In this document: one piece after another, positions 1 to 64,000 of the stretch
Numbering within the stretch: the first letter of the stretch is position 1
Layout of the letters: each line of letters opens with the position of its first letter
Assembly (NCBI GenBank): GCA_963674705.1
Contig: OY771506.1
Span: forward strand, 5,280,001-5,344,000
DNA from: Phycisphaeraceae bacterium
GTDB taxonomy: Bacteria > Planctomycetota > Phycisphaerae > Phycisphaerales > Phycisphaeraceae
DNA: 64,000 nt
Direction of reading: 5' to 3'
The notes under the pieces: generated by a model
Database searches by the model: none
What the model saw: only the letters and a program-made list of their open reading frames with translations
Told to the model about the DNA's origin: nothing
Program-made: the position numbers and the translations under genes

Positions 1-934
1 GCACACGAACACGACGGACATCGTCACATGGTCGGACCGACCCCGTAAGGATTACTACACGCAAGCGACGAACCGCGGTGTCGCACTTGAGTACATGATC
101 GAGCTGTGTAACGAACTCGGCGCCGATCCATGGTTCTGCATGCCGCACACCGCCGACGATGCGTATGTCTACAGTTTCGCCAAGCAGGTCAAGCAGCAGC
201 TCCGCCCGGACCTGAATGTTTACGTCGAATGGTCCAACGAGGTCTGGAACTCGCAATTCAAGCAACACAAGTGGGTGCAGCAGGTGACCGATAGCGACTC
301 ACTGTCTGATGCGTTCCGCAAACGTTGGGCTTATGAAGCAAACCGTGACTTCAACATCTGGCGTGATGTCTTTGGCGACCAGTCTCACCGTGTGATACGC
401 CTGGCCGTCGGGCAGAAAGACAATCCGTGGGTCACCGAAATGCTGGCCGACGAACTGGAAGGCAGATTCGACGCCATCTCCTGCTCGACTTACTTCGGCT
501 TCAGCGGTTCGCAGGAATCACAACTGAACGCCGGCACCACGCCACAACAGATCCTCAACTGGGCAATTCAGGACATCACCAACGGCAGCGTCCGTCGTAA
601 TTATCGCGCCCACGGCAAACTCGCTGCGGCATGGTCTGAAACACTCGAGCGAACCATCCCGCTCATCGGCTATGAGGGCGGGCAACACTACACCGCTTAC
701 GGCCTGAATCCACCGTGGGCACAAGCGATGATAAACGCGCAGCGCCACCCACTGATGTACGACGCCTATATCGCCAACATGCGCGAATGGAAAAACGCCG
801 GCGGCTCGCTGTTCACCGCTTTCAACTTCGTCAGTACGCCCAGCAAGTGGGGCTCTTGGGGCCAGCTCGAATACATGGACCAGGACATCGCCGAAGCGCC
901 GAAGTACCGCGCACTTTTAGAGTTTGAGCCCTGA
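1..934 (+). CDS. 5'-truncated putative glycoside hydrolase of clan GH-A type (often annotated cellulose-binding protein)
   Basis: Frame is open from the window start (HTNTTDIVTWSDRP...GVALEYMIELCN). It contains DPWFCMPH, VYVEWSNEVWN (NE acid/base) and YEGGQH (nucleophile-like). Confidence 0.65.
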   Translation, partial: HTNTTDIVTWSDRPRKDYYTQATNRGVALEYMIELCNELGADPWFCMPHTADDAYVYSFAKQVKQQLRPDLNVYVEWSNEVWNSQFKQHKWVQQVTDSDSLSDAFRKRWAYEANRDFNIWRDVFGDQSHRVIRLAVGQKDNPWVTEMLADELEGRFDAISCSTYFGFSGSQESQLNAGTTPQQILNWAIQDITNGSVRRNYRAHGKLAAAWSETLERTIPLIGYEGGQHYTAYGLNPPWAQAMINAQRHPLMYDAYIANMREWKNAGGSLFTAFNFVSTPSKWGSWGQLEYMDQDIAEAPKYRALLEFEP

Positions 935-1051
935 TCCATATAGAGCGTTTTCAAACCAATTGTAGTGTTCGATGGACAGCGCATCTTAACCTCGCTACGG
1001 CAAGCGATACGACAATTATTGATATGAACAAATAACGTCATTCCCGCGCAC

Positions 1052-2030
1052 GGGCTTTATGCGCCATTTGCTTTAAGTGCTGGCGCTTTCGTACGTTTGC
1101 GCCCATACTGGTGAGAGCCTTACTCGACCTTACTCGACAAGGAGTCACCAGCATGGAACGCGAACTGTGGCACATCTTAGCAACACACCTCACTCACTTG
1201 GCAACCTGCACTCGGCGTGGCCGATTCACGCACCCGGTTACACGCATCGTCCGTGTCTATCTCTGGGCGGTGCTGCATGATCGGCCGGTGTACTGGGCGT
1301 GTGATCGTCGCAACTGGGTCGGCGTCAAGCCGCCGGCGGTGTTGCCGGATCAATCGACGATGAGCCGACGACTCGCCCGGCACGAGACACGCAAGGTGTT
1401 GGACGTGTTGATGGATCGACTCGAACCACAAACCCAACAAGCGCTGACCCTGCGCATCGATGGCAAGCCGTTGCCCGTTGCCAAGCACAGCGCCGACCGT
1501 CGGGCGACGATCGGCCGCGGGGCCGGCGGGTTCCAGAAAGGCTACAAATATCACGCGATTTATGCGGATAATAACCGTCCCGTCGCCTACCGCGTCACGC
1601 CGATGAACGTCGACGAACGCGTCGCCGCCAAGCAGATGATCGGCCAGCAGCCGCACGGCGAAGGCTACCTGCTGGCCGACGCCAACTACGAAACCAACCC
1701 GCTTTATGACCAGGCCGCCGAAGCCGGCCGCGTCCTGGTGACGCCGCGCCGCTTCCGACGCGCCAAAGGCCTGGGCCAGTCACGCCAACACAGCGAGCAC
1801 CGTGTGGCGATGATCCAACGCATGCGTTCGCCTTCACCGTTCATCCGCCGACTGCTCGCCACACGCCGCCAGGTCGAGACACGCCTGGCCAACCTGTGCA
1901 ACTTCGGCGGCGGCCTGACGCACCTGCCGCCATGGGTGCGAGGCCGACGTGTTGAACCTTACGTGACCGCCAAAATCCTGATCCGCCTCGCACGTGACCA
2001 TGTGATCCGACAACGTAGTGCATAAAGCCC
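1052..2030 (+). mobile_element. Insertion sequence (DDE, IS4/IS5/IS982-like superfamily), 979 bp
   Basis: TIRs GGGCTTTATGC (1052-1062) and GCATAAAGCCC (2020-2030), with direct repeat GCAC on both sides (1048-1051, 2031-2034). Confidence 0.85.
1153..2025 (+). CDS. DDE transposase (DDE_Tnp_1-like)
   Basis: Motifs IDGKPLPV, GYKYHAI, LLADANY and RRQVETRLANL. GGAG RBS precedes ATG 1153 and the stop codon lies in the right TIR. Confidence 0.85.
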   Translation: MERELWHILATHLTHLATCTRRGRFTHPVTRIVRVYLWAVLHDRPVYWACDRRNWVGVKPPAVLPDQSTMSRRLARHETRKVLDVLMDRLEPQTQQALTLRIDGKPLPVAKHSADRRATIGRGAGGFQKGYKYHAIYADNNRPVAYRVTPMNVDERVAAKQMIGQQPHGEGYLLADANYETNPLYDQAAEAGRVLVTPRRFRRAKGLGQSRQHSEHRVAMIQRMRSPSPFIRRLLATRRQVETRLANLCNFGGGLTHLPPWVRGRRVEPYVTAKILIRLARDHVIRQRSA

Positions 2031-2198
2031 GCACGCGAGAATCCACGCGCCCAATGAATCCTCAGACATGGATCCCCGCCTGCGCGGGGATGACATCAAG
2101 TGGTGAGGTCAAGCGCTACAGTTGGATTGAAAACGTTATAGCCCACATATATTGATCGAATGCGATTCGTGAAAACGACACGCACGCTACATGCAAGA

Positions 2199-3071
2199 TC
2201 AATCCGCTTGTGACACTTGTATCTTGCCGTTATGCGTCCGAGCCGTGCTCTTGCTATCGCCGCCGCTGAATCGTAATTGCATCGATTTGGGTCCGCTGTC
2301 TACGACCTCTACACCATTCAAACCAGACGCCGACACGCGACCATTATTGGTATGCAAGTCGACCTCTCCTGTAAACGAATCCGCCAGCTCAATCTCGATC
2401 TGGCCGTTGTTCGTACGCAGTTCAAACGCATCCTTGACACCGGTCATGTGTACCGCACCATTAGCGGTGCGTGCCTTGATCCTGCCGTCAGTGTTAATCA
2501 CATCGACCCGGCCGTTTGAGGTATCCACATCCACCGGCCCTGTGACATCTTCCACCATGATCTTTCCATTAGAGCTATGTGCATACACCGGGCCGCGCAC
2601 ATCCTGCACAACAATCTGGCCGTTAGATGTCCGCACTACCGCTTCATCGCCTACATGTTCAACACGGACCGCCCCATTAGATGTCTTCACCTCGATCTTC
2701 GCCGCGTCGGGTAAAAGCAGCTCAAACTCACAAGCCTCATTGTTCAATGGCTTACCACCCGGCCACTCGACAAACACTTCCAACACACCCGAATCATCAC
2801 GTTTGGCGATCACCACCGCCTCCGCTAGACGCTCTTTCGTTTGTGCCCGAAGCTCCGCGGTGATCTGTACATCTGCACGATCGTCCTGATATACCGCTAC
2901 GGCTCCGTTGTGGGTCGTGACCCGAAGCCCGGCTCCTGCAGCATGCTCCACATGCAGTACGCGCGTCTCCCGTTCGTTCGCCGGCAAACCCTTGCCGGAC
3001 TGACATCCCGCCAACCCCACTAAAATCAACAGACATAACAACCTGAGCCCAAATCCAAATGAGCGTGCCAT
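2199..3071 (-). CDS. DUF4097 family beta-strand repeat lipoprotein
   Basis: Lipobox LAGC and repeated (T/S)xNGx(I/V) motifs. Confidence 0.8.
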   Translation of the reverse strand: MARSFGFGLRLLCLLILVGLAGCQSGKGLPANERETRVLHVEHAAGAGLRVTTHNGAVAVYQDDRADVQITAELRAQTKERLAEAVVIAKRDDSGVLEVFVEWPGGKPLNNEACEFELLLPDAAKIEVKTSNGAVRVEHVGDEAVVRTSNGQIVVQDVRGPVYAHSSNGKIMVEDVTGPVDVDTSNGRVDVINTDGRIKARTANGAVHMTGVKDAFELRTNNGQIEIELADSFTGEVDLHTNNGRVSASGLNGVEVVDSGPKSMQLRFSGGDSKSTARTHNGKIQVSQAD

Positions 3072-3443
3072 GAGATGCTCTCCAACCTGATGCGTCCGAA
3101 TTGTCCACCCGCCCCACCGACCCCCATGAGTCGGAACTCATAAGTTTATATTCCAGCAACCGGCCCAATCAGTCAATTGATGATCGATTATGATGGGCGT
3201 TTGAAGTGTTTGAAGCGAAATTCCGAACAACCACTCGACACGTTAAGATAAACCCGTTGCGGAGACGAACGGCCTAGGATAAGCATGTTTTCAGCCAGAA
3301 ATACCCCAGTGACACGCCGACATGCTGATTGAAGCCGGACCGCTTGCGCAAACGGATAATTTCATAGATTAATTTGCTTCGCAAGAGCCATAAATGCCTG
3401 TATAATCTCAGTCCATATACGACGCCCTGAATTGGATACACCT

Positions 3444-4496
3444 ATGCCCGGACGTCTGGTTTTTACCTGCCTGCTGACCATAACACTTGGGATGACGACT
3501 CCAATGAATGTAATCGCTGAACGTGCTGACACCTGGATTAATCCGATCGTACCCCAGCGGGCAGACCCGCATGTGTTTCTGCACACCGATGGGTACTACT
3601 ACCTGACCGCAACCGCACCAGAATACGACCGGATCGAACTTCGTCGCTCACGCACGCTCGCAGGATTGTCCACCGCGGAGGTCACAACCGTCTGGCGTAG
3701 GCGCGAAACAGGCATCATGGGCGATCACATCTGGGCGCCGGAAATACACTTCATCGACGGCAAATGGTACATCTACTTCACCGCCGGCGAAGCGGAAGAT
3801 AAGTGGCTGATCCGCTTGTACGTCATCGAAAATCCTTCCGCCGACCCGATGGAAGGTGAATGGATCGAACACGGCCGACTCAAGACCAACTGGGACTGCT
3901 TCACGCTCGACGCCACAACGTTCGCCCATCGCGGCAAGCGTTATCTTGTCTGGACACAAAAAGACGACAACAAGCCGACCGAGCCGCGAGACCCCGGCAC
4001 GCACATCTACATCGCCGAAATGGATACGCCCACGTCGATCAAGGGCGAACAAGTCAAACTGACGACCCCCGAATATGACTGGGAGCGGATCGGCCATTGG
4101 GTCAACGAAGGGCCGGCTGTACTGATCCGACACGGCAAGATCTTCATAACATTCTCCGCCAGCGCGACGGATGCGAACTACTGCCTCGGTCTGCTGACCG
4201 CCGACGAAGATGCGGACCCGCTTGATCCGAAGTCCTGGACGAAAACAAAACACCCGGTCTTCAAGAGCAACCCCGAGACAAGCCAGTTCGGCCCGGGTCA
4301 TAACTCGTTCACCACCACGCCGGACGGCAAGACCGACATCATCGTCTACCACGCCCGCAACTATGAACACATCGACGGTGATCCGCTGGATAATCCCGAC
4401 CGTGCAACACGGGCCCAAGTCATCAAGTGGCGAGAAGACGGCACACCCGACTTCGGCATCCCCGTCGCGGATGGCGAGTATGCGATCGAAGAATAA
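3444..4496 (+). CDS. Glycoside hydrolase family 43 (arabinofuranosidase-like), secreted
   Basis: Motifs RADP, IWAPEIH, TLDAT, VNEGP and GPGHNSF; hydrophobic N-terminus. Confidence 0.9.
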   Translation: MPGRLVFTCLLTITLGMTTPMNVIAERADTWINPIVPQRADPHVFLHTDGYYYLTATAPEYDRIELRRSRTLAGLSTAEVTTVWRRRETGIMGDHIWAPEIHFIDGKWYIYFTAGEAEDKWLIRLYVIENPSADPMEGEWIEHGRLKTNWDCFTLDATTFAHRGKRYLVWTQKDDNKPTEPRDPGTHIYIAEMDTPTSIKGEQVKLTTPEYDWERIGHWVNEGPAVLIRHGKIFITFSASATDANYCLGLLTADEDADPLDPKSWTKTKHPVFKSNPETSQFGPGHNSFTTTPDGKTDIIVYHARNYEHIDGDPLDNPDRATRAQVIKWREDGTPDFGIPVADGEYAIEE

Positions 4497-4593
4497 ACAA
4501 CAGCGATAAATCAGTAATAATCAGGCATGAATGATGATTTGTTTTCACAGTATGTACTACTGAGCAACGACTTCATGATTTCCGCTTCCTGAT

Positions 4594-5652
4594 TCATACT
4601 TCACGTAGCATTCCTGTCGATTCGCCCTCGAACAACTCGATCGCATCATTGGATAACACCATGGGGCCGACCCAGGGACGGCTGCTGTCGAAGACCCATT
4701 CCATACATAACCGCAACAGCGGGCGCAAATCAGGTTCGCACAGGCAGGTGATTGAGGGAACGGTATAACGTGCATATGACTCGTCGTTCATGCAGCAGAT
4801 GGATAAGTCCTGACCGGCCTTGAGGCCTCGGTCCGCCATCGCACGGACCGCGCCGACCGCGGCCGGCATCGTGGTGCAGACCACCGCACTGCCTTGAACA
4901 TCTTCTGAATCCAGCAAGGCGCCGAACTCAGCCACCGCCCGTTCGATCGGCAGATCGTGTGCATTCTCAGGATTACCGATCAGTCGGCCATCAAACCGGC
5001 GCATCGACCGCCAGAGATTCCATTGATGGATCCTCCCTTCGATCACTTCATCGATCGGCTGAACGTTGAAGCAATCAACATGATGGTGCCCATGGTCAGC
5101 CAAATGATCAAACAATCGACGATACGCGGTGCTTGAAAACGGGATAATCGAACGGACACCGAATTGTGAGTAGTCGTACTCGATGGCCAGCAACGATTCG
5201 CTGTAATCCTGCAGTATCCCGACCACACGATTGGGTAGTGGCTCGGCTGCGGGACACAGAAAAACCGCCTCAAAACCCGCTAGTGTTTCGTTGATCACCG
5301 GATCGTTCCAGTGCGTGTACATCACCATGCGTACCTTCGCACCGAACTCCTCTGCCACCTGCGTAATGCGCAAACGCCAGGTCTCGATGATTGGGGAAGT
5401 GATGGACGGGACAAGCAAGCCAACCGGGCCTCGCTTGTTACCGGATCGGCTGGAAACTACGACGCGACGGTTGGGCAAACGCTCCAACATGCCGTTGTCG
5501 ATCAGTTGAAGCAAAGCGCTACGTGCCGTCATGCGGGTTACGTTGAACTCATCTGACAGCGCACGCTCACTGGGCAAGCCGCCCCCGACGTAGTCGCCAT
5601 GCCGTATCCGCTTTTCGAGCGTCTGAATCAGTTCACGTGTTTTGCCACGCAT
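4594..5652 (-). CDS. GntR-HTH / LacI-type sensor transcriptional regulator (AraR-like architecture)
   Basis: N-terminal LPSERALSDEFNVTRMTAR. C-terminal periplasmic-binding-protein-like domain (GLKAGQDLSI, VPSIT). Confidence 0.85.
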   Translation of the reverse strand: MRGKTRELIQTLEKRIRHGDYVGGGLPSERALSDEFNVTRMTARSALLQLIDNGMLERLPNRRVVVSSRSGNKRGPVGLLVPSITSPIIETWRLRITQVAEEFGAKVRMVMYTHWNDPVINETLAGFEAVFLCPAAEPLPNRVVGILQDYSESLLAIEYDYSQFGVRSIIPFSSTAYRRLFDHLADHGHHHVDCFNVQPIDEVIEGRIHQWNLWRSMRRFDGRLIGNPENAHDLPIERAVAEFGALLDSEDVQGSAVVCTTMPAAVGAVRAMADRGLKAGQDLSICCMNDESYARYTVPSITCLCEPDLRPLLRLCMEWVFDSSRPWVGPMVLSNDAIELFEGESTGMLREV

Positions 5653-5730
5653 CCGCTTACCTCTGCTGCATTAACAATGTTCATGTCAATATCTGAAGTT
5701 TTATCATGCTTAAAAGCTCATATTCTGCTA

Positions 5731-5934
5731 ACCATTTTGGTACAGTAAAAAGATCCCAACCTAAAAGCAACCATTATGGCACAACCACCCTTTTTGGTTT
5801 AATAAGGCTTTTTTTACCTTTCTAGACGCCGTATCGGCATCTGGTACTGCACAATATACCGCATGCAAGGCAATACTTGTGTTAGAATTGTGTACAAACT
5901 ATATACATTAACAGTATTTTCACACCATTTTGGT
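5731..5934. promoter_or_regulatory. Three near-palindromic ACCATT(T/A)TGG(T/C) sites, candidate operators
   Basis: ACCATTTTGGT 5731-5741, ACCATTATGGC 5770-5780 and ACCATTTTGGT 5924-5934, all in the divergent AT-rich intergenic region. Confidence 0.45.
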
Positions 5935-5999
5935 TACCCTTCGCGCGGTTGCACTCAACCAAGCGATCAGCATTAACCCTCAGCTAAGGAGATGGGAAG

Positions 6000-6902
6000 A
6001 TGGGTAACCAAGCAACAAGTACATGTAAGTGGAACACAGGAAGGGCCTTGGTGTTCGGACTGGGTCTGGCAGGATTTGCAATCGGCGTACAAGCCGACAT
6101 CCTTATCACTGAAGTCATGTATGACCCGAACCTGGGTAACGAACACGAATACGTCGAACTCTACAACTCCGGCACCGAAACCGTAGACCTGACCGACTAC
6201 GTGATCGCAGATGATCCGAATCAGGATTTTCCCAATTCATACACACTCACCAGTGGCTCTATTGCTCCCGGTGGGACCGCAGTCCTGATCCGTATCGACA
6301 CCGCCCGCACATTGGAAAACTTCCAAAACGCATGGGGTACGGACATCAACTGGATCGAAGTGCCCGTTTGGCCCGTCTTCACCAACGGTGGAGACATTGT
6401 TGAACTCAGTGATCCGTTGGGGACTGTGATCGCTTCTGTCAACTACAACGTCACCAACGGCTTCCCCTTCCCGAACGACTCGTCCTCGATCTACATGGTC
6501 GATGTGACTGCAGAGGCGCCATACGACCCAACCAACTGGGCCTTGAGCACGGACGGCGTCGATGGTGCTCACTACGGCAACGCACCGCGGGTAAACGACC
6601 TCGGCAGCCCCGGTTATGTGCCCGGTGTAGAAACAGCGATCGATGGCGACCTGAATGGCGACGGTTTCGTCGGCCTGGATGATCTGGACATCATCCTCAG
6701 TGCATGGAACCAGAACGTACCGCCCGCCGATAGTTCCGCCGACCCTACTGGCGACGGCTTTGTCGGCCTGGATGACCTGGACATCGTGCTGAACAACTGG
6801 AACGCCGGCACCCCGCCCACACAAGGCGCAGCCGTCCCCGAACCGTCCAGCCTGGCACTGCTCAGCCTTGGCATCGCCGCAGCGCTACGTCGTCGTTATT
6901 AA
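6000..6902 (+). CDS. Lamin-tail-domain protein with dockerin-like repeat and PEP-CTERM
   Basis: Signal peptide; ILITEVMYD...EYVELYN (LTD); two DGFVGLDDLDI repeats; VPEPSSLALLSLGIAAALRRRY. Confidence 0.85.
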   Translation: MGNQATSTCKWNTGRALVFGLGLAGFAIGVQADILITEVMYDPNLGNEHEYVELYNSGTETVDLTDYVIADDPNQDFPNSYTLTSGSIAPGGTAVLIRIDTARTLENFQNAWGTDINWIEVPVWPVFTNGGDIVELSDPLGTVIASVNYNVTNGFPFPNDSSSIYMVDVTAEAPYDPTNWALSTDGVDGAHYGNAPRVNDLGSPGYVPGVETAIDGDLNGDGFVGLDDLDIILSAWNQNVPPADSSADPTGDGFVGLDDLDIVLNNWNAGTPPTQGAAVPEPSSLALLSLGIAAALRRRY

Positions 6903-6983
6903 CTTCCCCAATCCGATCAGGCCGGCCAACGTGCCATCCTGATTGGATTTTATTTATCCCCATTACCTGTTAGGAGGAGAAGG

Positions 6984-7628
6984 ATGATCAAGACAACTGC
7001 ATTGTTGACAGTTTTGGGCCTGACGGCCGCTACCCAAGCCGACATTCTCATCACCGAAGTGATGTATGACAATGCCGGCGGCAACGAACACGAGTACATC
7101 GAGTTGTACAACAACAGCTCCAGCACAATCGATCTGACCGGTTACACGATCAGTGATGATCCGGCACAGGACACACCACACACGTATACCCTGACAAGCG
7201 GTTCGGTCGAACCCGGTGGTACAGCCGTGCTGGTTCGTATCGATACCGCCCGACTGATTGGGAACTATGAAAATGCCTGGGGTGCTTCCATCAACTGGAT
7301 TCAAGTTCCTACCTGGCCGGTCTTTTCCAACGGCGGTGATGTGGTCGTGCTGACCGATCCCAGTAACAACGTTGTCACTTCGGTGGCATACGGCACGGGC
7401 GTTGGTTTCCCGGCGTCGAACGATTCGGCTTCGATCTACATGCTCGATGTGGACGCCGCCAATCCATACGACGCGTCCAACTGGGCGCTGAGCCAGGATG
7501 GCGTGGACGGCGCGCGTTACGGCAACTCGCCACGCACCGCTGACATTGGCAGCCCCGGCGTCATCCCCGAACCCGCCTCCCTGGCCCTGATGGCCTTGGG
7601 CGTGGCCGCAATGATCCGCCGTCGTTAA
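6984..7628 (+). CDS. Lamin-tail-domain PEP-CTERM protein (paralogue without dockerin)
   Basis: ILITEVMYD...EYIELYN; IPEPASLALMALGVAAMIRRR; strong AGGAGG RBS. Confidence 0.85.
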   Translation: MIKTTALLTVLGLTAATQADILITEVMYDNAGGNEHEYIELYNNSSSTIDLTGYTISDDPAQDTPHTYTLTSGSVEPGGTAVLVRIDTARLIGNYENAWGASINWIQVPTWPVFSNGGDVVVLTDPSNNVVTSVAYGTGVGFPASNDSASIYMLDVDAANPYDASNWALSQDGVDGARYGNSPRTADIGSPGVIPEPASLALMALGVAAMIRRR

Positions 7629-7676
7629 GCACCTATACCCCGCGCGGCCTGTTGGGGAAATCCGGTCGGCCGCCTT

Positions 7677-8513
7677 ATGAAAGAAGATAGATTTTCGCCG
7701 CTGTCACGGACCCGATACCGGCGTCGCGCCTTTACGCTTATTGAGCTGCTGGTCGTCATCAGTATCATTGCGCTACTCATCGGTATCCTCTTGCCCGCGC
7801 TCGGCGCAGCACGCAACTCTGCTCGCGATGTGATCTGCATGACGCATGTCCGCACGCATACACAGGCGTTCGCCATCTATGCCGCAGACAGTGACGACCA
7901 TATCCCGCCTTTCTCCGAGGGTGTGCCCGGCGACGCAACCTCTCCCAATTACAGTTCCTCGCAAGACCCACGCGTTGGTGGTGGGAAAGTCTGGTACGAG
8001 TTCCTCGTCGAACATGGATCGGCTTACGATAAGTACGACACCACTATCACGAATCACAAAGACCCACGTGAAGGTGTCTGGCTCTGCCCCCGCACGGACG
8101 GCTACGAGATGAAGGATGTGCATGGAAGCACACCGACATGGGGTGGCGGCTATGGTGTGGCGATCAACGTGATCGGATACGCGCAGGGTCGCAATTCATA
8201 CGCCGACGGCTCTCCAACCATGAGCGAAGTTCGTAGCGCGACCAATCTGATGCTCGTTGGCGATACCGGGCGACCCGACTTTTACGAGGCAAAGGGGACG
8301 CCATTCAGATACGTCACGTGGATGCGTGCGATGAATCCGCCCTATTCCTGGCTTGCGCCCAAGGGCGACCAAGTTGCCGCACGGCATAACGAAAGCGCCA
8401 ACATCGGCTTCTTTGATGGGCACGCCTCGAAAGTGGATTACGAAGCGATCCAGGACAACGAAAATGATCTGTTCGGCCTGGAAGACGATCGCGTCACCAA
8501 CCGCAACAAATAA
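7677..8513 (+). CDS. Prepilin-type N-terminal cleavage/methylation protein with H-X9-DG C-terminus (DUF1559-like)
   Basis: [25 protein letters not shown] and RHNESANIGFFDGH. Confidence 0.9.
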   Translation: MKEDRFSPLSRTRYRRRAFTLIELLVVISIIALLIGILLPALGAARNSARDVICMTHVRTHTQAFAIYAADSDDHIPPFSEGVPGDATSPNYSSSQDPRVGGGKVWYEFLVEHGSAYDKYDTTITNHKDPREGVWLCPRTDGYEMKDVHGSTPTWGGGYGVAINVIGYAQGRNSYADGSPTMSEVRSATNLMLVGDTGRPDFYEAKGTPFRYVTWMRAMNPPYSWLAPKGDQVAARHNESANIGFFDGHASKVDYEAIQDNENDLFGLEDDRVTNRNK

Positions 8514-8548
8514 GTGCCAGATACCACATGGGTACAAGGATCGGCGTT

Positions 8549-9706
8549 ATGCAGCATAACGAAAAGCGCTTCACCTTAACACGACGTCACTTCCTGTCCG
8601 CATCGGTTGGGGTGCTGGCGGCGGGATTACTGCCAACACGTATCGTCTTGGGAAACACCAGCGATCCAACACCCCGTCCACGATCGCAAGCACTCTACGG
8701 CGTGGCACTACTCGGTGACCTGCACTACGACCAGATGTCGCACCACGACTTCGACTGGGTCAAAGCTGAGAAGCCCGGCGATATACGGCAGATCGAAGGT
8801 TATGTCGAGGCTACGAACAACCACATGCCCCGGCTGTTTAACCAAGTCAAACAGGTCATTCATACAGCACCGGCGCCTGTCGTTGCGGTAGTTCACATTG
8901 GTGACTTCGTTGAAGGGCTTTGCGGTAGCTACGACCTGCAAGCCAGGCAATCACGCGACGCGATCGACTTTGTAGAGACGTGTGAATTGGGCGTGCCTTT
9001 CATCATGTCCAAGGGTAACCACGACATCACCGGCCCGGGTGCCGACAAAGCGTTCAACGATGTGCTGTTGCCGTGGATGGCAAAGAACGCGAAGTCTCAA
9101 CTTAACTCAGCAAACTACACATGGCAGCAAGGCGAGGACCTGTTCATCTTCTTCGACGCGTACAAGCCGGACATGGATTGGCTGAAGTCACGATCCGCTC
9201 AGGCACAACAGGCCAGGCACGTGTTCTTCGTGATCCATCCGCCTGTCGTGCCGTACAACGCCCGAGCGAACTGGCATGTTTTCAGTCATGACAGCCAGAA
9301 ACAACAACGCGAAGAACTGACCAAATGGCTGGGCGAGCACAACGCGTCCGTGCTCAGCGGCCACCTGCACCGTTACAGCAACCTTATGCGCACAGACACA
9401 AACGGCTCCTTCAACCAGTTGGCTGTCTGCAGCGTCGTTCGGAATGAATCCGAATCCCCAAAGATCATGCGGTCCGGCGTCAAAGACTACAACTCCAGAT
9501 TGCTCGATCTTGAACCAAACTTCTCACCCAACAGTAAGGAAGAACGTGCCGCATGGATCAGCACCGAAGCGCCGTACATCAAAGGCTTCGACTACGCACG
9601 CATCCCCGGCTACGCCATGCTCTGGATCTATGCAGATCGAGTCGAGGCCGATGTCTATCTAGGCGCCGATGAACAGGTGTGGAAGCAGTCGACGATCAGC
9701 GTGTGA
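8549..9706 (+). CDS. Tat-exported calcineurin-like metallophosphoesterase
   Basis: Twin-arginine signal TRRHFL; motifs GDLH, GDFVE, GNHD and GHLH. Confidence 0.85.
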   Translation: MQHNEKRFTLTRRHFLSASVGVLAAGLLPTRIVLGNTSDPTPRPRSQALYGVALLGDLHYDQMSHHDFDWVKAEKPGDIRQIEGYVEATNNHMPRLFNQVKQVIHTAPAPVVAVVHIGDFVEGLCGSYDLQARQSRDAIDFVETCELGVPFIMSKGNHDITGPGADKAFNDVLLPWMAKNAKSQLNSANYTWQQGEDLFIFFDAYKPDMDWLKSRSAQAQQARHVFFVIHPPVVPYNARANWHVFSHDSQKQQREELTKWLGEHNASVLSGHLHRYSNLMRTDTNGSFNQLAVCSVVRNESESPKIMRSGVKDYNSRLLDLEPNFSPNSKEERAAWISTEAPYIKGFDYARIPGYAMLWIYADRVEADVYLGADEQVWKQSTISV

Positions 9707-9721
9707 TATCGATAACCAGAA

Positions 9722-12700
9722 TCATGCCGTACGTCGTCTGCTGATTACCGCACCGAACAGCACACCAAGCAAACAGCACATCGTCGGCTCAGGAATATTC
9801 GCGTTGGCTTGCGGCGGTGTACCGGTATTCCAGTTGGTTAACACACCATCAAGATCACCCAGGCCCACGTAGCCGTCGCCGTCGTAATCGCCGGAGGCAA
9901 GATCGCCTGGCGTAACGTTCGTATTCCAGTTATTCAAGATGATGTCCAGGTCGTCCAGGCCGACGTAGCCGTCGCCGTTCAGATCACCATCGATCGGCAT
10001 GTTAAACAGCACATATTCGATCGCGTCGATGTCGCCGCTGTTGATCAGGTACCCGGGGACCTGGCCGGTCAATGCCCCGCCGTCGGCTGTGGCATACAAG
10101 CCAACCGCAAGATAGACCTGCTCGGGCATGAAGCCGAATAACTGCACAAGATCGATCACACCTTCCAGCACACCGCCGTTGCCGCCGGTTGCGGCTTCGG
10201 CATAACCAGAAACATCAAACCAGCCTTCGTAATCGTTGTCGTTTTCATCGGCCAGGTAAGCGTCCCATGCTGCGATCTGCCCGCTCTTGGCCCAGTTGGC
10301 GTCCGTCATCGCGCCGGGATCAAGCGCGAGATAAATGAAGACATCATCTCCCTCGCCCGCATCATCGGTCGCGACATACAAAACCGAGCCATCGACTGCG
10401 GCATACAACGATTGCCCCGAGTCGCTGGCGACCAGTTCTGCGCCCGCATCGAGCTGCCCATCCATCACAAAGTCCGGGGGCTGAGCGCCGCTGAGCGAAA
10501 AGTGCCAATCTGAGCCGTTGTTATTATCCCATGTGCCGGAGCCATCGTTGAACACCATGTCGATCTGCGAAGCAGAAGCAAGCGTCGGCACGGTGAGAGA
10601 CCAGAGTGAATCCGTTGCGTTCCAATCCATCTCCAGATCAGTCATGACGGTGGACCAGCTATCGAAGCCGTAATGCAGGAAGACCTGCTGTGAGCCGTCG
10701 AGCACGCCGCCGGTTGGATCGTAAGTGATCGTGACCAGTTCCCCTGCGGTGGCGGGATCAGGGTCGATCGTGACTATGACATCGGGCGACACCAAAGATG
10801 AGCCGACAAAGACATGCTGGATATCCGTGCGGGTGATGTTACCGAGGCTGTCGACCGCTTCGACGTAGTAATCGACAAGGACATCTTCCAGGCCCGTGAT
10901 ATATCCGCCGTAACGTTCGGCCCGATACGTCGGGGCGAGGATGTTCGCCGGCGGCGCGACATCACTGGAACTCATCGGCACACTGACCCAGTTGCCGACC
11001 TCTGAACCACCTGCATAGGTTTCGTTCTGGATCGAATCCAATGGATTAAAACCATCATCATCGATGCGGTACTTCAACACGACATCGGTCAGGCCGCTGA
11101 CGTCGTAGGCATACGTCCAGATCTCGAAGTCGCTCGGTTCATCACCCGGGCCCCATTCCTGTCCGCCGGGGTTGTACGATTCACGCTGCGGGATAAACAC
11201 GCTCGGTGGCGTCGTTTCATCGCCTGTGTAGCTGTTGATCACCTGGTCCGCCTGCGCTACTGCCAGGTTGCTGCCGCGCGTCACATTGGAATCCCACACT
11301 TCAGTGCCGTCCCAGTACCAGTAGTCACTGGACTCGGCCGCCATCAGGTAACGCCAGGCTCGCTCGGTCGGCGTGCCGGTCGCGTTAAGGATGTTGTCCA
11401 GATTCGTCGCCGGCGCGATGTCATCTGCGGTAAAGACGCGGTTCTTCGCTGCGGTTAATACTGCCCATGAATTACGGTCCGGGCTCCAACCGGTTGAATC
11501 AGTATCTCCTAGCCACTTTTTAAATTCCGGGTCGCCGTTGTCCGCCCCCGCCCACGAACCGTTCTCGATATGCACCACATCATTTGAATCAACAGGATAG
11601 CGATCCAGGTAATCCTGGACCGTGGTCACATCGTAATTGCTGTTCGATTGTGCCCAACTGACCATGCTCTGGAAGTTGGAGTGGTAGTACGAATCGCTGC
11701 CCCCGCCGTAGTTATCGCCGTCGTGGTGCAGCATGACGAACATCGGGTGGTCCGGGTCGGTGTTGAACTGGCGGTACTGCTCCATCACCTGCTCGTACTG
11801 AAGCGCCCCGAAGCCGCCGCGTCCATCTTCGTTGCCTTCATATCGCGCAGCAGGCACCGCGACGATCTGACTGATCGCGCCTGAGTTCGGATCGACGTAC
11901 TGCACGTTGTGTGGCCGATATGCGAACGGCGCCGCTACTTTGCTTGGGGCCCAAAGGTCGTTGAGTTGAATCCATTGCCCACCATCAGCGGTGATATCAG
12001 GATTGATCTGGTCGGCCTTGTTCGGCGCGTAAAGGTTGGATGCGTTGGTGTGCGGATAGCCTTGCGTGGCTCGTTCGATGTGGATCGAATCCACGATACT
12101 CCATTCGATCCCTTCTTCGACTAACGCGGGAATGATCCGGTTGCTGAACGCCGTCTCCGGCGGGAAGATGCCTTTGCTGAACGGCACGTTCGGCCCCCAT
12201 GTCAATTCATGGATGCGCTTCTGCAGCTTGATCTGCATCGTGATGTCGCGCACATCGAGTAGCGGCATGAGCGGGTGGTTGAACCCGAAGTTCACTAGAT
12301 CAAGCCGAGGGTTGCCCTCAGCCGTGTCCCACTGCGCTGCTGTTTTGTATGACGCTTCCCAGTTCGTCCACTGCCCGCCGTTGACGCCCGCCGCTTCTAG
12401 CGTGTTGAGGTTCTGGATCAGGGAGCCGGAGAAGGACACCTGCGCCCCGAGATGCGACAGCGACAAACCCGACTGGATCGCATCCTTAGGCCAGGTTGTG
12501 TAAGGCCCAAGCCGTTGGTTGTGCACATCTGTCACACTGAATGAGAACACCCCCGACGCGTCCGTCTGCAGGATCGTCTGCCCCGGGATGTACTGAGGCT
12601 GATGCATGTGCCAGAGGAAGCCGACGTTCATGGTTTCCTGGCCATGCGCTGAGGTCACAAACGGAGAATTGGCAGCGGGCGCGACCAGCCCAAGGCCAAA

Positions 12701-12742
12701 GAGGCAGCTACCAACCCACTTTACAACACGGCAGCAAATCAT
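9722..12742 (-). CDS. Modular GH57-like alpha-glucan hydrolase with starch-binding CBM, dockerin-like repeat and PEP-CTERM
   Basis: Motifs WHMHQP, FPPETAF, HDGDN and AESSDYWYW; CBM25/53-like VFLHYGFDSW...WDNNNGSDW; two DGYVGLxDLD repeats; IPEP-TM-RRR. Confidence 0.8.
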   Translation of the reverse strand: MICCRVVKWVGSCLFGLGLVAPAANSPFVTSAHGQETMNVGFLWHMHQPQYIPGQTILQTDASGVFSFSVTDVHNQRLGPYTTWPKDAIQSGLSLSHLGAQVSFSGSLIQNLNTLEAAGVNGGQWTNWEASYKTAAQWDTAEGNPRLDLVNFGFNHPLMPLLDVRDITMQIKLQKRIHELTWGPNVPFSKGIFPPETAFSNRIIPALVEEGIEWSIVDSIHIERATQGYPHTNASNLYAPNKADQINPDITADGGQWIQLNDLWAPSKVAAPFAYRPHNVQYVDPNSGAISQIVAVPAARYEGNEDGRGGFGALQYEQVMEQYRQFNTDPDHPMFVMLHHDGDNYGGGSDSYYHSNFQSMVSWAQSNSNYDVTTVQDYLDRYPVDSNDVVHIENGSWAGADNGDPEFKKWLGDTDSTGWSPDRNSWAVLTAAKNRVFTADDIAPATNLDNILNATGTPTERAWRYLMAAESSDYWYWDGTEVWDSNVTRGSNLAVAQADQVINSYTGDETTPPSVFIPQRESYNPGGQEWGPGDEPSDFEIWTYAYDVSGLTDVVLKYRIDDDGFNPLDSIQNETYAGGSEVGNWVSVPMSSSDVAPPANILAPTYRAERYGGYITGLEDVLVDYYVEAVDSLGNITRTDIQHVFVGSSLVSPDVIVTIDPDPATAGELVTITYDPTGGVLDGSQQVFLHYGFDSWSTVMTDLEMDWNATDSLWSLTVPTLASASQIDMVFNDGSGTWDNNNGSDWHFSLSGAQPPDFVMDGQLDAGAELVASDSGQSLYAAVDGSVLYVATDDAGEGDDVFIYLALDPGAMTDANWAKSGQIAAWDAYLADENDNDYEGWFDVSGYAEAATGGNGGVLEGVIDLVQLFGFMPEQVYLAVGLYATADGGALTGQVPGYLINSGDIDAIEYVLFNMPIDGDLNGDGYVGLDDLDIILNNWNTNVTPGDLASGDYDGDGYVGLGDLDGVLTNWNTGTPPQANANIPEPTMCCLLGVLFGAVISRRRTA

Positions 12743-13748
12743 CGAGACTCCTCCAAAACCCCCAATTTAACCGGTTAAACTGAGGCTTCATTGTAGCATG
12801 CTTCATCTGAAATACACCCCTGAACTTCAAGCCACTTCGCCTTTATCGCATGAATAATGCCTGTCTTGGGGTCTACCTCTAAACGGCTTGCGGGTTGTAA
12901 CAACACTTGTTGAATCCGTCGCGAATGAGCGCGCATGGCTGGCGTGGGAATGCGGCCGCAGCCAGTCGCTACGGTGACTGGTTGATCTTGGATATTGCGG
13001 CGATATTTGATGGATTCTGTGCTCGCTTTCATCGCGACGGCCATGTCCACCCCTCCCCCCTCCCCTGTGAGACGAATTTTTACCGTAACTCTTTTGGGTG
13101 GTATGTCTTAGCCGATGTCCGGCAAAATTGGGTAGGACGTCCGCCCCTTGACTGGCCACCGCCGCACGAGCGGTGTCGGCGTTGTGATGGCGGCTCGTAA
13201 TATCCGGTTTAGCCATGGGTTGCGGGGAGCAAGCGATTATGGGGATTGACAAAGCGTCGCTCTTGTGCGCACGGGAGGCGGACACGGATCGGACAGGACC
13301 CGGCCGGGTTGTTGAGGACGTTGGATTCGTAGACATGCAAGGGTGAGTGACCATGATCAGCTCGCGGGTGTGTGCTAATTGACAATACGATCCCCTTATA
13401 GGGGCAAACGACAGCTTTGTGCGCGCGGTATGGGATTGGTGGCTTAGTTCACCTTGCACGGGATCTGATGCTCGATCGATGTCCGAGCCGACGGGGGCTC
13501 AGGGCGGACCGAGTCGGGGGCGACGCGGCTCTGATGGTGGTCGTGGGTCATTATAAAAATAGGTTGCTTTTTGAAGCCCGGCCATTGCATGGCCAGGGCC
13601 TTCAGATGCAACCTGTGGGCTTCGATGCGCGAAGTATTCAAACAGCCCCAATACCAAATGCAAAATGTTGTACCAGTGACATTGCAGTCAGAGACTGTAT
13701 CATCGGCCTTACAGGTATCGTGATCTGTAGGTTTATCCGGAGTTTCCC

Positions 13749-14948
13749 ATGAGCGTGCATGTCCGTGAAGCGCATTTGAAGACCGCACAAAAGCTGGTGG
13801 ATGAAACCCGCGCCAACGGGGGGTTGGCGCCGATCGACCTTGATAAGTTCTGGGCGGATGACGCAGTAGCCCGTTCGGATACATGGAGCGAAACGTGCCC
13901 GCAGATGCCTTTGGGCATCCTGATGTCGCATGAGTGCGTGTGGGCGGAACTGGGTATTGAGGAGGACTGGTACAAGCTGCTGCACGACCAGGCGTACAAC
14001 CTGGAACTTTGCAAGCGCTACAACGACAAGGCGGAGCAGATCGTCGGCCGGCGGATCGTGCGGGAGGTCCAGCCGACGCCCCCGGAGCTCCGCTGGCCCG
14101 AGCCAAAACAGCTATTTCATATCTTCGAGGGCCAGGAGGTTTGGGAAGGCTGGTCGTATTGGCTGCCGGAAGTGGTCAACACGCCAAAGGATCTGGAAGC
14201 GTTACTCGACCGTGTAGAGAAGCGATTGGAAGACCTACGGTCTTTTCTGTTGCCGTCGGAATGGGATAAGCAGAAGGATCGTCTGCAAGGTCTTGGCATC
14301 CCCTCGCCGACGTATCGCGGGCAGCGCGGTCCGGTTACGTTTGCGATGTCGATCTACGGCGTGGAAAACCTGATCTACCTGATCATGGATGAACCCGACC
14401 TCGCCAAACGTTTCAGTGACCTGATCGCGCGAGCGATCCTCGGCCGGGCGCGCGTGCTGGATGAGGAACGCGGCTGGGAACCGGGCAAGGAAGAGCAGCG
14501 CGGCTGGTACTGGTGCGATGACAACTCGTGCATGTTAAATCCAGAGATGTACGACTTTTTCGCCAAGCCGATCCACCAGGCGGTCTTCGATACCTACAGC
14601 AGCAACCCCGGTGAATTGCGAGGCCAACACTCCGACTCCGACATGGCACAACACCTGCCGACACTGAACGACCTTGGCCTGAACAGCGCCAACTTCGGCC
14701 CGAATCTGACGATCGCGCAGATCCGCGAGAAAATCCCCGACGCCGAGATCCACGGCCAGATGGCGCCATTTACCTTCTGTCGCAACGAAGAAGTCAATAT
14801 CGTCGCTGAGTGTTTGCGTGACTTTGAGATGGCACGCGAAAAGCGAGGCGTTGTTCTCGCAACCGCCGGCTCGATCAACAACGGTTCACGCCTGAGTAGC
14901 CTGCGTCTGATCATGGCCGCGATCCAGCGTTTCGGCAGATACGACTGA
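13749..14948 (+). CDS. Uroporphyrinogen decarboxylase (URO-D/MtaA) superfamily protein
   Basis: GPVTFAMSIYGVENL, CDDNSCMLNPEMYDFFAKP and HGQMAP motifs typical of the URO-D barrel; GGAG RBS. Confidence 0.7.
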   Translation: MSVHVREAHLKTAQKLVDETRANGGLAPIDLDKFWADDAVARSDTWSETCPQMPLGILMSHECVWAELGIEEDWYKLLHDQAYNLELCKRYNDKAEQIVGRRIVREVQPTPPELRWPEPKQLFHIFEGQEVWEGWSYWLPEVVNTPKDLEALLDRVEKRLEDLRSFLLPSEWDKQKDRLQGLGIPSPTYRGQRGPVTFAMSIYGVENLIYLIMDEPDLAKRFSDLIARAILGRARVLDEERGWEPGKEEQRGWYWCDDNSCMLNPEMYDFFAKPIHQAVFDTYSSNPGELRGQHSDSDMAQHLPTLNDLGLNSANFGPNLTIAQIREKIPDAEIHGQMAPFTFCRNEEVNIVAECLRDFEMAREKRGVVLATAGSINNGSRLSSLRLIMAAIQRFGRYD

Positions 14949-17282
14949 GATACGCTCAGGATCAACAACGACATCGATCCCCTCTGGATGAGATATTTGC
15001 AAGGACCACCTCTCGCCTTCGCGATTCAGTTGCAATGCTATCTCACCCATCGGTGTAGGAATACAGCCACGTAAATGCTCCAGATCGAAAACCGGATTAA
15101 CAAGTACGCGCCTGTAACCGGGCTCGATGGGTTTGATCCCGAGGCCGTAGGCGCCGAAGAAGTACGCCGGGATCGCCGACCAGCCATGACACAGACTCCC
15201 CGCGTGATGAAAATCCCAGCCGCCCTGCTCGGTTTCCCAAAAACTTGATGCGCCTTTTAAGAGCATAGGCGACCATCGATCCATGATCGCCGACCACACG
15301 GCAGGACCCAAAGCAGGATCTTGCAGTACTGCTTCATATTTATAAAGCGATTGACTCAGCGTGGTCGTTACGAGCAAATGGTCACCTGATATCAGTCGTT
15401 GTCGCAGCGAATTACTTAGTGCCTTGTCACCTGTGCCTGTAAGCAACATTAAAGCTTGCGTTAGTTCCGCGAAATGTGGCGAGGCGCTATCCCCCACATA
15501 TGTACGATAACAACCCTCTGCATTATCAAAAAAGAGGTTGTGTATCGCCGCTGCACTGTTTTCGACTAACGACCGACACTCCGCCGCATAAGTGTGATCA
15601 CCGATGTATTCCGATACCTTCCCAACCGCCCGAACAGCCATCAACCACAGCGCGTTCAACGGTGCGTCAAATCGTATTCCTTCCACAAGATTCAATCCGT
15701 TGGCCTCAGCCGGGTCAGAACCATCAAGTCCACTGGCCCAATCGTAGAAGTGCCAATACCCATCTCCGCGCGGACATGGCAGCGCATCGTTTACGAGTGT
15801 TGACTGAAAACAACCCATCATCCGCTTGATATCAGGCAACACCTGATGGATATATCCATCATCCCCACCAAAAAGATAGTAATCGCACACTGATAGCAAC
15901 CACGCCATGGTGAATCCCGGAATGGTATAAGCCGAGCGCATGGGTGCACAAAGCGTCGTGTAGCCGTCAATACCTATCGACTTTCGCAGTAATTCCAAGC
16001 TCGCACGGGGGAAGTTATGGTCACCGAACACATAGAAACCACTGAGCATCTGGTTGCGCATATCGTTGGCGTATAGCGCCTGCTCTCGCCATGGACAGTC
16101 TTCATAGTGTTCATACATGCAAAGTCGAAGCGTCTGGATCGATGTCCGCCAGACGTTGTTTGCCAGCGAGTCCGGTGATTCAAATCGGCCTACCTCTTCC
16201 ACAGAATACTTTGCGGCTACCAGCCCAACACGTTCCAATCGCAACTCACCCCTGAGCCCGGTTATATGTACCTGGATGTAACGGCCGGCGTATCTATGGT
16301 GCCAATGCGTGAACGACTGCTTGCCTTCACATGCAACGTAACGCGAAGCAAAACATCGTCCGCCAACGCTCGAACGAACACGCAGATCATCCAGGTGCTC
16401 GCCCACGGAAGTATCGATCACGCAACTATCCGACGCCGACAAACACAAATTCAAGAATCCACAGACTTCGCGACCAAGATCATACACCAGATAGAATCCA
16501 TCTGATCCTTCCAGCCGATCCGACACAAGTGTTACAGATCCACTTACAAGCTTACTCGTTGGAGACTGGTTTTCAAACAACTCCCAGGGATGGCGTGCTG
16601 AAAGAAAGTCACGTTGCATCTGCACACTTACATTCTTTGAGCTTCCCCGTTGAAGCAGACCTTGCGCAACAACAACACCCGCCACAGACTCACTCGTGTC
16701 AAGCATCTTCACCGGTCTTGGTCGAGGTTGCTGGTTGCAGGTGATTACTTGTGGAGCCGTCCAGGCTTCATCACAGACATGCTCAGGCATCTGCCAGGTA
16801 GGTCCCGGCAGCGCCGCATAGTGGAATGTGAATCCACGTTGTGGCGTCATTCTTGTAGTAGTTTCCGAAGTGTATTGTTTTGAGAGACGACTCATCGTTT
16901 GTGAGTCACTTCGTACAACAACTTCGCCATCTTTATCCAGTTCGTACCACAATCCCGCTCCGCCGGGGATATAGGATGAATTATCCACACCGCAGTAATA
17001 AACCTGGATTGCGAGCTCATTCTGGCCTTGCTGAATCAGTGGCGTGAGATCGATCGTAGAAAAGGTCCGGTCGTCAGGAAAGTCGCTGTACTGGCCGCTT
17101 CCGATGTATGCGCCATTGAGCCATGCCGCAAAATTGCTGTCGACACTGATACGAAGTGACCACAGACCGCCCAAATGCCCCACATGGATAACACGGTAAA
17201 AATCGGCGTAATAATTGATCGCCTGATCGGGTATGCGATCCAGCCAGATCCAGCTTGTGTGGACGGTTTTTTCATCTGTCAT
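14886..17282 (-). CDS. Glycoside hydrolase family 78 (alpha-L-rhamnosidase-like)
   Basis: YDLGREVCG, EDCPWREQALY, SFWE, SLCHGWSA and IPTPMGEI. Confidence 0.85.
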   Translation of the reverse strand: MTDEKTVHTSWIWLDRIPDQAINYYADFYRVIHVGHLGGLWSLRISVDSNFAAWLNGAYIGSGQYSDFPDDRTFSTIDLTPLIQQGQNELAIQVYYCGVDNSSYIPGGAGLWYELDKDGEVVVRSDSQTMSRLSKQYTSETTTRMTPQRGFTFHYAALPGPTWQMPEHVCDEAWTAPQVITCNQQPRPRPVKMLDTSESVAGVVVAQGLLQRGSSKNVSVQMQRDFLSARHPWELFENQSPTSKLVSGSVTLVSDRLEGSDGFYLVYDLGREVCGFLNLCLSASDSCVIDTSVGEHLDDLRVRSSVGGRCFASRYVACEGKQSFTHWHHRYAGRYIQVHITGLRGELRLERVGLVAAKYSVEEVGRFESPDSLANNVWRTSIQTLRLCMYEHYEDCPWREQALYANDMRNQMLSGFYVFGDHNFPRASLELLRKSIGIDGYTTLCAPMRSAYTIPGFTMAWLLSVCDYYLFGGDDGYIHQVLPDIKRMMGCFQSTLVNDALPCPRGDGYWHFYDWASGLDGSDPAEANGLNLVEGIRFDAPLNALWLMAVRAVGKVSEYIGDHTYAAECRSLVENSAAAIHNLFFDNAEGCYRTYVGDSASPHFAELTQALMLLTGTGDKALSNSLRQRLISGDHLLVTTTLSQSLYKYEAVLQDPALGPAVWSAIMDRWSPMLLKGASSFWETEQGGWDFHHAGSLCHGWSAIPAYFFGAYGLGIKPIEPGYRRVLVNPVFDLEHLRGCIPTPMGEIALQLNREGERWSLQISHPEGIDVVVDPERISVVSAETLDRGHDQTQATQA

Positions 17283-17420
17283 CGCATGGCTCCAGCATCA
17301 GATTATAACTGAACGTTCAGCCCACTGGATCGCGCTATGGAAACCGCTTTTGCAGTTTGCATGATAGAATACACGCTTGGATATTGGCAGTCCGATTGGT
17401 ACTCCAGATACGGATCCATC

Positions 17421-18134
17421 ATGTTTCGAGTCATACTTGTTCTATCGCTGGCGTTTTTGTTTCTCCCTGTTACCGGATGCACCTCGGCGGAGTATTCAAA
17501 ACTACTCCAACCGCCTTTTGATCAGGCCGATCCGGGATCCGTATTGGCTTCAGACCTATGGCCAATGAAAGCTCAATCGCACAGCGTGGTTGTCACCGAC
17601 CAAGGACAACAACATGAGACGACAGACCAAACCACATCCATAGGCTCCAACGTCTGGCGCATGAGTGTCAATGGGTTCTGGATCGTGGAGGCGAGAGCAG
17701 AGGAGGACGGCTCGCTGGTCATCTTGAGTGAACTTGAACAGGCCGAAGCCAGGCGTGTTGAATATGACCCTCCCCTGCCGCTACTGCCTGCCGAATTGTG
17801 GACGGGTCAACCGGTCCGGTATACGAGTGAAGCCTATCTATACAACCACGACAGCGGCGCACTGGAAGCGACGGGCGAGGTCGTAGCCACCTATAGACTG
17901 CTGGGGAAAAAGGTGCTCAGCCCGGGGGGATTATTGCCCGGCGACGCACCAGAAGAAGCCGTCTATGTCGTCGAAACCGAACGCCACTACGACATGCCGT
18001 TGGTAGCGGTGCAGATGAAGATACTTTCCGCCTACAAACCCGGCTCGGGTCCGGTCGCCGGCCGAACCACCAGAACCGTCAAGCTGTTTGGTCTACTGCC
18101 AATCCAGCATGTGATAAGCGTGGAACAACGCTGA
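17421..18134 (+). CDS. Hypothetical lipoprotein
   Basis: MFRVILVLSLAFLFLPVTGC lipobox; continuous ORF. Confidence 0.65.
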   Translation: MFRVILVLSLAFLFLPVTGCTSAEYSKLLQPPFDQADPGSVLASDLWPMKAQSHSVVVTDQGQQHETTDQTTSIGSNVWRMSVNGFWIVEARAEEDGSLVILSELEQAEARRVEYDPPLPLLPAELWTGQPVRYTSEAYLYNHDSGALEATGEVVATYRLLGKKVLSPGGLLPGDAPEEAVYVVETERHYDMPLVAVQMKILSAYKPGSGPVAGRTTRTVKLFGLLPIQHVISVEQR

Positions 18135-18321
18135 GAACAAAAACACCGGTGAGCAGCTTTTTATCTGGAATAATCTCAGCGGACGCGCTATCGCTGCACC
18201 ACAACTGTTATTTATTCACCAATTGGCCAGCTTATCGGACGTCTCGGACGTCTGCTTATCAAGTTACGGGTTAATACAAACGATAAGACTTACGAGATGA
18301 CGCTTTTCCAGGAGGCAGTAG

Positions 18322-18513
18322 ATGTCAGGCGTGGTACGCTTAATCTGTCCGAACCTTAAGTGTAGAAAGATCCTATCCGTGCCGGAGTCGGCACGCGGGA
18401 AAAAAGTACGTTGCCGAGGTTGTGGCATGCGCGTTCAGATCCCAACCAAAGACACGCTCTCATCCAAGACTTCGCCTCCCAAAGAAAATGAACAAGCGGA
18501 AGATGCTGCATAA
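18322..18513 (+). CDS. Small zinc-ribbon protein
   Basis: CPNLKC...CRGC, AGGAGG RBS, followed by a terminator. Confidence 0.75.
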   Translation: MSGVVRLICPNLKCRKILSVPESARGKKVRCRGCGMRVQIPTKDTLSSKTSPPKENEQAEDAA

Positions 18514-18555
18514 AAATTAGCAGCTGCTTCATACTCACATACATGTTTATCAAAT

Positions 18556-18591
18556 AAACGCCCCCCGGTTATTACCGAGGGGTTTGTTTTT
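18556..18591. terminator. Intrinsic terminator, possibly bidirectional
   Basis: CCCCCGGT-TATT-ACCGAGGGG stem followed by TTTGTTTTT, between convergent genes. Confidence 0.65.
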
Positions 18592-18624
18592 AAAAAGCAT
18601 CAGTTGATTCGGTCCGACAAGAAC

Positions 18625-19137
18625 TCAGCTCTTGCTGTCCAGATCAGGCAGTTCGATCTCTGCCAATTGATCCAGTGCGGCGATCGGGTCATCGTCTTCA
18701 TCACTGTCGTGCATGGTATCGCCGATCCCGCTATCGGAGATCGAGCCTATTTCTTCGAGCATGTCAGTTGGCAGAACAACCGATTCATCGTCGTCGGCTT
18801 CCTGGGAGTCCACAAGCGAACGGACCGGCTTAATGGTATTCGGCTTGCCATTGATCACCACGGTGAAGACAACCGGTCCAACGACCAACTCATCGCCTGC
18901 TTCGAGAACCGCATGGTTGACCCGGATATTATTGTGGAACGTGCCATTGCTGGACCCGACATCGCGCACGACAACCTTGTCGCCCTCGATCTTCAGTTCA
19001 CAATGTTTGCGGGAGACGCTCGATAATGGGATACGCAGGTCGCAAGAATTTTTACGGCCGATCACAAACCCATCGGGCTTGACGGGGAACTCCCGTCGGG
19101 TACTGTCCGCTTTAAACATGACCAACACGACATTCAT
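18625..19137 (-). CDS. FHA domain protein with acidic tail
   Basis: IGR, VSRKH and SSNGT motifs. Confidence 0.9.
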   Translation of the reverse strand: MNVVLVMFKADSTRREFPVKPDGFVIGRKNSCDLRIPLSSVSRKHCELKIEGDKVVVRDVGSSNGTFHNNIRVNHAVLEAGDELVVGPVVFTVVINGKPNTIKPVRSLVDSQEADDDESVVLPTDMLEEIGSISDSGIGDTMHDSDEDDDPIAALDQLAEIELPDLDSKS

Positions 19138-19177
19138 GAGGCCGCCTCGCTTCCCCGATTGATCGTAACCCTATACA

Positions 19178-20503
19178 TTGCAAGAGTGTAACCCCACTAG
19201 TACCCAAGTTCAACCCCCTGCTGAAATAGGTTCTCAAAGCCCTGTTTCAGTCCATGGGGTGTACCTGCATGTGCCTTTCTGCTTCCACAAGTGCCACTAT
19301 TGTGACTTTTTCAGCATCGTTGAACCCAAGGGCCGTGAGGATCGGCAGGAGACGTTCACCGACGCGCTGATCCGGGAGTTGCATGCTCACATTGATTTAT
19401 ATCACCTTAAACCACAGACCCTTTTCGTCGGTGGTGGCACCCCGACACTGCTGAGGCCACAGCTTTGGGACAGGCTGCTCGGAGCCATATCTGATGCGGG
19501 TTTACTGGATTCAGTCACTGAATTCACGGTCGAAGCAAACCCCGAAACCGTAACCGCAGAATTGATGGCAATCCTGGCTAAAGGCGGCGTCAATCGGCTT
19601 TCGATGGGGGCACAATCCTTCAATCCAGAGCACCTGAAAACTCTCGAACGCTGGCACGACCCGGAAACCGTACCCCGGGCCATGCTCCTGGCTCGCGAAG
19701 CCGGCATCAAAAACCTGAACCTTGACCTGATCTTCGCCATACCCGGCCAGACTTTGAGCGACCTGGATCAGGACCTGGACACGATGCTGGAATTCAATCC
19801 TACGCACCTGTCCTGCTACAGCCTCATCTTCGAGCCCAACACCCCGCTGACGCAGAAGATGAAGCTTGGTCGGATCAGCCCCGTGGGCGAAGAAATTGAA
19901 CGTGACATGTACGACCACGTCATGAACCGCCTTGAAGATGCGGACTTTGAACACTACGAGATCAGCAACTGGGCGAAACGAGTGCCGAAGGCGCTGGACC
20001 CTAAAACCGAGCTGTCGGGCAACCGATGGGTCATGCCGGGTTGCTGCTCTATTATTGGCGATGACGACGTTTTTTCTTTGAGCGAGACCCAATCCCTGAC
20101 ACCCGAGACCCGATCCAACACCTGCCAACACAACCTCATCTACTGGCACAACAAAAACTGGCTGGGTTTAGGCCCAAGCGCTGCCAGCCACATCAACGGG
20201 CATCGCTGGAAGAACGAGCCGCACCTCGGCCGATATATCGCCGGTTCACCAAGTCCTCCAACACTCGATCACGAACAACTCCCTCCCCGCCGACGCCTCG
20301 GGGAACAGATCATGCTCGGTCTTCGCCTGCGCCAAGGTGTGCAACTCGACTGGCTTCAAGCAAATCTGCTGCCTGATGATCCACGACATGCAACGATCGA
20401 TGAACTGATTCAGATCGGTATGCTCGAAAAAACCGAATCACACTTGCGTCTGACCCGCCGTGGTTTATTCCTGGCCGACAGTGTGATTGCCAAACTGCTT
20501 TAA
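19178..20503 (+). CDS. hemW: Radical SAM heme chaperone HemW
   Basis: YLHVPFCFHKCHYCDF, GGGTP, EANPE, YEISNWA and CQHN. The start codon is uncertain. Confidence 0.88.
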   Translation: MQECNPTSTQVQPPAEIGSQSPVSVHGVYLHVPFCFHKCHYCDFFSIVEPKGREDRQETFTDALIRELHAHIDLYHLKPQTLFVGGGTPTLLRPQLWDRLLGAISDAGLLDSVTEFTVEANPETVTAELMAILAKGGVNRLSMGAQSFNPEHLKTLERWHDPETVPRAMLLAREAGIKNLNLDLIFAIPGQTLSDLDQDLDTMLEFNPTHLSCYSLIFEPNTPLTQKMKLGRISPVGEEIERDMYDHVMNRLEDADFEHYEISNWAKRVPKALDPKTELSGNRWVMPGCCSIIGDDDVFSLSETQSLTPETRSNTCQHNLIYWHNKNWLGLGPSAASHINGHRWKNEPHLGRYIAGSPSPPTLDHEQLPPRRRLGEQIMLGLRLRQGVQLDWLQANLLPDDPRHATIDELIQIGMLEKTESHLRLTRRGLFLADSVIAKLL

Positions 20504-20682
20504 GATAACCTCTCATAAACGGGAACTTGTTCGGGTGGTTGCAAATCGATGTCACGTTCTGGTGATCCTACGTCTTGCCAGGCATGAACAGGTAACACTA
20601 TAATAAGACACACATGTCCCGATCGTGACACTGATAATCTAGTTCCACCCGAGATTTCTCGGCTTACCATAAGGGGGTAAAC

Positions 20683-21651
20683 ATGCAGCCAATCATCAAG
20701 CGACTCGCGGTTGCTATCTGGTTGACGGCAACATGCCTGTCCACTTGTATCACAAGCGCGCAGATCGTCAGCGATGTGACCGGCCAGATAGACCTGATGC
20801 TCGATCCATTTTTTGACATAGGTCCCCTGCCGACGGGTAACGGCGATGAGTGGGACATGCTGCCCCTTGAAACGCAGCATCAATACACCAGCGTCGGCAT
20901 GATGGATGTCAGCGCCTCATTCGACGGTGATGGATACTATACGGCTGACGGACTCAACCTCATCGATTACACATACGAATCAAAAAAGCCCAGTACCGCG
21001 AGATTCGATATACATGCTTTCGCCGACACGGAAGATGCCGGCGAGGGTGGCGGAGGATACGCCAATATCAACATGCAGATCACCTTTTCGCAGCCAGTCC
21101 AATATCGTTTCGAGGCAGACGTGATAGGTGTGCCATGTTTGTACGAGGTTTCGTTTAACGGCCGGTCGGCAAGCGCCTGGTACAGTGCCATGGGCATCTA
21201 CGGGGGCTCCTTCCCACCTGTCTATCACTACGACAACCCATTACCCGATGGTTGGGACACCTACATCGATGAAGGGGTGCTTCCTGCGGGTACTTATGAA
21301 TTAACCGTTACTGCTTATTCAAGGCTGCACCGTTACGGGATCGGACTGGACAGCGAAGGCTCGGCCAGCCTGAGTATCCAACTTCTTGGTGATGCCAATC
21401 TCAATGGACACGTGGGGCTCGAAGACCTCAATGCCGTACTGAATCACTGGCAGTGGACAAGCCATCACAATAGACAACTGCAGGGTGATCTTAACAACGA
21501 TGGATACGTCGGACTCGCCGATCTCGACGCCGTACTCACCGGCTGGGGCAGCAATGTCCGCAAACCATCACACATGGTCGTCCCGGAACCTGCAATCGCA
21601 ACACTCTTGCTGACAGCACTCGGTGTACTGCTGCGTCGACGCACTGTGTAA
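20683..21651 (+). CDS. PEP-CTERM protein with dockerin-like repeat
   Basis: Signal peptide; GDANLNGHVGLEDL / GDLNNDGYVGLADL; VPEPAIATLLL...RRR. Confidence 0.85.
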   Translation: MQPIIKRLAVAIWLTATCLSTCITSAQIVSDVTGQIDLMLDPFFDIGPLPTGNGDEWDMLPLETQHQYTSVGMMDVSASFDGDGYYTADGLNLIDYTYESKKPSTARFDIHAFADTEDAGEGGGGYANINMQITFSQPVQYRFEADVIGVPCLYEVSFNGRSASAWYSAMGIYGGSFPPVYHYDNPLPDGWDTYIDEGVLPAGTYELTVTAYSRLHRYGIGLDSEGSASLSIQLLGDANLNGHVGLEDLNAVLNHWQWTSHHNRQLQGDLNNDGYVGLADLDAVLTGWGSNVRKPSHMVVPEPAIATLLLTALGVLLRRRTV

Positions 21652-21763
21652 TAAACAGCATTCAGCACATTAACTACCCTCCCCCTTCACTTTGGAGAGG
21701 GAAAGGGTGAAGGCCGGTGTTATGCATAGCGCATGTCTAATGGTGTTTGCACGATTAACATCC

Positions 21764-21789
21764 GTCATTCCCGCGCACGCGGGGATGAC
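21764..21789. repeat. Collapsed REP-like palindrome GTCATTCCCGCGCACGCGGGGATGAC
   Basis: Self-complementary; same sequence as the reconstructed IS target at 1037. Confidence 0.7.
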
Positions 21790-21983
21790 AGCAAACAGGG
21801 CGGACACAATTGTGGTTAATCGCTCTAGTAAGGCAACCAACCCTTCGATCTTGCCCACAACGCGACAAGCCCACCGAGGATAAGCCCGATGATTGCAGCG
21901 ATCGATAGCCGTTGTTTGCGCGTAAGTCGCATACCGGTGTCACACCTGCAAAATCACATTAAACATTGCGCATAAACACAGAC

Positions 21984-24900
21984 TCACCGGCCACGACGCT
22001 TGCGCGTTTTGCCTTTCGAGTCGCCGTCACCGCCTTTGCGTTCACGAGCCTGCGCGGCACGACGCTGGCGACGGGTCATCCGATCGGCACCTTCGTCTGA
22101 ACCAGCCCGGTCAGCAGCATCACGGTCGGCACGCTGCTGCGCCGTCCCGGCTGAAGCGGCCTGGCTCGCTGCCTGCGCGGTGTTTGGTACGCCTGCGCCG
22201 ACCGCCTGCCTGGCGTCGTCGTGCTTGGCCTGCTGGTTCTGATACACGTTGCGGGCCTGGACGTTCGGCGTCAGACGAGCACGGAAGATCAGCTCCGTCA
22301 CGCGGTCGCGGACCGCCTTCTGCATCTCGCCGAACTGCCGTGATCCTTCCCGCTTGTATTCGATACGCGGGTCCTTCTCGGCAAAACCACGCAGGCCGAT
22401 CGCGTCCTTCACTTGGTCCATCGAATACAGGTGATCCTTCCACGCCATATCCAGGATCTGGATCAGTACGAAGCGTTCGAGCTGCGTCAACTCGCTGCGC
22501 AGGAACTCACGCCCCTTGCTTGCCATAAACGAGGCGGTGTCCTTCGCTTCACCGATTTCCGATTCTTCGATATCGAGATCGAAACGTTCCTTCATCCATG
22601 CGGCAAGCGCAGCCGGATCGTTCTTGTGCGTTTCAGCCTTCTGCTTGCACTGCTCGATAAGCTTGTCGCCGTGCATCCACTGCTCGGCCTCATCGGTCAA
22701 AGCCTTGCCGATATCCGTAATGGTCATCTTCGCGACTTGTTCCGGCGTCCACTGCATCTCGTAACGCTGACGCGCCCAGGCGATTAACTGCTCCACCGCC
22801 CAGCTCTGATCCTGCTGCGCCCCCTTGAACACCATTTCAAGCACGAACTCGACCGGGTATGTCACTTCGCGACGCTTGTATGCATCGCGTGCCTGGCCAA
22901 GGATCTGCTCGGCGACTTCCTCAGGCTCCATCTTGGCAAGGTCTTCAGGTACCAGCTCGATCCCGAACTTGTTCCGCGCCCAGTTCGCCAGGTCACGCTG
23001 GCCGTAGAACGGCACGGTGAACTTCTCCAGGCCGCTCAGGTCCTTCTTCTCCGCCTGCTGCAATGCCGCTTCGGTCAGCTCTTCCTTGACATCATCGACG
23101 TTCATCTCGCGCAGCCGATTGGTCTTCAGGTCGACGCCGAACTTACTCATCGCCCATGACGACAAGCCACGCAGGTCCCAGTCTTCGATCGGGATGTCGT
23201 TTGACATGTACTCGCCTAAGGTCACGTCGACCGTCTGGCGGATCTCGTAGAACAGCGCCTTCTGCACGCTTTCGGTCAGTTCGTGCAGGTCGTCCAGGCG
23301 GATCTTTGAGGTATCCGCGCCGATGTCCAGCGTCTGCCGACACCACTCGACCACCTGTATCGGCACGTATTCTTTATTCAGATACTGATTGACCGCGTCG
23401 TCGACCGAGTCGGCGATGTAGTCGAAGATGATTTCCGCCACACGCTTGCCTTCCAGAACATCCTGCCGGATGCCGTAGAAGTAATTACGCTGATACTCCA
23501 TCACCTCGTCGTATTCGAGCAGGTTCTTGCGGATTTCGTAGTTGCGTTCTTCAACCTTACGCTGGGCGCGTTCGACGCTGCGTGTCACCCAGCGGTGCTC
23601 AATCGCGTCGCCTTCCTTCATACCGAGCTTGCTAAGCGCAGTCATCGTGGTCTTGCCGGCAAACATCGCCATCAAGTCGTCTTCAAGACTGATAAAGAAT
23701 CGGCTGGAGCCCTTGTCGCCCTGACGGCCGGATCGACCACGCAACTGGTTGTCGATACGCCTCGACTCGTGCCGTTCCGTGCCGATGATGTGCAGGCCGC
23801 CCATCTCTTCGGTGTTGGGATAGACCCGCAGCCGGTGCTTCTCGTACTCCGGCAAGCCGTCGAGCGTTTCGGCGCACTGCTCCAGCGTCATCTTCTGGAC
23901 TTTTTTCTCATCCACCCATGCATCGGTCTGGCACCAGTGCCGGAACAGCTTGAGCTTGACCTCATCGATCGACATCTGCTCAACTTCCTTCTGCTTGAGC
24001 TTCAGCTCGGTATGCAACTGGTGCCGATACGACGTCTCGATCAGTTGCTCGTCGCTCATCTCCGGCTTCGCGCTGGCGGGGATAAGGTTGCGCTGCTGCC
24101 AGTGACGAATGAGATTGGCCCGTTCGACAGGACGGAGCTTGATGTCCGTACCACGGCCGGCCATGTTCGTCGCGATCATCACGGCGCCGAGTTCACCGGC
24201 ATCTCGCACGATGTTCGATTCACGCTCGACCTGGTCGACCTTCGCGTTGAGCACCTCGTGCTTGATGCCGTGCCTTTGCTTAAGCATCTGTGAGAGCATC
24301 TCGCTACGTTCGACGCTGGTCGTACCGACCAACACCGGCCGACCGATGTCGTGGATCCGCTTGATCTCATCTGTGATCGCGTTCCACTTGTCTTTGCTCG
24401 ACAGGAAGATCAGGTCATCCCGGTCCTGGCGAATCACCGGAACGTTCGTCGGGATACAGACGACGTCCAGCCGATAGATTTCCATAAACTCGGTTGCCTC
24501 GGTAATGGCCGTACCCGTCATACCGCCAAGCCGCTTGAACATCTTGAAGTAGTTCTGCAGCGTGATGGTCGCCATTGTCTGCGTTTCCTGCTTGATCTTG
24601 ACCTTTTCCTTGGCCTCGACCGCCTGGTGCAAACCATCCGACCACTGCCTGCCGATCATCAAACGCCCGGTAAATTCGTCGACGATGATCACATCCCCGT
24701 TACGCACAACATAATCCTTATCACGCTGATACACTGCGTGAGCACGGATCGCGTTCTCCAATAGATGCGGGAAGTCCATGTTGTTACCAACATAGAACGA
24801 ACCGATGCCCGCTTTCTTCTGCGCCTCAGCAATACCTTCATGCGTCAGGTGCGCTGCCTTGCGCTCCATTTCAACTTCGTAGTACTGCGTGAACTGATCG

Positions 24901-26135
24901 CGTTCTGCTTCAAGCCCGGGCATCGACACCTGCGTCTTCTTCATCTCCTCGCGCATCTGGGCGATCTTAGCCTTGTCACGAGAGTTGCGGATGTCGCCCT
25001 CGAGCCCCTTGATCTTCTTCTCGGCTGTCTCAACCTTCTTGTTCGCCGCGTCCCATTCACGCTGCTTCATCATCAGGTGCGCAGCAACCTGGTCCGCCAG
25101 CCCGTACTGCGGCGCGTTGTCATGAGCCGGGCCCGAAATAATCAGAGGCGTACGCGCCTCATCGACCAGGATCGAGTCGACTTCGTCGATGATGCAGAAG
25201 TCACGCTTTTTCTGGAGCTGCTCTTGAGCCGTCAGCTTCATGTTGTCGCGCAAGTAGTCGAAGCCAAACTCGCTGTTCGTGCCGTAGAGCACATCGCAGT
25301 GATACGCCTCGGACTTAAGATGATTGGCTGCCTCGAATATCGCCCGTGGATTCGTCAGGTCCGCCTGAGCGTACGGGTGAACCGGTGAGGCCGCCAGCTG
25401 CCGGACCTGCTCCTCCAGTTGGTGCATCGGGTGGATCGCACCGACCGTCAGCCCAAGGTGATAATAGAACGGGAACACCCAGTCGCGGTCACGCTGCACC
25501 AGGTAGTCGTTCACCGTGATCACGCAGCATTGCAAGCTCTCTACGCATGCCACGTAACACGCCAGCGGCGCTACGATCGTCTTACCTTCGCCGGTCTTCA
25601 TCTCGGCGATCTTGCCCTCGCCCAGCACCATACCGCCGATCAACTGCACATCAAACGGCCTGGCACGGAACGGCGGGCGTGACTGCGGGTAAAGCTCTCG
25701 CACCGACTCGTACAGCTCCAACGGGATTTCCACCTGCATCCAACCCGGCACGGGCATACCGCCCTGCACCGCAATCGGCTCTAAAGCATCGGCCTCAGCC
25801 TTCACCTTCTCATAGACCCCGCGCATCGCTACGGGTAACTGCGTATGATCAAAACCCGCCTCGGGATTCAAGATGTTGCGGATGCCGACCGATCGGTCCA
25901 TCACCTCGCGCGCCACGGCCATGACTTCTGCCTGCATCGAATCGATCGATGCGCCATCCTGGAACCGCTGGCGGAATCCTTCTGTCTTCGTCTTGAGCTG
26001 CGAATCGGTCAACTTCCGAATCTCAGGCTCCAGCGCATTGATCTCAATCACGCGCCGGGCATACCGCTTGAGCAACCGGTCGTTACGCGAGCCGAACACT
26101 TTCACAAATGGTTTACTGATGTATTGAACTACCAT
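21984..26135 (-). CDS. secA: Preprotein translocase ATPase SecA, about 1383 aa with large insertions
   Basis: EMKTGEGKT, DEVDSILVDEARTPLIISG, TNMAGRGTDI and HESRRIDNQLRGRSGRQGD. ATG at 26135 chosen as start. Confidence 0.97.
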   Translation of the reverse strand: MVVQYISKPFVKVFGSRNDRLLKRYARRVIEINALEPEIRKLTDSQLKTKTEGFRQRFQDGASIDSMQAEVMAVAREVMDRSVGIRNILNPEAGFDHTQLPVAMRGVYEKVKAEADALEPIAVQGGMPVPGWMQVEIPLELYESVRELYPQSRPPFRARPFDVQLIGGMVLGEGKIAEMKTGEGKTIVAPLACYVACVESLQCCVITVNDYLVQRDRDWVFPFYYHLGLTVGAIHPMHQLEEQVRQLAASPVHPYAQADLTNPRAIFEAANHLKSEAYHCDVLYGTNSEFGFDYLRDNMKLTAQEQLQKKRDFCIIDEVDSILVDEARTPLIISGPAHDNAPQYGLADQVAAHLMMKQREWDAANKKVETAEKKIKGLEGDIRNSRDKAKIAQMREEMKKTQVSMPGLEAERDQFTQYYEVEMERKAAHLTHEGIAEAQKKAGIGSFYVGNNMDFPHLLENAIRAHAVYQRDKDYVVRNGDVIIVDEFTGRLMIGRQWSDGLHQAVEAKEKVKIKQETQTMATITLQNYFKMFKRLGGMTGTAITEATEFMEIYRLDVVCIPTNVPVIRQDRDDLIFLSSKDKWNAITDEIKRIHDIGRPVLVGTTSVERSEMLSQMLKQRHGIKHEVLNAKVDQVERESNIVRDAGELGAVMIATNMAGRGTDIKLRPVERANLIRHWQQRNLIPASAKPEMSDEQLIETSYRHQLHTELKLKQKEVEQMSIDEVKLKLFRHWCQTDAWVDEKKVQKMTLEQCAETLDGLPEYEKHRLRVYPNTEEMGGLHIIGTERHESRRIDNQLRGRSGRQGDKGSSRFFISLEDDLMAMFAGKTTMTALSKLGMKEGDAIEHRWVTRSVERAQRKVEERNYEIRKNLLEYDEVMEYQRNYFYGIRQDVLEGKRVAEIIFDYIADSVDDAVNQYLNKEYVPIQVVEWCRQTLDIGADTSKIRLDDLHELTESVQKALFYEIRQTVDVTLGEYMSNDIPIEDWDLRGLSSWAMSKFGVDLKTNRLREMNVDDVKEELTEAALQQAEKKDLSGLEKFTVPFYGQRDLANWARNKFGIELVPEDLAKMEPEEVAEQILGQARDAYKRREVTYPVEFVLEMVFKGAQQDQSWAVEQLIAWARQRYEMQWTPEQVAKMTITDIGKALTDEAEQWMHGDKLIEQCKQKAETHKNDPAALAAWMKERFDLDIEESEIGEAKDTASFMASKGREFLRSELTQLERFVLIQILDMAWKDHLYSMDQVKDAIGLRGFAEKDPRIEYKREGSRQFGEMQKAVRDRVTELIFRARLTPNVQARNVYQNQQAKHDDARQAVGAGVPNTAQAASQAASAGTAQQRADRDAADRAGSDEGADRMTRRQRRAAQARERKGGDGDSKGKTRKRRGR

Positions 26136-26186
26136 GATAGATTCTCGAGGTTTGAATATTGGGAGAATATTGATGTTCAACGTTGG

Positions 26187-26265
26187 AGCCATCAGCCGTT
26201 AGCCATTAGCCGTTAGTTTTAAAACACTAACCACTAATCACAAACCACTAATTACAAACTCAAAC
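26187..26265. repeat. Heptamer tandem repeats (AGCC(A/G)TT-type, then CCACTAA-type)
   Basis: agccatc agccgtt agccatt agccgtt, then cactaac cactaat cacaaac cactaat. Confidence 0.7.
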
Positions 26266-26332
26266 ATTGCACATCAAGCGCAAGCACTGCTGAAACTTAA
26301 CTGGGATGTAAAATAGATAACTCGCCGTGTCG

Positions 26333-26719
26333 TCAGAGCGTCGACACTGGGGGAGGCAGGTTCAGCAGATGCTCACCAACAGGCGCCTGGAGATGGACCC
26401 ATCCCGCATCGGTATAGGGTCGTAAGGCAGTCGGCTCGTGAAGCAGCGGCGCATCGCCGGGCTCTGTTGTGAAGTGGACGACCTGTCCATTCGGGACCTT
26501 GCAGAGCTTGCGGGCGGCCTCATTCAGATTCGACAGCAGTGTCGCGACCGATTCCCGCTCCGACGCGGTCGTCCCGTGTCGGCCCAGGCTCGAAGCCACC
26601 ACCGCCGCGGCCGTGGTCCCGTCGGACATCGCCCCGATGCACAGCAATACGGACAGCGCCAGCGTTACCGTCGGTACGCCGGTCCTAGGCCCGATAATCT
26701 GAGAATCGCGTCGCTTCAC
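26333..26719 (-). CDS. Small ORF upstream of secA with a hydrophobic N-terminal segment and C-terminal LPPP (candidate arrest peptide)
   Basis: TVTLALSVLLCIGAM...AAAVVA hydrophobic stretch; ends HLLNLPPPVSTL; co-oriented with secA. Confidence 0.6.
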   Translation of the reverse strand: MKRRDSQIIGPRTGVPTVTLALSVLLCIGAMSDGTTAAAVVASSLGRHGTTASERESVATLLSNLNEAARKLCKVPNGQVVHFTTEPGDAPLLHEPTALRPYTDAGWVHLQAPVGEHLLNLPPPVSTL

Positions 26720-26806
26720 ACCCTTATTATCGTCCGCCCTTGGCCCGCGGGCAAATGCCTGCCTTCAAACTACCACGAAATCCGCCTTATCGGCTCCACA
26801 AGCCAC

Positions 26807-29578
26807 TTAAACCTTTTTCATCACCAGACCATCCGGTCCCTGATAGCTCTCCAGCGTGTGATAGGTCAGCCCGAAAGCGTATCGCGAGGAATTGAGCAAA
26901 ACAGTCTCCAAACGAACCACGCCGATCTCCCAGGCCGAGACGTATGAGTTGGCAAAAACCCCGTTCAGCACGCTCAGATGCTGGATCGCCCCCCGTTCTG
27001 TGAAGTCACTTGCCGTCTGCACCATCCCCGCAGAGATCGTTTCGCTACCGACCTGAACGCTGCTGTTGATCATCGAACCGACTTGAATCGTGTCGATCGA
27101 TGCCATCGTGTTAACAGTCACATCCCGCATCTCACCGCCGACGCGAAGCAACTCCACCCCAACACTGAGTGAGTAGCCATCCAGCGTGATACTGCCGCTG
27201 TCATAGTCCTTCTTTATCACAATCTCATCAGCTAGCGGAGCCGAAAGATCGACGCCGGTCATGTTGAGTGCTTTAAATCGCGCAAGTGGCGAATCCAGTG
27301 TGACATCACCTGTCACCCGCCCGGCATTAATCCGCAAACCTTTCTTAAACGACCTGCCGGGCATCAGGATCCCATTGATCGATCCGATCGCTAACCGCTC
27401 GATCGCACCCTGCCCGGACATCTGAATGCCGCCGGCAGTCATATCGAGTTTACTTGCTGCCAATGCCCCCAGTAGCGAAGAACCATAGACACTGCCCAGC
27501 ATCTCCGCCCGACCCCGCGTCCCTTTCGCCTTGGAAGTCAGAACACTTAGCCCGGTTTCTGCCGTGGTCTGGTTCAACTCGATATCAAGCAGCACCGCAT
27601 GACCCGACAACTCAATCACACCACCCAGGTCACAAGCGATCAGGCCATCGCCGACCATGGAAACATAAGCCGAACCCGCCCCTGCCATCTTCAATGTGAC
27701 AATCGTCCCGTCCGCTTCGCGATAAGCCAACGACTTATCCGCAGACACTTCATACACATGCCGCAATTCAGTTTTCGTAACAGCCTGACACAGATGCCCG
27801 TCGTTATCCTCAGCAATCGCGATAACCTTGGATTCTGATCCGGGCTCAAAACCCCTCAAACCGTCAATGTTGATACTGAAGCCGTCTGAGCCGTTGTTAT
27901 CGATACCCAATACATCCTCCGCCCAGCCATCCATATCATCGTCGTAGAAGAACACGACGCGTTCGACCGTCCCGTCAGGGTCGTACACCCCTTGGGCGGT
28001 GATCGTTGTTGGCATCGTTTGCGAAATGTACTCACCATCAACGACAACCCGTTCGATCTGCGGAAGCGCATAGATCCCGAAGTTGATATTCCCCACATTA
28101 CAGCCACTGTAAACCGAGACCTTTCGGGTCAACGAGAGATACTCGGATGACCGCCAACCGTCCGGCACATCTACTACCAGGTAGATCGATTCAGAAAGAT
28201 TCTTCCGCGAGGTCACTTCCCAACCGCCGTTGAAGTAATAGGTTTCGGTAATCTTGACCTCTGTCGGGATGCCCGTAATCTCGAATCGGCCGTCCGATCC
28301 CGTGATCGCGATCCTGTCTGTCCCAGACACGCGAACCTGCATGCCAGACAGCCCCTGTTCGTTCGCATCACGAACACCGTTGGCATTGCGGTCGTGGAAA
28401 AACACACCGCTTACCGTCGCCGGCTCGCCTTCGATGTTGTAACTACGTATGCCGAAGTAACTGTCCGTGGTACCGCCGATGCTGATACTGGTACCACCGT
28501 CGTACGTCCACCCGGGATTGATTGTGACAGTACCGCCGCCCACGCCGCCAAGGCCGCCGTCATACCCAAACCCCGGCGTGTACCCACCGTATGGATTATC
28601 GCTGTTCCAATTATCGATCACCGTATCGACCTGATCCGCATCGATCGTCGCCCGACGTTTTGACGCTTTGAACAGCACCGACTCAGCCGACACCGCAATG
28701 TGATCCGATTGATTAAGGTCACTTTGCAGATACCTGCCGCCCGCTTGCACGATCAGATAACTATTAAAGTCTGCAAGTGAATCGGGCAGCTTGAGCCGCA
28801 GCCAGGTTTTAAACGTCTCGCCCGCGCCGACCTCACGCTGAATCTTGAACACCTTCAGCCGCCAGTCTTTAGCGTTGCGGACCCCGTCACTGGACAGGAA
28901 CAACGCCAACCGCAGCTTGCCGGCGGGCAGAGCTGTGTCACCCGTGTTCTTGATGATCACAGGTATCTTCACGCGTTTGCCGGTCTGGTAAGACTGCGCA
29001 AGCGTTACCTCGCTGAGATGCACGCTGATATCAAAACCGCTGCGCACCAGGCCTATCGATAAACCGGCAACACCTTCCGCCGGCGTGATACTTACCGATG
29101 ATGATTCGTCGCTGCCTGCTGATGGTTTATAGCCCTCCGGCAAAACCGCGCGGATGTCATAATGACCGGTTGGCAGCCCGGCCAACATGAAACCGCCATC
29201 GTTGCCTGTGTAGATCGCCCTTTCCCCATCGTCACGCACTTTGTTGCCGTTCACATCCGCGAATACCTGCACGCCAAACAGCGCGTGCTCGTTCGGGTCC
29301 CAGATGCCATCCTGATCGACATCCGCAAATACCGTCCCCGATACGCTGAATGCTGGCCCCGCATGCTCGGTCACGGGCATGTATACGGAAACATCTTGCC
29401 CTGCATACTCAACCGTGTCATTACTAACAGGTAACTTACCCAATACGGCACCACTTAACAGCAGCCGCGGCTCTAACTGCTCCAGTATCGTACTGGGCGT
29501 CGCACCACCGCCCCGCTCAACGCGCTGCCTGTGCATGCGAGGCTTCATACCCAGAAATCCGGACAGGGAAAATGCCAT
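26807..29578 (-). CDS. LEPRxLL (planctomycete extracellular) protein with SdrD-B-like and CARDB-like domains
   Basis: LEQLEPRLLLSG; two SGxxFxDxxxxGxxDxNE SdrD-B-like repeats. Confidence 0.8.
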   Translation of the reverse strand: MAFSLSGFLGMKPRMHRQRVERGGGATPSTILEQLEPRLLLSGAVLGKLPVSNDTVEYAGQDVSVYMPVTEHAGPAFSVSGTVFADVDQDGIWDPNEHALFGVQVFADVNGNKVRDDGERAIYTGNDGGFMLAGLPTGHYDIRAVLPEGYKPSAGSDESSSVSITPAEGVAGLSIGLVRSGFDISVHLSEVTLAQSYQTGKRVKIPVIIKNTGDTALPAGKLRLALFLSSDGVRNAKDWRLKVFKIQREVGAGETFKTWLRLKLPDSLADFNSYLIVQAGGRYLQSDLNQSDHIAVSAESVLFKASKRRATIDADQVDTVIDNWNSDNPYGGYTPGFGYDGGLGGVGGGTVTINPGWTYDGGTSISIGGTTDSYFGIRSYNIEGEPATVSGVFFHDRNANGVRDANEQGLSGMQVRVSGTDRIAITGSDGRFEITGIPTEVKITETYYFNGGWEVTSRKNLSESIYLVVDVPDGWRSSEYLSLTRKVSVYSGCNVGNINFGIYALPQIERVVVDGEYISQTMPTTITAQGVYDPDGTVERVVFFYDDDMDGWAEDVLGIDNNGSDGFSINIDGLRGFEPGSESKVIAIAEDNDGHLCQAVTKTELRHVYEVSADKSLAYREADGTIVTLKMAGAGSAYVSMVGDGLIACDLGGVIELSGHAVLLDIELNQTTAETGLSVLTSKAKGTRGRAEMLGSVYGSSLLGALAASKLDMTAGGIQMSGQGAIERLAIGSINGILMPGRSFKKGLRINAGRVTGDVTLDSPLARFKALNMTGVDLSAPLADEIVIKKDYDSGSITLDGYSLSVGVELLRVGGEMRDVTVNTMASIDTIQVGSMINSSVQVGSETISAGMVQTASDFTERGAIQHLSVLNGVFANSYVSAWEIGVVRLETVLLNSSRYAFGLTYHTLESYQGPDGLVMKKV

Positions 29579-29596
29579 AGAAGTGTCCCACTTCAC

Positions 29597-31963
29597 TCAA
29601 ACCATCGTTAGCTGAACCATCTCCGGCCCGTTGTAGCTTCCCAACTTGCGGTAATAGAGCCCGGCCTCTTCAGCCGAATCACTTATCACCACACGTTTCA
29701 GGTTCACTTCCCCGATACGCCACGCGGCCACGCTGGAATTGACGAACCCACCCTTGCCCACAGTCAACTGCTCGATAGCACAACGTTTGGTTGATGTGCT
29801 GAGTACGGATGCCGGCGTATCAAACAGCGATCCTTCCGCCGCCAGAACAGTGCAGAAACGCATCGCATTTGCCCGGATCGTGCCGATCGATGAAGCAGCC
29901 TGCACATTCACATGCTTGAACTTTTTACCCACCTGCAACAGGGCCAGGCTTTCTTCGGCTGTGCTGTCCGTCAAGGAGAGTGTACCGCTGACGTAATCTT
30001 TCTTAATGATAATCTTCCCGGCACTGGACGCGGTCACATCAACATTCCATAAGTGGTCAACCGCCAATAACCGCAACGCTGTCGACAGATTGATATCACC
30101 ATTCACTTCATCGGCTTCGATTACCACACCGTTACTGAATCGCACACCCTCCATATGAATCGCACCGACCTTGTCGGCTCGGATCCGACGGATCACACCG
30201 TTGCCGGTCATTTCGATACCACCGACCAGGCTGCACCCACGTGCATCAAGTACACCCAGGGGAGTTGAGCCCTTGATGACACCCAGGATCGCCTGCCTGG
30301 TGTTGGTTTCATCTCCACGAACGGAGAAACGGAGCTTGCTCCTGCCGGAAGTGTCGACTAATTGGATATCATTAACATACGCAAAGCCGGTCACTTCGAT
30401 GGCATTGCCGACATCCCATACTTCAAAGCCCTCGCCACTTAGCTGTATCTCGGCACTGCCCCGCCCACTTAACGCGATGGTCGTTATCGCGTCTACTTCG
30501 TTGCGGAAGACAAGCTTCTTGCCGGCCGTTACCTCAACCACAGTGCGTGATTGGGCATTGATCGACTTCGCAGCCAACTCGCCGTTATTATCCATCGCAA
30601 CGACGACAACCCGCGAATCTTCCGCCAACGTGCGGTTTTTGCCCAGCCTAGAAAGGATGGAATACCCATCCGAACCGTCCGTGTCGACGCCCAGCAGGTC
30701 TTCGAGTACGCCATCGTAGTTTCGGTCATAGAAGAACATCACTTGTCTGACCGTCCCGTTCGAGTCGGTAACGCTATCGACGCTGATGCGTGTTTGCTCA
30801 CCCCGAACAAGTGAACCACCCTCGATCTGGATAGTCCCGATAGTCGGTGCGTTGTAGTACCTCCCCTCTTGAGTAGGAGGTGTCCCCGCGTTCCAGTTGC
30901 CCAGTTCGATATTCAAATCACTCAAGCCAACGTAGCCATCATAACCATACCCCGGGGTATAGCCGCCGTAGGGCACGTTGTTGTTCCACGCGGCTAACAC
31001 AATATCCAGGTCGGACGTATTCAGATTGCTTGCCTTGCCGGATGCCGAAAAGGACAATGCTGTATCGCTGACAAGCGTGTTGTCCGCGGCGTTCACATCA
31101 GCTCGCAAAGAATAGCCAACCGCTTTTACGATCACGTAACTGTTGAATGCGGAAAGCGAATCGGGCAGGTTTACTTCCAGATTGAGTTTGATCGACTCGC
31201 CCGGTTGCAGGTTCAAGTTGTGCTTGATTTTCGCAACCATGGTGTCATCGTCAGACCAGACTGATCCTTCGGAAAGATACACCCGTAGTTGGATGTTATT
31301 GGCGTTAAGTACCTCATTCCCCTGATTCGAGAGGATCACCGGGATCTTCACGCGTGTGCCGGTCTTGAAGCGTGCCGGCATCGATATGTCGCTGTATCGC
31401 AGAGTCAGATCGAAACCGGTTGCTGTCAGGCCGAACTGCATGTTCCGCATACCGGAGGTTGGTGAAATAGCAACCCCCTTGCCTTCACCGTCGGGCGTTG
31501 AGGCCATGTAACCATCGGGCATCAGAACGTGGATGTCGTATGTCCCGGTTGGCAGGCCACTAAACCGGAAGTAGCCGTCGCCGTCAGTCGTTGCGGTTTT
31601 TTCACCGGCATCTTGTTTGCCATTGCCATCAAGATCAGCAAAGAGGCTGACGCCTTGCAGCCTGTACTCGCTTGGGTCCAGCAAACCATCGCCATCATCA
31701 TCCAGAAAGACTTTGCCGGAAACGCTTGGCGCCATCACGGCTTCGGTTACATCTGGCAACAGCAGCGTATACGTCCCGTCTGCGCCGATGACCTTGTCGT
31801 AACTGTCCACAGGTGGCGGATCGATCAGCGAAACACCCGACAGCAGCACACGCTCTTCCAACGGCTCAAGGCCGGGATTGGGTGCGGCTGTTAGCGACTG
31901 CTTGTTTTGACCGTGGCCTGATCGTTTGGCCCGGCGAAAGAACCCGAAAGCTGGAATATGCAT
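29597..31963 (-). CDS. LEPRxLL extracellular protein, paralogue of 26807-29578
   Basis: LEPLEERVLLSG; SGKVFLDDDGDGLLDPSE; shares the TGxRVKIPVI and PYGGYTPG blocks. Confidence 0.8.
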   Translation of the reverse strand: MHIPAFGFFRRAKRSGHGQNKQSLTAAPNPGLEPLEERVLLSGVSLIDPPPVDSYDKVIGADGTYTLLLPDVTEAVMAPSVSGKVFLDDDGDGLLDPSEYRLQGVSLFADLDGNGKQDAGEKTATTDGDGYFRFSGLPTGTYDIHVLMPDGYMASTPDGEGKGVAISPTSGMRNMQFGLTATGFDLTLRYSDISMPARFKTGTRVKIPVILSNQGNEVLNANNIQLRVYLSEGSVWSDDDTMVAKIKHNLNLQPGESIKLNLEVNLPDSLSAFNSYVIVKAVGYSLRADVNAADNTLVSDTALSFSASGKASNLNTSDLDIVLAAWNNNVPYGGYTPGYGYDGYVGLSDLNIELGNWNAGTPPTQEGRYYNAPTIGTIQIEGGSLVRGEQTRISVDSVTDSNGTVRQVMFFYDRNYDGVLEDLLGVDTDGSDGYSILSRLGKNRTLAEDSRVVVVAMDNNGELAAKSINAQSRTVVEVTAGKKLVFRNEVDAITTIALSGRGSAEIQLSGEGFEVWDVGNAIEVTGFAYVNDIQLVDTSGRSKLRFSVRGDETNTRQAILGVIKGSTPLGVLDARGCSLVGGIEMTGNGVIRRIRADKVGAIHMEGVRFSNGVVIEADEVNGDINLSTALRLLAVDHLWNVDVTASSAGKIIIKKDYVSGTLSLTDSTAEESLALLQVGKKFKHVNVQAASSIGTIRANAMRFCTVLAAEGSLFDTPASVLSTSTKRCAIEQLTVGKGGFVNSSVAAWRIGEVNLKRVVISDSAEEAGLYYRKLGSYNGPEMVQLTMV

Positions 31964-32218
31964 AGAAGCTTCCCCCACGAAGCTGGATCGAGCGAAGTCA
32001 CTCAAATGAAGCGAAATTCAGATGCACGGCAGGATTAATCTACCACGGAGTCTGTTTTCCCGCAAGCCGTGTTACAGCAACCATTAACATAAAAATGACA
32101 CATCGCTTAAACTCTGCGATGTCCGCCCGGTTGGACGATCGGCGGCTCAGCGATATGATCGCCTGACTGAACGTGCCATAATCAATTGAATAACAGGCGG
32201 AATCACTACGGAAAACTC

Positions 32219-33418
32219 ATGAATATCCACGAATACCAGGCCCGTGAACTGCTGGCGAAGTTCGGCGTCCCCGTCCCCCCGGCGATCGTCGTCGACTCCG
32301 CTGCCGGTGCGGGTGAAGCCTACGAAGAATTGGAAAGCAAGCACAGCAACTCCATCGCGGTCGTGAAGGCTCAAGTGCATGCGGGTGGTCGCGGCAAGGG
32401 CGGCGGCGTCAAGCTCGTTCGCTCCTGTGATGAAGCACGCAGCGCCGCTGAGGCGATCCTCAGTAAGCCGTTGGTCACCCCACAGACCACCGCGGAAGGC
32501 GTCACCGTCCATAAGCTGCTGGTCGCGGCAGGCGTCGATATCAAGAAAGAGTTCTACCTGGGGATCGCGGTCGATCGCGCAGCGGGCAATCCGGTGCTGA
32601 TCGCATCCACCGAAGGCGGCGTGGAGATCGAAAAAGTCGCGGCAGAGACGCCCGACAAGATCCTGCGCGAGCCGATCGACCCGACGGCGGGCCTGCTCAG
32701 CTACCAGGCGCGTAAGGTCGCGTTCCTCTTGGGCTTCACCGGCAAACAGGTCGGCCAGGCTGCGAAAGTCATGACCAACCTCGTCAAGCTCTTCCTGGCC
32801 ACCGACGCCAGCCTCGCGGAGATCAATCCGCTTGTGCTGACTGCTGCGGATGATGAGAATCCCGACGGCCAGGTGCTCGCCATCGACGCCAAGATCAACT
32901 TTGATGACAACGCCCTGTTCCGCCACCAGGACATCGCGGATATGGCCGACCCGAACGAGGAGAACGAGGACGAGGCACATGCCAACGAGTTCGGGCTGAC
33001 CTACATCAAGCTGGACGGCAACATCGGCTGCCTGGTTAATGGTGCCGGGCTCGCGATGGCAACCATGGACATCATCAAACTGCACGGCCAGGAACCGGCC
33101 AACTTCCTCGACGTCGGCGGTTCGGCGTCCGAAGAAGCCGTCACCGAAGCCTTCCGCATCATCCTCGCCGACGATAATGTCAAAGGCGTTCTGGTCAACA
33201 TCTTCGGCGGGATCGCCAAGTGTGACACCATCGCCAACGCCATCGTCACCGCCGCGAAGGAAGTCGGCTTCAAGGTCCCGCTGGTCGTCCGCCTTGAAGG
33301 CACGAACGTCGAACCAGCCCGAAAGATCCTCGAACAAGCGAAGGCCGACATCCCCACGATGATCGTGGGTAGCGATTTAACCGATGCGGCGAAGAAGATA
33401 ACTCAAGCTGTCGCTTGA
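32219..33418 (+). CDS. sucC: Succinate-CoA ligase (ADP-forming) beta subunit
   Basis: [33 protein letters not shown] and NIFGGI. Confidence 0.97.
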
Positions 33419-33420
33419 TA

Positions 33421-33519
33421 AGGGTGTAGGGTTTAGGGTGTAGCAAACCCGAAGATGCCGTAAACCACACCCCATTGAATGTCTTTACCCTACACCCGAC
33501 ACCCTATACCCCACACCCT
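33421..33519. repeat. Inverted pair of heptamer tandem repeats
   Basis: agggtgt agggttt agggtgt facing accctac acccgac accctat accccac. Confidence 0.7.
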
Positions 33520-33524
33520 GCCAT

Positions 33525-33725
33525 ATGAAAATCGAACCCTTCCTTGCCGAACTCAACCGTATGCGTCAGGACCTTGATGAGGACCCGACGGACATCGAAT
33601 GGCTGACACTGCATCATGTCTTCTGCTTCATCAGCTACAAGATGGGCGACTTCCAGGCTTATCTGGATGAGGCCGAAGCGAGCGGCGCGTTTGATGAATT
33701 TAAAGAAGCGAATGAAGACGACTGA
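33525..33725 (+). CDS. Small acidic hypothetical protein
   Basis: 66 aa with ATG start and GC3-biased codons. Confidence 0.65.
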   Translation: MKIEPFLAELNRMRQDLDEDPTDIEWLTLHHVFCFISYKMGDFQAYLDEAEASGAFDEFKEANEDD

Positions 33726-33813
33726 CTTCTGACGCCGGCATATCCTGCGTACGGTTTTACCCTGCGCGATCCTTGCCAACATTTTCCATACTTCCGGATC
33801 AGCGTGCCGGCGC

Positions 33814-34260
33814 TTACGTCTCATGCCACAAAATATAGATGACAACGGGATCTTGCTGATCATAATCGATGGTTATGACTAATGCCTTGGCATTAGGCAA
33901 CCAAACGGTACCGCTCTTGAACGATTTGATGGTGGAGGGTTTGAACCAACCCAGATCGTCGTTGTCAAAGGTTTCGATGCGCTTCATCTGCAGGTCCTCA
34001 TCTTTGAATGGCGAGGCCGCAAGAAAGGCATCAACGTCTTTGGCCGGGATTTCGACCTTGGCGTACATCTCATCATCCAGGAAGTTATCGTTGTACTGAA
34101 AACCGATGTAGTGGGTAGAAGCAGGGAAGTTCAAGGTGGTCAATTGTGCCAGGACCGCCTGCTGCTGAACGGTGACGAGGGCCGGCGGTTTAGAACGTGA
34201 ACAGGACACCAGGACAGTTAAAGCCAGTAGCGTGGTGAGTGTAATAACAAGGTGTTTCAT
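33814..34260 (-). CDS. Hypothetical lipoprotein
   Basis: MKHLVITLTTLLALTVLVSC lipobox. Confidence 0.7.
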   Translation of the reverse strand: MKHLVITLTTLLALTVLVSCSRSKPPALVTVQQQAVLAQLTTLNFPASTHYIGFQYNDNFLDDEMYAKVEIPAKDVDAFLAASPFKDEDLQMKRIETFDNDDLGWFKPSTIKSFKSGTVWLPNAKALVITIDYDQQDPVVIYILWHET

Positions 34261-34442
34261 GGTAACTTGATTGTACCGGTGGTTTGACTGTTGGGCTTTA
34301 TACACCGGATTCAATCTAGCGTTTCTTCTGTTCTGTCGGTCAGCTAATTACATTCTCGCTAAGCTGCGAGCGGCTACGGAGTAAGTCGTCGGGTAGGATA
34401 TGAGGGGGGGGGCGTTTGTGGGCCGGAGGCCGGGAGTCTTTT

Positions 34443-35141
34443 ATGGGATATTACACATATGAAGATCGACGCCAGGTCATTCGGTACCTCTTTTATGCCG
34501 TCTTCCTGCTGATCCTCTGGGGCTTGCTGGTTGCTGATGTGATGTACTTGCTTGGCATGTGGGACGGCTCACCACTGATGTATGCAATCACGATGTATTA
34601 CCTGGCGGTGGTGACGTTTTGTCTGGGACCTGTGTTTATTTATGAAGTTCGCCTCTGGCGTAATGCACAACGTAAAAGAGCGGAATTGCTCAAACGACAG
34701 GATGGCTACCGGCGGGTTGCCATCGTCTGCTACGGTTGTGGCTGGCGGCGCATCATTGGGTACTCGGGGCAACTCGGCAATAGCCGGGCGCTGATCCATC
34801 TGAAACCTGCCAAAAGTGCGTGCAATGTGCTTTCCGCGGTCGTGCTGAAGGTGCCCGCCGATCAGCCCATTGAGAAACAGTTGAGCGAACACCCCTACTT
34901 CCGTGACATCGGTCGAGATGCGCATGAGATCGGGCTCATACGAGTACTGCGCTCATATCGTCACATGCTTCGGCACAAGCCTTGCCCAAGATGCAAGCGT
35001 GAAGGCGAGATGCAGCTCGAAGCCTGGTCCGTTTATCCGGATGACGACATGAAAGACCTGGTTCGCCACCGTTCCTGGCCCGTGATTAATCTGATTTCAG
35101 ATCATGAAGCAGCAAGGAAGAAGGGACATACGCACCGGTGA
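34443..35141 (+). CDS. Hypothetical membrane protein, 2 TM plus split CxxC/CxxC
   Basis: Two hydrophobic helices; CYGC and CPRC; GGGAG RBS. Confidence 0.6.
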   Translation: MGYYTYEDRRQVIRYLFYAVFLLILWGLLVADVMYLLGMWDGSPLMYAITMYYLAVVTFCLGPVFIYEVRLWRNAQRKRAELLKRQDGYRRVAIVCYGCGWRRIIGYSGQLGNSRALIHLKPAKSACNVLSAVVLKVPADQPIEKQLSEHPYFRDIGRDAHEIGLIRVLRSYRHMLRHKPCPRCKREGEMQLEAWSVYPDDDMKDLVRHRSWPVINLISDHEAARKKGHTHR

Positions 35142-35764
35142 AACACTTCCTGACAATACTGCTGATCGTAAATGGATTGCTGCTGCCTTGCGGTTGTTTG
35201 TCGGGGCTGACACTGGTCGGATTCGCATTCGATATGTCCATCAAGTTGGGTTTCATCACCGACATCCACATCACGAATGACACACAGCAGCCGATCAAGA
35301 TCACGCCGATCGGCACGGTTGGCAGCCAAGGTGACCGTAGCCCGTTGCACGATATCCACCGCAAGCAGCCCACGTACGACAGTCAAACCCGCGGCAGCTT
35401 CGAGATTCTGCCGGGCGATAGCATCGAACTTTTCTACGACTGGGATGACATCAACTTCTCCGAAATCGTGATCGAAGATCAGGCGGGAAGCTTGTCGCAA
35501 CTCGTTGTTGATCCGACACCCACCCAGGAGCAGTACCATCCGCCAACCCCGAACACGTTCACAATCGATAACCAGTCACCCTTGGTTCCCGTCTCCCTGA
35601 ATGTGTTGGCTGCATACCACGAGGCACAACATCCTCCGCATTTAGTGTGGTATGTCTACGTATTGTTCCTGCCGTGGATTACATTCGCGATATTGTTGTG
35701 GATGAGGTTGAGGGTTGTGAAGCGGGGTAAGGTGAAGGAAATGCCTAATGCAGCTGAAAATTAA
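35138..35764 (+). CDS. Hypothetical membrane protein
   Basis: N- and C-terminal TM segments; GTGA overlap with the upstream gene. Confidence 0.6.
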   Translation: MKHFLTILLIVNGLLLPCGCLSGLTLVGFAFDMSIKLGFITDIHITNDTQQPIKITPIGTVGSQGDRSPLHDIHRKQPTYDSQTRGSFEILPGDSIELFYDWDDINFSEIVIEDQAGSLSQLVVDPTPTQEQYHPPTPNTFTIDNQSPLVPVSLNVLAAYHEAQHPPHLVWYVYVLFLPWITFAILLWMRLRVVKRGKVKEMPNAAEN

Positions 35765-37088
35765 TAATGCGATTGCCGGTTTATTAATATCGAACTGGGC
35801 AGCACCTGATCCAGTACGCTTTGCCCTTCGGGTCAAAGTATGGCACACGGCTGTGTTCTTATGCACATTACTTATAGGGATTCCCGCCATGGCGCAGGAC
35901 GCAACACCCAACCTGGTTGAAAAGATCCTCGCAGATCATCCGCAGAAGTTTGCCCGGTTCACGCAAGACCCAGCGAAGTACAGGTTGCAGATTCTGCTAT
36001 CGGTAGTGAACAAGGATGATGCGGGTAAGCCCGTGCTTGAGCGGTATGGTTACCGCCTCGAGGCGGAGTATTTCTATCCCGCCAGTTCGATCAAGACATA
36101 CGGCGCTGCGGCCGCGTTGATCAAGCTCCGTGAACTGCGCGAGCAGACGGGGTTGCCGATCCGCCATGACACACCGATGGTGATCCATCCGCTGTTTGAT
36201 GACGAACAGTTGCAGGATGAAGATCCGTCCAATATCAAGACCGGCAAGATGACGATCGAGCATGAGGTCCGCAAGACGCTGCTTGTTTCCAGCAATTCGG
36301 CGTACAACCACCTGTTTGAATTCGTCGGACATCAGAAGCTGCATGATGTGTTGAAGGAAGCGGGTCTGCCGCAGACGCGATTAAATCATCGGGTGGAGGA
36401 GACCAGGTCGCCGGAGGATAACCGCCGATCGCCGCGCATCGACTTCGTGCTGGAAGACGGGCGTATCTACACGGTTCCGCAGCGCACGAGCACACTGATC
36501 ACGGACAACACGGGCCTGAAAGGACTGGACATCGGCAAGGTCTACATGAGCGGCGGCAAACGTATCGAAAAGCCGTTGAACTTCCTGCATAAGAACCACA
36601 GCTCGCTGGAAGACCTTCAGAACTTCCTGATCCTGATTACCGATCCCGACCTCGCCTTTGAACTGACGCACCCGGTCGACGGAGGGGCATTCAGCTCTCA
36701 CATCCCCGGGCTCAATCTCTCGGATGAAGATCGCGAGATCCTGATGGATGCGCTTTCGCAGCACCCGCATGAATCAAAGAATCCTGTTTACACTGAGCAA
36801 GATATTACCGAAGCCAACGGCTATCCGCTCTTCCAGTGGGGGCTTGAAAGGCTTTATCCACGCAAAGACCTGCTGCTCTACGCCAAGGGCGGCACCGCCT
36901 ACGGCTTCAAGATCGAGAATGCCGCAGTGATCCACAAACCCACCGGCCGAACCTTCTTCCTTGCAGCCACGATCTATTGCAATCCCAACGAAACACTCAA
37001 CGACGATGATTACGACTACGACACGGCCAGGGCTTTTCTGGCAGATCTGGGGGAAGCGGTCGCGCAGGAATTATGGTTTGACCGCTAG
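35748..37088 (+). CDS. Secreted serine hydrolase, class A beta-lactamase-like fold
   Basis: YPASSIK (SxxK), SSN (SxN) and KGG. The start codon is uncertain. Confidence 0.8.
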   Translation: MQLKINNAIAGLLISNWAAPDPVRFALRVKVWHTAVFLCTLLIGIPAMAQDATPNLVEKILADHPQKFARFTQDPAKYRLQILLSVVNKDDAGKPVLERYGYRLEAEYFYPASSIKTYGAAAALIKLRELREQTGLPIRHDTPMVIHPLFDDEQLQDEDPSNIKTGKMTIEHEVRKTLLVSSNSAYNHLFEFVGHQKLHDVLKEAGLPQTRLNHRVEETRSPEDNRRSPRIDFVLEDGRIYTVPQRTSTLITDNTGLKGLDIGKVYMSGGKRIEKPLNFLHKNHSSLEDLQNFLILITDPDLAFELTHPVDGGAFSSHIPGLNLSDEDREILMDALSQHPHESKNPVYTEQDITEANGYPLFQWGLERLYPRKDLLLYAKGGTAYGFKIENAAVIHKPTGRTFFLAATIYCNPNETLNDDDYDYDTARAFLADLGEAVAQELWFDR

Positions 37089-37111
37089 CACTGCAAACTT
37101 GGGAAACATAC

Positions 37112-37813
37112 ATGGCTGGTGACAACATTGATCCTTTGTTTATTTACTCATCATTGTGTGAAGAGCTTAGCCTGCTGATGAATTTACTGGCTCAACATGG
37201 TGAACACTGCTGGCATTCTCAACTCAGGGAGTCGATGCATCTTGTACGCAAGAAAGATATTCGTGGCCTGGATAAGCTTCTTAGTCTCTATGGCGGAATG
37301 GGTAGCTTGAATGATCTTGTGGTTAGAGCCACGAATCAACATGATCAAGAAACCCTGACTAATGAAGTGGGTACAAGACTGGCTCGAGTCTATGGATTAG
37401 CAACTCAACTGCAGAGAGATCATCGCACATTGAAGGATTGGACACCATCGAAGTATCGCTATGAGTGGGAGCGTCCCATCTTCTTCGAAGGCATCGAATT
37501 ACCCGGTTCTGCCATAGAAATAGACGTCTTAGGTATGTACGGTCACCTTCCGGAGATGTCGGAAGAAGCAAGCCTGTGGCTCTGGCATTTTACAATCTGT
37601 GTGGGGGTGGAGAAGAGCGATGAGTCGGCAAAGATCATCCCACTGGTCCGTGAGGTACTTGGATTAGTAACGGCCAACCGCTCGCGCTTACTTAATCGCC
37701 TAAAGCAGACTGATGGGCAAACATTGGACGAATGGATACTGACCCTGAACACCATACTCGAAGTCGCTGGCCGACAACCGTACTGCACATGGACAGCACC
37801 GATTGAATACTGA
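37112..37813 (+). CDS. Hypothetical protein with DUF6966-like N-terminus
   Basis: LYGGMGSLNDLV motif; more AT-rich than its neighbours. Confidence 0.6.
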   Translation: MAGDNIDPLFIYSSLCEELSLLMNLLAQHGEHCWHSQLRESMHLVRKKDIRGLDKLLSLYGGMGSLNDLVVRATNQHDQETLTNEVGTRLARVYGLATQLQRDHRTLKDWTPSKYRYEWERPIFFEGIELPGSAIEIDVLGMYGHLPEMSEEASLWLWHFTICVGVEKSDESAKIIPLVREVLGLVTANRSRLLNRLKQTDGQTLDEWILTLNTILEVAGRQPYCTWTAPIEY

Positions 37814-38036
37814 TTGAAAAAGAAGCGACCACTTCTGTGAACACTCTTCGCAATTCTTCATGACAGCCATCGGAAATCGGCGGCTGATTGCCTTTTTCTT
37901 CCACTGCCTTGAACCAGAATATCATAGCGAAGCACCCAAGGTCTGACGCTGGATAGAAGGTTGGACTGAATCTGCACGATTGTCCATTGAACATATAACA
38001 AAGGTGGTTACTCACAGATAGCATCCGACCACCCAA

Positions 38037-38738
38037 TCACGGAGCGGTATAGATCAGCCAGAGACCGCCAAGAATGACCAGTATGCCGCAGACGCGCCGC
38101 AGCCAGGCGACCGCTCCGTTCTGCTGGTTCCAGTCGAGGTAGCGCTGCACCCAGCCGCTGGCTGAACCGGCGACGATGATGACCGAGCAGTGGCCGATGC
38201 CGTACAGCAGCAGCAATGAGCCGGCGAAGATCGGCCGGTCTGCGCCGACGTTGAATGTCACGCCCAGCACAGGGGCCATATAGGCGAATGTGCATGGTCC
38301 CAGCGCGATGCCGAAGATCAGACCGAGCAGTAGCGCCGCAAGCAACCCCTTACGTTTAACCGAAACATTGCCGGGCCCCGACCAGGGCATCGGGATCACA
38401 TCCAACAGGTGCAGACCTACAACAAAGAAGATGACGGCCACCGCGTAATACGCCCAGCCCCCCACGTCCCCGGCGATACGGCCCGCTGCCGCGGTGATCG
38501 CGCCCAATAATGCGATTGTGATGAGGATGCCTAACGAGAACAGGCTCGCTAACAAAAATGCCCTCGCTACCGTTACCTTGCCCTGCCCGTTGACGAACCC
38601 GACCACGAGCGGGATGCTTGCCAGGTGACACGGGCTTAGCAGGATGCTCAGCACACCCCAGATGAATGCCGCCAGCAGCGCCAGGCCGACCGACGCCGAC
38701 ATGGCGGTATTGAGTTGCTCAAAAAGATATTGAATCAC
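38037..38738 (-). CDS. ccdA: CcdA/DsbD-type transmembrane electron transporter
   Basis: LSPCHL...LGPCTF redox cysteines; about 6 TM helices. Confidence 0.85.
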   Translation of the reverse strand: MIQYLFEQLNTAMSASVGLALLAAFIWGVLSILLSPCHLASIPLVVGFVNGQGKVTVARAFLLASLFSLGILITIALLGAITAAAGRIAGDVGGWAYYAVAVIFFVVGLHLLDVIPMPWSGPGNVSVKRKGLLAALLLGLIFGIALGPCTFAYMAPVLGVTFNVGADRPIFAGSLLLLYGIGHCSVIIVAGSASGWVQRYLDWNQQNGAVAWLRRVCGILVILGGLWLIYTAP

Positions 38739-38901
38739 GTCCCGGTCTCCGTGTTGGATACCATCACAGGTATTTATGCTTTAGCTTGAGCCAAGGATTC
38801 ATGCGTCACTTCAAATCCAAATCGTTCATTAAGTTTGCTGGAAGACTCCGACACGGTGAAGAGCCTGCGGCCCGACGTTGGACTTGCCTTACATCTTCCA
38901 C

Positions 38902-39669
38902 TTAATTCGCGGGATTCAATCGATACGGGATCAGCATGGGTACCCGACGCTGATAGTCACGGTATGCCTGGCCAAATACAGCAACGAGATCTCGCTCCTC
39001 GAGCACGGTGCCGACGACAATCCAGCCTGTCCAAGAAGTATTGAACAGCAACCTGTCTGCGGTCAGATCCGGATAAGACCAGATCATCAACAGGCTCAAG
39101 AAGTACAGTGGATGGCGGACCCAACGAAACGGCCCACTCACCGTAAACGGACATGCCGGGGATACGGCGCCTCGGAGGCGATCAAGAATCGGCCTTAATC
39201 CAAACGCATCAAACGAGCCGAGTGTAAGCATGCTCCAGATAAATCCGGCGATAGCGAGAAAGTAGATCGCCCGCAGCGACCACCGGAGTGCCCCCTCAGG
39301 CGCATACAGGACTAAAGCCGATTCCTGCCAGAAAACCAGGAGCAGCATGAGGACAACTCCCGAAGCGATTGTGTAGATAGCCCCCTCATATTGAGGCTGG
39401 ATCAGTTTCGCCGACCACTGTCTATATGACCGCCGTATCATGCCGCTGTGCTGTAGGAAAAAAGCAAGACAAAGCAGTGTATCCAGCATAAGTAGCAATG
39501 GCTCGCCGAGGTTAAGATCAATCAGACCGAGCGGACCAATGAAAAGGAATACCGCAAAGAACATAAGCAGCGACATCGAACCGATCAGCCATGCAATAAT
39601 CACCAGAGCATACGCAACGATGCGCGAGCTTTGTGGATCGTGGTCTGATGGGTGGTCTTGTAACATCAT
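38902..39669 (-). CDS. ICMT/MddA-like membrane methyltransferase
   Basis: FFLQHSGMIR, GPFRWVRHPLY, LEERDL and YRDYQRRVPMLIP. Confidence 0.75.
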   Translation of the reverse strand: MMLQDHPSDHDPQSSRIVAYALVIIAWLIGSMSLLMFFAVFLFIGPLGLIDLNLGEPLLLMLDTLLCLAFFLQHSGMIRRSYRQWSAKLIQPQYEGAIYTIASGVVLMLLLVFWQESALVLYAPEGALRWSLRAIYFLAIAGFIWSMLTLGSFDAFGLRPILDRLRGAVSPACPFTVSGPFRWVRHPLYFLSLLMIWSYPDLTADRLLFNTSWTGWIVVGTVLEERDLVAVFGQAYRDYQRRVPMLIPYRLNPAN

Positions 39670-39765
39670 CCTTTTCGTCTTGTCTACCCGCTACGCATAT
39701 CCAACATGTGTAGTGATGCGGTGCCTAACCATAAGGGCCGGCTTTGAGGAATTAAGATGACCGGA

Positions 39766-40260
39766 TCATGCGCCGTTTTCACTTGTGTCGGGCAACTCAA
39801 TATTCACACCCAATTCAATCCATTTGGCGAGGATTTCTTCTCGCGAATAGAAACCCTGGTGTCTGAACAGCTCATTGCCTTCAGCATCAAAGAAGATTTG
39901 TGTTGGGATCATCGTGACACCGTAAACCTCTCCGGCGCCGGTGTTCTCCCATACATCGATAAAAACCACATCGAACTGCCCGGCAAAATCCTCGCGTAGC
40001 GCTTCGAGGATCGGGGCCATAGCCTTGCATGGGATACACGTGTTTGCCCCCAGGTCCAGCAGTTGTGGCAATGCGGCGGCAGCAGGTTGGGCTGGCTCGT
40101 CAGGCTGTGCTTCAATAACTTCTGTTCGTAGTTCCGCTGTTGGTGGCGTGACTTCACTCGTCTGACCGGGTGTTGTCTTCTCAGTATTCTTCAGCACTAC
40201 GATGCCTGTAACTGCTACTAGTACACCTACAACAACGGCCAGCTTCATTGTCATGTTCAT
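39766..40260 (-). CDS. Membrane-anchored extracytoplasmic thioredoxin
   Basis: N-terminal TM; CIPC; IPTQIFFD. Confidence 0.88.
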   Translation of the reverse strand: MNMTMKLAVVVGVLVAVTGIVVLKNTEKTTPGQTSEVTPPTAELRTEVIEAQPDEPAQPAAAALPQLLDLGANTCIPCKAMAPILEALREDFAGQFDVVFIDVWENTGAGEVYGVTMIPTQIFFDAEGNELFRHQGFYSREEILAKWIELGVNIELPDTSENGA

Positions 40261-40266
40261 GATGGA

Positions 40267-40506
40267 TCACCCGTTGATAAGAGGTTTGATGGCGTCCGAG
40301 TCCAGTAGTTTGCCTGCACTCTTGACTTGCCCGTCCACCGCCAGCGCGGGAGTCATCATTACCCCAAACTTCGTGATCTCACCCAGGTCGGTCACCTTAA
40401 CGATTTCAAAGTCGAGCCCGAGCTGCTCGGCGGCGGCTTTAGCGTTCTCTGCAAGTTTCTGGCACTTGGGGCAGCCAGTACCCAGTATTTGAATTTTGAG
40501 CATCAC
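40267..40506 (-). CDS. Small thioredoxin-like protein (MTH895/TM0996 type)
   Basis: IQILGTGCPKC...GVMMTPALAVDG. Confidence 0.9.
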   Translation of the reverse strand: MMLKIQILGTGCPKCQKLAENAKAAAEQLGLDFEIVKVTDLGEITKFGVMMTPALAVDGQVKSAGKLLDSDAIKPLING

Positions 40507-40539
40507 GTTCTCCTTCTTCTAGATTGACATATTACACAC

Positions 40540-40944
40540 TCAGGGCAATGTCGATACTTTGGTCTTGACATAACTCACAACATGCCGGACCTGTTCATCT
40601 TGCGCCCACACACGACTGACTTTCTTGATGCCCATGTCGGTAACACGGAAATGATGAAAGTTCGAAACGCCGACTCGTTGCATGACCTTTCGGCCGCAAT
40701 CTTTGTCGCAACCGTCGATGACGATGTTTGCAGCGGCCTTGCTTGTCGCATCGATCATCGGTTCGATGTCCGCACCCAATCCCGCGAGGCAGAACATCGA
40801 TCCCGTACCCTCGGCCATCAGATGCCGGGCGGCGCGATCTGCGATCTCGCCGACGTTAGCCGCCCCGGAGCAAGCAAACATGAGTATTGTTTTTTGACGG
40901 GCGGAGTTACCGCAAGCATATGATATAGGTTCAGACATTATCAA
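40540..40944 (-). CDS. DGC-domain putative zinc-binding protein
   Basis: FACSGAANVG...CLAG...IDGCDKDC. Confidence 0.85.
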   Translation of the reverse strand: MIMSEPISYACGNSARQKTILMFACSGAANVGEIADRAARHLMAEGTGSMFCLAGLGADIEPMIDATSKAAANIVIDGCDKDCGRKVMQRVGVSNFHHFRVTDMGIKKVSRVWAQDEQVRHVVSYVKTKVSTLP

Positions 40945-40965
40945 AGCTCCATGATCGCTTAGAAG

Positions 40966-42402
40966 TTAAAACAAAGATCCATACACCCAACCGGTCAGCG
41001 TGCTCATCACGATGACAAGCGACACGAAAACCACTGTCTTCTGCGTACCCAGCACCGATCGGATCACCAACATGTTTGGCAGGCTCAAAGCAGGGCCGGC
41101 CAATAGCAACGCCAATGCCGGACCTTTGCCCATGCCGCTACCGATCAAACCCTGCAGGATCGGCACCTCGGTCAGCGTGGCAAAGTACATGAACGCGCCG
41201 ACCACGGATGCGAACAGGTTCGCCCACAGTGAATTGCCACCGACCAGCGACGCGATCCACTGACTGGGAATCATGCCCTCTTCGCCCGGACGCCCGAGCA
41301 GAAATCCCGCGATCAAGACACCGAAAAACAGCAGCGGCGTGATCTGTTTCGTGAAACCCCACGACTGATCAAACCATTCATTCGCCTCGGTAGTGCGCCT
41401 ACCGACCGATAACAAGATGGAAAGCCCGATCGTCGCCACCGCGAACGGTATCATTGCGGCGTAAGGCAAGCCGTGTTCGTAGCCGGGTAGATATGTGCCA
41501 TACGTTGGCACGAGCCAATACGCACTGAACAGCCACGCAACGATTGTGGCTAATCCGATCAGCACCATCTTCCACCAGACAATCCCAAACCATGCGATAA
41601 GAACAACAGCCAACATGATCCCGAAGCCTGATGTGATCAACCACTTACTCGACCAGATCGCATACCACAGCCCGCTGTCGCCCTGCGGCTTACCCCAGTT
41701 GGCAAATACCAACACGCCCACCATCGCCGCGAAGTAGAGTGCAGTCTGCCACAACGGCCGGGCTTCGTCATCGTCAACAAACACATCCGCGCTGGCCGCA
41801 CGCTGGGATTCCTCTTTACGATAGATCAGGTGCATCGCCAAGCCGATGATGATGCTGAAGCCGATGGCCCCGATAGCGCGGGCCGCGCCGAGTTCCGGTC
41901 CGAGTACCGCTGCTGTCAATACGATCGCCAGCACGTTGATCGCCGGCCCCGAATAGAGGAACGCCGTAGCCGGCCCTAAACCTGCACCCATCCGCCAGAT
42001 ACCGGCAAACAAAGGTAGCACCGTACAGGAGCAGACCGCCAGGATCGTTCCGCTGACCGACGCCACGCCGTACGCCACCGGCTTGGGCGCCTTGGGCCCC
42101 AGGTACTTCATCACCGCGTTCTGGCTGATGAAAACAGCGATCGCACCGGCAATGAAGAAAGCCGGCACGAGGCACAACAGCACATGTTCCTGCGCGTACC
42201 ACTTGGTCAAGGCCAGGGCTTCGACGATCGACTTGTCGAACCGTTGCCAACCCAACGGAAGAACAAAGAAGATGATGAACACCACCAGCCCAAGCAGCAG
42301 CAGCTTCCACTCACGCTTCAGGGAGGATGCGCCTGCCGTCGTCGGACAACTCATCCCTGTGGTGTTTTCGGAAGCGTCGTTAGAGGAAGCAGTCGTGCTC
42401 AT
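40966..42402 (-). CDS. arsP: ArsP/DUF318 family permease
   Basis: LAVCSCTVLPLF, FLYSGPAIN, MYFATLTEVP and GPALSLP. Confidence 0.85.
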   Translation of the reverse strand: MSTTASSNDASENTTGMSCPTTAGASSLKREWKLLLLGLVVFIIFFVLPLGWQRFDKSIVEALALTKWYAQEHVLLCLVPAFFIAGAIAVFISQNAVMKYLGPKAPKPVAYGVASVSGTILAVCSCTVLPLFAGIWRMGAGLGPATAFLYSGPAINVLAIVLTAAVLGPELGAARAIGAIGFSIIIGLAMHLIYRKEESQRAASADVFVDDDEARPLWQTALYFAAMVGVLVFANWGKPQGDSGLWYAIWSSKWLITSGFGIMLAVVLIAWFGIVWWKMVLIGLATIVAWLFSAYWLVPTYGTYLPGYEHGLPYAAMIPFAVATIGLSILLSVGRRTTEANEWFDQSWGFTKQITPLLFFGVLIAGFLLGRPGEEGMIPSQWIASLVGGNSLWANLFASVVGAFMYFATLTEVPILQGLIGSGMGKGPALALLLAGPALSLPNMLVIRSVLGTQKTVVFVSLVIVMSTLTGWVYGSLF

Positions 42403-42412
42403 ACGTGTAACC

Positions 42413-42431
42413 GTGATTAATTAATCACATA
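42413..42431. promoter_or_regulatory. Second ArsR-type operator upstream of arsP
   Basis: GTGAT-TAATTA-ATCACATA, matching the operator at 42804-42825. Confidence 0.7.
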
Positions 42432-42450
42432 TTGGGCCAAATAAAAAATG

Positions 42451-42786
42451 TCACGCCGAGGCCATTGCCTTGGACTGCGCCTTGAGGTTCTGCTCGATTG
42501 CCCGCGTGGCGCAGGCCAGGAAGTTCAGGATGCAGGGTGTGCGAAGTGAATAGTACACCTGCAACCCCTCCTTGCGCGTCTTCAGCACCCCGGCCTTGAG
42601 CATGACCGCCAGGTGTCGCGACGTGTTGGACCGCTCGGCCCCGATCCGCTCGGCGATCTCACACACGCAGACCTCGCCGTCCTTGAGCAATTCCACGATC
42701 GCGACCCGGATCGGATGGGCCAATGCACTGATTATCTGGGCCTGCATCTCGTAGCGTTGCCAATTATTCTTGATCTTTGACTTCAT
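42451..42786 (-). CDS. arsR: ArsR/SmtB family metalloregulator
   Basis: ALAHPIR...GEVCVCEI...SRHL. Confidence 0.9.
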   Translation of the reverse strand: MKSKIKNNWQRYEMQAQIISALAHPIRVAIVELLKDGEVCVCEIAERIGAERSNTSRHLAVMLKAGVLKTRKEGLQVYYSLRTPCILNFLACATRAIEQNLKAQSKAMASA

Positions 42787-42803
42787 CGTGGGCTCCGAAC
42801 AAA

Positions 42804-42838
42804 TATGTGATAATATAATCACATAGTAGCGAAGTCAA
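42804..42838 (-). promoter_or_regulatory. Sigma70-type promoter overlapped by an 8-6-8 operator
   Basis: TTGACT (42838-42833), N17, TATTAT (42815-42810); inverted repeat TATGTGAT-N6-ATCACATA at 42804-42825. Confidence 0.75.
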
Positions 42839-42953
42839 GTTGATTGGCGGGAGGGATCGATCGTTTAGTTCCCGCCCTCTGAGAATTACTTCCCCACAGA
42901 CTAAAGACAGGATGACTCAGCTACTGATCGGCTGATGGGTAGTGTTTCACACT

Positions 42954-43610
42954 TCACTGATACCGCTTCGCCCTCTGTATCAGGTCCCTACCCAGCACGG
43001 GTAGTGCGGCCCTTTGTTCGGCGGAGGTGTTGTAGAGGAGTTTGCGCTGCAGAGGGCTGGCTTCGGCCATGGCTTTGGCGGGGTCTTTGAAGACGTCGGC
43101 GGCGGGATTCTGATTGACCCATTTGAGAAACTCCCCGTCGCGATCCATGGTGTTGATCATGAAGAGGATACGGTCAAGGAACGGACCCTTCTGGGCCTGC
43201 GGAAGCTGCTGATACTGGTCGGCGAGATTGTAGGCGAGTGCGAATTCCATCTGGGTGCGGATTGTGCGAGCGGTCGCGCGGTCAAGACCTGCGTCGCGCC
43301 ATTGCTTTTTAAAAGCAAGGCGGTCGTCGGCGTTTGCGTTGAAGTAGCGGGTAGCCAGTTCACTAACCAGGCGGTCGCGCTGTGCGGAGCTGATGCGGTC
43401 GTTGTTTTCAGAGAGGAACGCGACGAGGTCCTGGTGTGGCGCGTCGAGGGATGGTGGGATAGGCGGGACGAGGGCACGCCAGGTGAGAACGCCGCCGAGT
43501 GCAACGGCGAGTAAGCAGAGGCAGATAGCGGACCACTTGCGTGCGGGGGTGGCGTTGATCCAGTTGAGTAGACGACGGCGCGGGGAGGGCTTGCTTTTGG
43601 CGTGTTTCAT
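42954..43610 (-). CDS. Hypothetical single-pass membrane protein
   Basis: Basic N-terminus, TM helix and helical domain; ATGA overlap with the upstream gene. Confidence 0.7.
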
Positions 43611-44170
43611 TGTTCGACCTCCTCTGAGGTGGGAACCTGGTCCCAGAGCCAGTCGACATGGGTGTCGTAGTAGACGGTCTGCTGGGGATTGGCGATGTCC
43701 TTTGGCGCGGGGTGGAACTTGGCTGCATCGGAGAGGATGGGGACGATCTCGGGCTTCTTGCGGGCAACGTCGGCGATGACCTTTGCGTTCACAGGGTTGA
43801 GCATGATCGCTGCACCGGGGAGGTATTCGTAGCTGGTGCCGCGATCGAGGAAGTAGCCGCGGTCGTCTGAAGGGCATTGGTAGACATCCATGGCGGGGAC
43901 CTCGTTTTCGAGCACAGCCATGATCGTGACCTCATTGGGTGGTGCAACGTCGACGGGCTGCGGGAGGCTGACGGCGGCGGGCATGAGGTCGGGGTGTTTG
44001 TCGGCGTAGATCGCCCAGCCGGCGCCGATGTTTTTCAGTTGTGCTTTACATCTGGTAGACCGTGCGGAGCGCATGGCTGCGCCGAGCGCGGGCATGAGGA
44101 TACCGACGAGTAACGATATGATGGCGATCACAACGAGCAGTTCGATGAGGGTGAATGCGTTGCGTTTCAT
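43607..44170 (-). CDS. Prepilin-type N-terminal cleavage/methylation protein
   Basis: [24 protein letters not shown]; degenerate C-terminal H...YYDTHV. Confidence 0.88.
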
Positions 44171-45360
44171 GGCATGGTCTCTGCCTGAAGTTTGCCTGTG
44201 ATGATGCGGGTTGAGCCGTCGGGTTGCGTCCAGCGCATGAGCGTTTGTTCATCGCCGAAGCGTACACGTTGACCGAAGTATTGGGGCTTGGCGTTGCTGT
44301 CTTGTAATTGGAAGTAGAAGAGCCCTGCAGCGATGGCGTCGCCGAGCGCGTCGCGTTGAGCTTGCTCGGTGTTCATCGGTTCGGGCAGGTTATGCCAGGT
44401 GGATGCGGGACGAAGCGCGATCATGACGATCTTGGCAAGGCTCTCCCATGCAACCATTTCCGTAGCGGGGTACCGGCCTTGCTTGAGCGTGGCGTAGCGG
44501 TTGAACGTGCGGATCAGCGGTTGTTCGCCGGGCGAGGGAACGACGAGCGGGTCGATGCGGTCATATTGCATCGGCAGGTCGAGCGTGAAGGTGTCTGCAT
44601 CGATGGGTTCATGCCAGGTGAACTGATCGAGTTGCCACGTGAGGACTTCGCGATCGTTAAGCGGGACGCGGACGGTTATCTGCTGAGGCAATTGGGTAGC
44701 GGAGTCGACCCAGACGTCGAGCGTACTTTCATCGGACAGGCCGACGGCTTTGGCGGGGATGCGGAAGCCGATCATGTCGGGATGTTCGGCGGATTCGCTG
44801 ATAGGAACAGGCTTGATCTTGTCGGAAATGTTGCCCAATCGGCGCACGAGGGTGGTGGGATCGAACTGAAGCAAAGACCGTGCATCGATTTCATCAGGCA
44901 AGTTGATGGGAATGATGGCTCTGTGAGTATGGTCGACAAGGATGGGTAGGCCTTGCCTGGGAAGCCAGAACTGTGCCAGTGGCATACCGAGCGCATCGAT
45001 GTCGAGCCGGACGCCCAGGTCGCGGTCTGCCCAGGATTGCCCCGTGCTGAGCGGGATGGATTTATCGTCCTGAAAGAGTGTGAGTGAGGAGTGGAAACGG
45101 ATGGTAGGCGAGCGTTCGATGCAGCGCTGCACCGCAGCGAAGCTGACGCCGGAAGAAGGCATAAGCAGGAGCATGAAGACGAATAGGAGGATCGCTGCGC
45201 TGGAGGTTAACGCAGCGATCCAACCCGCGATGGTACGGCGGTGTTTACGGCGTTGGGACGCGACGTGATCGAGTACGCGCCGGCGTGTAGCGTCGAGCCA
45301 AGCGTGGTCCGGGTCGTCGGACGGGAGGGTTTTGAATATGTCTCGCATGGGATCGTTCAT
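44167..45360 (-). CDS. Putative anti-sigma factor with LolA-like extracytoplasmic domain
   Basis: Short cytoplasmic N-terminus, TM helix, [16 protein letters not shown]; coupled to the ECF sigma gene. Confidence 0.65.
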
Positions 45361-45926
45361 GACTGGATTCCTGTTGATTGGAGCGATCCGTAGCGTTCAC
45401 GGAAGCGTTTGCGTGCGCGGTAGAGCAGGTTTTCGACGGATTTTTCGGAGCGGTTGATGCGTTCGGCTATTTGGCGGACGGTCAGGCTGTCACGGTACAT
45501 CCAGTTGAGCACGTCGCGTTGGGGTGGCGGCATGTTGGCGAGGACGGCGCGGACACGTTCGGCGTCGTGGTCGGTTTGTGTGTTAGGTACGGGAGGATCT
45601 TCGAGCAACTCACCGACGAGACGGAGGCGCGTGCGTTTCCGCTTGTGGTCGGCCAGCTTGCGTCGTGCGATGCCGAAAAGCCATTGGGAGACGGAACCGC
45701 GGTCGGGATCGAATTGTTCGATGGATTCGACGGCGGCGAGAAATGTCTCCGCGGCGAGGTCGTCAGCGACGGCGGCGTTGCCTGCGGTCCGGCTGTGTAT
45801 AAAACGCCAGATGTCGCGGGCGTGCTGATCGTATAACGATGCCCATGCGTCAGGATCATGGTCGGCAAGTCCCTTGTTGAATGGTTTCGACTGCAAGGCA
45901 AATCCCGGGGGCCACAGTGGATACAC
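45357..45926 (-). CDS. ECF RNA polymerase sigma factor
   Basis: DDLAAETF...WLFGIARR (region 2) and QIAERINRSEKSVENLLYRAR (region 4). Confidence 0.9.
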   Translation of the reverse strand: MYPLWPPGFALQSKPFNKGLADHDPDAWASLYDQHARDIWRFIHSRTAGNAAVADDLAAETFLAAVESIEQFDPDRGSVSQWLFGIARRKLADHKRKRTRLRLVGELLEDPPVPNTQTDHDAERVRAVLANMPPPQRDVLNWMYRDSLTVRQIAERINRSEKSVENLLYRARKRFRERYGSLQSTGIQS

Positions 45927-46020
45927 AGCGGTTAGTGCCGCGCGTCTTCGTATATGTTTACGTAACGGCCGGTGGAATCACTCGCGCAAATTTGGAAATT
46001 CGGACAAAAAAGTGTGGCGG

Positions 46021-46134
46021 TGTGGGGAATTGTATTTATGATCTAGGATTGATGATTTAGGATTTGTGCAAATGGCTAACGGCTAATGGCTTTCTCCCCC
46101 CCAACGCCGGTCCTGAGCGAAGCGAAGGGCCGGG
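46021..46134 (+). repeat. Composite dispersed repeat, copy 1
   Basis: Heptamer blocks plus the core CCCCAACGCCGGTCCTGAGCGAAGCGAAGGGCCGGG (46099-46134). Confidence 0.85.
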
Positions 46135-46170
46135 TATCTTCACCCCAACTTCACACAGGATCGTGCGCAT

Positions 46171-46203
46171 AAAAAAACCGGCCCCCGCGAGGCGAGAACC
46201 GGT
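46171..46203 (-). terminator. Probable ilvC terminator
   Basis: ACCGG...CCGGT stem followed by a T run on the minus strand. Confidence 0.55.
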
Positions 46204-46250
46204 GATGATATTTGCTTGGTTTTCGGGACTCGATTCCCGCCAGCCGGGAT

Positions 46251-47255
46251 TTACATTTCCACGGCCTTGAGCCACGGCATCATGGCACGCAGCTTCTTGC
46301 CGACCTTTTCGATCGGGTGGTTCTTGTCCTTCTCGCGAGCGGCCTTGAACCAGGGGAAGCCCTTCTCGAAGTCGTCGCGGAAGGTCTTGGCGAAGGTGCC
46401 GTCCTGAATTTCTTTGAGGGCCTTCTTCATTTCGGCGCGGGTGGCTTGGGTGATGATGCGTGGACCCATGTGGTAGTCGCCGAACTCGGCGGTGTTGGAA
46501 ACGGAGTAGCGCATGTAGTTGAGGCCGCCGCGCTCGATCAGGTCGATGATGAGCTTCAGCTCGTGGCAGACTTCGTAGTAGGCCATCTCGGGGGCATAGC
46601 CTGCTTCGGTGAGGGTCTCGAAGCCGGCCTTGATCAGTTCGCTCAGGCCGCCGCAGAGCACGACCTGTTCGCCGAAGAGGTCGGTTTCGACTTCATCCTT
46701 GAAGGTGGAGACGATGACGCCGGCGCGGGCGCCGCCGATGGCGATGGTCCATGCCATGGCGATGTCCTGGGCGTTGCCGGTGGCGTCCTGCTCAACCGCG
46801 ATGAGGCAAGGCACGCCGCCGCCGCGTTCATATTCACTTCGGACGACATGGCCGGGGCCCTTGGGGGCGACCATGACGACGTTGATGTCCTTCGGGGGGA
46901 CGATGGTCTTGAAGTGGATATTGAAGCCGTGGGTGGCGACGAAGGTCTGGCCGGCCTTGAGGTTGGGGCCGATCTCTTTTTCGTAGATGGTGGGCTGCAA
47001 CTCGTCGGGGAGGGTGACGAGGATGACGTCAGCCTGCTTGACGGCCTCGGCTGCTTTCAGGGGCTTGAAGCCGGCCTCTACCGCAGCCTTGTAGTTGTCC
47101 GTGCCTTCCAGCTCGGCGACGATGACGTTAATGCCGCTGTCCCGGCCGTTTTGAGCGTGGGCGTGGCCCTGCGAGCCGAAGCCGATGATGGCCACGGTCT
47201 TACCCTGAAGGGGCGCAAGCGAGCCGTCCGATTCTTTGAGGATTTCAACCGCCAT
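46251..47255 (-). CDS. ilvC: Ketol-acid reductoisomerase
   Basis: GFGSQGHAHA, APKGPGH, ETDLFGEQ and SNTAEFG; GGAG RBS. Confidence 0.97.
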   Translation of the reverse strand: MAVEILKESDGSLAPLQGKTVAIIGFGSQGHAHAQNGRDSGINVIVAELEGTDNYKAAVEAGFKPLKAAEAVKQADVILVTLPDELQPTIYEKEIGPNLKAGQTFVATHGFNIHFKTIVPPKDINVVMVAPKGPGHVVRSEYERGGGVPCLIAVEQDATGNAQDIAMAWTIAIGGARAGVIVSTFKDEVETDLFGEQVVLCGGLSELIKAGFETLTEAGYAPEMAYYEVCHELKLIIDLIERGGLNYMRYSVSNTAEFGDYHMGPRIITQATRAEMKKALKEIQDGTFAKTFRDDFEKGFPWFKAAREKDKNHPIEKVGKKLRAMMPWLKAVEM

Positions 47256-47431
47256 TTTTATCTCCTGGGGTCTGTATATCACGGGTCGGCGGGGTCCCAA
47301 GTGGCCAACCACGCGAGCCTTGTAAGGTAGTTGGGTCAGTGAGGGGCGTCAAATGTCGCCGGATCGACGAAGCAAAACAGAGCCGTGTCGCCCACGACGC
47401 GGTCCGCCGTGAGCCCGCGGCGGCCCAGTAT

Positions 47432-48358
47432 TCATACACGGTCCAAAGTCAGCACCTGTTCCTCGGCGTGGTAGCTGGAGCGGACCAAGGGGCCCGACTC
47501 AACGTGGCCGAAGCCGATCTGTTCGCCGATGCGCTTGTATTCAGCGAACTGCTCAGGTGTAACCCAGCGGGTGATCGGCAGGTGGTTGCGAGTCGGCTGC
47601 AGGTATTGGCCGATCGTGAGGATGTCGCACTTCGAGCCGTCGACGATGTCCTGCATGACCTGCGTGACTTCCTCATCCGTTTCGCCGATGCCGACCATGA
47701 TGCCGGTCTTGGTTCGCAGGCCCTGATCCTTGCAGCGACGTAACAGCTCGATCGAACGGTCGTACTTCGCCTGTGGCCGAACGACCTTGTACATCCGCCG
47801 GACGGTTTCCATGTTGTGATTCAGGATGTCCGGCCGGGCATCGATAACTTTCTGCAATGCGTCCCAATCGCCGCAGAAGTCAGGAATAAGCACCTCGATC
47901 GACGTGCCGGGTGATTTTTCGCGGATGGCGTAGATCGTCTCCGCCCAGATGCCCGCCCCACCGTCGGGTAGCTCATCGCGGTTGACGCTGGTCATGACCA
48001 GGTGCTTGAGCCCCATAAGGGCCGCCGCCTCGCCGACGCGTCGTGGCTCGTCAGTATCGAGGACCGGAGGCCTGCCGGTCTTGATGTGGCAGAAGCCGCA
48101 GGACCGCGTGCAGACGTCACCGAGGATCATGATGGTGGCCGTGCCCCGTGCCCAGCATTCGCCCATATTCGGGCATTTGGCGGACTCACAGACGGTGTGC
48201 AGCGCATGCTCATCAACCAGCGACCGCAGACGCGTATAACCGGGCCCGCCGGGCAGCTTGGCACGGAGCCAGCCGGGCTTCTTCTTGCGGACAAACTCCA
48301 ACGGCTTAGCCGCCGGGCCGTTGTCCAGCACTTGTTCGGACAGGGAATAGCTCTTCAC
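47432..48358 (-). CDS. lipA: Lipoyl synthase
   Basis: [20 protein letters not shown] and RSSY. Confidence 0.97.
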
Positions 48359-48402
48359 GGAAGTAGTTTAGCAGGCCAAGGCAACCGGGCCCAATGGCGA
48401 AG

Positions 48403-48445
48403 AAAAACACCTCGAACAAACGGGTTGTCCGAGGTGTTTGGTTTC
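48403..48445. terminator. Intrinsic terminator after the PEP-CTERM cluster
   Basis: AAACACCTCG...CGAGGTGTTT stem with A/T tails. Confidence 0.65.
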
Positions 48446-48491
48446 AAGATACGTTTGTGCAGTATGAGGTAAGACGATTTTCGCTCTTCGA

Positions 48492-49151
48492 TCAGACGCG
48501 ACGCCTGAACATCGCTAAACCACCCAGCCCCAAAAGCGCCGCCGTCGCCGGCTCGGGAACGGTCACGTAAGTGCGGAAGTCAAAGTCTGATGCTTCCAAG
48601 AAGGTGGACCAGTTGTCTACGGATTCATTTGTGTTGAAGTAGAACGCGTCTCCTCCAACATAAGACGCGACCGACTCGAGGTGCCCGAACATGTGGATGG
48701 GGCCACTGGTTGCGTTACCGATGGACTGAACGGCCAGAATGTCACCGACGTTGACAGTCAATCCAGCGGCGCTGAAGTCGAATCGGTAGACCCGATCCGC
48801 ACCCAGATCAGGCCAACCTTCCGACACAATCGTCGCCGAAGTCGATGAGGCTAACACGACCGAACCGCTGGCTCCGCCGATCGGGACGCCACCGCTGGTC
48901 TGAAGGATCCGCAATTCCGCAGGCGTATTGAGATTCCCGTGGATCTCCACACTCTCCAACATGCCCGTCTGGCCTACCGTAAACGTCTGTGCCACGCCTG
49001 TCGTGCCGTCGCTAAAAACAGGCTGACCGAACTCCGGGAATAAGTCCGGAAAGAATTCCTGATCCAGCACGACCTGGGCGTGTGCTGTGGATGCACCCAC
49101 GGCCGATACGATGGCAAGTGCGACGACATTCAGTTTCCCAACGATTTTCAT
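48492..49151 (-). CDS. PEP-CTERM protein
   Basis: Signal peptide; VLDQEFFP...AQTFTV; FRTYVTVPEPATAALLGLGGLAMFRRRV. Confidence 0.88.
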   Translation of the reverse strand: MKIVGKLNVVALAIVSAVGASTAHAQVVLDQEFFPDLFPEFGQPVFSDGTTGVAQTFTVGQTGMLESVEIHGNLNTPAELRILQTSGGVPIGGASGSVVLASSTSATIVSEGWPDLGADRVYRFDFSAAGLTVNVGDILAVQSIGNATSGPIHMFGHLESVASYVGGDAFYFNTNESVDNWSTFLEASDFDFRTYVTVPEPATAALLGLGGLAMFRRRV

Positions 49152-49221
49152 AGCCTGTTTTCCTTCCGGCTGAGTTCCAGCCTTGATAGACAAAGAGTTG
49201 TTCGGTTTGCAGGAATCACAA

Positions 49222-49863
49222 TCAACAATACACACGCTTCGACCGGCGCAAGGCTGCCAACCCGCCGATCGCCAGCAGCGCCGCCGACGCCGGCTCGGGA
49301 ACGGTCACGTAGGTACGGAAGCGCATATCCGTCCCGGGATAGAGCGTCCAATTGCTGTTGGATGTGTTGAACGTGAAAACCTGGCCTCCGGGGTAGTCCA
49401 CATTACTGTGCCCGCGCCATGAGGCAAGTCCAATCGGATCGTTAATCGGTTCGATCGCCAGGATGTCACCGACGTTGACAATCAAGCCAGCGCCGCTGAG
49501 ATCAAATCGTTGGATGTCGCCCGGCAGAGATGTCACCAATGTCGTCGAAGCCAGAACGACAGAAGTGCCGGCGCCGCCGAGGGGAACGCCGCCGATGGTC
49601 TGGAGGATACGCAGTTCGGTCAGCGGGAAGGCGATACCGGCATGGATCTCCACGCTGTCCAGAACGCCCGCCTGCTCCACCGTAAACGTCTGTGTAACGC
49701 CCCACGAGAGATCCTGTGGGCTTATTACAGAACCAAAATCCGACCGATCGGTCGGGAAGAATTCCTGATCCAACACGGTTGTGGCGGATGTCGTGGCTAC
49801 GCCCAACAATGAGACAACGGTGAAAACCAATGCGATGACGTTCAGTTTTCCAGCAATTTTCAT
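49222..49863 (-). CDS. PEP-CTERM protein, tandem paralogue
   Basis: VLDQEFFP...TQTFTV; FRTYVTVPEPASAALLAIGGLAALRR. Confidence 0.88.
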   Translation of the reverse strand: MKIAGKLNVIALVFTVVSLLGVATTSATTVLDQEFFPTDRSDFGSVISPQDLSWGVTQTFTVEQAGVLDSVEIHAGIAFPLTELRILQTIGGVPLGGAGTSVVLASTTLVTSLPGDIQRFDLSGAGLIVNVGDILAIEPINDPIGLASWRGHSNVDYPGGQVFTFNTSNSNWTLYPGTDMRFRTYVTVPEPASAALLAIGGLAALRRSKRVYC

Positions 49864-49927
49864 GACCTGTTTTCCTTCTGGCTGAATTACAGCCTTAATT
49901 GGGTTGTTCAGTTTGTAGAATTCGAAA

Positions 49928-50170
49928 TCAACAACACACGCGCTTGCCCCGAAGCAGTGCGATTGCCTCAAACATCAACGGGACCAGCGACACGGTATTC
50001 GTGAATGAAAAGTCCACAGTAAAGATTCGGCTGACAATGTTTTTATTAAGGTTGCTGGACAGGACGGCCGCCCCTGTCGTCGCCGGGCTCTTCTCAAGCA
50101 GAACAACTGCCTTCGCCGATGCCAGCATCGACAAACCGATCACTACCATGAGATAGTGTTTGATGACTTC
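49928..50170 (-). pseudogene. Probable internally deleted PEP-CTERM gene remnant
   Basis: Signal-like N-terminus joined almost directly to a TM/basic tail ending KRVCC, like KRVYC of its neighbour; no PEP motif. Confidence 0.45.
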
Positions 50171-50659
50171 TCCTCTCCAAGTGGGACGCCGCAAATACAA
50201 CACGCCCGACAGCGTTTGATCGCAGCGATCAAACGGTGCGAATACTAAGTAAAACTAAAAACAGATAGAACCGCCCGTGGGTGTGAAGTTACCCAGTGGC
50301 GGAGAGTATACCGAAACACGTCATGATTTGACAAACGTTATTTTGAGAATTTAACAACTTTTAAAAAAACCAAATCGTATGGATCGGATAACACCCCCGT
50401 CCTTTTCATAATTCAACACACAACTGTTTACTGCTTGCGTGCGCTTATACGCATCGCATCCACCTGGAAGACAGACATAGGTTTTTCCACCCATTCCGGA
50501 GTGCAATACGGGTAAACCCTACTACCGTTTTCCCTCCGATGTCATAGATGCGCGCAAGAACGAATGATTGGCTGGAGTGAAATTGCGAATCAGCCCGGTT
50601 ATTAAAACAGACCCGCAACACTCCGGTTTTATTGACGAGGAAAAACAAAGATGCGAAAT

Positions 50660-50690
50660 AAAAAACACCCTCAACCATTGGCTGAGGGTG
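50660..50690 (-). terminator. Intrinsic terminator
   Basis: CACCCTCA...TGAGGGTG stem followed by T6 on the minus strand. Confidence 0.75.
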
Positions 50691-50728
50691 CTCAAGCGTA
50701 ATTCATAAATTGGCTTTGCGTTGTATGG

Positions 50729-51046
50729 TCAGGCTTGGCTGACTTCAACAAAGCGCTGCACGCTACCGAGGTCGCGGAGTACCTGGCTGGTGGCGACGAC
50801 CGTGCCCTGCTCGCCGATACGGCCCTTGATCGGGTGCTGCTTGACGAGTTGCCCGCCCCACAGACGACCGGCGCGGCGGCCGGGGCTGTAGTGGACCTTG
50901 CGGAGCTTGGCCTGGCGGGCGTGCTCGGTGGAGACGACCGGGTCCTTGGCCAAGACACGCATGAGGGTCTTGGCCGCAGCGGCGTTGGTGGGCTGCTTGA
51001 CGATCTTGACGTTGATCTTGCTGCCGGGGGCGATCTTATCGAGCAT
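50729..51046 (-). CDS. Small basic hypothetical protein (105 aa)
   Basis: K/R-rich, very high GC3, own terminator. Confidence 0.75.
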   Translation of the reverse strand: MLDKIAPGSKINVKIVKQPTNAAAAKTLMRVLAKDPVVSTEHARQAKLRKVHYSPGRRAGRLWGGQLVKQHPIKGRIGEQGTVVATSQVLRDLGSVQRFVEVSQA

Positions 51047-51517
51047 CACGAGGGCCTTTCGTGGGCTGTTGTTATGGCTGGCCGGACCAATCTGCGGGCT
51101 CGGCATATCCGGGTTTATACTTACAAATCGAGCCGTGTATTATCACAGATCTCGGTTCAGGCGTCAAACCCGTTGCCAAGACGTGCCTGGCAAGCGTGTT
51201 ATCCCCCGTTTCTCCGCCGGGGGGGGCAAAAGTCTACTTCTTTTGTACTTAAAAGACAGGAACTGGCTAACCGGATCGCGGGTTCACACGATTGACCGAC
51301 AGGCCTCTGAGTTAACCATTTACAGCACTTAGGGCGGGTTAGCTTGCCACAATTTTTCAGCAATATCAAAGCGTAATACGGGATGCAATACTGAACACCA
51401 ATTACTCGTCGAACGATCATATTCATAGACCAGGGGATCATGTTTCTTGCCCCTGTTCCTGAACGCTGTAGGTGTATCGTTATCGGCAAGCAAATGAACC
51501 TGACTCAGGGGTAGATC

Positions 51518-53653
51518 ATGCGGCTTCGTAGCAAACTCTTACTTCCCGTCGTAGGTATTACAACCTTGGCCTGTGTGGCCGGATTCCTGGCGCTGTCATC
51601 AACGATCAACGGCCTGATCGAGCAAAGCACGACACAGGCGCAGACACTCAGCGATGAAGCTGTGAAAAGTGTCATACACGAACGCGCCGAAGCATACAGC
51701 GGGTCGGTCGACCAGGTCGCCAACGAGGCGCTGCAACTGGCATCACTGTTCTCGCAACAGGCTGATGTGATCGAGGCCTATCAACAGGCGCATACAGGCG
51801 ACATCAACGACGAGAACGATCCGACCGTGCAGCAGGCGCGCCAGGCGATGCGCGACAGGTTGGGCAACGTGGTTAGTGCTTACAAGCAACACGCCGGTGT
51901 CGACGAATTCCAGTTGCACTTCCACCTGCCGAACGGCCGGAGCCTTGTGCGGATGTGGCGTGACGGCTGGAACGCTTCACGTGACGGTCAAAAGGTAGAC
52001 ATCAGCGACGATATCAGCTCGTTCCGCCAAACAGTCGTACAGATCAACAGCGGGGATCACCACGCGCTGAAAGGTATCGAAGTGGGACGCGGCGGATTCG
52101 CGATCCGAGGTCTTGCGCCGGTGACCACGCCTGATGGCGAGCATCTGGGTTCGGTCGAGGTGCTCAAGTCATTCGCAAGTGCATCAGACAAGCTGCGGAC
52201 AAGTGAGAATCAGCAGTTCGCGGTTTACATGGACAGTAACTTGCTAACCATCGCCACGAAACTGCGCGATCCTGAGAAGTACCCGGTTCTGGACAACAAG
52301 TATGTCTTGTGCAGCAGCACGGATGCACCGTTGGTAACACCGCTGGTGACTTCAGCGTTTCTGGATGAGGCGCACGACGGCCTGGTTATCAAGGAAAACG
52401 GCAACTGGCGCGTCGCGGCCTGGCCGGTTAAGGACTTTGCGGATAAGACGATCGGCGTGATGCTGCTGGCGCTGGATCAGACACGGCAGGTGGATTTGAT
52501 CAACCAGATCGCGGAAGAAGGTCAGGCGACGCAGCAAGCCATGTTTATAAAACTGGTGACCGGCATCATCGTAGCCGGCGCCTTGGGATTAACCATCCTG
52601 TACCTGTTGATTTACCGGTTCGTCCTCAAACCGACCGGGGAAATAACACGCCGCCTGCAAGACATCAGTGAAGGCAACGGCGACCTGACGCAGCGTATCA
52701 CTGCCAAATCGAAGGATGAATTCAGCATCCTCGCCGGGGCATTCAACCGCTTCCTCGACAAGGTCCACAACATGGTGGTGCAGGTCGTCTCCACCACCAA
52801 CGACCTGGCCAGTGCGACGACGCAGATCGCTGCCAATGCAGAGCAGTTGTCGAACAATGCCGAGGAGCAGGATGCACAAGCGCAGCGTGTTGCCCAGGAA
52901 ATGGAGCAGGTAATCCGCGTCATGAAAGAGATGGAAGCCCAGTCGGATCAGGCGCGTGGTGATGCGGACAAGACGCGCGAGGTTGCCCAGCAAGGTGACG
53001 ATGCGGTAGCCGGCATTGTCGAACACATGCAGAACATCCGCCAGACGGTGAATGAAAGCGTGCGCAAGGTTGATCAGTTAGGCGACCGCGGCCGGGAGAT
53101 CGGGCAGATCGTGGACACCATCAACGACATCGCCGACCAGACGAACCTGCTGGCGTTAAACGCGGCGATCGAAGCGGCAAGGGCCGGGGAACACGGGCGC
53201 GGCTTCGCGGTGGTTGCAGACGAAGTACGCAAACTCGCCGACCGGACGATCAAGGCGACCGAACTGATCACCGACTCGGTCACCACTATTCAGCGAGACA
53301 CCAGCGAAGCGGTCGAGCAGATCCGCAGCAATGAAGAAACCGTGCAGCAAGGGGAGACGGCGGCCCAGGTCGCAAGCGACGGCCTGCAAGGCATCGTCGG
53401 CAGCGTCCAGGGCATGACCAGTGTGGTCGCACAGGTCGCACATACGACACGCACACAGTGCGATCAGATCAGCGGCGTCGGCGAAGAAATGGGACGCATG
53501 CGCCAATCGATCCGCGAAGCGACCAGCGCGATCAGCCAGTCCGCCGAAGCGGCGACAAGCCTGTCCGAACGGGCCGAGATGCTGCGCAGCATGGTCAGCC
53601 GCTTCAAAGTCGCCGACCACGAGATGCACGAAGACAGCCGCGAAGCGGCTTAG
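51518..53653 (+). CDS. Methyl-accepting chemotaxis protein (Cache, HAMP, MA domains)
   Basis: [13 protein letters not shown]; 2 TM helices; [37 protein letters not shown]. Confidence 0.95.
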
Positions 53654-53843
53654 TAAAACCGTCGCCTGTGTTGATGCAATAACTGTTTAAGAATCTTAAA
53701 AGCTGAAGCTCTTATTCAGACTCCGCATGCCGGGGCTGCGTTGTCTTATAAAAATGCTTGGTCATATCCGTCATTTACCTACAATGGTGATCGGCTGTCA
53801 CATGACAGTCATGGGCAATCATCCTTATAACGGAGATATCTGA

Positions 53844-54770
53844 ATGAAGCAGTGGATCTATTGCGCTATAACTGTGTTGTGCTTGGCACGTGTCGGCTTC
53901 GCTGAACCATACCTGTTGGTAGCCAATCATCAGGGAGGTGATTCTGTATCGCGATATGATCTTGACGGTAACTGGCAAGGCTACTTTGTTTCGCCTGGCA
54001 GCGGTGGGCTTGACAATGCGGTGGGCATTCAATTAGGTGCCGACGGCAACCTCTATGTGGCATCTGAAGGAACCTCACAGATTCTTCGATATAACGGCGG
54101 CGATGGCAGCTTTATGGATGTATTCTCCAGCGGCTCGGCGTTGCAGTATGTCGGCTACCTGACGGTCGGACCCGATGGCGACTTTTACGCAGCCGGGGTT
54201 GGTAACAACACGGTGGTAAGAATTGACGACGCAACAGGCGACATCCTTGGGTCTGCGGCAACCGGCGGTGGACTCAACGGACCGGATGGCATCGTCTTCA
54301 CAGCCTCAGGCGAACTACTTGTCTCGTCATACTTCACAAACAGCGTCAAACGCTACAACCCGGATACTGGGGCGTACCTTGGTGACCTCATTGTGGCAGG
54401 TGGACTCATCCGTCCATTACAACTAACTATTGTCGGTAATGAATTACAGGTTGTCAGCCAGGGCACAAACTCGATACGAAGGTACAACATCACGACCGGA
54501 GACTATCTTGGTGACCTGATTGCCGGGGGTAACCTGAATAATCCGATCGCACAAGTACTATTGCCAAATGGTGATCGGGTGGTCACTTCCTATTCGAACT
54601 CACAACTGATCCGTTTTAACGCGGAAGGCAACGCAGTTGGTGTGTTTGCGGCAGGTGCTTCAGAGGGTGTCACTTCACCAACCACGATGATTCTCATACC
54701 CGAGCCGGCAACACTGTCGGTGTTACTCGGATGCGGAATGTTGGTTATTGGTGTGGGACGCCATCATTAA
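53844..54770 (+). CDS. PEP-CTERM beta-propeller (NHL/Vgb-like) protein
   Basis: Repeats GGLxxP...GxDG...RYN; IPEPATLSVLLG. Confidence 0.85.
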   Translation: MKQWIYCAITVLCLARVGFAEPYLLVANHQGGDSVSRYDLDGNWQGYFVSPGSGGLDNAVGIQLGADGNLYVASEGTSQILRYNGGDGSFMDVFSSGSALQYVGYLTVGPDGDFYAAGVGNNTVVRIDDATGDILGSAATGGGLNGPDGIVFTASGELLVSSYFTNSVKRYNPDTGAYLGDLIVAGGLIRPLQLTIVGNELQVVSQGTNSIRRYNITTGDYLGDLIAGGNLNNPIAQVLLPNGDRVVTSYSNSQLIRFNAEGNAVGVFAAGASEGVTSPTTMILIPEPATLSVLLGCGMLVIGVGRHH

Positions 54771-54818
54771 GCAAGAGCAGATAATCTGCTCGTAATCAGA
54801 AGTGGATCTATACCAACA

Positions 54819-55538
54819 TCAACAAATCTTTGAAATTAACCCTGGCGGCGCGCCGATATCCGCGACTTCGAGCTGACCAACGTAAGGTTTGGCGGCGGGC
54901 TGGGTGAAGCCTTGTTTGGCGGCAACGAAGGTGATGGTCAGGTCGGCTTGGACGGCGTGCTGAAGCACGCCTTGCCGTGAGGTCGGGGGACTTCCGGTGT
55001 TGCAGTCGAGGCCGGAGGGCAGGTCGATGGCGGCGACCACCCTTGGACCGTTTGAATCGTTGGTCTCACGCCATTCGTTTACCGCCTGGATCAGTTTGAG
55101 CATGTCGGGGCGGAGTTCGCCCTGAAAGCCTGTGCCGAGCAGGGCGTCGATGATGAGGGTTGGGAGGTTGGCACCGGCGTGCTCAAGCACGCCTCGCCTG
55201 GTGGCGGGGTGGATGGGCAGGTTCATGTTCCGGCAGATGCGGGCGTTGATGAGAGCGTCGCCTTTGAGCTGGTCGACTGATTTGGTCGTGAGGATAGTGA
55301 CTTGGATGCCGCGGTTATGCAGGTGGCGGGCGATCACATAGCCGTCGCCGCCGTTGTTCCCGCCGCCGCAGAGGATCAGGGCGGATTCAAGCTTTACCCC
55401 CTGCTGCTGCATGTAATACTGGATAAAATCCGTGGCATTTCGCCCGGCGTTTTCCATGAGAACGACGCCGGGGATGCCCAATTCCTCGATCGCCAGGCGG
55501 TCGACCTCCCGGACCTGCTCGCGCGAAAGTGTGACCAT
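54819..55538 (-). CDS. nnrE: NAD(P)H-hydrate epimerase (YjeF N-terminal domain only)
   Basis: LMENAG, GGGNNGGDG, IDALLGTG and DLPSG. Confidence 0.92.
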   Translation of the reverse strand: MVTLSREQVREVDRLAIEELGIPGVVLMENAGRNATDFIQYYMQQQGVKLESALILCGGGNNGGDGYVIARHLHNRGIQVTILTTKSVDQLKGDALINARICRNMNLPIHPATRRGVLEHAGANLPTLIIDALLGTGFQGELRPDMLKLIQAVNEWRETNDSNGPRVVAAIDLPSGLDCNTGSPPTSRQGVLQHAVQADLTITFVAAKQGFTQPAAKPYVGQLEVADIGAPPGLISKIC

Positions 55539-55600
55539 CGATAAATCTCCTTCTCTGAGCGTCTGCTTGTCATCCGCTGCGTAAACAGACAGAATACGAC

Positions 55601-56077
55601 ATGCGCATCGATCTGCGTAATCTTGATAGGCAGAAACTGTTTTCTGTGGAAGTCGACTTGGAGAAGCCACCGACGGTCGTGCGTGGCGAGGTCGAGGACA
55701 CCGAGGACGGGCGCAAGGAAACGCAACACGCAGTGCATCTGAACTGGGACCGGGCCATCGACGATGAAAAACACCTTCGCCGCTGCCCGGCCTGCGGCTG
55801 TGAGGATCTGTACGTTCGCAACCAGTTCCCCCGGCTGACCGCATTCGTCATGATCGCGCTGGCGGCGGTAATCGCGATCGTCATGCTTGGACTTGGGCAA
55901 CTATACACAGCCCTGGTCGTACTGGGCATCCTCGGCCTGATCGACGCGGGGGTGTACCTGTTCTTCAGCGGTAAAGTGTTGATGTGCTACCGATGCCGTA
56001 GCGAGTACCATGACACACCGATCGGAAAAAAGGTGCGCACGTGGCAAGCGGATATTGAGGAGCGGTATAGGGTATAG
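55601..56077 (+). CDS. Hypothetical zinc-ribbon membrane protein
   Basis: CPAC, two TM helices, CYRC. Confidence 0.7.
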   Translation: MRIDLRNLDRQKLFSVEVDLEKPPTVVRGEVEDTEDGRKETQHAVHLNWDRAIDDEKHLRRCPACGCEDLYVRNQFPRLTAFVMIALAAVIAIVMLGLGQLYTALVVLGILGLIDAGVYLFFSGKVLMCYRCRSEYHDTPIGKKVRTWQADIEERYRV

Positions 56078-56207
56078 GGTGTGGGGTGTGGGGATTTGTA
56101 TTTATGATTTAGGATTTAGGATTGATGATTGGGGCTAATGGCTAATCGCTAAAGGCTGATGGCTTTACCTTCCCCAACGCCGGTCCTGAGCGAAGCGAAG
56201 GTCCGGG
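56066..56207 (+). repeat. Composite dispersed repeat, copy 2
   Basis: Heptamer blocks plus core at 56172-56207 (one mismatch to copy 1). Confidence 0.85.
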
Positions 56208-56263
56208 CGGATTTGAGCAGGAGAGAGTCGAACAGTAGAAGAGGATTTAATTTTCTGCTTTTC

Positions 56264-57308
56264 TAGAGCGTCTTCCAATCTCATGTAGCATACCCGCAGC
56301 TGCGGAAGTAGTTGCGGCACTCGTCCAGTGATACCGCACGCAACGCCCGACCGATCGCCTCAATCAGTTTGTCGCTGGTCCGCGCGGCGGCGGCACGCAG
56401 CAGGGCTTTGACCTTGCTCCACATCTTCTCGATCGGGTTGAAGTCCGGTGAGTACGGCGGTAAGTACCACAGGTCACAGCCCGCCGCTTCGATCGCTTCA
56501 CGCACCCCGCGCACCTTATGCGACGCCAGGTTATCCATCACCACGATCTGGCCTTGCTTCAGCGCCGGGGCCAGGCAACGCTCGACGTAGCCGCGGAACA
56601 GCGCCGCATCCGTCGCGCCGTCGAAGGCCAGCGTCGCCCGTTGGATCACACCCTCACAACCGATCGCGCTGAGCATCGTCGTCGTACGCCAGTGGCTGTG
56701 CGGCGCCGCGGCGTCCAGCCGGCAACCGCGTCCGGCCCAGCCCCGCAGGCGGGTCATGTTCGTCTTCGCGCCCGATTCATCCAGGAACACAAGCTGCTTA
56801 GGCTCGATGAACCGCGTGGCGATGCGGAAGTTCACACGCTGACGCTTCACATCCGCGCGGTCCTGCTCGCCGGGCCGTAATGACTTTTTTTAAACGTCCA
56901 CCCCAGCTTCCAACGCACCGTCCGCCACATCGTGCCCAGCCCGCAACGGATGCCCAACTCACGCTCGCAACGCACACGCAACGCATCCAGCGTCGTGTCC
57001 GGCTTCTGCTTGAGCATCGCACGTACACGCTGCAGGTCTTTGCCGGCGAACCGGCTGACGTAGTCGCCGCCCTGAGGCCGCGGCGCGATCCCCTCGCCTT
57101 CACGACGCCGTTGCTTGAGCCGACGCACCCACGAGGCGCTGACCGAGAACCGCTCGGCCACCTCACGCGTGCCGTGCCCGGCATCGCACGCCGCCAACAC
57201 CCGCTTCCGCAGATCCATTGAGTATGCCTTCATCAAAGCCTCCTTGCTTGAAGGCACAGCATAATCACTTGTGTACAAGGGCGCTACAGAGGCGTGGAAG
57301 ATGCTCTA
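56264..57308 (-). mobile_element. IS630-family insertion sequence
   Basis: TA-GAGCGTCTTCCA ... TGGAAGATGCTC-TA ends; two-ORF transposase. Confidence 0.93.
56281..57233 (-). CDS. IS630 transposase, joined by programmed -1 frameshift near 56884-56891
   Basis: MKAYSMDLRKRV HTH; slippery TTTAAAAAAAG gives KKSLRPGEQDR; FLDESG, VMDNL, LPPYSPDFNPIEKMWSK. Confidence 0.9.
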
Positions 57309-57794
57309 ATTTTCTGCTTTCCTGCTTTCCAACAACAGCACCACATGACAAGCAATCGCCCGATTCTCCCCTAGCGCATCTACCCGTTCGTGCGTTTTCC
57401 CCTTTAAGTTGACTTGCGATTCATCGCACCCAAGCAACTTTGCAAGGTTGGCCTTGATCGTAGCCTTATGTGGGCTGAGCTTCGGACGTTCGAGGATGAT
57501 AGTGATATCCATGTTGCCGATCACGTAGCCCACCTCACGCATCCGCCGAACCGCTTCTTCGACAAAGATGCGCGAATCAGCGTCCTTCCACTTCGGGTCT
57601 TTATCCGGAAACAGTTGGCCGATATCTTCCTGACCGAGCGCACCCAATATCGCATCGGTCACAGCATGATAAACCACATCGCCATCCGAGTGTGCAGCGC
57701 AGCCTCGATCGTGTTCGAGCTTGACGCCGCCAACGATCAACGGGAGATCAGGTTCGAGACGATGTAGATCGAAACCGTGGCCAATGCGATCCAT
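57306..57794 (-). CDS. ispF: 2-C-methyl-D-erythritol 2,4-cyclodiphosphate synthase
   Basis: RIGHGFDLH, HSDGDV and DIGQLFP. Confidence 0.96.
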   Translation of the reverse strand: MDRIGHGFDLHRLEPDLPLIVGGVKLEHDRGCAAHSDGDVVYHAVTDAILGALGQEDIGQLFPDKDPKWKDADSRIFVEEAVRRMREVGYVIGNMDITIILERPKLSPHKATIKANLAKLLGCDESQVNLKGKTHERVDALGENRAIACHVVLLLESRKAEN

Positions 57795-57795
57795 A

Positions 57796-59172
57796 CTACT
57801 TTAATCCATATTCTTTGAGTTTACGGTACAACGTCCGCTCCCCAATCCCCAGCATCTTCGCCGCTTGTTCACGATTACCGGCGGTGACTCTTAGGGCATC
57901 GCGGATGGCTTTCTTTTCGATCTGGTCGAGGCTCATGCCGCCGGTGTCGGGTAGTTGCGTGGTGTCGTCGCCGCCGCCCTGGCGGACTTCCGGGGGCAGG
58001 TGGCGGGGCTCAACCTTGTCGCCTTCGGCGATAACCACCATGTTCTGCACGATGTTCATGAGTTGGCGGATGTTGCCGGGCCAGTCGTGGCTCATCAGCG
58101 TCGTCTGCACATCCTCGGCCACCTCGGGCACGGGCTTGTTCAACTTCTCGGCATACTTGCTGACATAATGTCTGACCAGTAGCGGGATATCCTCGCGGCG
58201 TTCGCGCAACGGCGGCAGGTGTAACTCAACCCCCTTGATCCGGAAGTAAAGGTCTTCACGGAATTTTCCATCCTTGACTAACTGACCAAGATCATGGTTG
58301 GTCGCGGACACGAGACGAACATCGACGTGCCGGGCTTCGTTCGAACCGAGGCGGACGACTTCGCCGCTTTCCAGGACGCGCAGGAGTTTTGCCTGCATGT
58401 TCGTGGGCATGTCACCGACCTCATCAAGGAACAGCGTCCCGCCATCGGCAAACTCGAACCGGCCCTTGCGGTCTTTCTCCGCGCCGGTGAACGCACCCTT
58501 GATGTGGCCGAACAATTCATCTTCCAGGATCGAATCGCTTAAGCCCGCGCAGTTCAGCGGGACGAAAGGCTTCTTGGAGCGGTCGGAGTTATTGTGCAGC
58601 GCCTGGGCGATCAATTCCTTACCCGTGCCGGATTCGCCGGTGATGAGCACGGGGATACTGCTGGGCGCGACCTGGCGGAGCGTCGTGATAAGCGAGCGCA
58701 TCGCAGGTGCATTGCCGATGATGCCCTCAAAGCCGTACTGCTCATCGAGACGTTCACGCAGTTCGGAATTCTGAGCGCGGAGCATCACCGCCTGGATGGC
58801 GTGGTTGCACAATGTACGGAAGACATCGAGATCGAGTGGTTTTTCGATGAAGTCGTAGGCGCCGCCCTTGATGGCTGCCTTGGCGGTCGGGACATCGCCG
58901 TGGGCGGTGACCATGATCGTCTCAGCCTGGGGCTGGTTCTGGCGTGCGGCGGCGAGGACCTTCTGGCCGTCATCCGGGCTGTCCATGACCAGGTCGGTGA
59001 CGATCAGGTCAAACTGGCCGTGCTTAAGCTCGTCGGTCGCGGATTCGAGGTCGTTGACGAGGGTGCAGACGTGGCCCAATCGGCGCAGGGCCTCGGCCAT
59101 CACCTCGGCGTGGCCCACTTCATCATCAACGATCAGGATCTGTGCGGTCGGTGTTTTTTCGTCTTCAGGCAT
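57796..59172 (-). CDS. Sigma54-dependent response regulator (NtrC/AtoC type)
   Basis: Receiver domain; GESGTGKE, GAFTGA, WPGNIRQL; Fis-type HTH. Confidence 0.95.
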   Translation of the reverse strand: MPEDEKTPTAQILIVDDEVGHAEVMAEALRRLGHVCTLVNDLESATDELKHGQFDLIVTDLVMDSPDDGQKVLAAARQNQPQAETIMVTAHGDVPTAKAAIKGGAYDFIEKPLDLDVFRTLCNHAIQAVMLRAQNSELRERLDEQYGFEGIIGNAPAMRSLITTLRQVAPSSIPVLITGESGTGKELIAQALHNNSDRSKKPFVPLNCAGLSDSILEDELFGHIKGAFTGAEKDRKGRFEFADGGTLFLDEVGDMPTNMQAKLLRVLESGEVVRLGSNEARHVDVRLVSATNHDLGQLVKDGKFREDLYFRIKGVELHLPPLRERREDIPLLVRHYVSKYAEKLNKPVPEVAEDVQTTLMSHDWPGNIRQLMNIVQNMVVIAEGDKVEPRHLPPEVRQGGGDDTTQLPDTGGMSLDQIEKKAIRDALRVTAGNREQAAKMLGIGERTLYRKLKEYGLK

Positions 59173-59279
59173 AGGGGAATCTTGACGGCGTGTGGGGCTT
59201 GGGTCAACTCCGAGCCGGTATTGGGTAAACCGGGCATCATATCACGCGACTTGCGTGTACGGGCCGATATAATCCGGTG

Positions 59280-60140
59280 ATGAACCAGCCGATCGGACAA
59301 CCCGACCCATCCACAACCGGCAAACGCGTGAGGCGCATCGGCTGTGTGGGGTTTCTCAACTCCAAGCCATTGATCGAAGGCCTTGTCGACTTCGCCGATC
59401 CCGTGGTTCGGCTGGATGTCCCTTCAAACCTGCTGGAGGACCTTGAGCAAGGCGAGGTTGATATCGCGCTTTGCCCGGTGATTGATTACTTCCGCTCAAG
59501 CGAGCCGTTACAGATCGTGCCGGTAGGTTGCATCGCTTCGGATGGATTGACGCATACGGTCAGGCTGTTCAGCCGGGTACCGATCGAATCGATCACACGT
59601 GTACATGCGGATGTGGACAGCCATACGAGCGTGGCCCTGCTGCGTGTGTTGATGCACGAACTGCACGGCCTGGACCCCGAGATTGTGCCGTATGACACAC
59701 TGCAGGAAGCGACAACAGGCGAACGAAACCAGAATCACGAAGCAATGCTGTTGATCGGTGACAAGGTTGTAACCAATGCGCCACCGACAAAAAGCTATCC
59801 GTATCAGATGGACTTCGGCGAAGCGTGGAAAGCCCTGACGGGTTTGCCGTTCGTTTTCGCGGTTTGGATGGCACAACAGGATTGCGACATTGGCGATCTG
59901 CCCGAGACATTGAACCGCCAGCGTGAATTGAATTCCGAGCGAATCGATGCGATCGCGAAAAAGTACGCCGACTCGCACGGATGGGAACTTGCCGAAGCGA
60001 TCAATTACCTTGGCAACATCCTGAGTTACGAAGTCGGGCCCAGGGAGTTGGAAGCGATCCGGACGTTTGCGCACAAGGCGGCCGAACTTGGGTTAATCGA
60101 ACAGGCACATCCGTTAGACATCTACGGCCGAAGTCAATAA
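59280..60140 (+). CDS. mqnA: Chorismate dehydratase MqnA (futalosine pathway)
   Basis: FLNSKPL, SHTSVAL, LLIGD and TGLPFVFAVW. Confidence 0.9.
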   Translation: MNQPIGQPDPSTTGKRVRRIGCVGFLNSKPLIEGLVDFADPVVRLDVPSNLLEDLEQGEVDIALCPVIDYFRSSEPLQIVPVGCIASDGLTHTVRLFSRVPIESITRVHADVDSHTSVALLRVLMHELHGLDPEIVPYDTLQEATTGERNQNHEAMLLIGDKVVTNAPPTKSYPYQMDFGEAWKALTGLPFVFAVWMAQQDCDIGDLPETLNRQRELNSERIDAIAKKYADSHGWELAEAINYLGNILSYEVGPRELEAIRTFAHKAAELGLIEQAHPLDIYGRSQ

Positions 60141-60165
60141 GACCGGCCCCGAGGGGAAAGCGACC

Positions 60166-61638
60166 TTGAGCCGGCGACTTAACCAAACCTATCGCAGCAA
60201 AGCCCTGGACGAGTTAGCCAGGCAGTTGGCGTTTTCGCCGCCGGATAAACGCGTGCAGCAGATAAAGCGGATCGAAAAACTGCACGATCAGATCGATCCG
60301 GACAAGAACTACCCGCTGGACTTTCTGTTCTACCGGATCACCAATTATCGGCGAGAAGGCAAGGAGTCGGTCGTGCTGGCGGGTGAGGCTATTCTGCCGG
60401 ACCTTAGGCTGATGATCGATGCGCTGAGTCGGTCGGTACGTATCCCTCTCAATGACGACAACGAGCCTGTCGAAACCGTGCAACAACTGGCAAGCCGATT
60501 GGGCGTAAGCACGAAGACGATCGGGCGGTGGCGCAAAGCCGGCATGCGCTGGCGCTGGGTCGAGCCTGCCGACGGGGGCAAGAATATCGTCGTGATCCCG
60601 CGCAAGGCATCGGATCGTTATATCGAAGAACACCCTGAGCAGGTAATGCGCGCAGCCAGGTTCACGCAGATTGATCCCAAAACACGGCAGCGTATCATCG
60701 ACCGGGCTCGCCTGATTGCACGTAGGCGTGAGGTGTCTTTGAACCAGGTCGCGTCTCACCTTGCAACGAAAACGGGTCGAGGTTTGGAAACGATCCGGCA
60801 GTTGTTGATGCAGTATGACCGGGAACACCCGGAGCGTGCGATCTTCGGTGACTACGTCGGGCCTTTGGATCACAAACAGAAGCGGACGATAGCACGGGCA
60901 TACCGCATGGGCGTGTCGGTCGGCAAGATCGCCGCGCGATACAAGCGGGCGAGGTCGACGGTGTACCGGGCGATCCACCAGCACAGCGCGGGCAAGGCCG
61001 GCCGTGTGCGTCTGGATTACGTGCCTTCACCGACATTCGAGCGCGATGATGCCCAACAGGTGATACTGAGCCGGCCGCTCGAGGCGCTATTGCAACACAA
61101 GCAGCGAAGCAGCGCGCCGACCGACGGATTACCGCAGGAAGTCCGACCGCTGTTCAACCAGCCCCTGATCCCACAGGAACAGGTGCGTGCACTTTTCATC
61201 CGGTACAACTTCGTCAAGTTCAAGGCTGTACGAGAACGTGAATCCTTCGACAAATACAGCCCGGGTGCGAAGCAGGTCGGCGCGTTTAAACAGTGGGTTG
61301 AACAGGCAAGAGAGCTGCGGGACATACTCGTTCAGATCCACCTGCCGATCGTATTATCCGTGGCAAGACGGCACATGATCAGCGAAACCTCGCCGGGGCC
61401 GACACGTCTGATGGAATTGATCGAAACCGGGCTCGAAGTGCTGATCCAATCGGTCGAGACGTTCAACCCGACACGCCAGCAATTCGACTCATTCCTGACC
61501 AATCGTTTGATGGGCCGATACGCAACAACACCGAGTCAATCCAAAGGCATGGCCCACCGGCGAAGCGAACCGGGCGAGGCGCTGGCGAGGCTGGAAGCGA
61601 TCGCGCGTGAAGCGGGTGTCGGGATTGCTGACTTCTAA
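60166..61638 (+). CDS. Multi-HTH protein with a degenerate sigma70 region 2
   Basis: HTH motifs (LGVSTKTIGRWR; ARYKRARSTVYR) and HLPIVLSVARRH...LIQSVETFNP. Confidence 0.65.
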   Translation: MSRRLNQTYRSKALDELARQLAFSPPDKRVQQIKRIEKLHDQIDPDKNYPLDFLFYRITNYRREGKESVVLAGEAILPDLRLMIDALSRSVRIPLNDDNEPVETVQQLASRLGVSTKTIGRWRKAGMRWRWVEPADGGKNIVVIPRKASDRYIEEHPEQVMRAARFTQIDPKTRQRIIDRARLIARRREVSLNQVASHLATKTGRGLETIRQLLMQYDREHPERAIFGDYVGPLDHKQKRTIARAYRMGVSVGKIAARYKRARSTVYRAIHQHSAGKAGRVRLDYVPSPTFERDDAQQVILSRPLEALLQHKQRSSAPTDGLPQEVRPLFNQPLIPQEQVRALFIRYNFVKFKAVRERESFDKYSPGAKQVGAFKQWVEQARELRDILVQIHLPIVLSVARRHMISETSPGPTRLMELIETGLEVLIQSVETFNPTRQQFDSFLTNRLMGRYATTPSQSKGMAHRRSEPGEALARLEAIAREAGVGIADF

Positions 61639-61698
61639 TTGCTGATTGTTAATGTGTAGACCTGAACACGTCAGCGATTAAACATCCGCGATCAGCAA

Positions 61699-62061
61699 TC
61701 ATTCTCCTCGATATTCCACCGCACTCGTGCACGTCTCCCGCACGCGCACGGCTGACAACAACGGCAAATTCGGCTTGAGCCGATCGTAGATCCAGATCGC
61801 AAGTACTTCCGCGGTGGGGTTTTCCAGACCTTCGATATCGTTAAGGCAATAATGATCGAGCTGCTTGCGGATCGGCTCGGTCACCTGCTTGACTTCGCCG
61901 AAGTCCTGGAGATAACCCATTTCGGTGTCGAGTTCACCTTCAATGGTGATATCGACTTTAAAAGAGTGGCCGTGCAACCGCCGACACTTGTGCCCCTCCG
62001 GGAAAGTGGGCAACCAGTGAGCAGCTTCAAAATCAATCGTCTTGGTCAGGTGAATGTGCAT
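61699..62061 (-). CDS. queD: 6-carboxytetrahydropterin synthase
   Basis: FEAAH, CRRLHGHS, LDH and NPTAE. Confidence 0.95.
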   Translation of the reverse strand: MHIHLTKTIDFEAAHWLPTFPEGHKCRRLHGHSFKVDITIEGELDTEMGYLQDFGEVKQVTEPIRKQLDHYCLNDIEGLENPTAEVLAIWIYDRLKPNLPLLSAVRVRETCTSAVEYRGE

Positions 62062-62070
62062 TTGTTGGAG

Positions 62071-62195
62071 GGTGTGGGGGATTATATTTAGGATTTAGCA
62101 TTGATGATTTATGATTTGTACTAATGACTTTTCAGTTTTTCAGCTTTCCAGTCTCTTCCCCCCAACGCCGGTCCTGAGCGAAGCGAAGGGCCGGG
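62071..62195 (+). repeat. Composite dispersed repeat, copy 3
   Basis: Heptamer blocks plus core at 62160-62195. Confidence 0.85.
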
Positions 62196-62243
62196 TTTCT
62201 TCGGGTGTAGGGTGTAGGAATTCTATTTTCTGCTTTTCTGCTT

Positions 62244-62930
62244 TCAAACCCCCCTGGCACTCGCCGGCCAGATGAGTTTATGCAATTGGGTCTGGATTTG
62301 CACGGGCACGTGGTCTTCGAGGACCCATTGGGCGAGGTTTTGCAGGCTCAGGCCTTGCGAGCCGGGCAGTTCCTTGCCGGGCGGGGTCTCGTGCACCGCA
62401 CTGACGAGGATCGCGGCGACACGTTCCGCCAGCTTGTGTTCTTCGACCACCTTTCGGGCCCATTCGTAATCTTCACGCGAACAAAGTACGAACTTGACCT
62501 CGTCCTGCTTGGTCAGGTGCTCGATGTTCGGCCAGTGGTTGCGTTCGACCTCACCACTACCGGGGGTTTTCAGGTCCATAATACGTTTGACGCGCGGATC
62601 GCAGACGCTGATATCACAAGCGCCGCTTGTTTCAACCAGCACGGTCTTGCCCATATCACAAAGCTTGGCCATCAATTCATGAACCGGTTTTTGCAGAAGC
62701 GGCTCCCCGCCGGTGACTTCGTAAAGCTGGCAGTCGCCACCGATACGTTGAGCTTCTTCAATAATGTCATCGATCGATCGTCGGCTGCCCTCGTGAAAGG
62801 CGTACTCAGTATCGCAATAACCACAGCGAAGGTGGCAACCGGTCAGACGGATAAAAACGCAAGGCAAACCCGCACGGGTGCTCTCGCCCTGGATCGAATA
62901 GAAAATCTCGTTGATCTTGAGTGAACTCAT
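62244..62930 (-). CDS. queE: 7-carboxy-7-deazaguanine synthase (radical SAM)
   Basis: SIQGE, GCHLRCGYCDT, TGGEPL and QLHK. Confidence 0.95.
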   Translation of the reverse strand: MSSLKINEIFYSIQGESTRAGLPCVFIRLTGCHLRCGYCDTEYAFHEGSRRSIDDIIEEAQRIGGDCQLYEVTGGEPLLQKPVHELMAKLCDMGKTVLVETSGACDISVCDPRVKRIMDLKTPGSGEVERNHWPNIEHLTKQDEVKFVLCSREDYEWARKVVEEHKLAERVAAILVSAVHETPPGKELPGSQGLSLQNLAQWVLEDHVPVQIQTQLHKLIWPASARGV

Positions 62931-62968
62931 AACATTTTCACTTCGCTTAAATCATACAAACCAGTTGA

Positions 62969-63056
62969 AACAGGGATGAACGCAGATAAACACGGATAAA
63001 AAAACCAATAGCCCTCTGCCCTTCTCATCTGTGTCCATCCGTGTTCATCCCTGTTA
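62969..63056. repeat. Inverted repeat built from 9-mers
   Basis: AACAGGGATGAACGCAGATAAACACGGAT ... ATCTGTGTCCATCCGTGTTCATCCCTGTT. Confidence 0.75.
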
Positions 63057-63612
63057 CCTCCCCCTGTCTTTTCCCTGTGTCTCTTTGCCGCTGTGGTGAA
63101 GACTCTTTACCTTCCAACTCAGCAAGCAGTTCGCTGATACTTCGCCCTATCACGGGGTGGATCATGTCCGGAGCCAGATCATTCAACGGCTTGAGGACGA
63201 ACCACCGTTCGTGCATGCGTGGATGCGGGATCGTGATGCCCGGTTGGTTGATTGTTTTGTCGTCGTATAAAAGGATATCAAGGTCCAGCGTTCGTGGCTG
63301 ATTGCCCCCCTGCTCGGTTGAACGGGTCCGGCCACACGCTGCTTCGATCTTGTGGAGGTTCACGAGCAGTTCTCTTGGTGGCAGCGTGGTCTTGACAACA
63401 GCAGCCAGATTAAGGAACTTGCTCTGCCCCGTGGGGCTGTCGGGTGTCAGAATGGGCTCGGTTTCGTAGATTGGGCTGGTTACGATGGATAACACACCGG
63501 GCAGCGCACGGATTGCTTCCAGCGCGGACGCCAGATGTGCCTGGCGGTCGCCGAGATTTGAACCCAGAGCGATATACACAGTATCGGTCACAATGTGATT
63601 GTTGCCGGTCAC
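63025..63612 (-). CDS. folK: 2-amino-4-hydroxy-6-hydroxymethyldihydropteridine diphosphokinase
   Basis: YIALGSNLGDR, PRTLDLDILL and PHPRMHERWFVL. Confidence 0.95.
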   Translation of the reverse strand: MTGNNHIVTDTVYIALGSNLGDRQAHLASALEAIRALPGVLSIVTSPIYETEPILTPDSPTGQSKFLNLAAVVKTTLPPRELLVNLHKIEAACGRTRSTEQGGNQPRTLDLDILLYDDKTINQPGITIPHPRMHERWFVLKPLNDLAPDMIHPVIGRSISELLAELEGKESSPQRQRDTGKRQGEVTGMNTDGHR

Positions 63613-63667
63613 CCGCCGACAGGCAAACTTGGCTTCGATTCGTGCCTAAGATGACATACTTAAGAAG

Positions 63668-63828
63668 TTCACCGCAGAGGGCGCGGAGAACGCAGAGCGG
63701 AATATTAAAAGGTATCCACAAAAAACACAGACAGCACAGACTTCATGTCAAAACACCTCCGATTCAAGCCCGTGTGATCGGTCGAACCCCTGTCATGACT
63801 CTGTGCCTTCCGCGTTCTTTGCGGTGAA
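63668..63828. repeat. Inverted repeat built from 9-mers, with a nested related unit
   Basis: TTCACCGCAGAGGGCGCGGAGAACGCAGAG ... CTCTGTGCCTTCCGCGTTCTTTGCGGTGAA. Confidence 0.75.
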
Positions 63829-63834
63829 AACCGG

Positions 63835-64000
63835 ATGACCATGACTACCACTGCCAAACAATTGAACCTTGACGCGATCAATCCCGAGATGGAAGGCGCC
63901 CCGGCGCTGGACATCATCCGCTGGGCACACAACACGTTCGGCGATGGCTTGGTGCTATCCACCAGCTTCGGGATGCAGTCAGCGGTCATGTTACATCTGG
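63835..64000 (+). CDS. cysH: APS/PAPS reductase, 3'-truncated by the window edge (absent from the ORF track)
   Basis: Manual translation: [55 protein letters not shown]. Confidence 0.85.

Follow-up and report, generated by a model that had tools for sequence, protein, structure and literature searches.

Arrest peptides encoded upstream of secA in planctomycetes have been described as the uA_LPPP family (Fujiwara, Tsuji, Yoshida, Takada, Chiba 2024, Nat Commun 15:2711; PMC10987492), i.e., secA upstream open reading frames (uORFs) with LPPP in their last 15 residues, with Phycisphaerales, UBA1161, and WQYP01 as hosts. As given in the text of that paper, one homologue reached an arrest fraction of 1.0 in vitro with B. 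subtilis ribosomes, arrest was lowered by L110A and P111A, and toeprinting placed Pro112 in the P site. The in vivo arrest index of the homologue was 22.4 in B. subtilis and 1.59 in E. coli, and arrest on E. coli ribosomes in vitro was weak (0.51) and was ascribed by the authors to absent EF-P (PMC10987492). In the sections used here, the stalling assays were performed with B. subtilis and E. coli and none with a planctomycete ribosome, and downstream induction was tested solely for an RQH peptide before secDF, which induced its downstream gene (PMC10987492). In a literature search mostly without subscription journals, nothing relevant to uA_LPPP was found beyond the 2024 paper, and nothing on a leaderless start or on Rho-dependent control of the family (the latter searched since 2021); the main text of an EMBO J 2025 follow-up holds 0 occurrences of LPPP.

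According to the sections of the source papers used here, the monitors SecM, VemP, and the RQH peptide that was assayed are described as working through unmasking of the SD. In E. coli SecM, a stem-loop that covers the SD of secA is melted by the stalled ribosome (PMC10987492), and the arginines of helix 4 are a precedent for an element outside the tunnel that modulates arrest (PMC6993859). In VemP of Vibrio, Arg-85, a conserved Arg beside a hydrophobic segment, sets the release of arrest in SecY (PMC11470409). CruR of Bordetella (Roy et al. 2022, PMC9426467) is reported in the text of that paper as a Pro-containing arrest uORF with a gap of 162 bp, whose stalled ribosome shields the transcript from Rho.

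The window, i.e., the whole stretch of 64,000 nucleotides analysed here, encodes secA on the minus strand (21984..26135, 1383 aa), as identified via Pfam and via the NCBIfam models TIGR00963 (878.9 bits, cut-off 800) and NF009538, both above cut-off. The likely start codon is the ATG at 26135, a position shared by relatives; the mechanical ORF list puts the start 19 codons earlier. As stated in the first-pass annotation, which was made from the sequence alone, a 128-aa ORF lies about 200 nt upstream and is co-oriented with secA: the uORF occupies 26333..26719 (minus strand, GTG start), and its stop codon is separated from the secA start by 197 nt. Its translation ends in ...HLLNLPPPVSTL, and the LPPP was confirmed at 26348-26359, corresponding to residues 121-124 of 128, followed by four residues and the stop codon. 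The arrest motif LLNLPPP (residues 118-124; 26348..26368, minus strand) matches the family consensus, and Pro123 is the predicted P-site codon at the stall, based on the toeprint of the homologue. The window uORF shares with uA_LPPP the position before secA, LPPP in the last 15 residues, the signal-type N-terminus, a spacer of more than 30 aa, and the bacterial family, and no difference was found in family-defining features. All sequence-level features by which the family is defined were found in it, i.e., a small unannotated secA-adjacent ORF, motif, signal, spacer, conserved C-terminus, and host.

Four uORFs of the relatives compared (genomes G013, G041, G138, and G145, all in the family of the window's genome, two of the four uORFs being part of the 82-uORF profile described below) correspond to rows 878-881 of the published supplement, listed as uA_LPPP_Phycisphaerales, and were identical by eye (PMC10987492). 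The window uORF itself was not among the 14 uA_LPPP rows compared, out of 50 in the supplement table. Judged by its sequence, it is a member of the published uA_LPPP family and of low novelty. The earlier proposal of an arrest-peptide-type secA uORF in a planctomycete is borne out by a published family with a homologue that stalls ribosomes, and the accompanying caution that LPPP uORFs may already have been surveyed was justified, as peptides of this family had been published in 2024 (PMC10987492). Modest additions beyond the main text of the uA_LPPP paper, in which “promoter,” “leaderless,” and “helix” have 0 occurrences, are the promoter position, the central helix, and the stop-codon hairpin; the supplementary family logo (Fig. 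7) of the paper may already show the central helix. As a member of uA_LPPP, the window uORF quite likely encodes an arrest peptide that monitors Sec and controls secA.

No match to the uORF was found in Pfam or NCBIfam, the SecM family included. The uORF resembles E. coli SecM in its signal sequence, spacer, Pro-containing C-terminal arrest motif, and position before secA, but ends in LPPP where SecM carries RAGP; the RQH family, ApdA, and ApdP have a RAPP-like motif, which is absent from the window uORF translation. LPPP within the last 15 aa was found in 19 of 43,126 six-frame segments of at least 60 aa genome-wide, and the extended motif near a stop codon occurs a single time in the genome, at the uORF before secA, so that the motif is not attributable to chance. 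The dN/dS of the uORF against nine congeners was 0.07-0.56, and by this comparison of sequences the uORF is under purifying selection. Its codon score was low (0.033 per codon versus 0.062, the 5th percentile of crude genes); the coding status consequently rests on conservation, with no support from codon bias.

The first-pass annotation had also read a basic N-terminus and a signal- or TM-like stretch from the translation, and both were recovered. The first 15 residues have a net charge of +3, and the hydrophobic core of the signal-peptide-like N-terminus (residues 18-30; 26630..26668, minus strand) is the most hydrophobic 13-mer of the uORF (Kyte-Doolittle 2.48), within a helix at residues 16-32 of the AlphaFold model. 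From the end of this core to Pro123, the spacer measures 93 residues (family median 90), and the previously given linker of about 75 aa holds only if the Ala-rich stretch directly after the core is counted as hydrophobic.

Conservation was assessed on 126 distinct secA loci, i.e., the window's own, 117 from its family, and eight from other families of the order, after dropping 13 duplicate loci; of the 127 genomes of the family in which secA was matched, nine were left out. An ORF ending in XPPP precedes secA in 121 of these loci (111 LPPP, 5 RPPP, 3 MPPP, 2 IPPP), so that the motif keeps its position before secA, as the first-pass annotation had proposed to check; the genomes being kin, these counts show conservation and not independent events. 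Of the five remaining loci, three are truncated by contig ends and two, L015 (G020) and L064 (G088), have no XPPP uORF before secA (2 of the 123 loci whose upstream DNA was long enough to judge). These two are apparent losses and useful as natural controls. The family consensus was L-[LTI]-[ND]-L-P-P-P, with two to four residues and then the stop codon in 104 of the 121 loci, and the gap between uORF and secA ranged from 84 to 311 nt (median 156). RPPP endings were found in L040, L055, L059, L069, and L100 and MPPP endings in L080, L081, and L083; RPPP is a step towards RAPP-like motifs.

A profile built from 82 uORFs outside the genus retrieved the window uORF at an E-value of 4.9e-22, with the next-best segment of the genome at 0.012, and no further LPPP uORFs were found in the window's genome by motif or profile. 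Using a 79-sequence profile, 276 cluster representatives were obtained at E ≤0.001, and 148 of the best 150 hits end in XPPP. In a profile search of a 120-genome sample of the class, all strong matches came from the order to which the window belongs; matches outside the order were weak and partial (best E 4e-5). Protein statistics were calculated for 92 of the 121 uORFs, leaving out 29 without a promoter-defined start. Judged by hydropathy, a signal-type segment was present in 92/92 of these homologues, beginning within the first 35 residues in 90.

The three invariant prolines, together with an EF-P gene in the genome and the authors' view that a lack of EF-P explains the arrest seen in vitro with E. 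coli ribosomes (PMC10987492), would fit a leader that senses EF-P or prolyl-tRNA supply and for which export force is irrelevant. Such a leader is very improbable given the signal-type N-terminus in all 92 homologues, the fixed position before secA, and, in the text of the published study, arrest of the homologue in vivo in B. subtilis and its need for Leu110 in vitro with B. subtilis ribosomes (PMC10987492).

Conservation had been expected to be limited to the hydrophobic N-terminus and LPPP; both elements are conserved, but so is a central helix. Homologue comparison and AlphaFold delimit a conserved amphipathic helix at residues 57-73 (26501..26551, minus strand). Within it, Arg70 precedes the predicted P-site Pro by 53 residues. 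Arg or Lys occupies this position in 83 of 92 homologues at a median of 51 aa before the P-site Pro (IQR 50-55, sd 5.1), and its distance from the signal is more variable (sd 8.3). The hydrophobic moment of the helix peaks at 0.57. The helix motif was found in 111 of 150 profile hits versus 8 of 150 for a control window, the hits having been chosen by a profile that contains the motif. In the AlphaFold model, a helix at 52-73 (pLDDT about 80) is among the most confident parts, and the remainder of the uORF is low-confidence coil (pTM 0.31). In VemP, the arrest sequence differs from LPPP, and Arg-85 lies about 70 residues from the stall site, farther than the 51 residues of the uA_LPPP homologues. 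VemP is like the window uORF as an exported monitor with a conserved Arg (PMC11470409, as far as its text was used here), but VemP controls secDF and the window uORF precedes secA. SecM likewise has an Arg-bearing helix that modulates arrest outside the tunnel (PMC6993859, with the same scope), comparable to the Arg-bearing central helix here.

The family-wide retention of this helix and the high confidence with which it is modelled, relative to most of the uORF, would also suit an exported small protein or an accessory of SecA or SecY, in which the central helix does the work, LPPP is a C-terminal motif of the mature protein, and the stall is incidental. This possibility is rated marginally lower still than a proline-supply leader, as the rest of the model is low-confidence coil with a pTM of 0.31, the helix-to-PPP distance is as narrow as nascent-chain geometry would require (IQR 50-55), and the homologue stalls strongly according to the published text (PMC10987492). 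In the favoured reading of a Sec-monitoring arrest peptide, the Arg helix would, at a distance of about 51 residues from the P site, be located immediately beyond the exit tunnel or within the translocon, where it could tune the lifetime or release of the stall.

A sigma-70-type promoter was predicted at 26726..26754 (minus strand; -35 at 26749-26754, 17-nt spacer, -10 at 26726-26731), ending 6 nt before the GTG of the uORF. It is the sole promoter-like site in 26050-26950, which on its own is weak, as shuffles give 0.4 +/- 0.7. A similar site was found in 94 of 118 testable related loci, with GATAAT as the -10 hexamer in 81; three loci were too short and left out, and the pattern had been chosen after inspecting the window locus. 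In 80 of the 94 loci an in-frame start codon lies 5-9 nt past the promoter (other frames 1 and 3), and the same promoter pattern occurs inside the gap between uORF and secA in five of 121 loci. Because of this conserved promoter 5-9 nt before the uORF start codon, the mRNA carrying uORF and secA is probably leaderless, as far as sequence can tell. Across the window's genome, the same promoter-start arrangement was found for 112 of 3,544 crudely called genes versus 62 at a control distance; it is therefore not a habit of the genome.

The proposed course of events is as follows. One mRNA, probably leaderless, would carry uORF and secA, and the signal sequence would direct the nascent chain to SecYEG. 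The ribosome would stall when the second proline of LPPP occupies the P site, as demonstrated for one homologue. By analogy with SecM, VemP, and one RQH peptide, we infer that the window uORF is released by force and controls secA: where export works, pulling would release the stall and secA would stay basal, and where export falters, the stall would persist and secA output would rise. According to the folding tests presented below, the link to secA across 197 nt would be something other than direct SD unmasking.

An RNA hairpin of 6-7 bp spans the stop codon, from the codons that follow PPP to a point shortly beyond the stop (26327..26347, minus strand), and shows covariation in the genus. 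In 11 close relatives, 88% of cells were paired and three pairs had two-sided changes, a covariation score reached by two of 500 shuffles, with the caveat that kin are not independent. Family-wide, just 37 of the 121 loci had at least three of the expected pairs. The 5' arm of this hairpin would lie beneath a stalled ribosome. The untranslated gap of 197 nt that follows (26136..26332, minus strand) contains a G-poor stretch, a long hairpin, and a small RBS hairpin. The G-poor stretch of 35 nt after the stop-codon hairpin was seen in 11 of 11 close relatives, a count without a matched control. The long imperfect hairpin is formed by two opposed heptamer-repeat tracts (26170-26277), one of which recurs at about 30 further sites in the genome; it is shared with genome G004 and not aligned in other congeners, and thus looks like a recent repeat insertion. 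For an intrinsic terminator, one weak match was found in the gap, no more than in shuffles.

Since the gap is not only long but also of variable length (84-311 nt), and no conserved switch structure was found in it, the stalled peptide could alternatively hold the secA mRNA at the translocon for local synthesis of SecA, without setting its amount. For SecM, a localising role has been proposed. This alternative is improbable: the covarying stop-codon hairpin of the genus suggests a function at the RNA level, and the sole new peptide tested in the published text (RQH) induced its downstream gene (PMC10987492). Control of secA output by a Sec-monitoring peptide is the preferred reading.

The weak GAGA site, i.e., the secA RBS, is located at 26143-26146 within a small hairpin predicted to fold over it (26141-26168, minus strand). 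The pairing of GAGA with a nearby TTCTC noted in the first-pass annotation is present in the minimum-energy fold of 26110-26360, but control through this local pairing found no support, as the hairpin is about 180 nt away from the stall site. In equilibrium folding with the footprint blocked, opening the secA initiation region cost 6.8 instead of 6.7, 5.9 instead of 5.7, or 5.9 instead of 7.1 kcal/mol, according to which region was folded, i.e., a gain of -0.2 to +1.2 kcal/mol at the window locus. The family-wide median gain was 0.11 kcal/mol (26 of 121 loci above +1, six below -1). Direct pairing between the footprint and the secA start had been suggested by single folds and by the genus consensus (a 5-bp helix with no two-sided change) and was rejected: among the 121 loci no conserved pairing was found, the highest mean pair probability being about 0.03, and native duplexes (-15.8 kcal/mol) were about 1 kcal/mol stronger than cross-species duplexes (-14.8 to -15.0) but no stronger than an upstream control (-16.2) or synonymous resampling (-16.3), both arms being coding-constrained. 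Given the small opening gains, the lack of conserved pairing, and duplexes no stronger than these two controls, direct SD unmasking is unsupported in equilibrium folding. The locus differs in this from SecM, where the text consulted has the stalled ribosome acting on a stem-loop over the SD; here some 200 nt separate the SD from the stall, and folding predicts no comparable effect.

Among the routes by which the stall could act on secA, attenuation by Rho or protection of the mRNA within the gap is plausible without quite being probable, an indirect RNA refolding relay from the stop-codon hairpin is conceivable at somewhat lower likelihood, and some other route is unlikely. The window's genome encodes canonical rho and EF-P; a second Rho-like gene at G000:C1:14571-15737 (minus strand) reached 401 bits and thereby fell short of the family cut-off. 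CruR offers a possible analogy for attenuation by Rho: both loci have a C-terminal Pro arrest motif and a long gap, and Rho in the window's genome and C > G over the 3' half of the window uORF are in line with it. CruR differs in that it senses copper through CXXC and uses RAPP according to the published text (PMC9426467), where the window uORF ends in LPPP, and the C>G skew seen here does not exceed the background given by secA fourfold sites. A Rut-like C>G bias was considered and discarded. C exceeds G in 103 of 121 gaps, but the family gap skew (0.165 versus 0.214 at secA fourfold sites, r 0.61) equals the background bias of the sense strand, and the bias is absent over the window's whole gap (-0.06).

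A transcription-level Sec monitor, in which ribosomes would load on a leaderless uORF at the extreme 5' end of the mRNA, the export-dependent stall would block Rho termination or decay in the long gap in place of unmasking an SD, and the Arg helix would be a release or retention element in SecY, is put forward as a tentative and rather doubtful elaboration. The promoter position, the fixed helix-to-stall distance, and the stop hairpin give specific mutations with which the output step of uA_LPPP could be probed, and such mutations would ask whether planctomycete Sec feedback runs through transcription attenuation.

With its 1383 aa, the SecA of the window has long insertions relative to the 787-814 positions of the family model, and open frames of relatives are of similar length. 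In the closest relative, L003 (G004:C1 near 2580300), secA is 98-99% identical and a one-base deletion near codon 90 splits the frame, the simplest reading being a sequencing error in a C run. A 322-aa ORF at 20683-21651 (plus strand) is convergent with secA; it had no NCBIfam match and shows a PEP-CTERM-like tail by eye (VPEP, hydrophobic stretch, RRRR). On the other side, two tandem genes (26807-29596 and 29597-32005, minus strand) encode large proteins of 929 and 802 aa with SdrD B-like domains (Pfam), the former gene ending 53 nt before the uORF promoter. Both proteins carry an LE(P/E)R(L/V)LLS motif near the N-terminus, which we take to be typical of planctomycete extracellular proteins.
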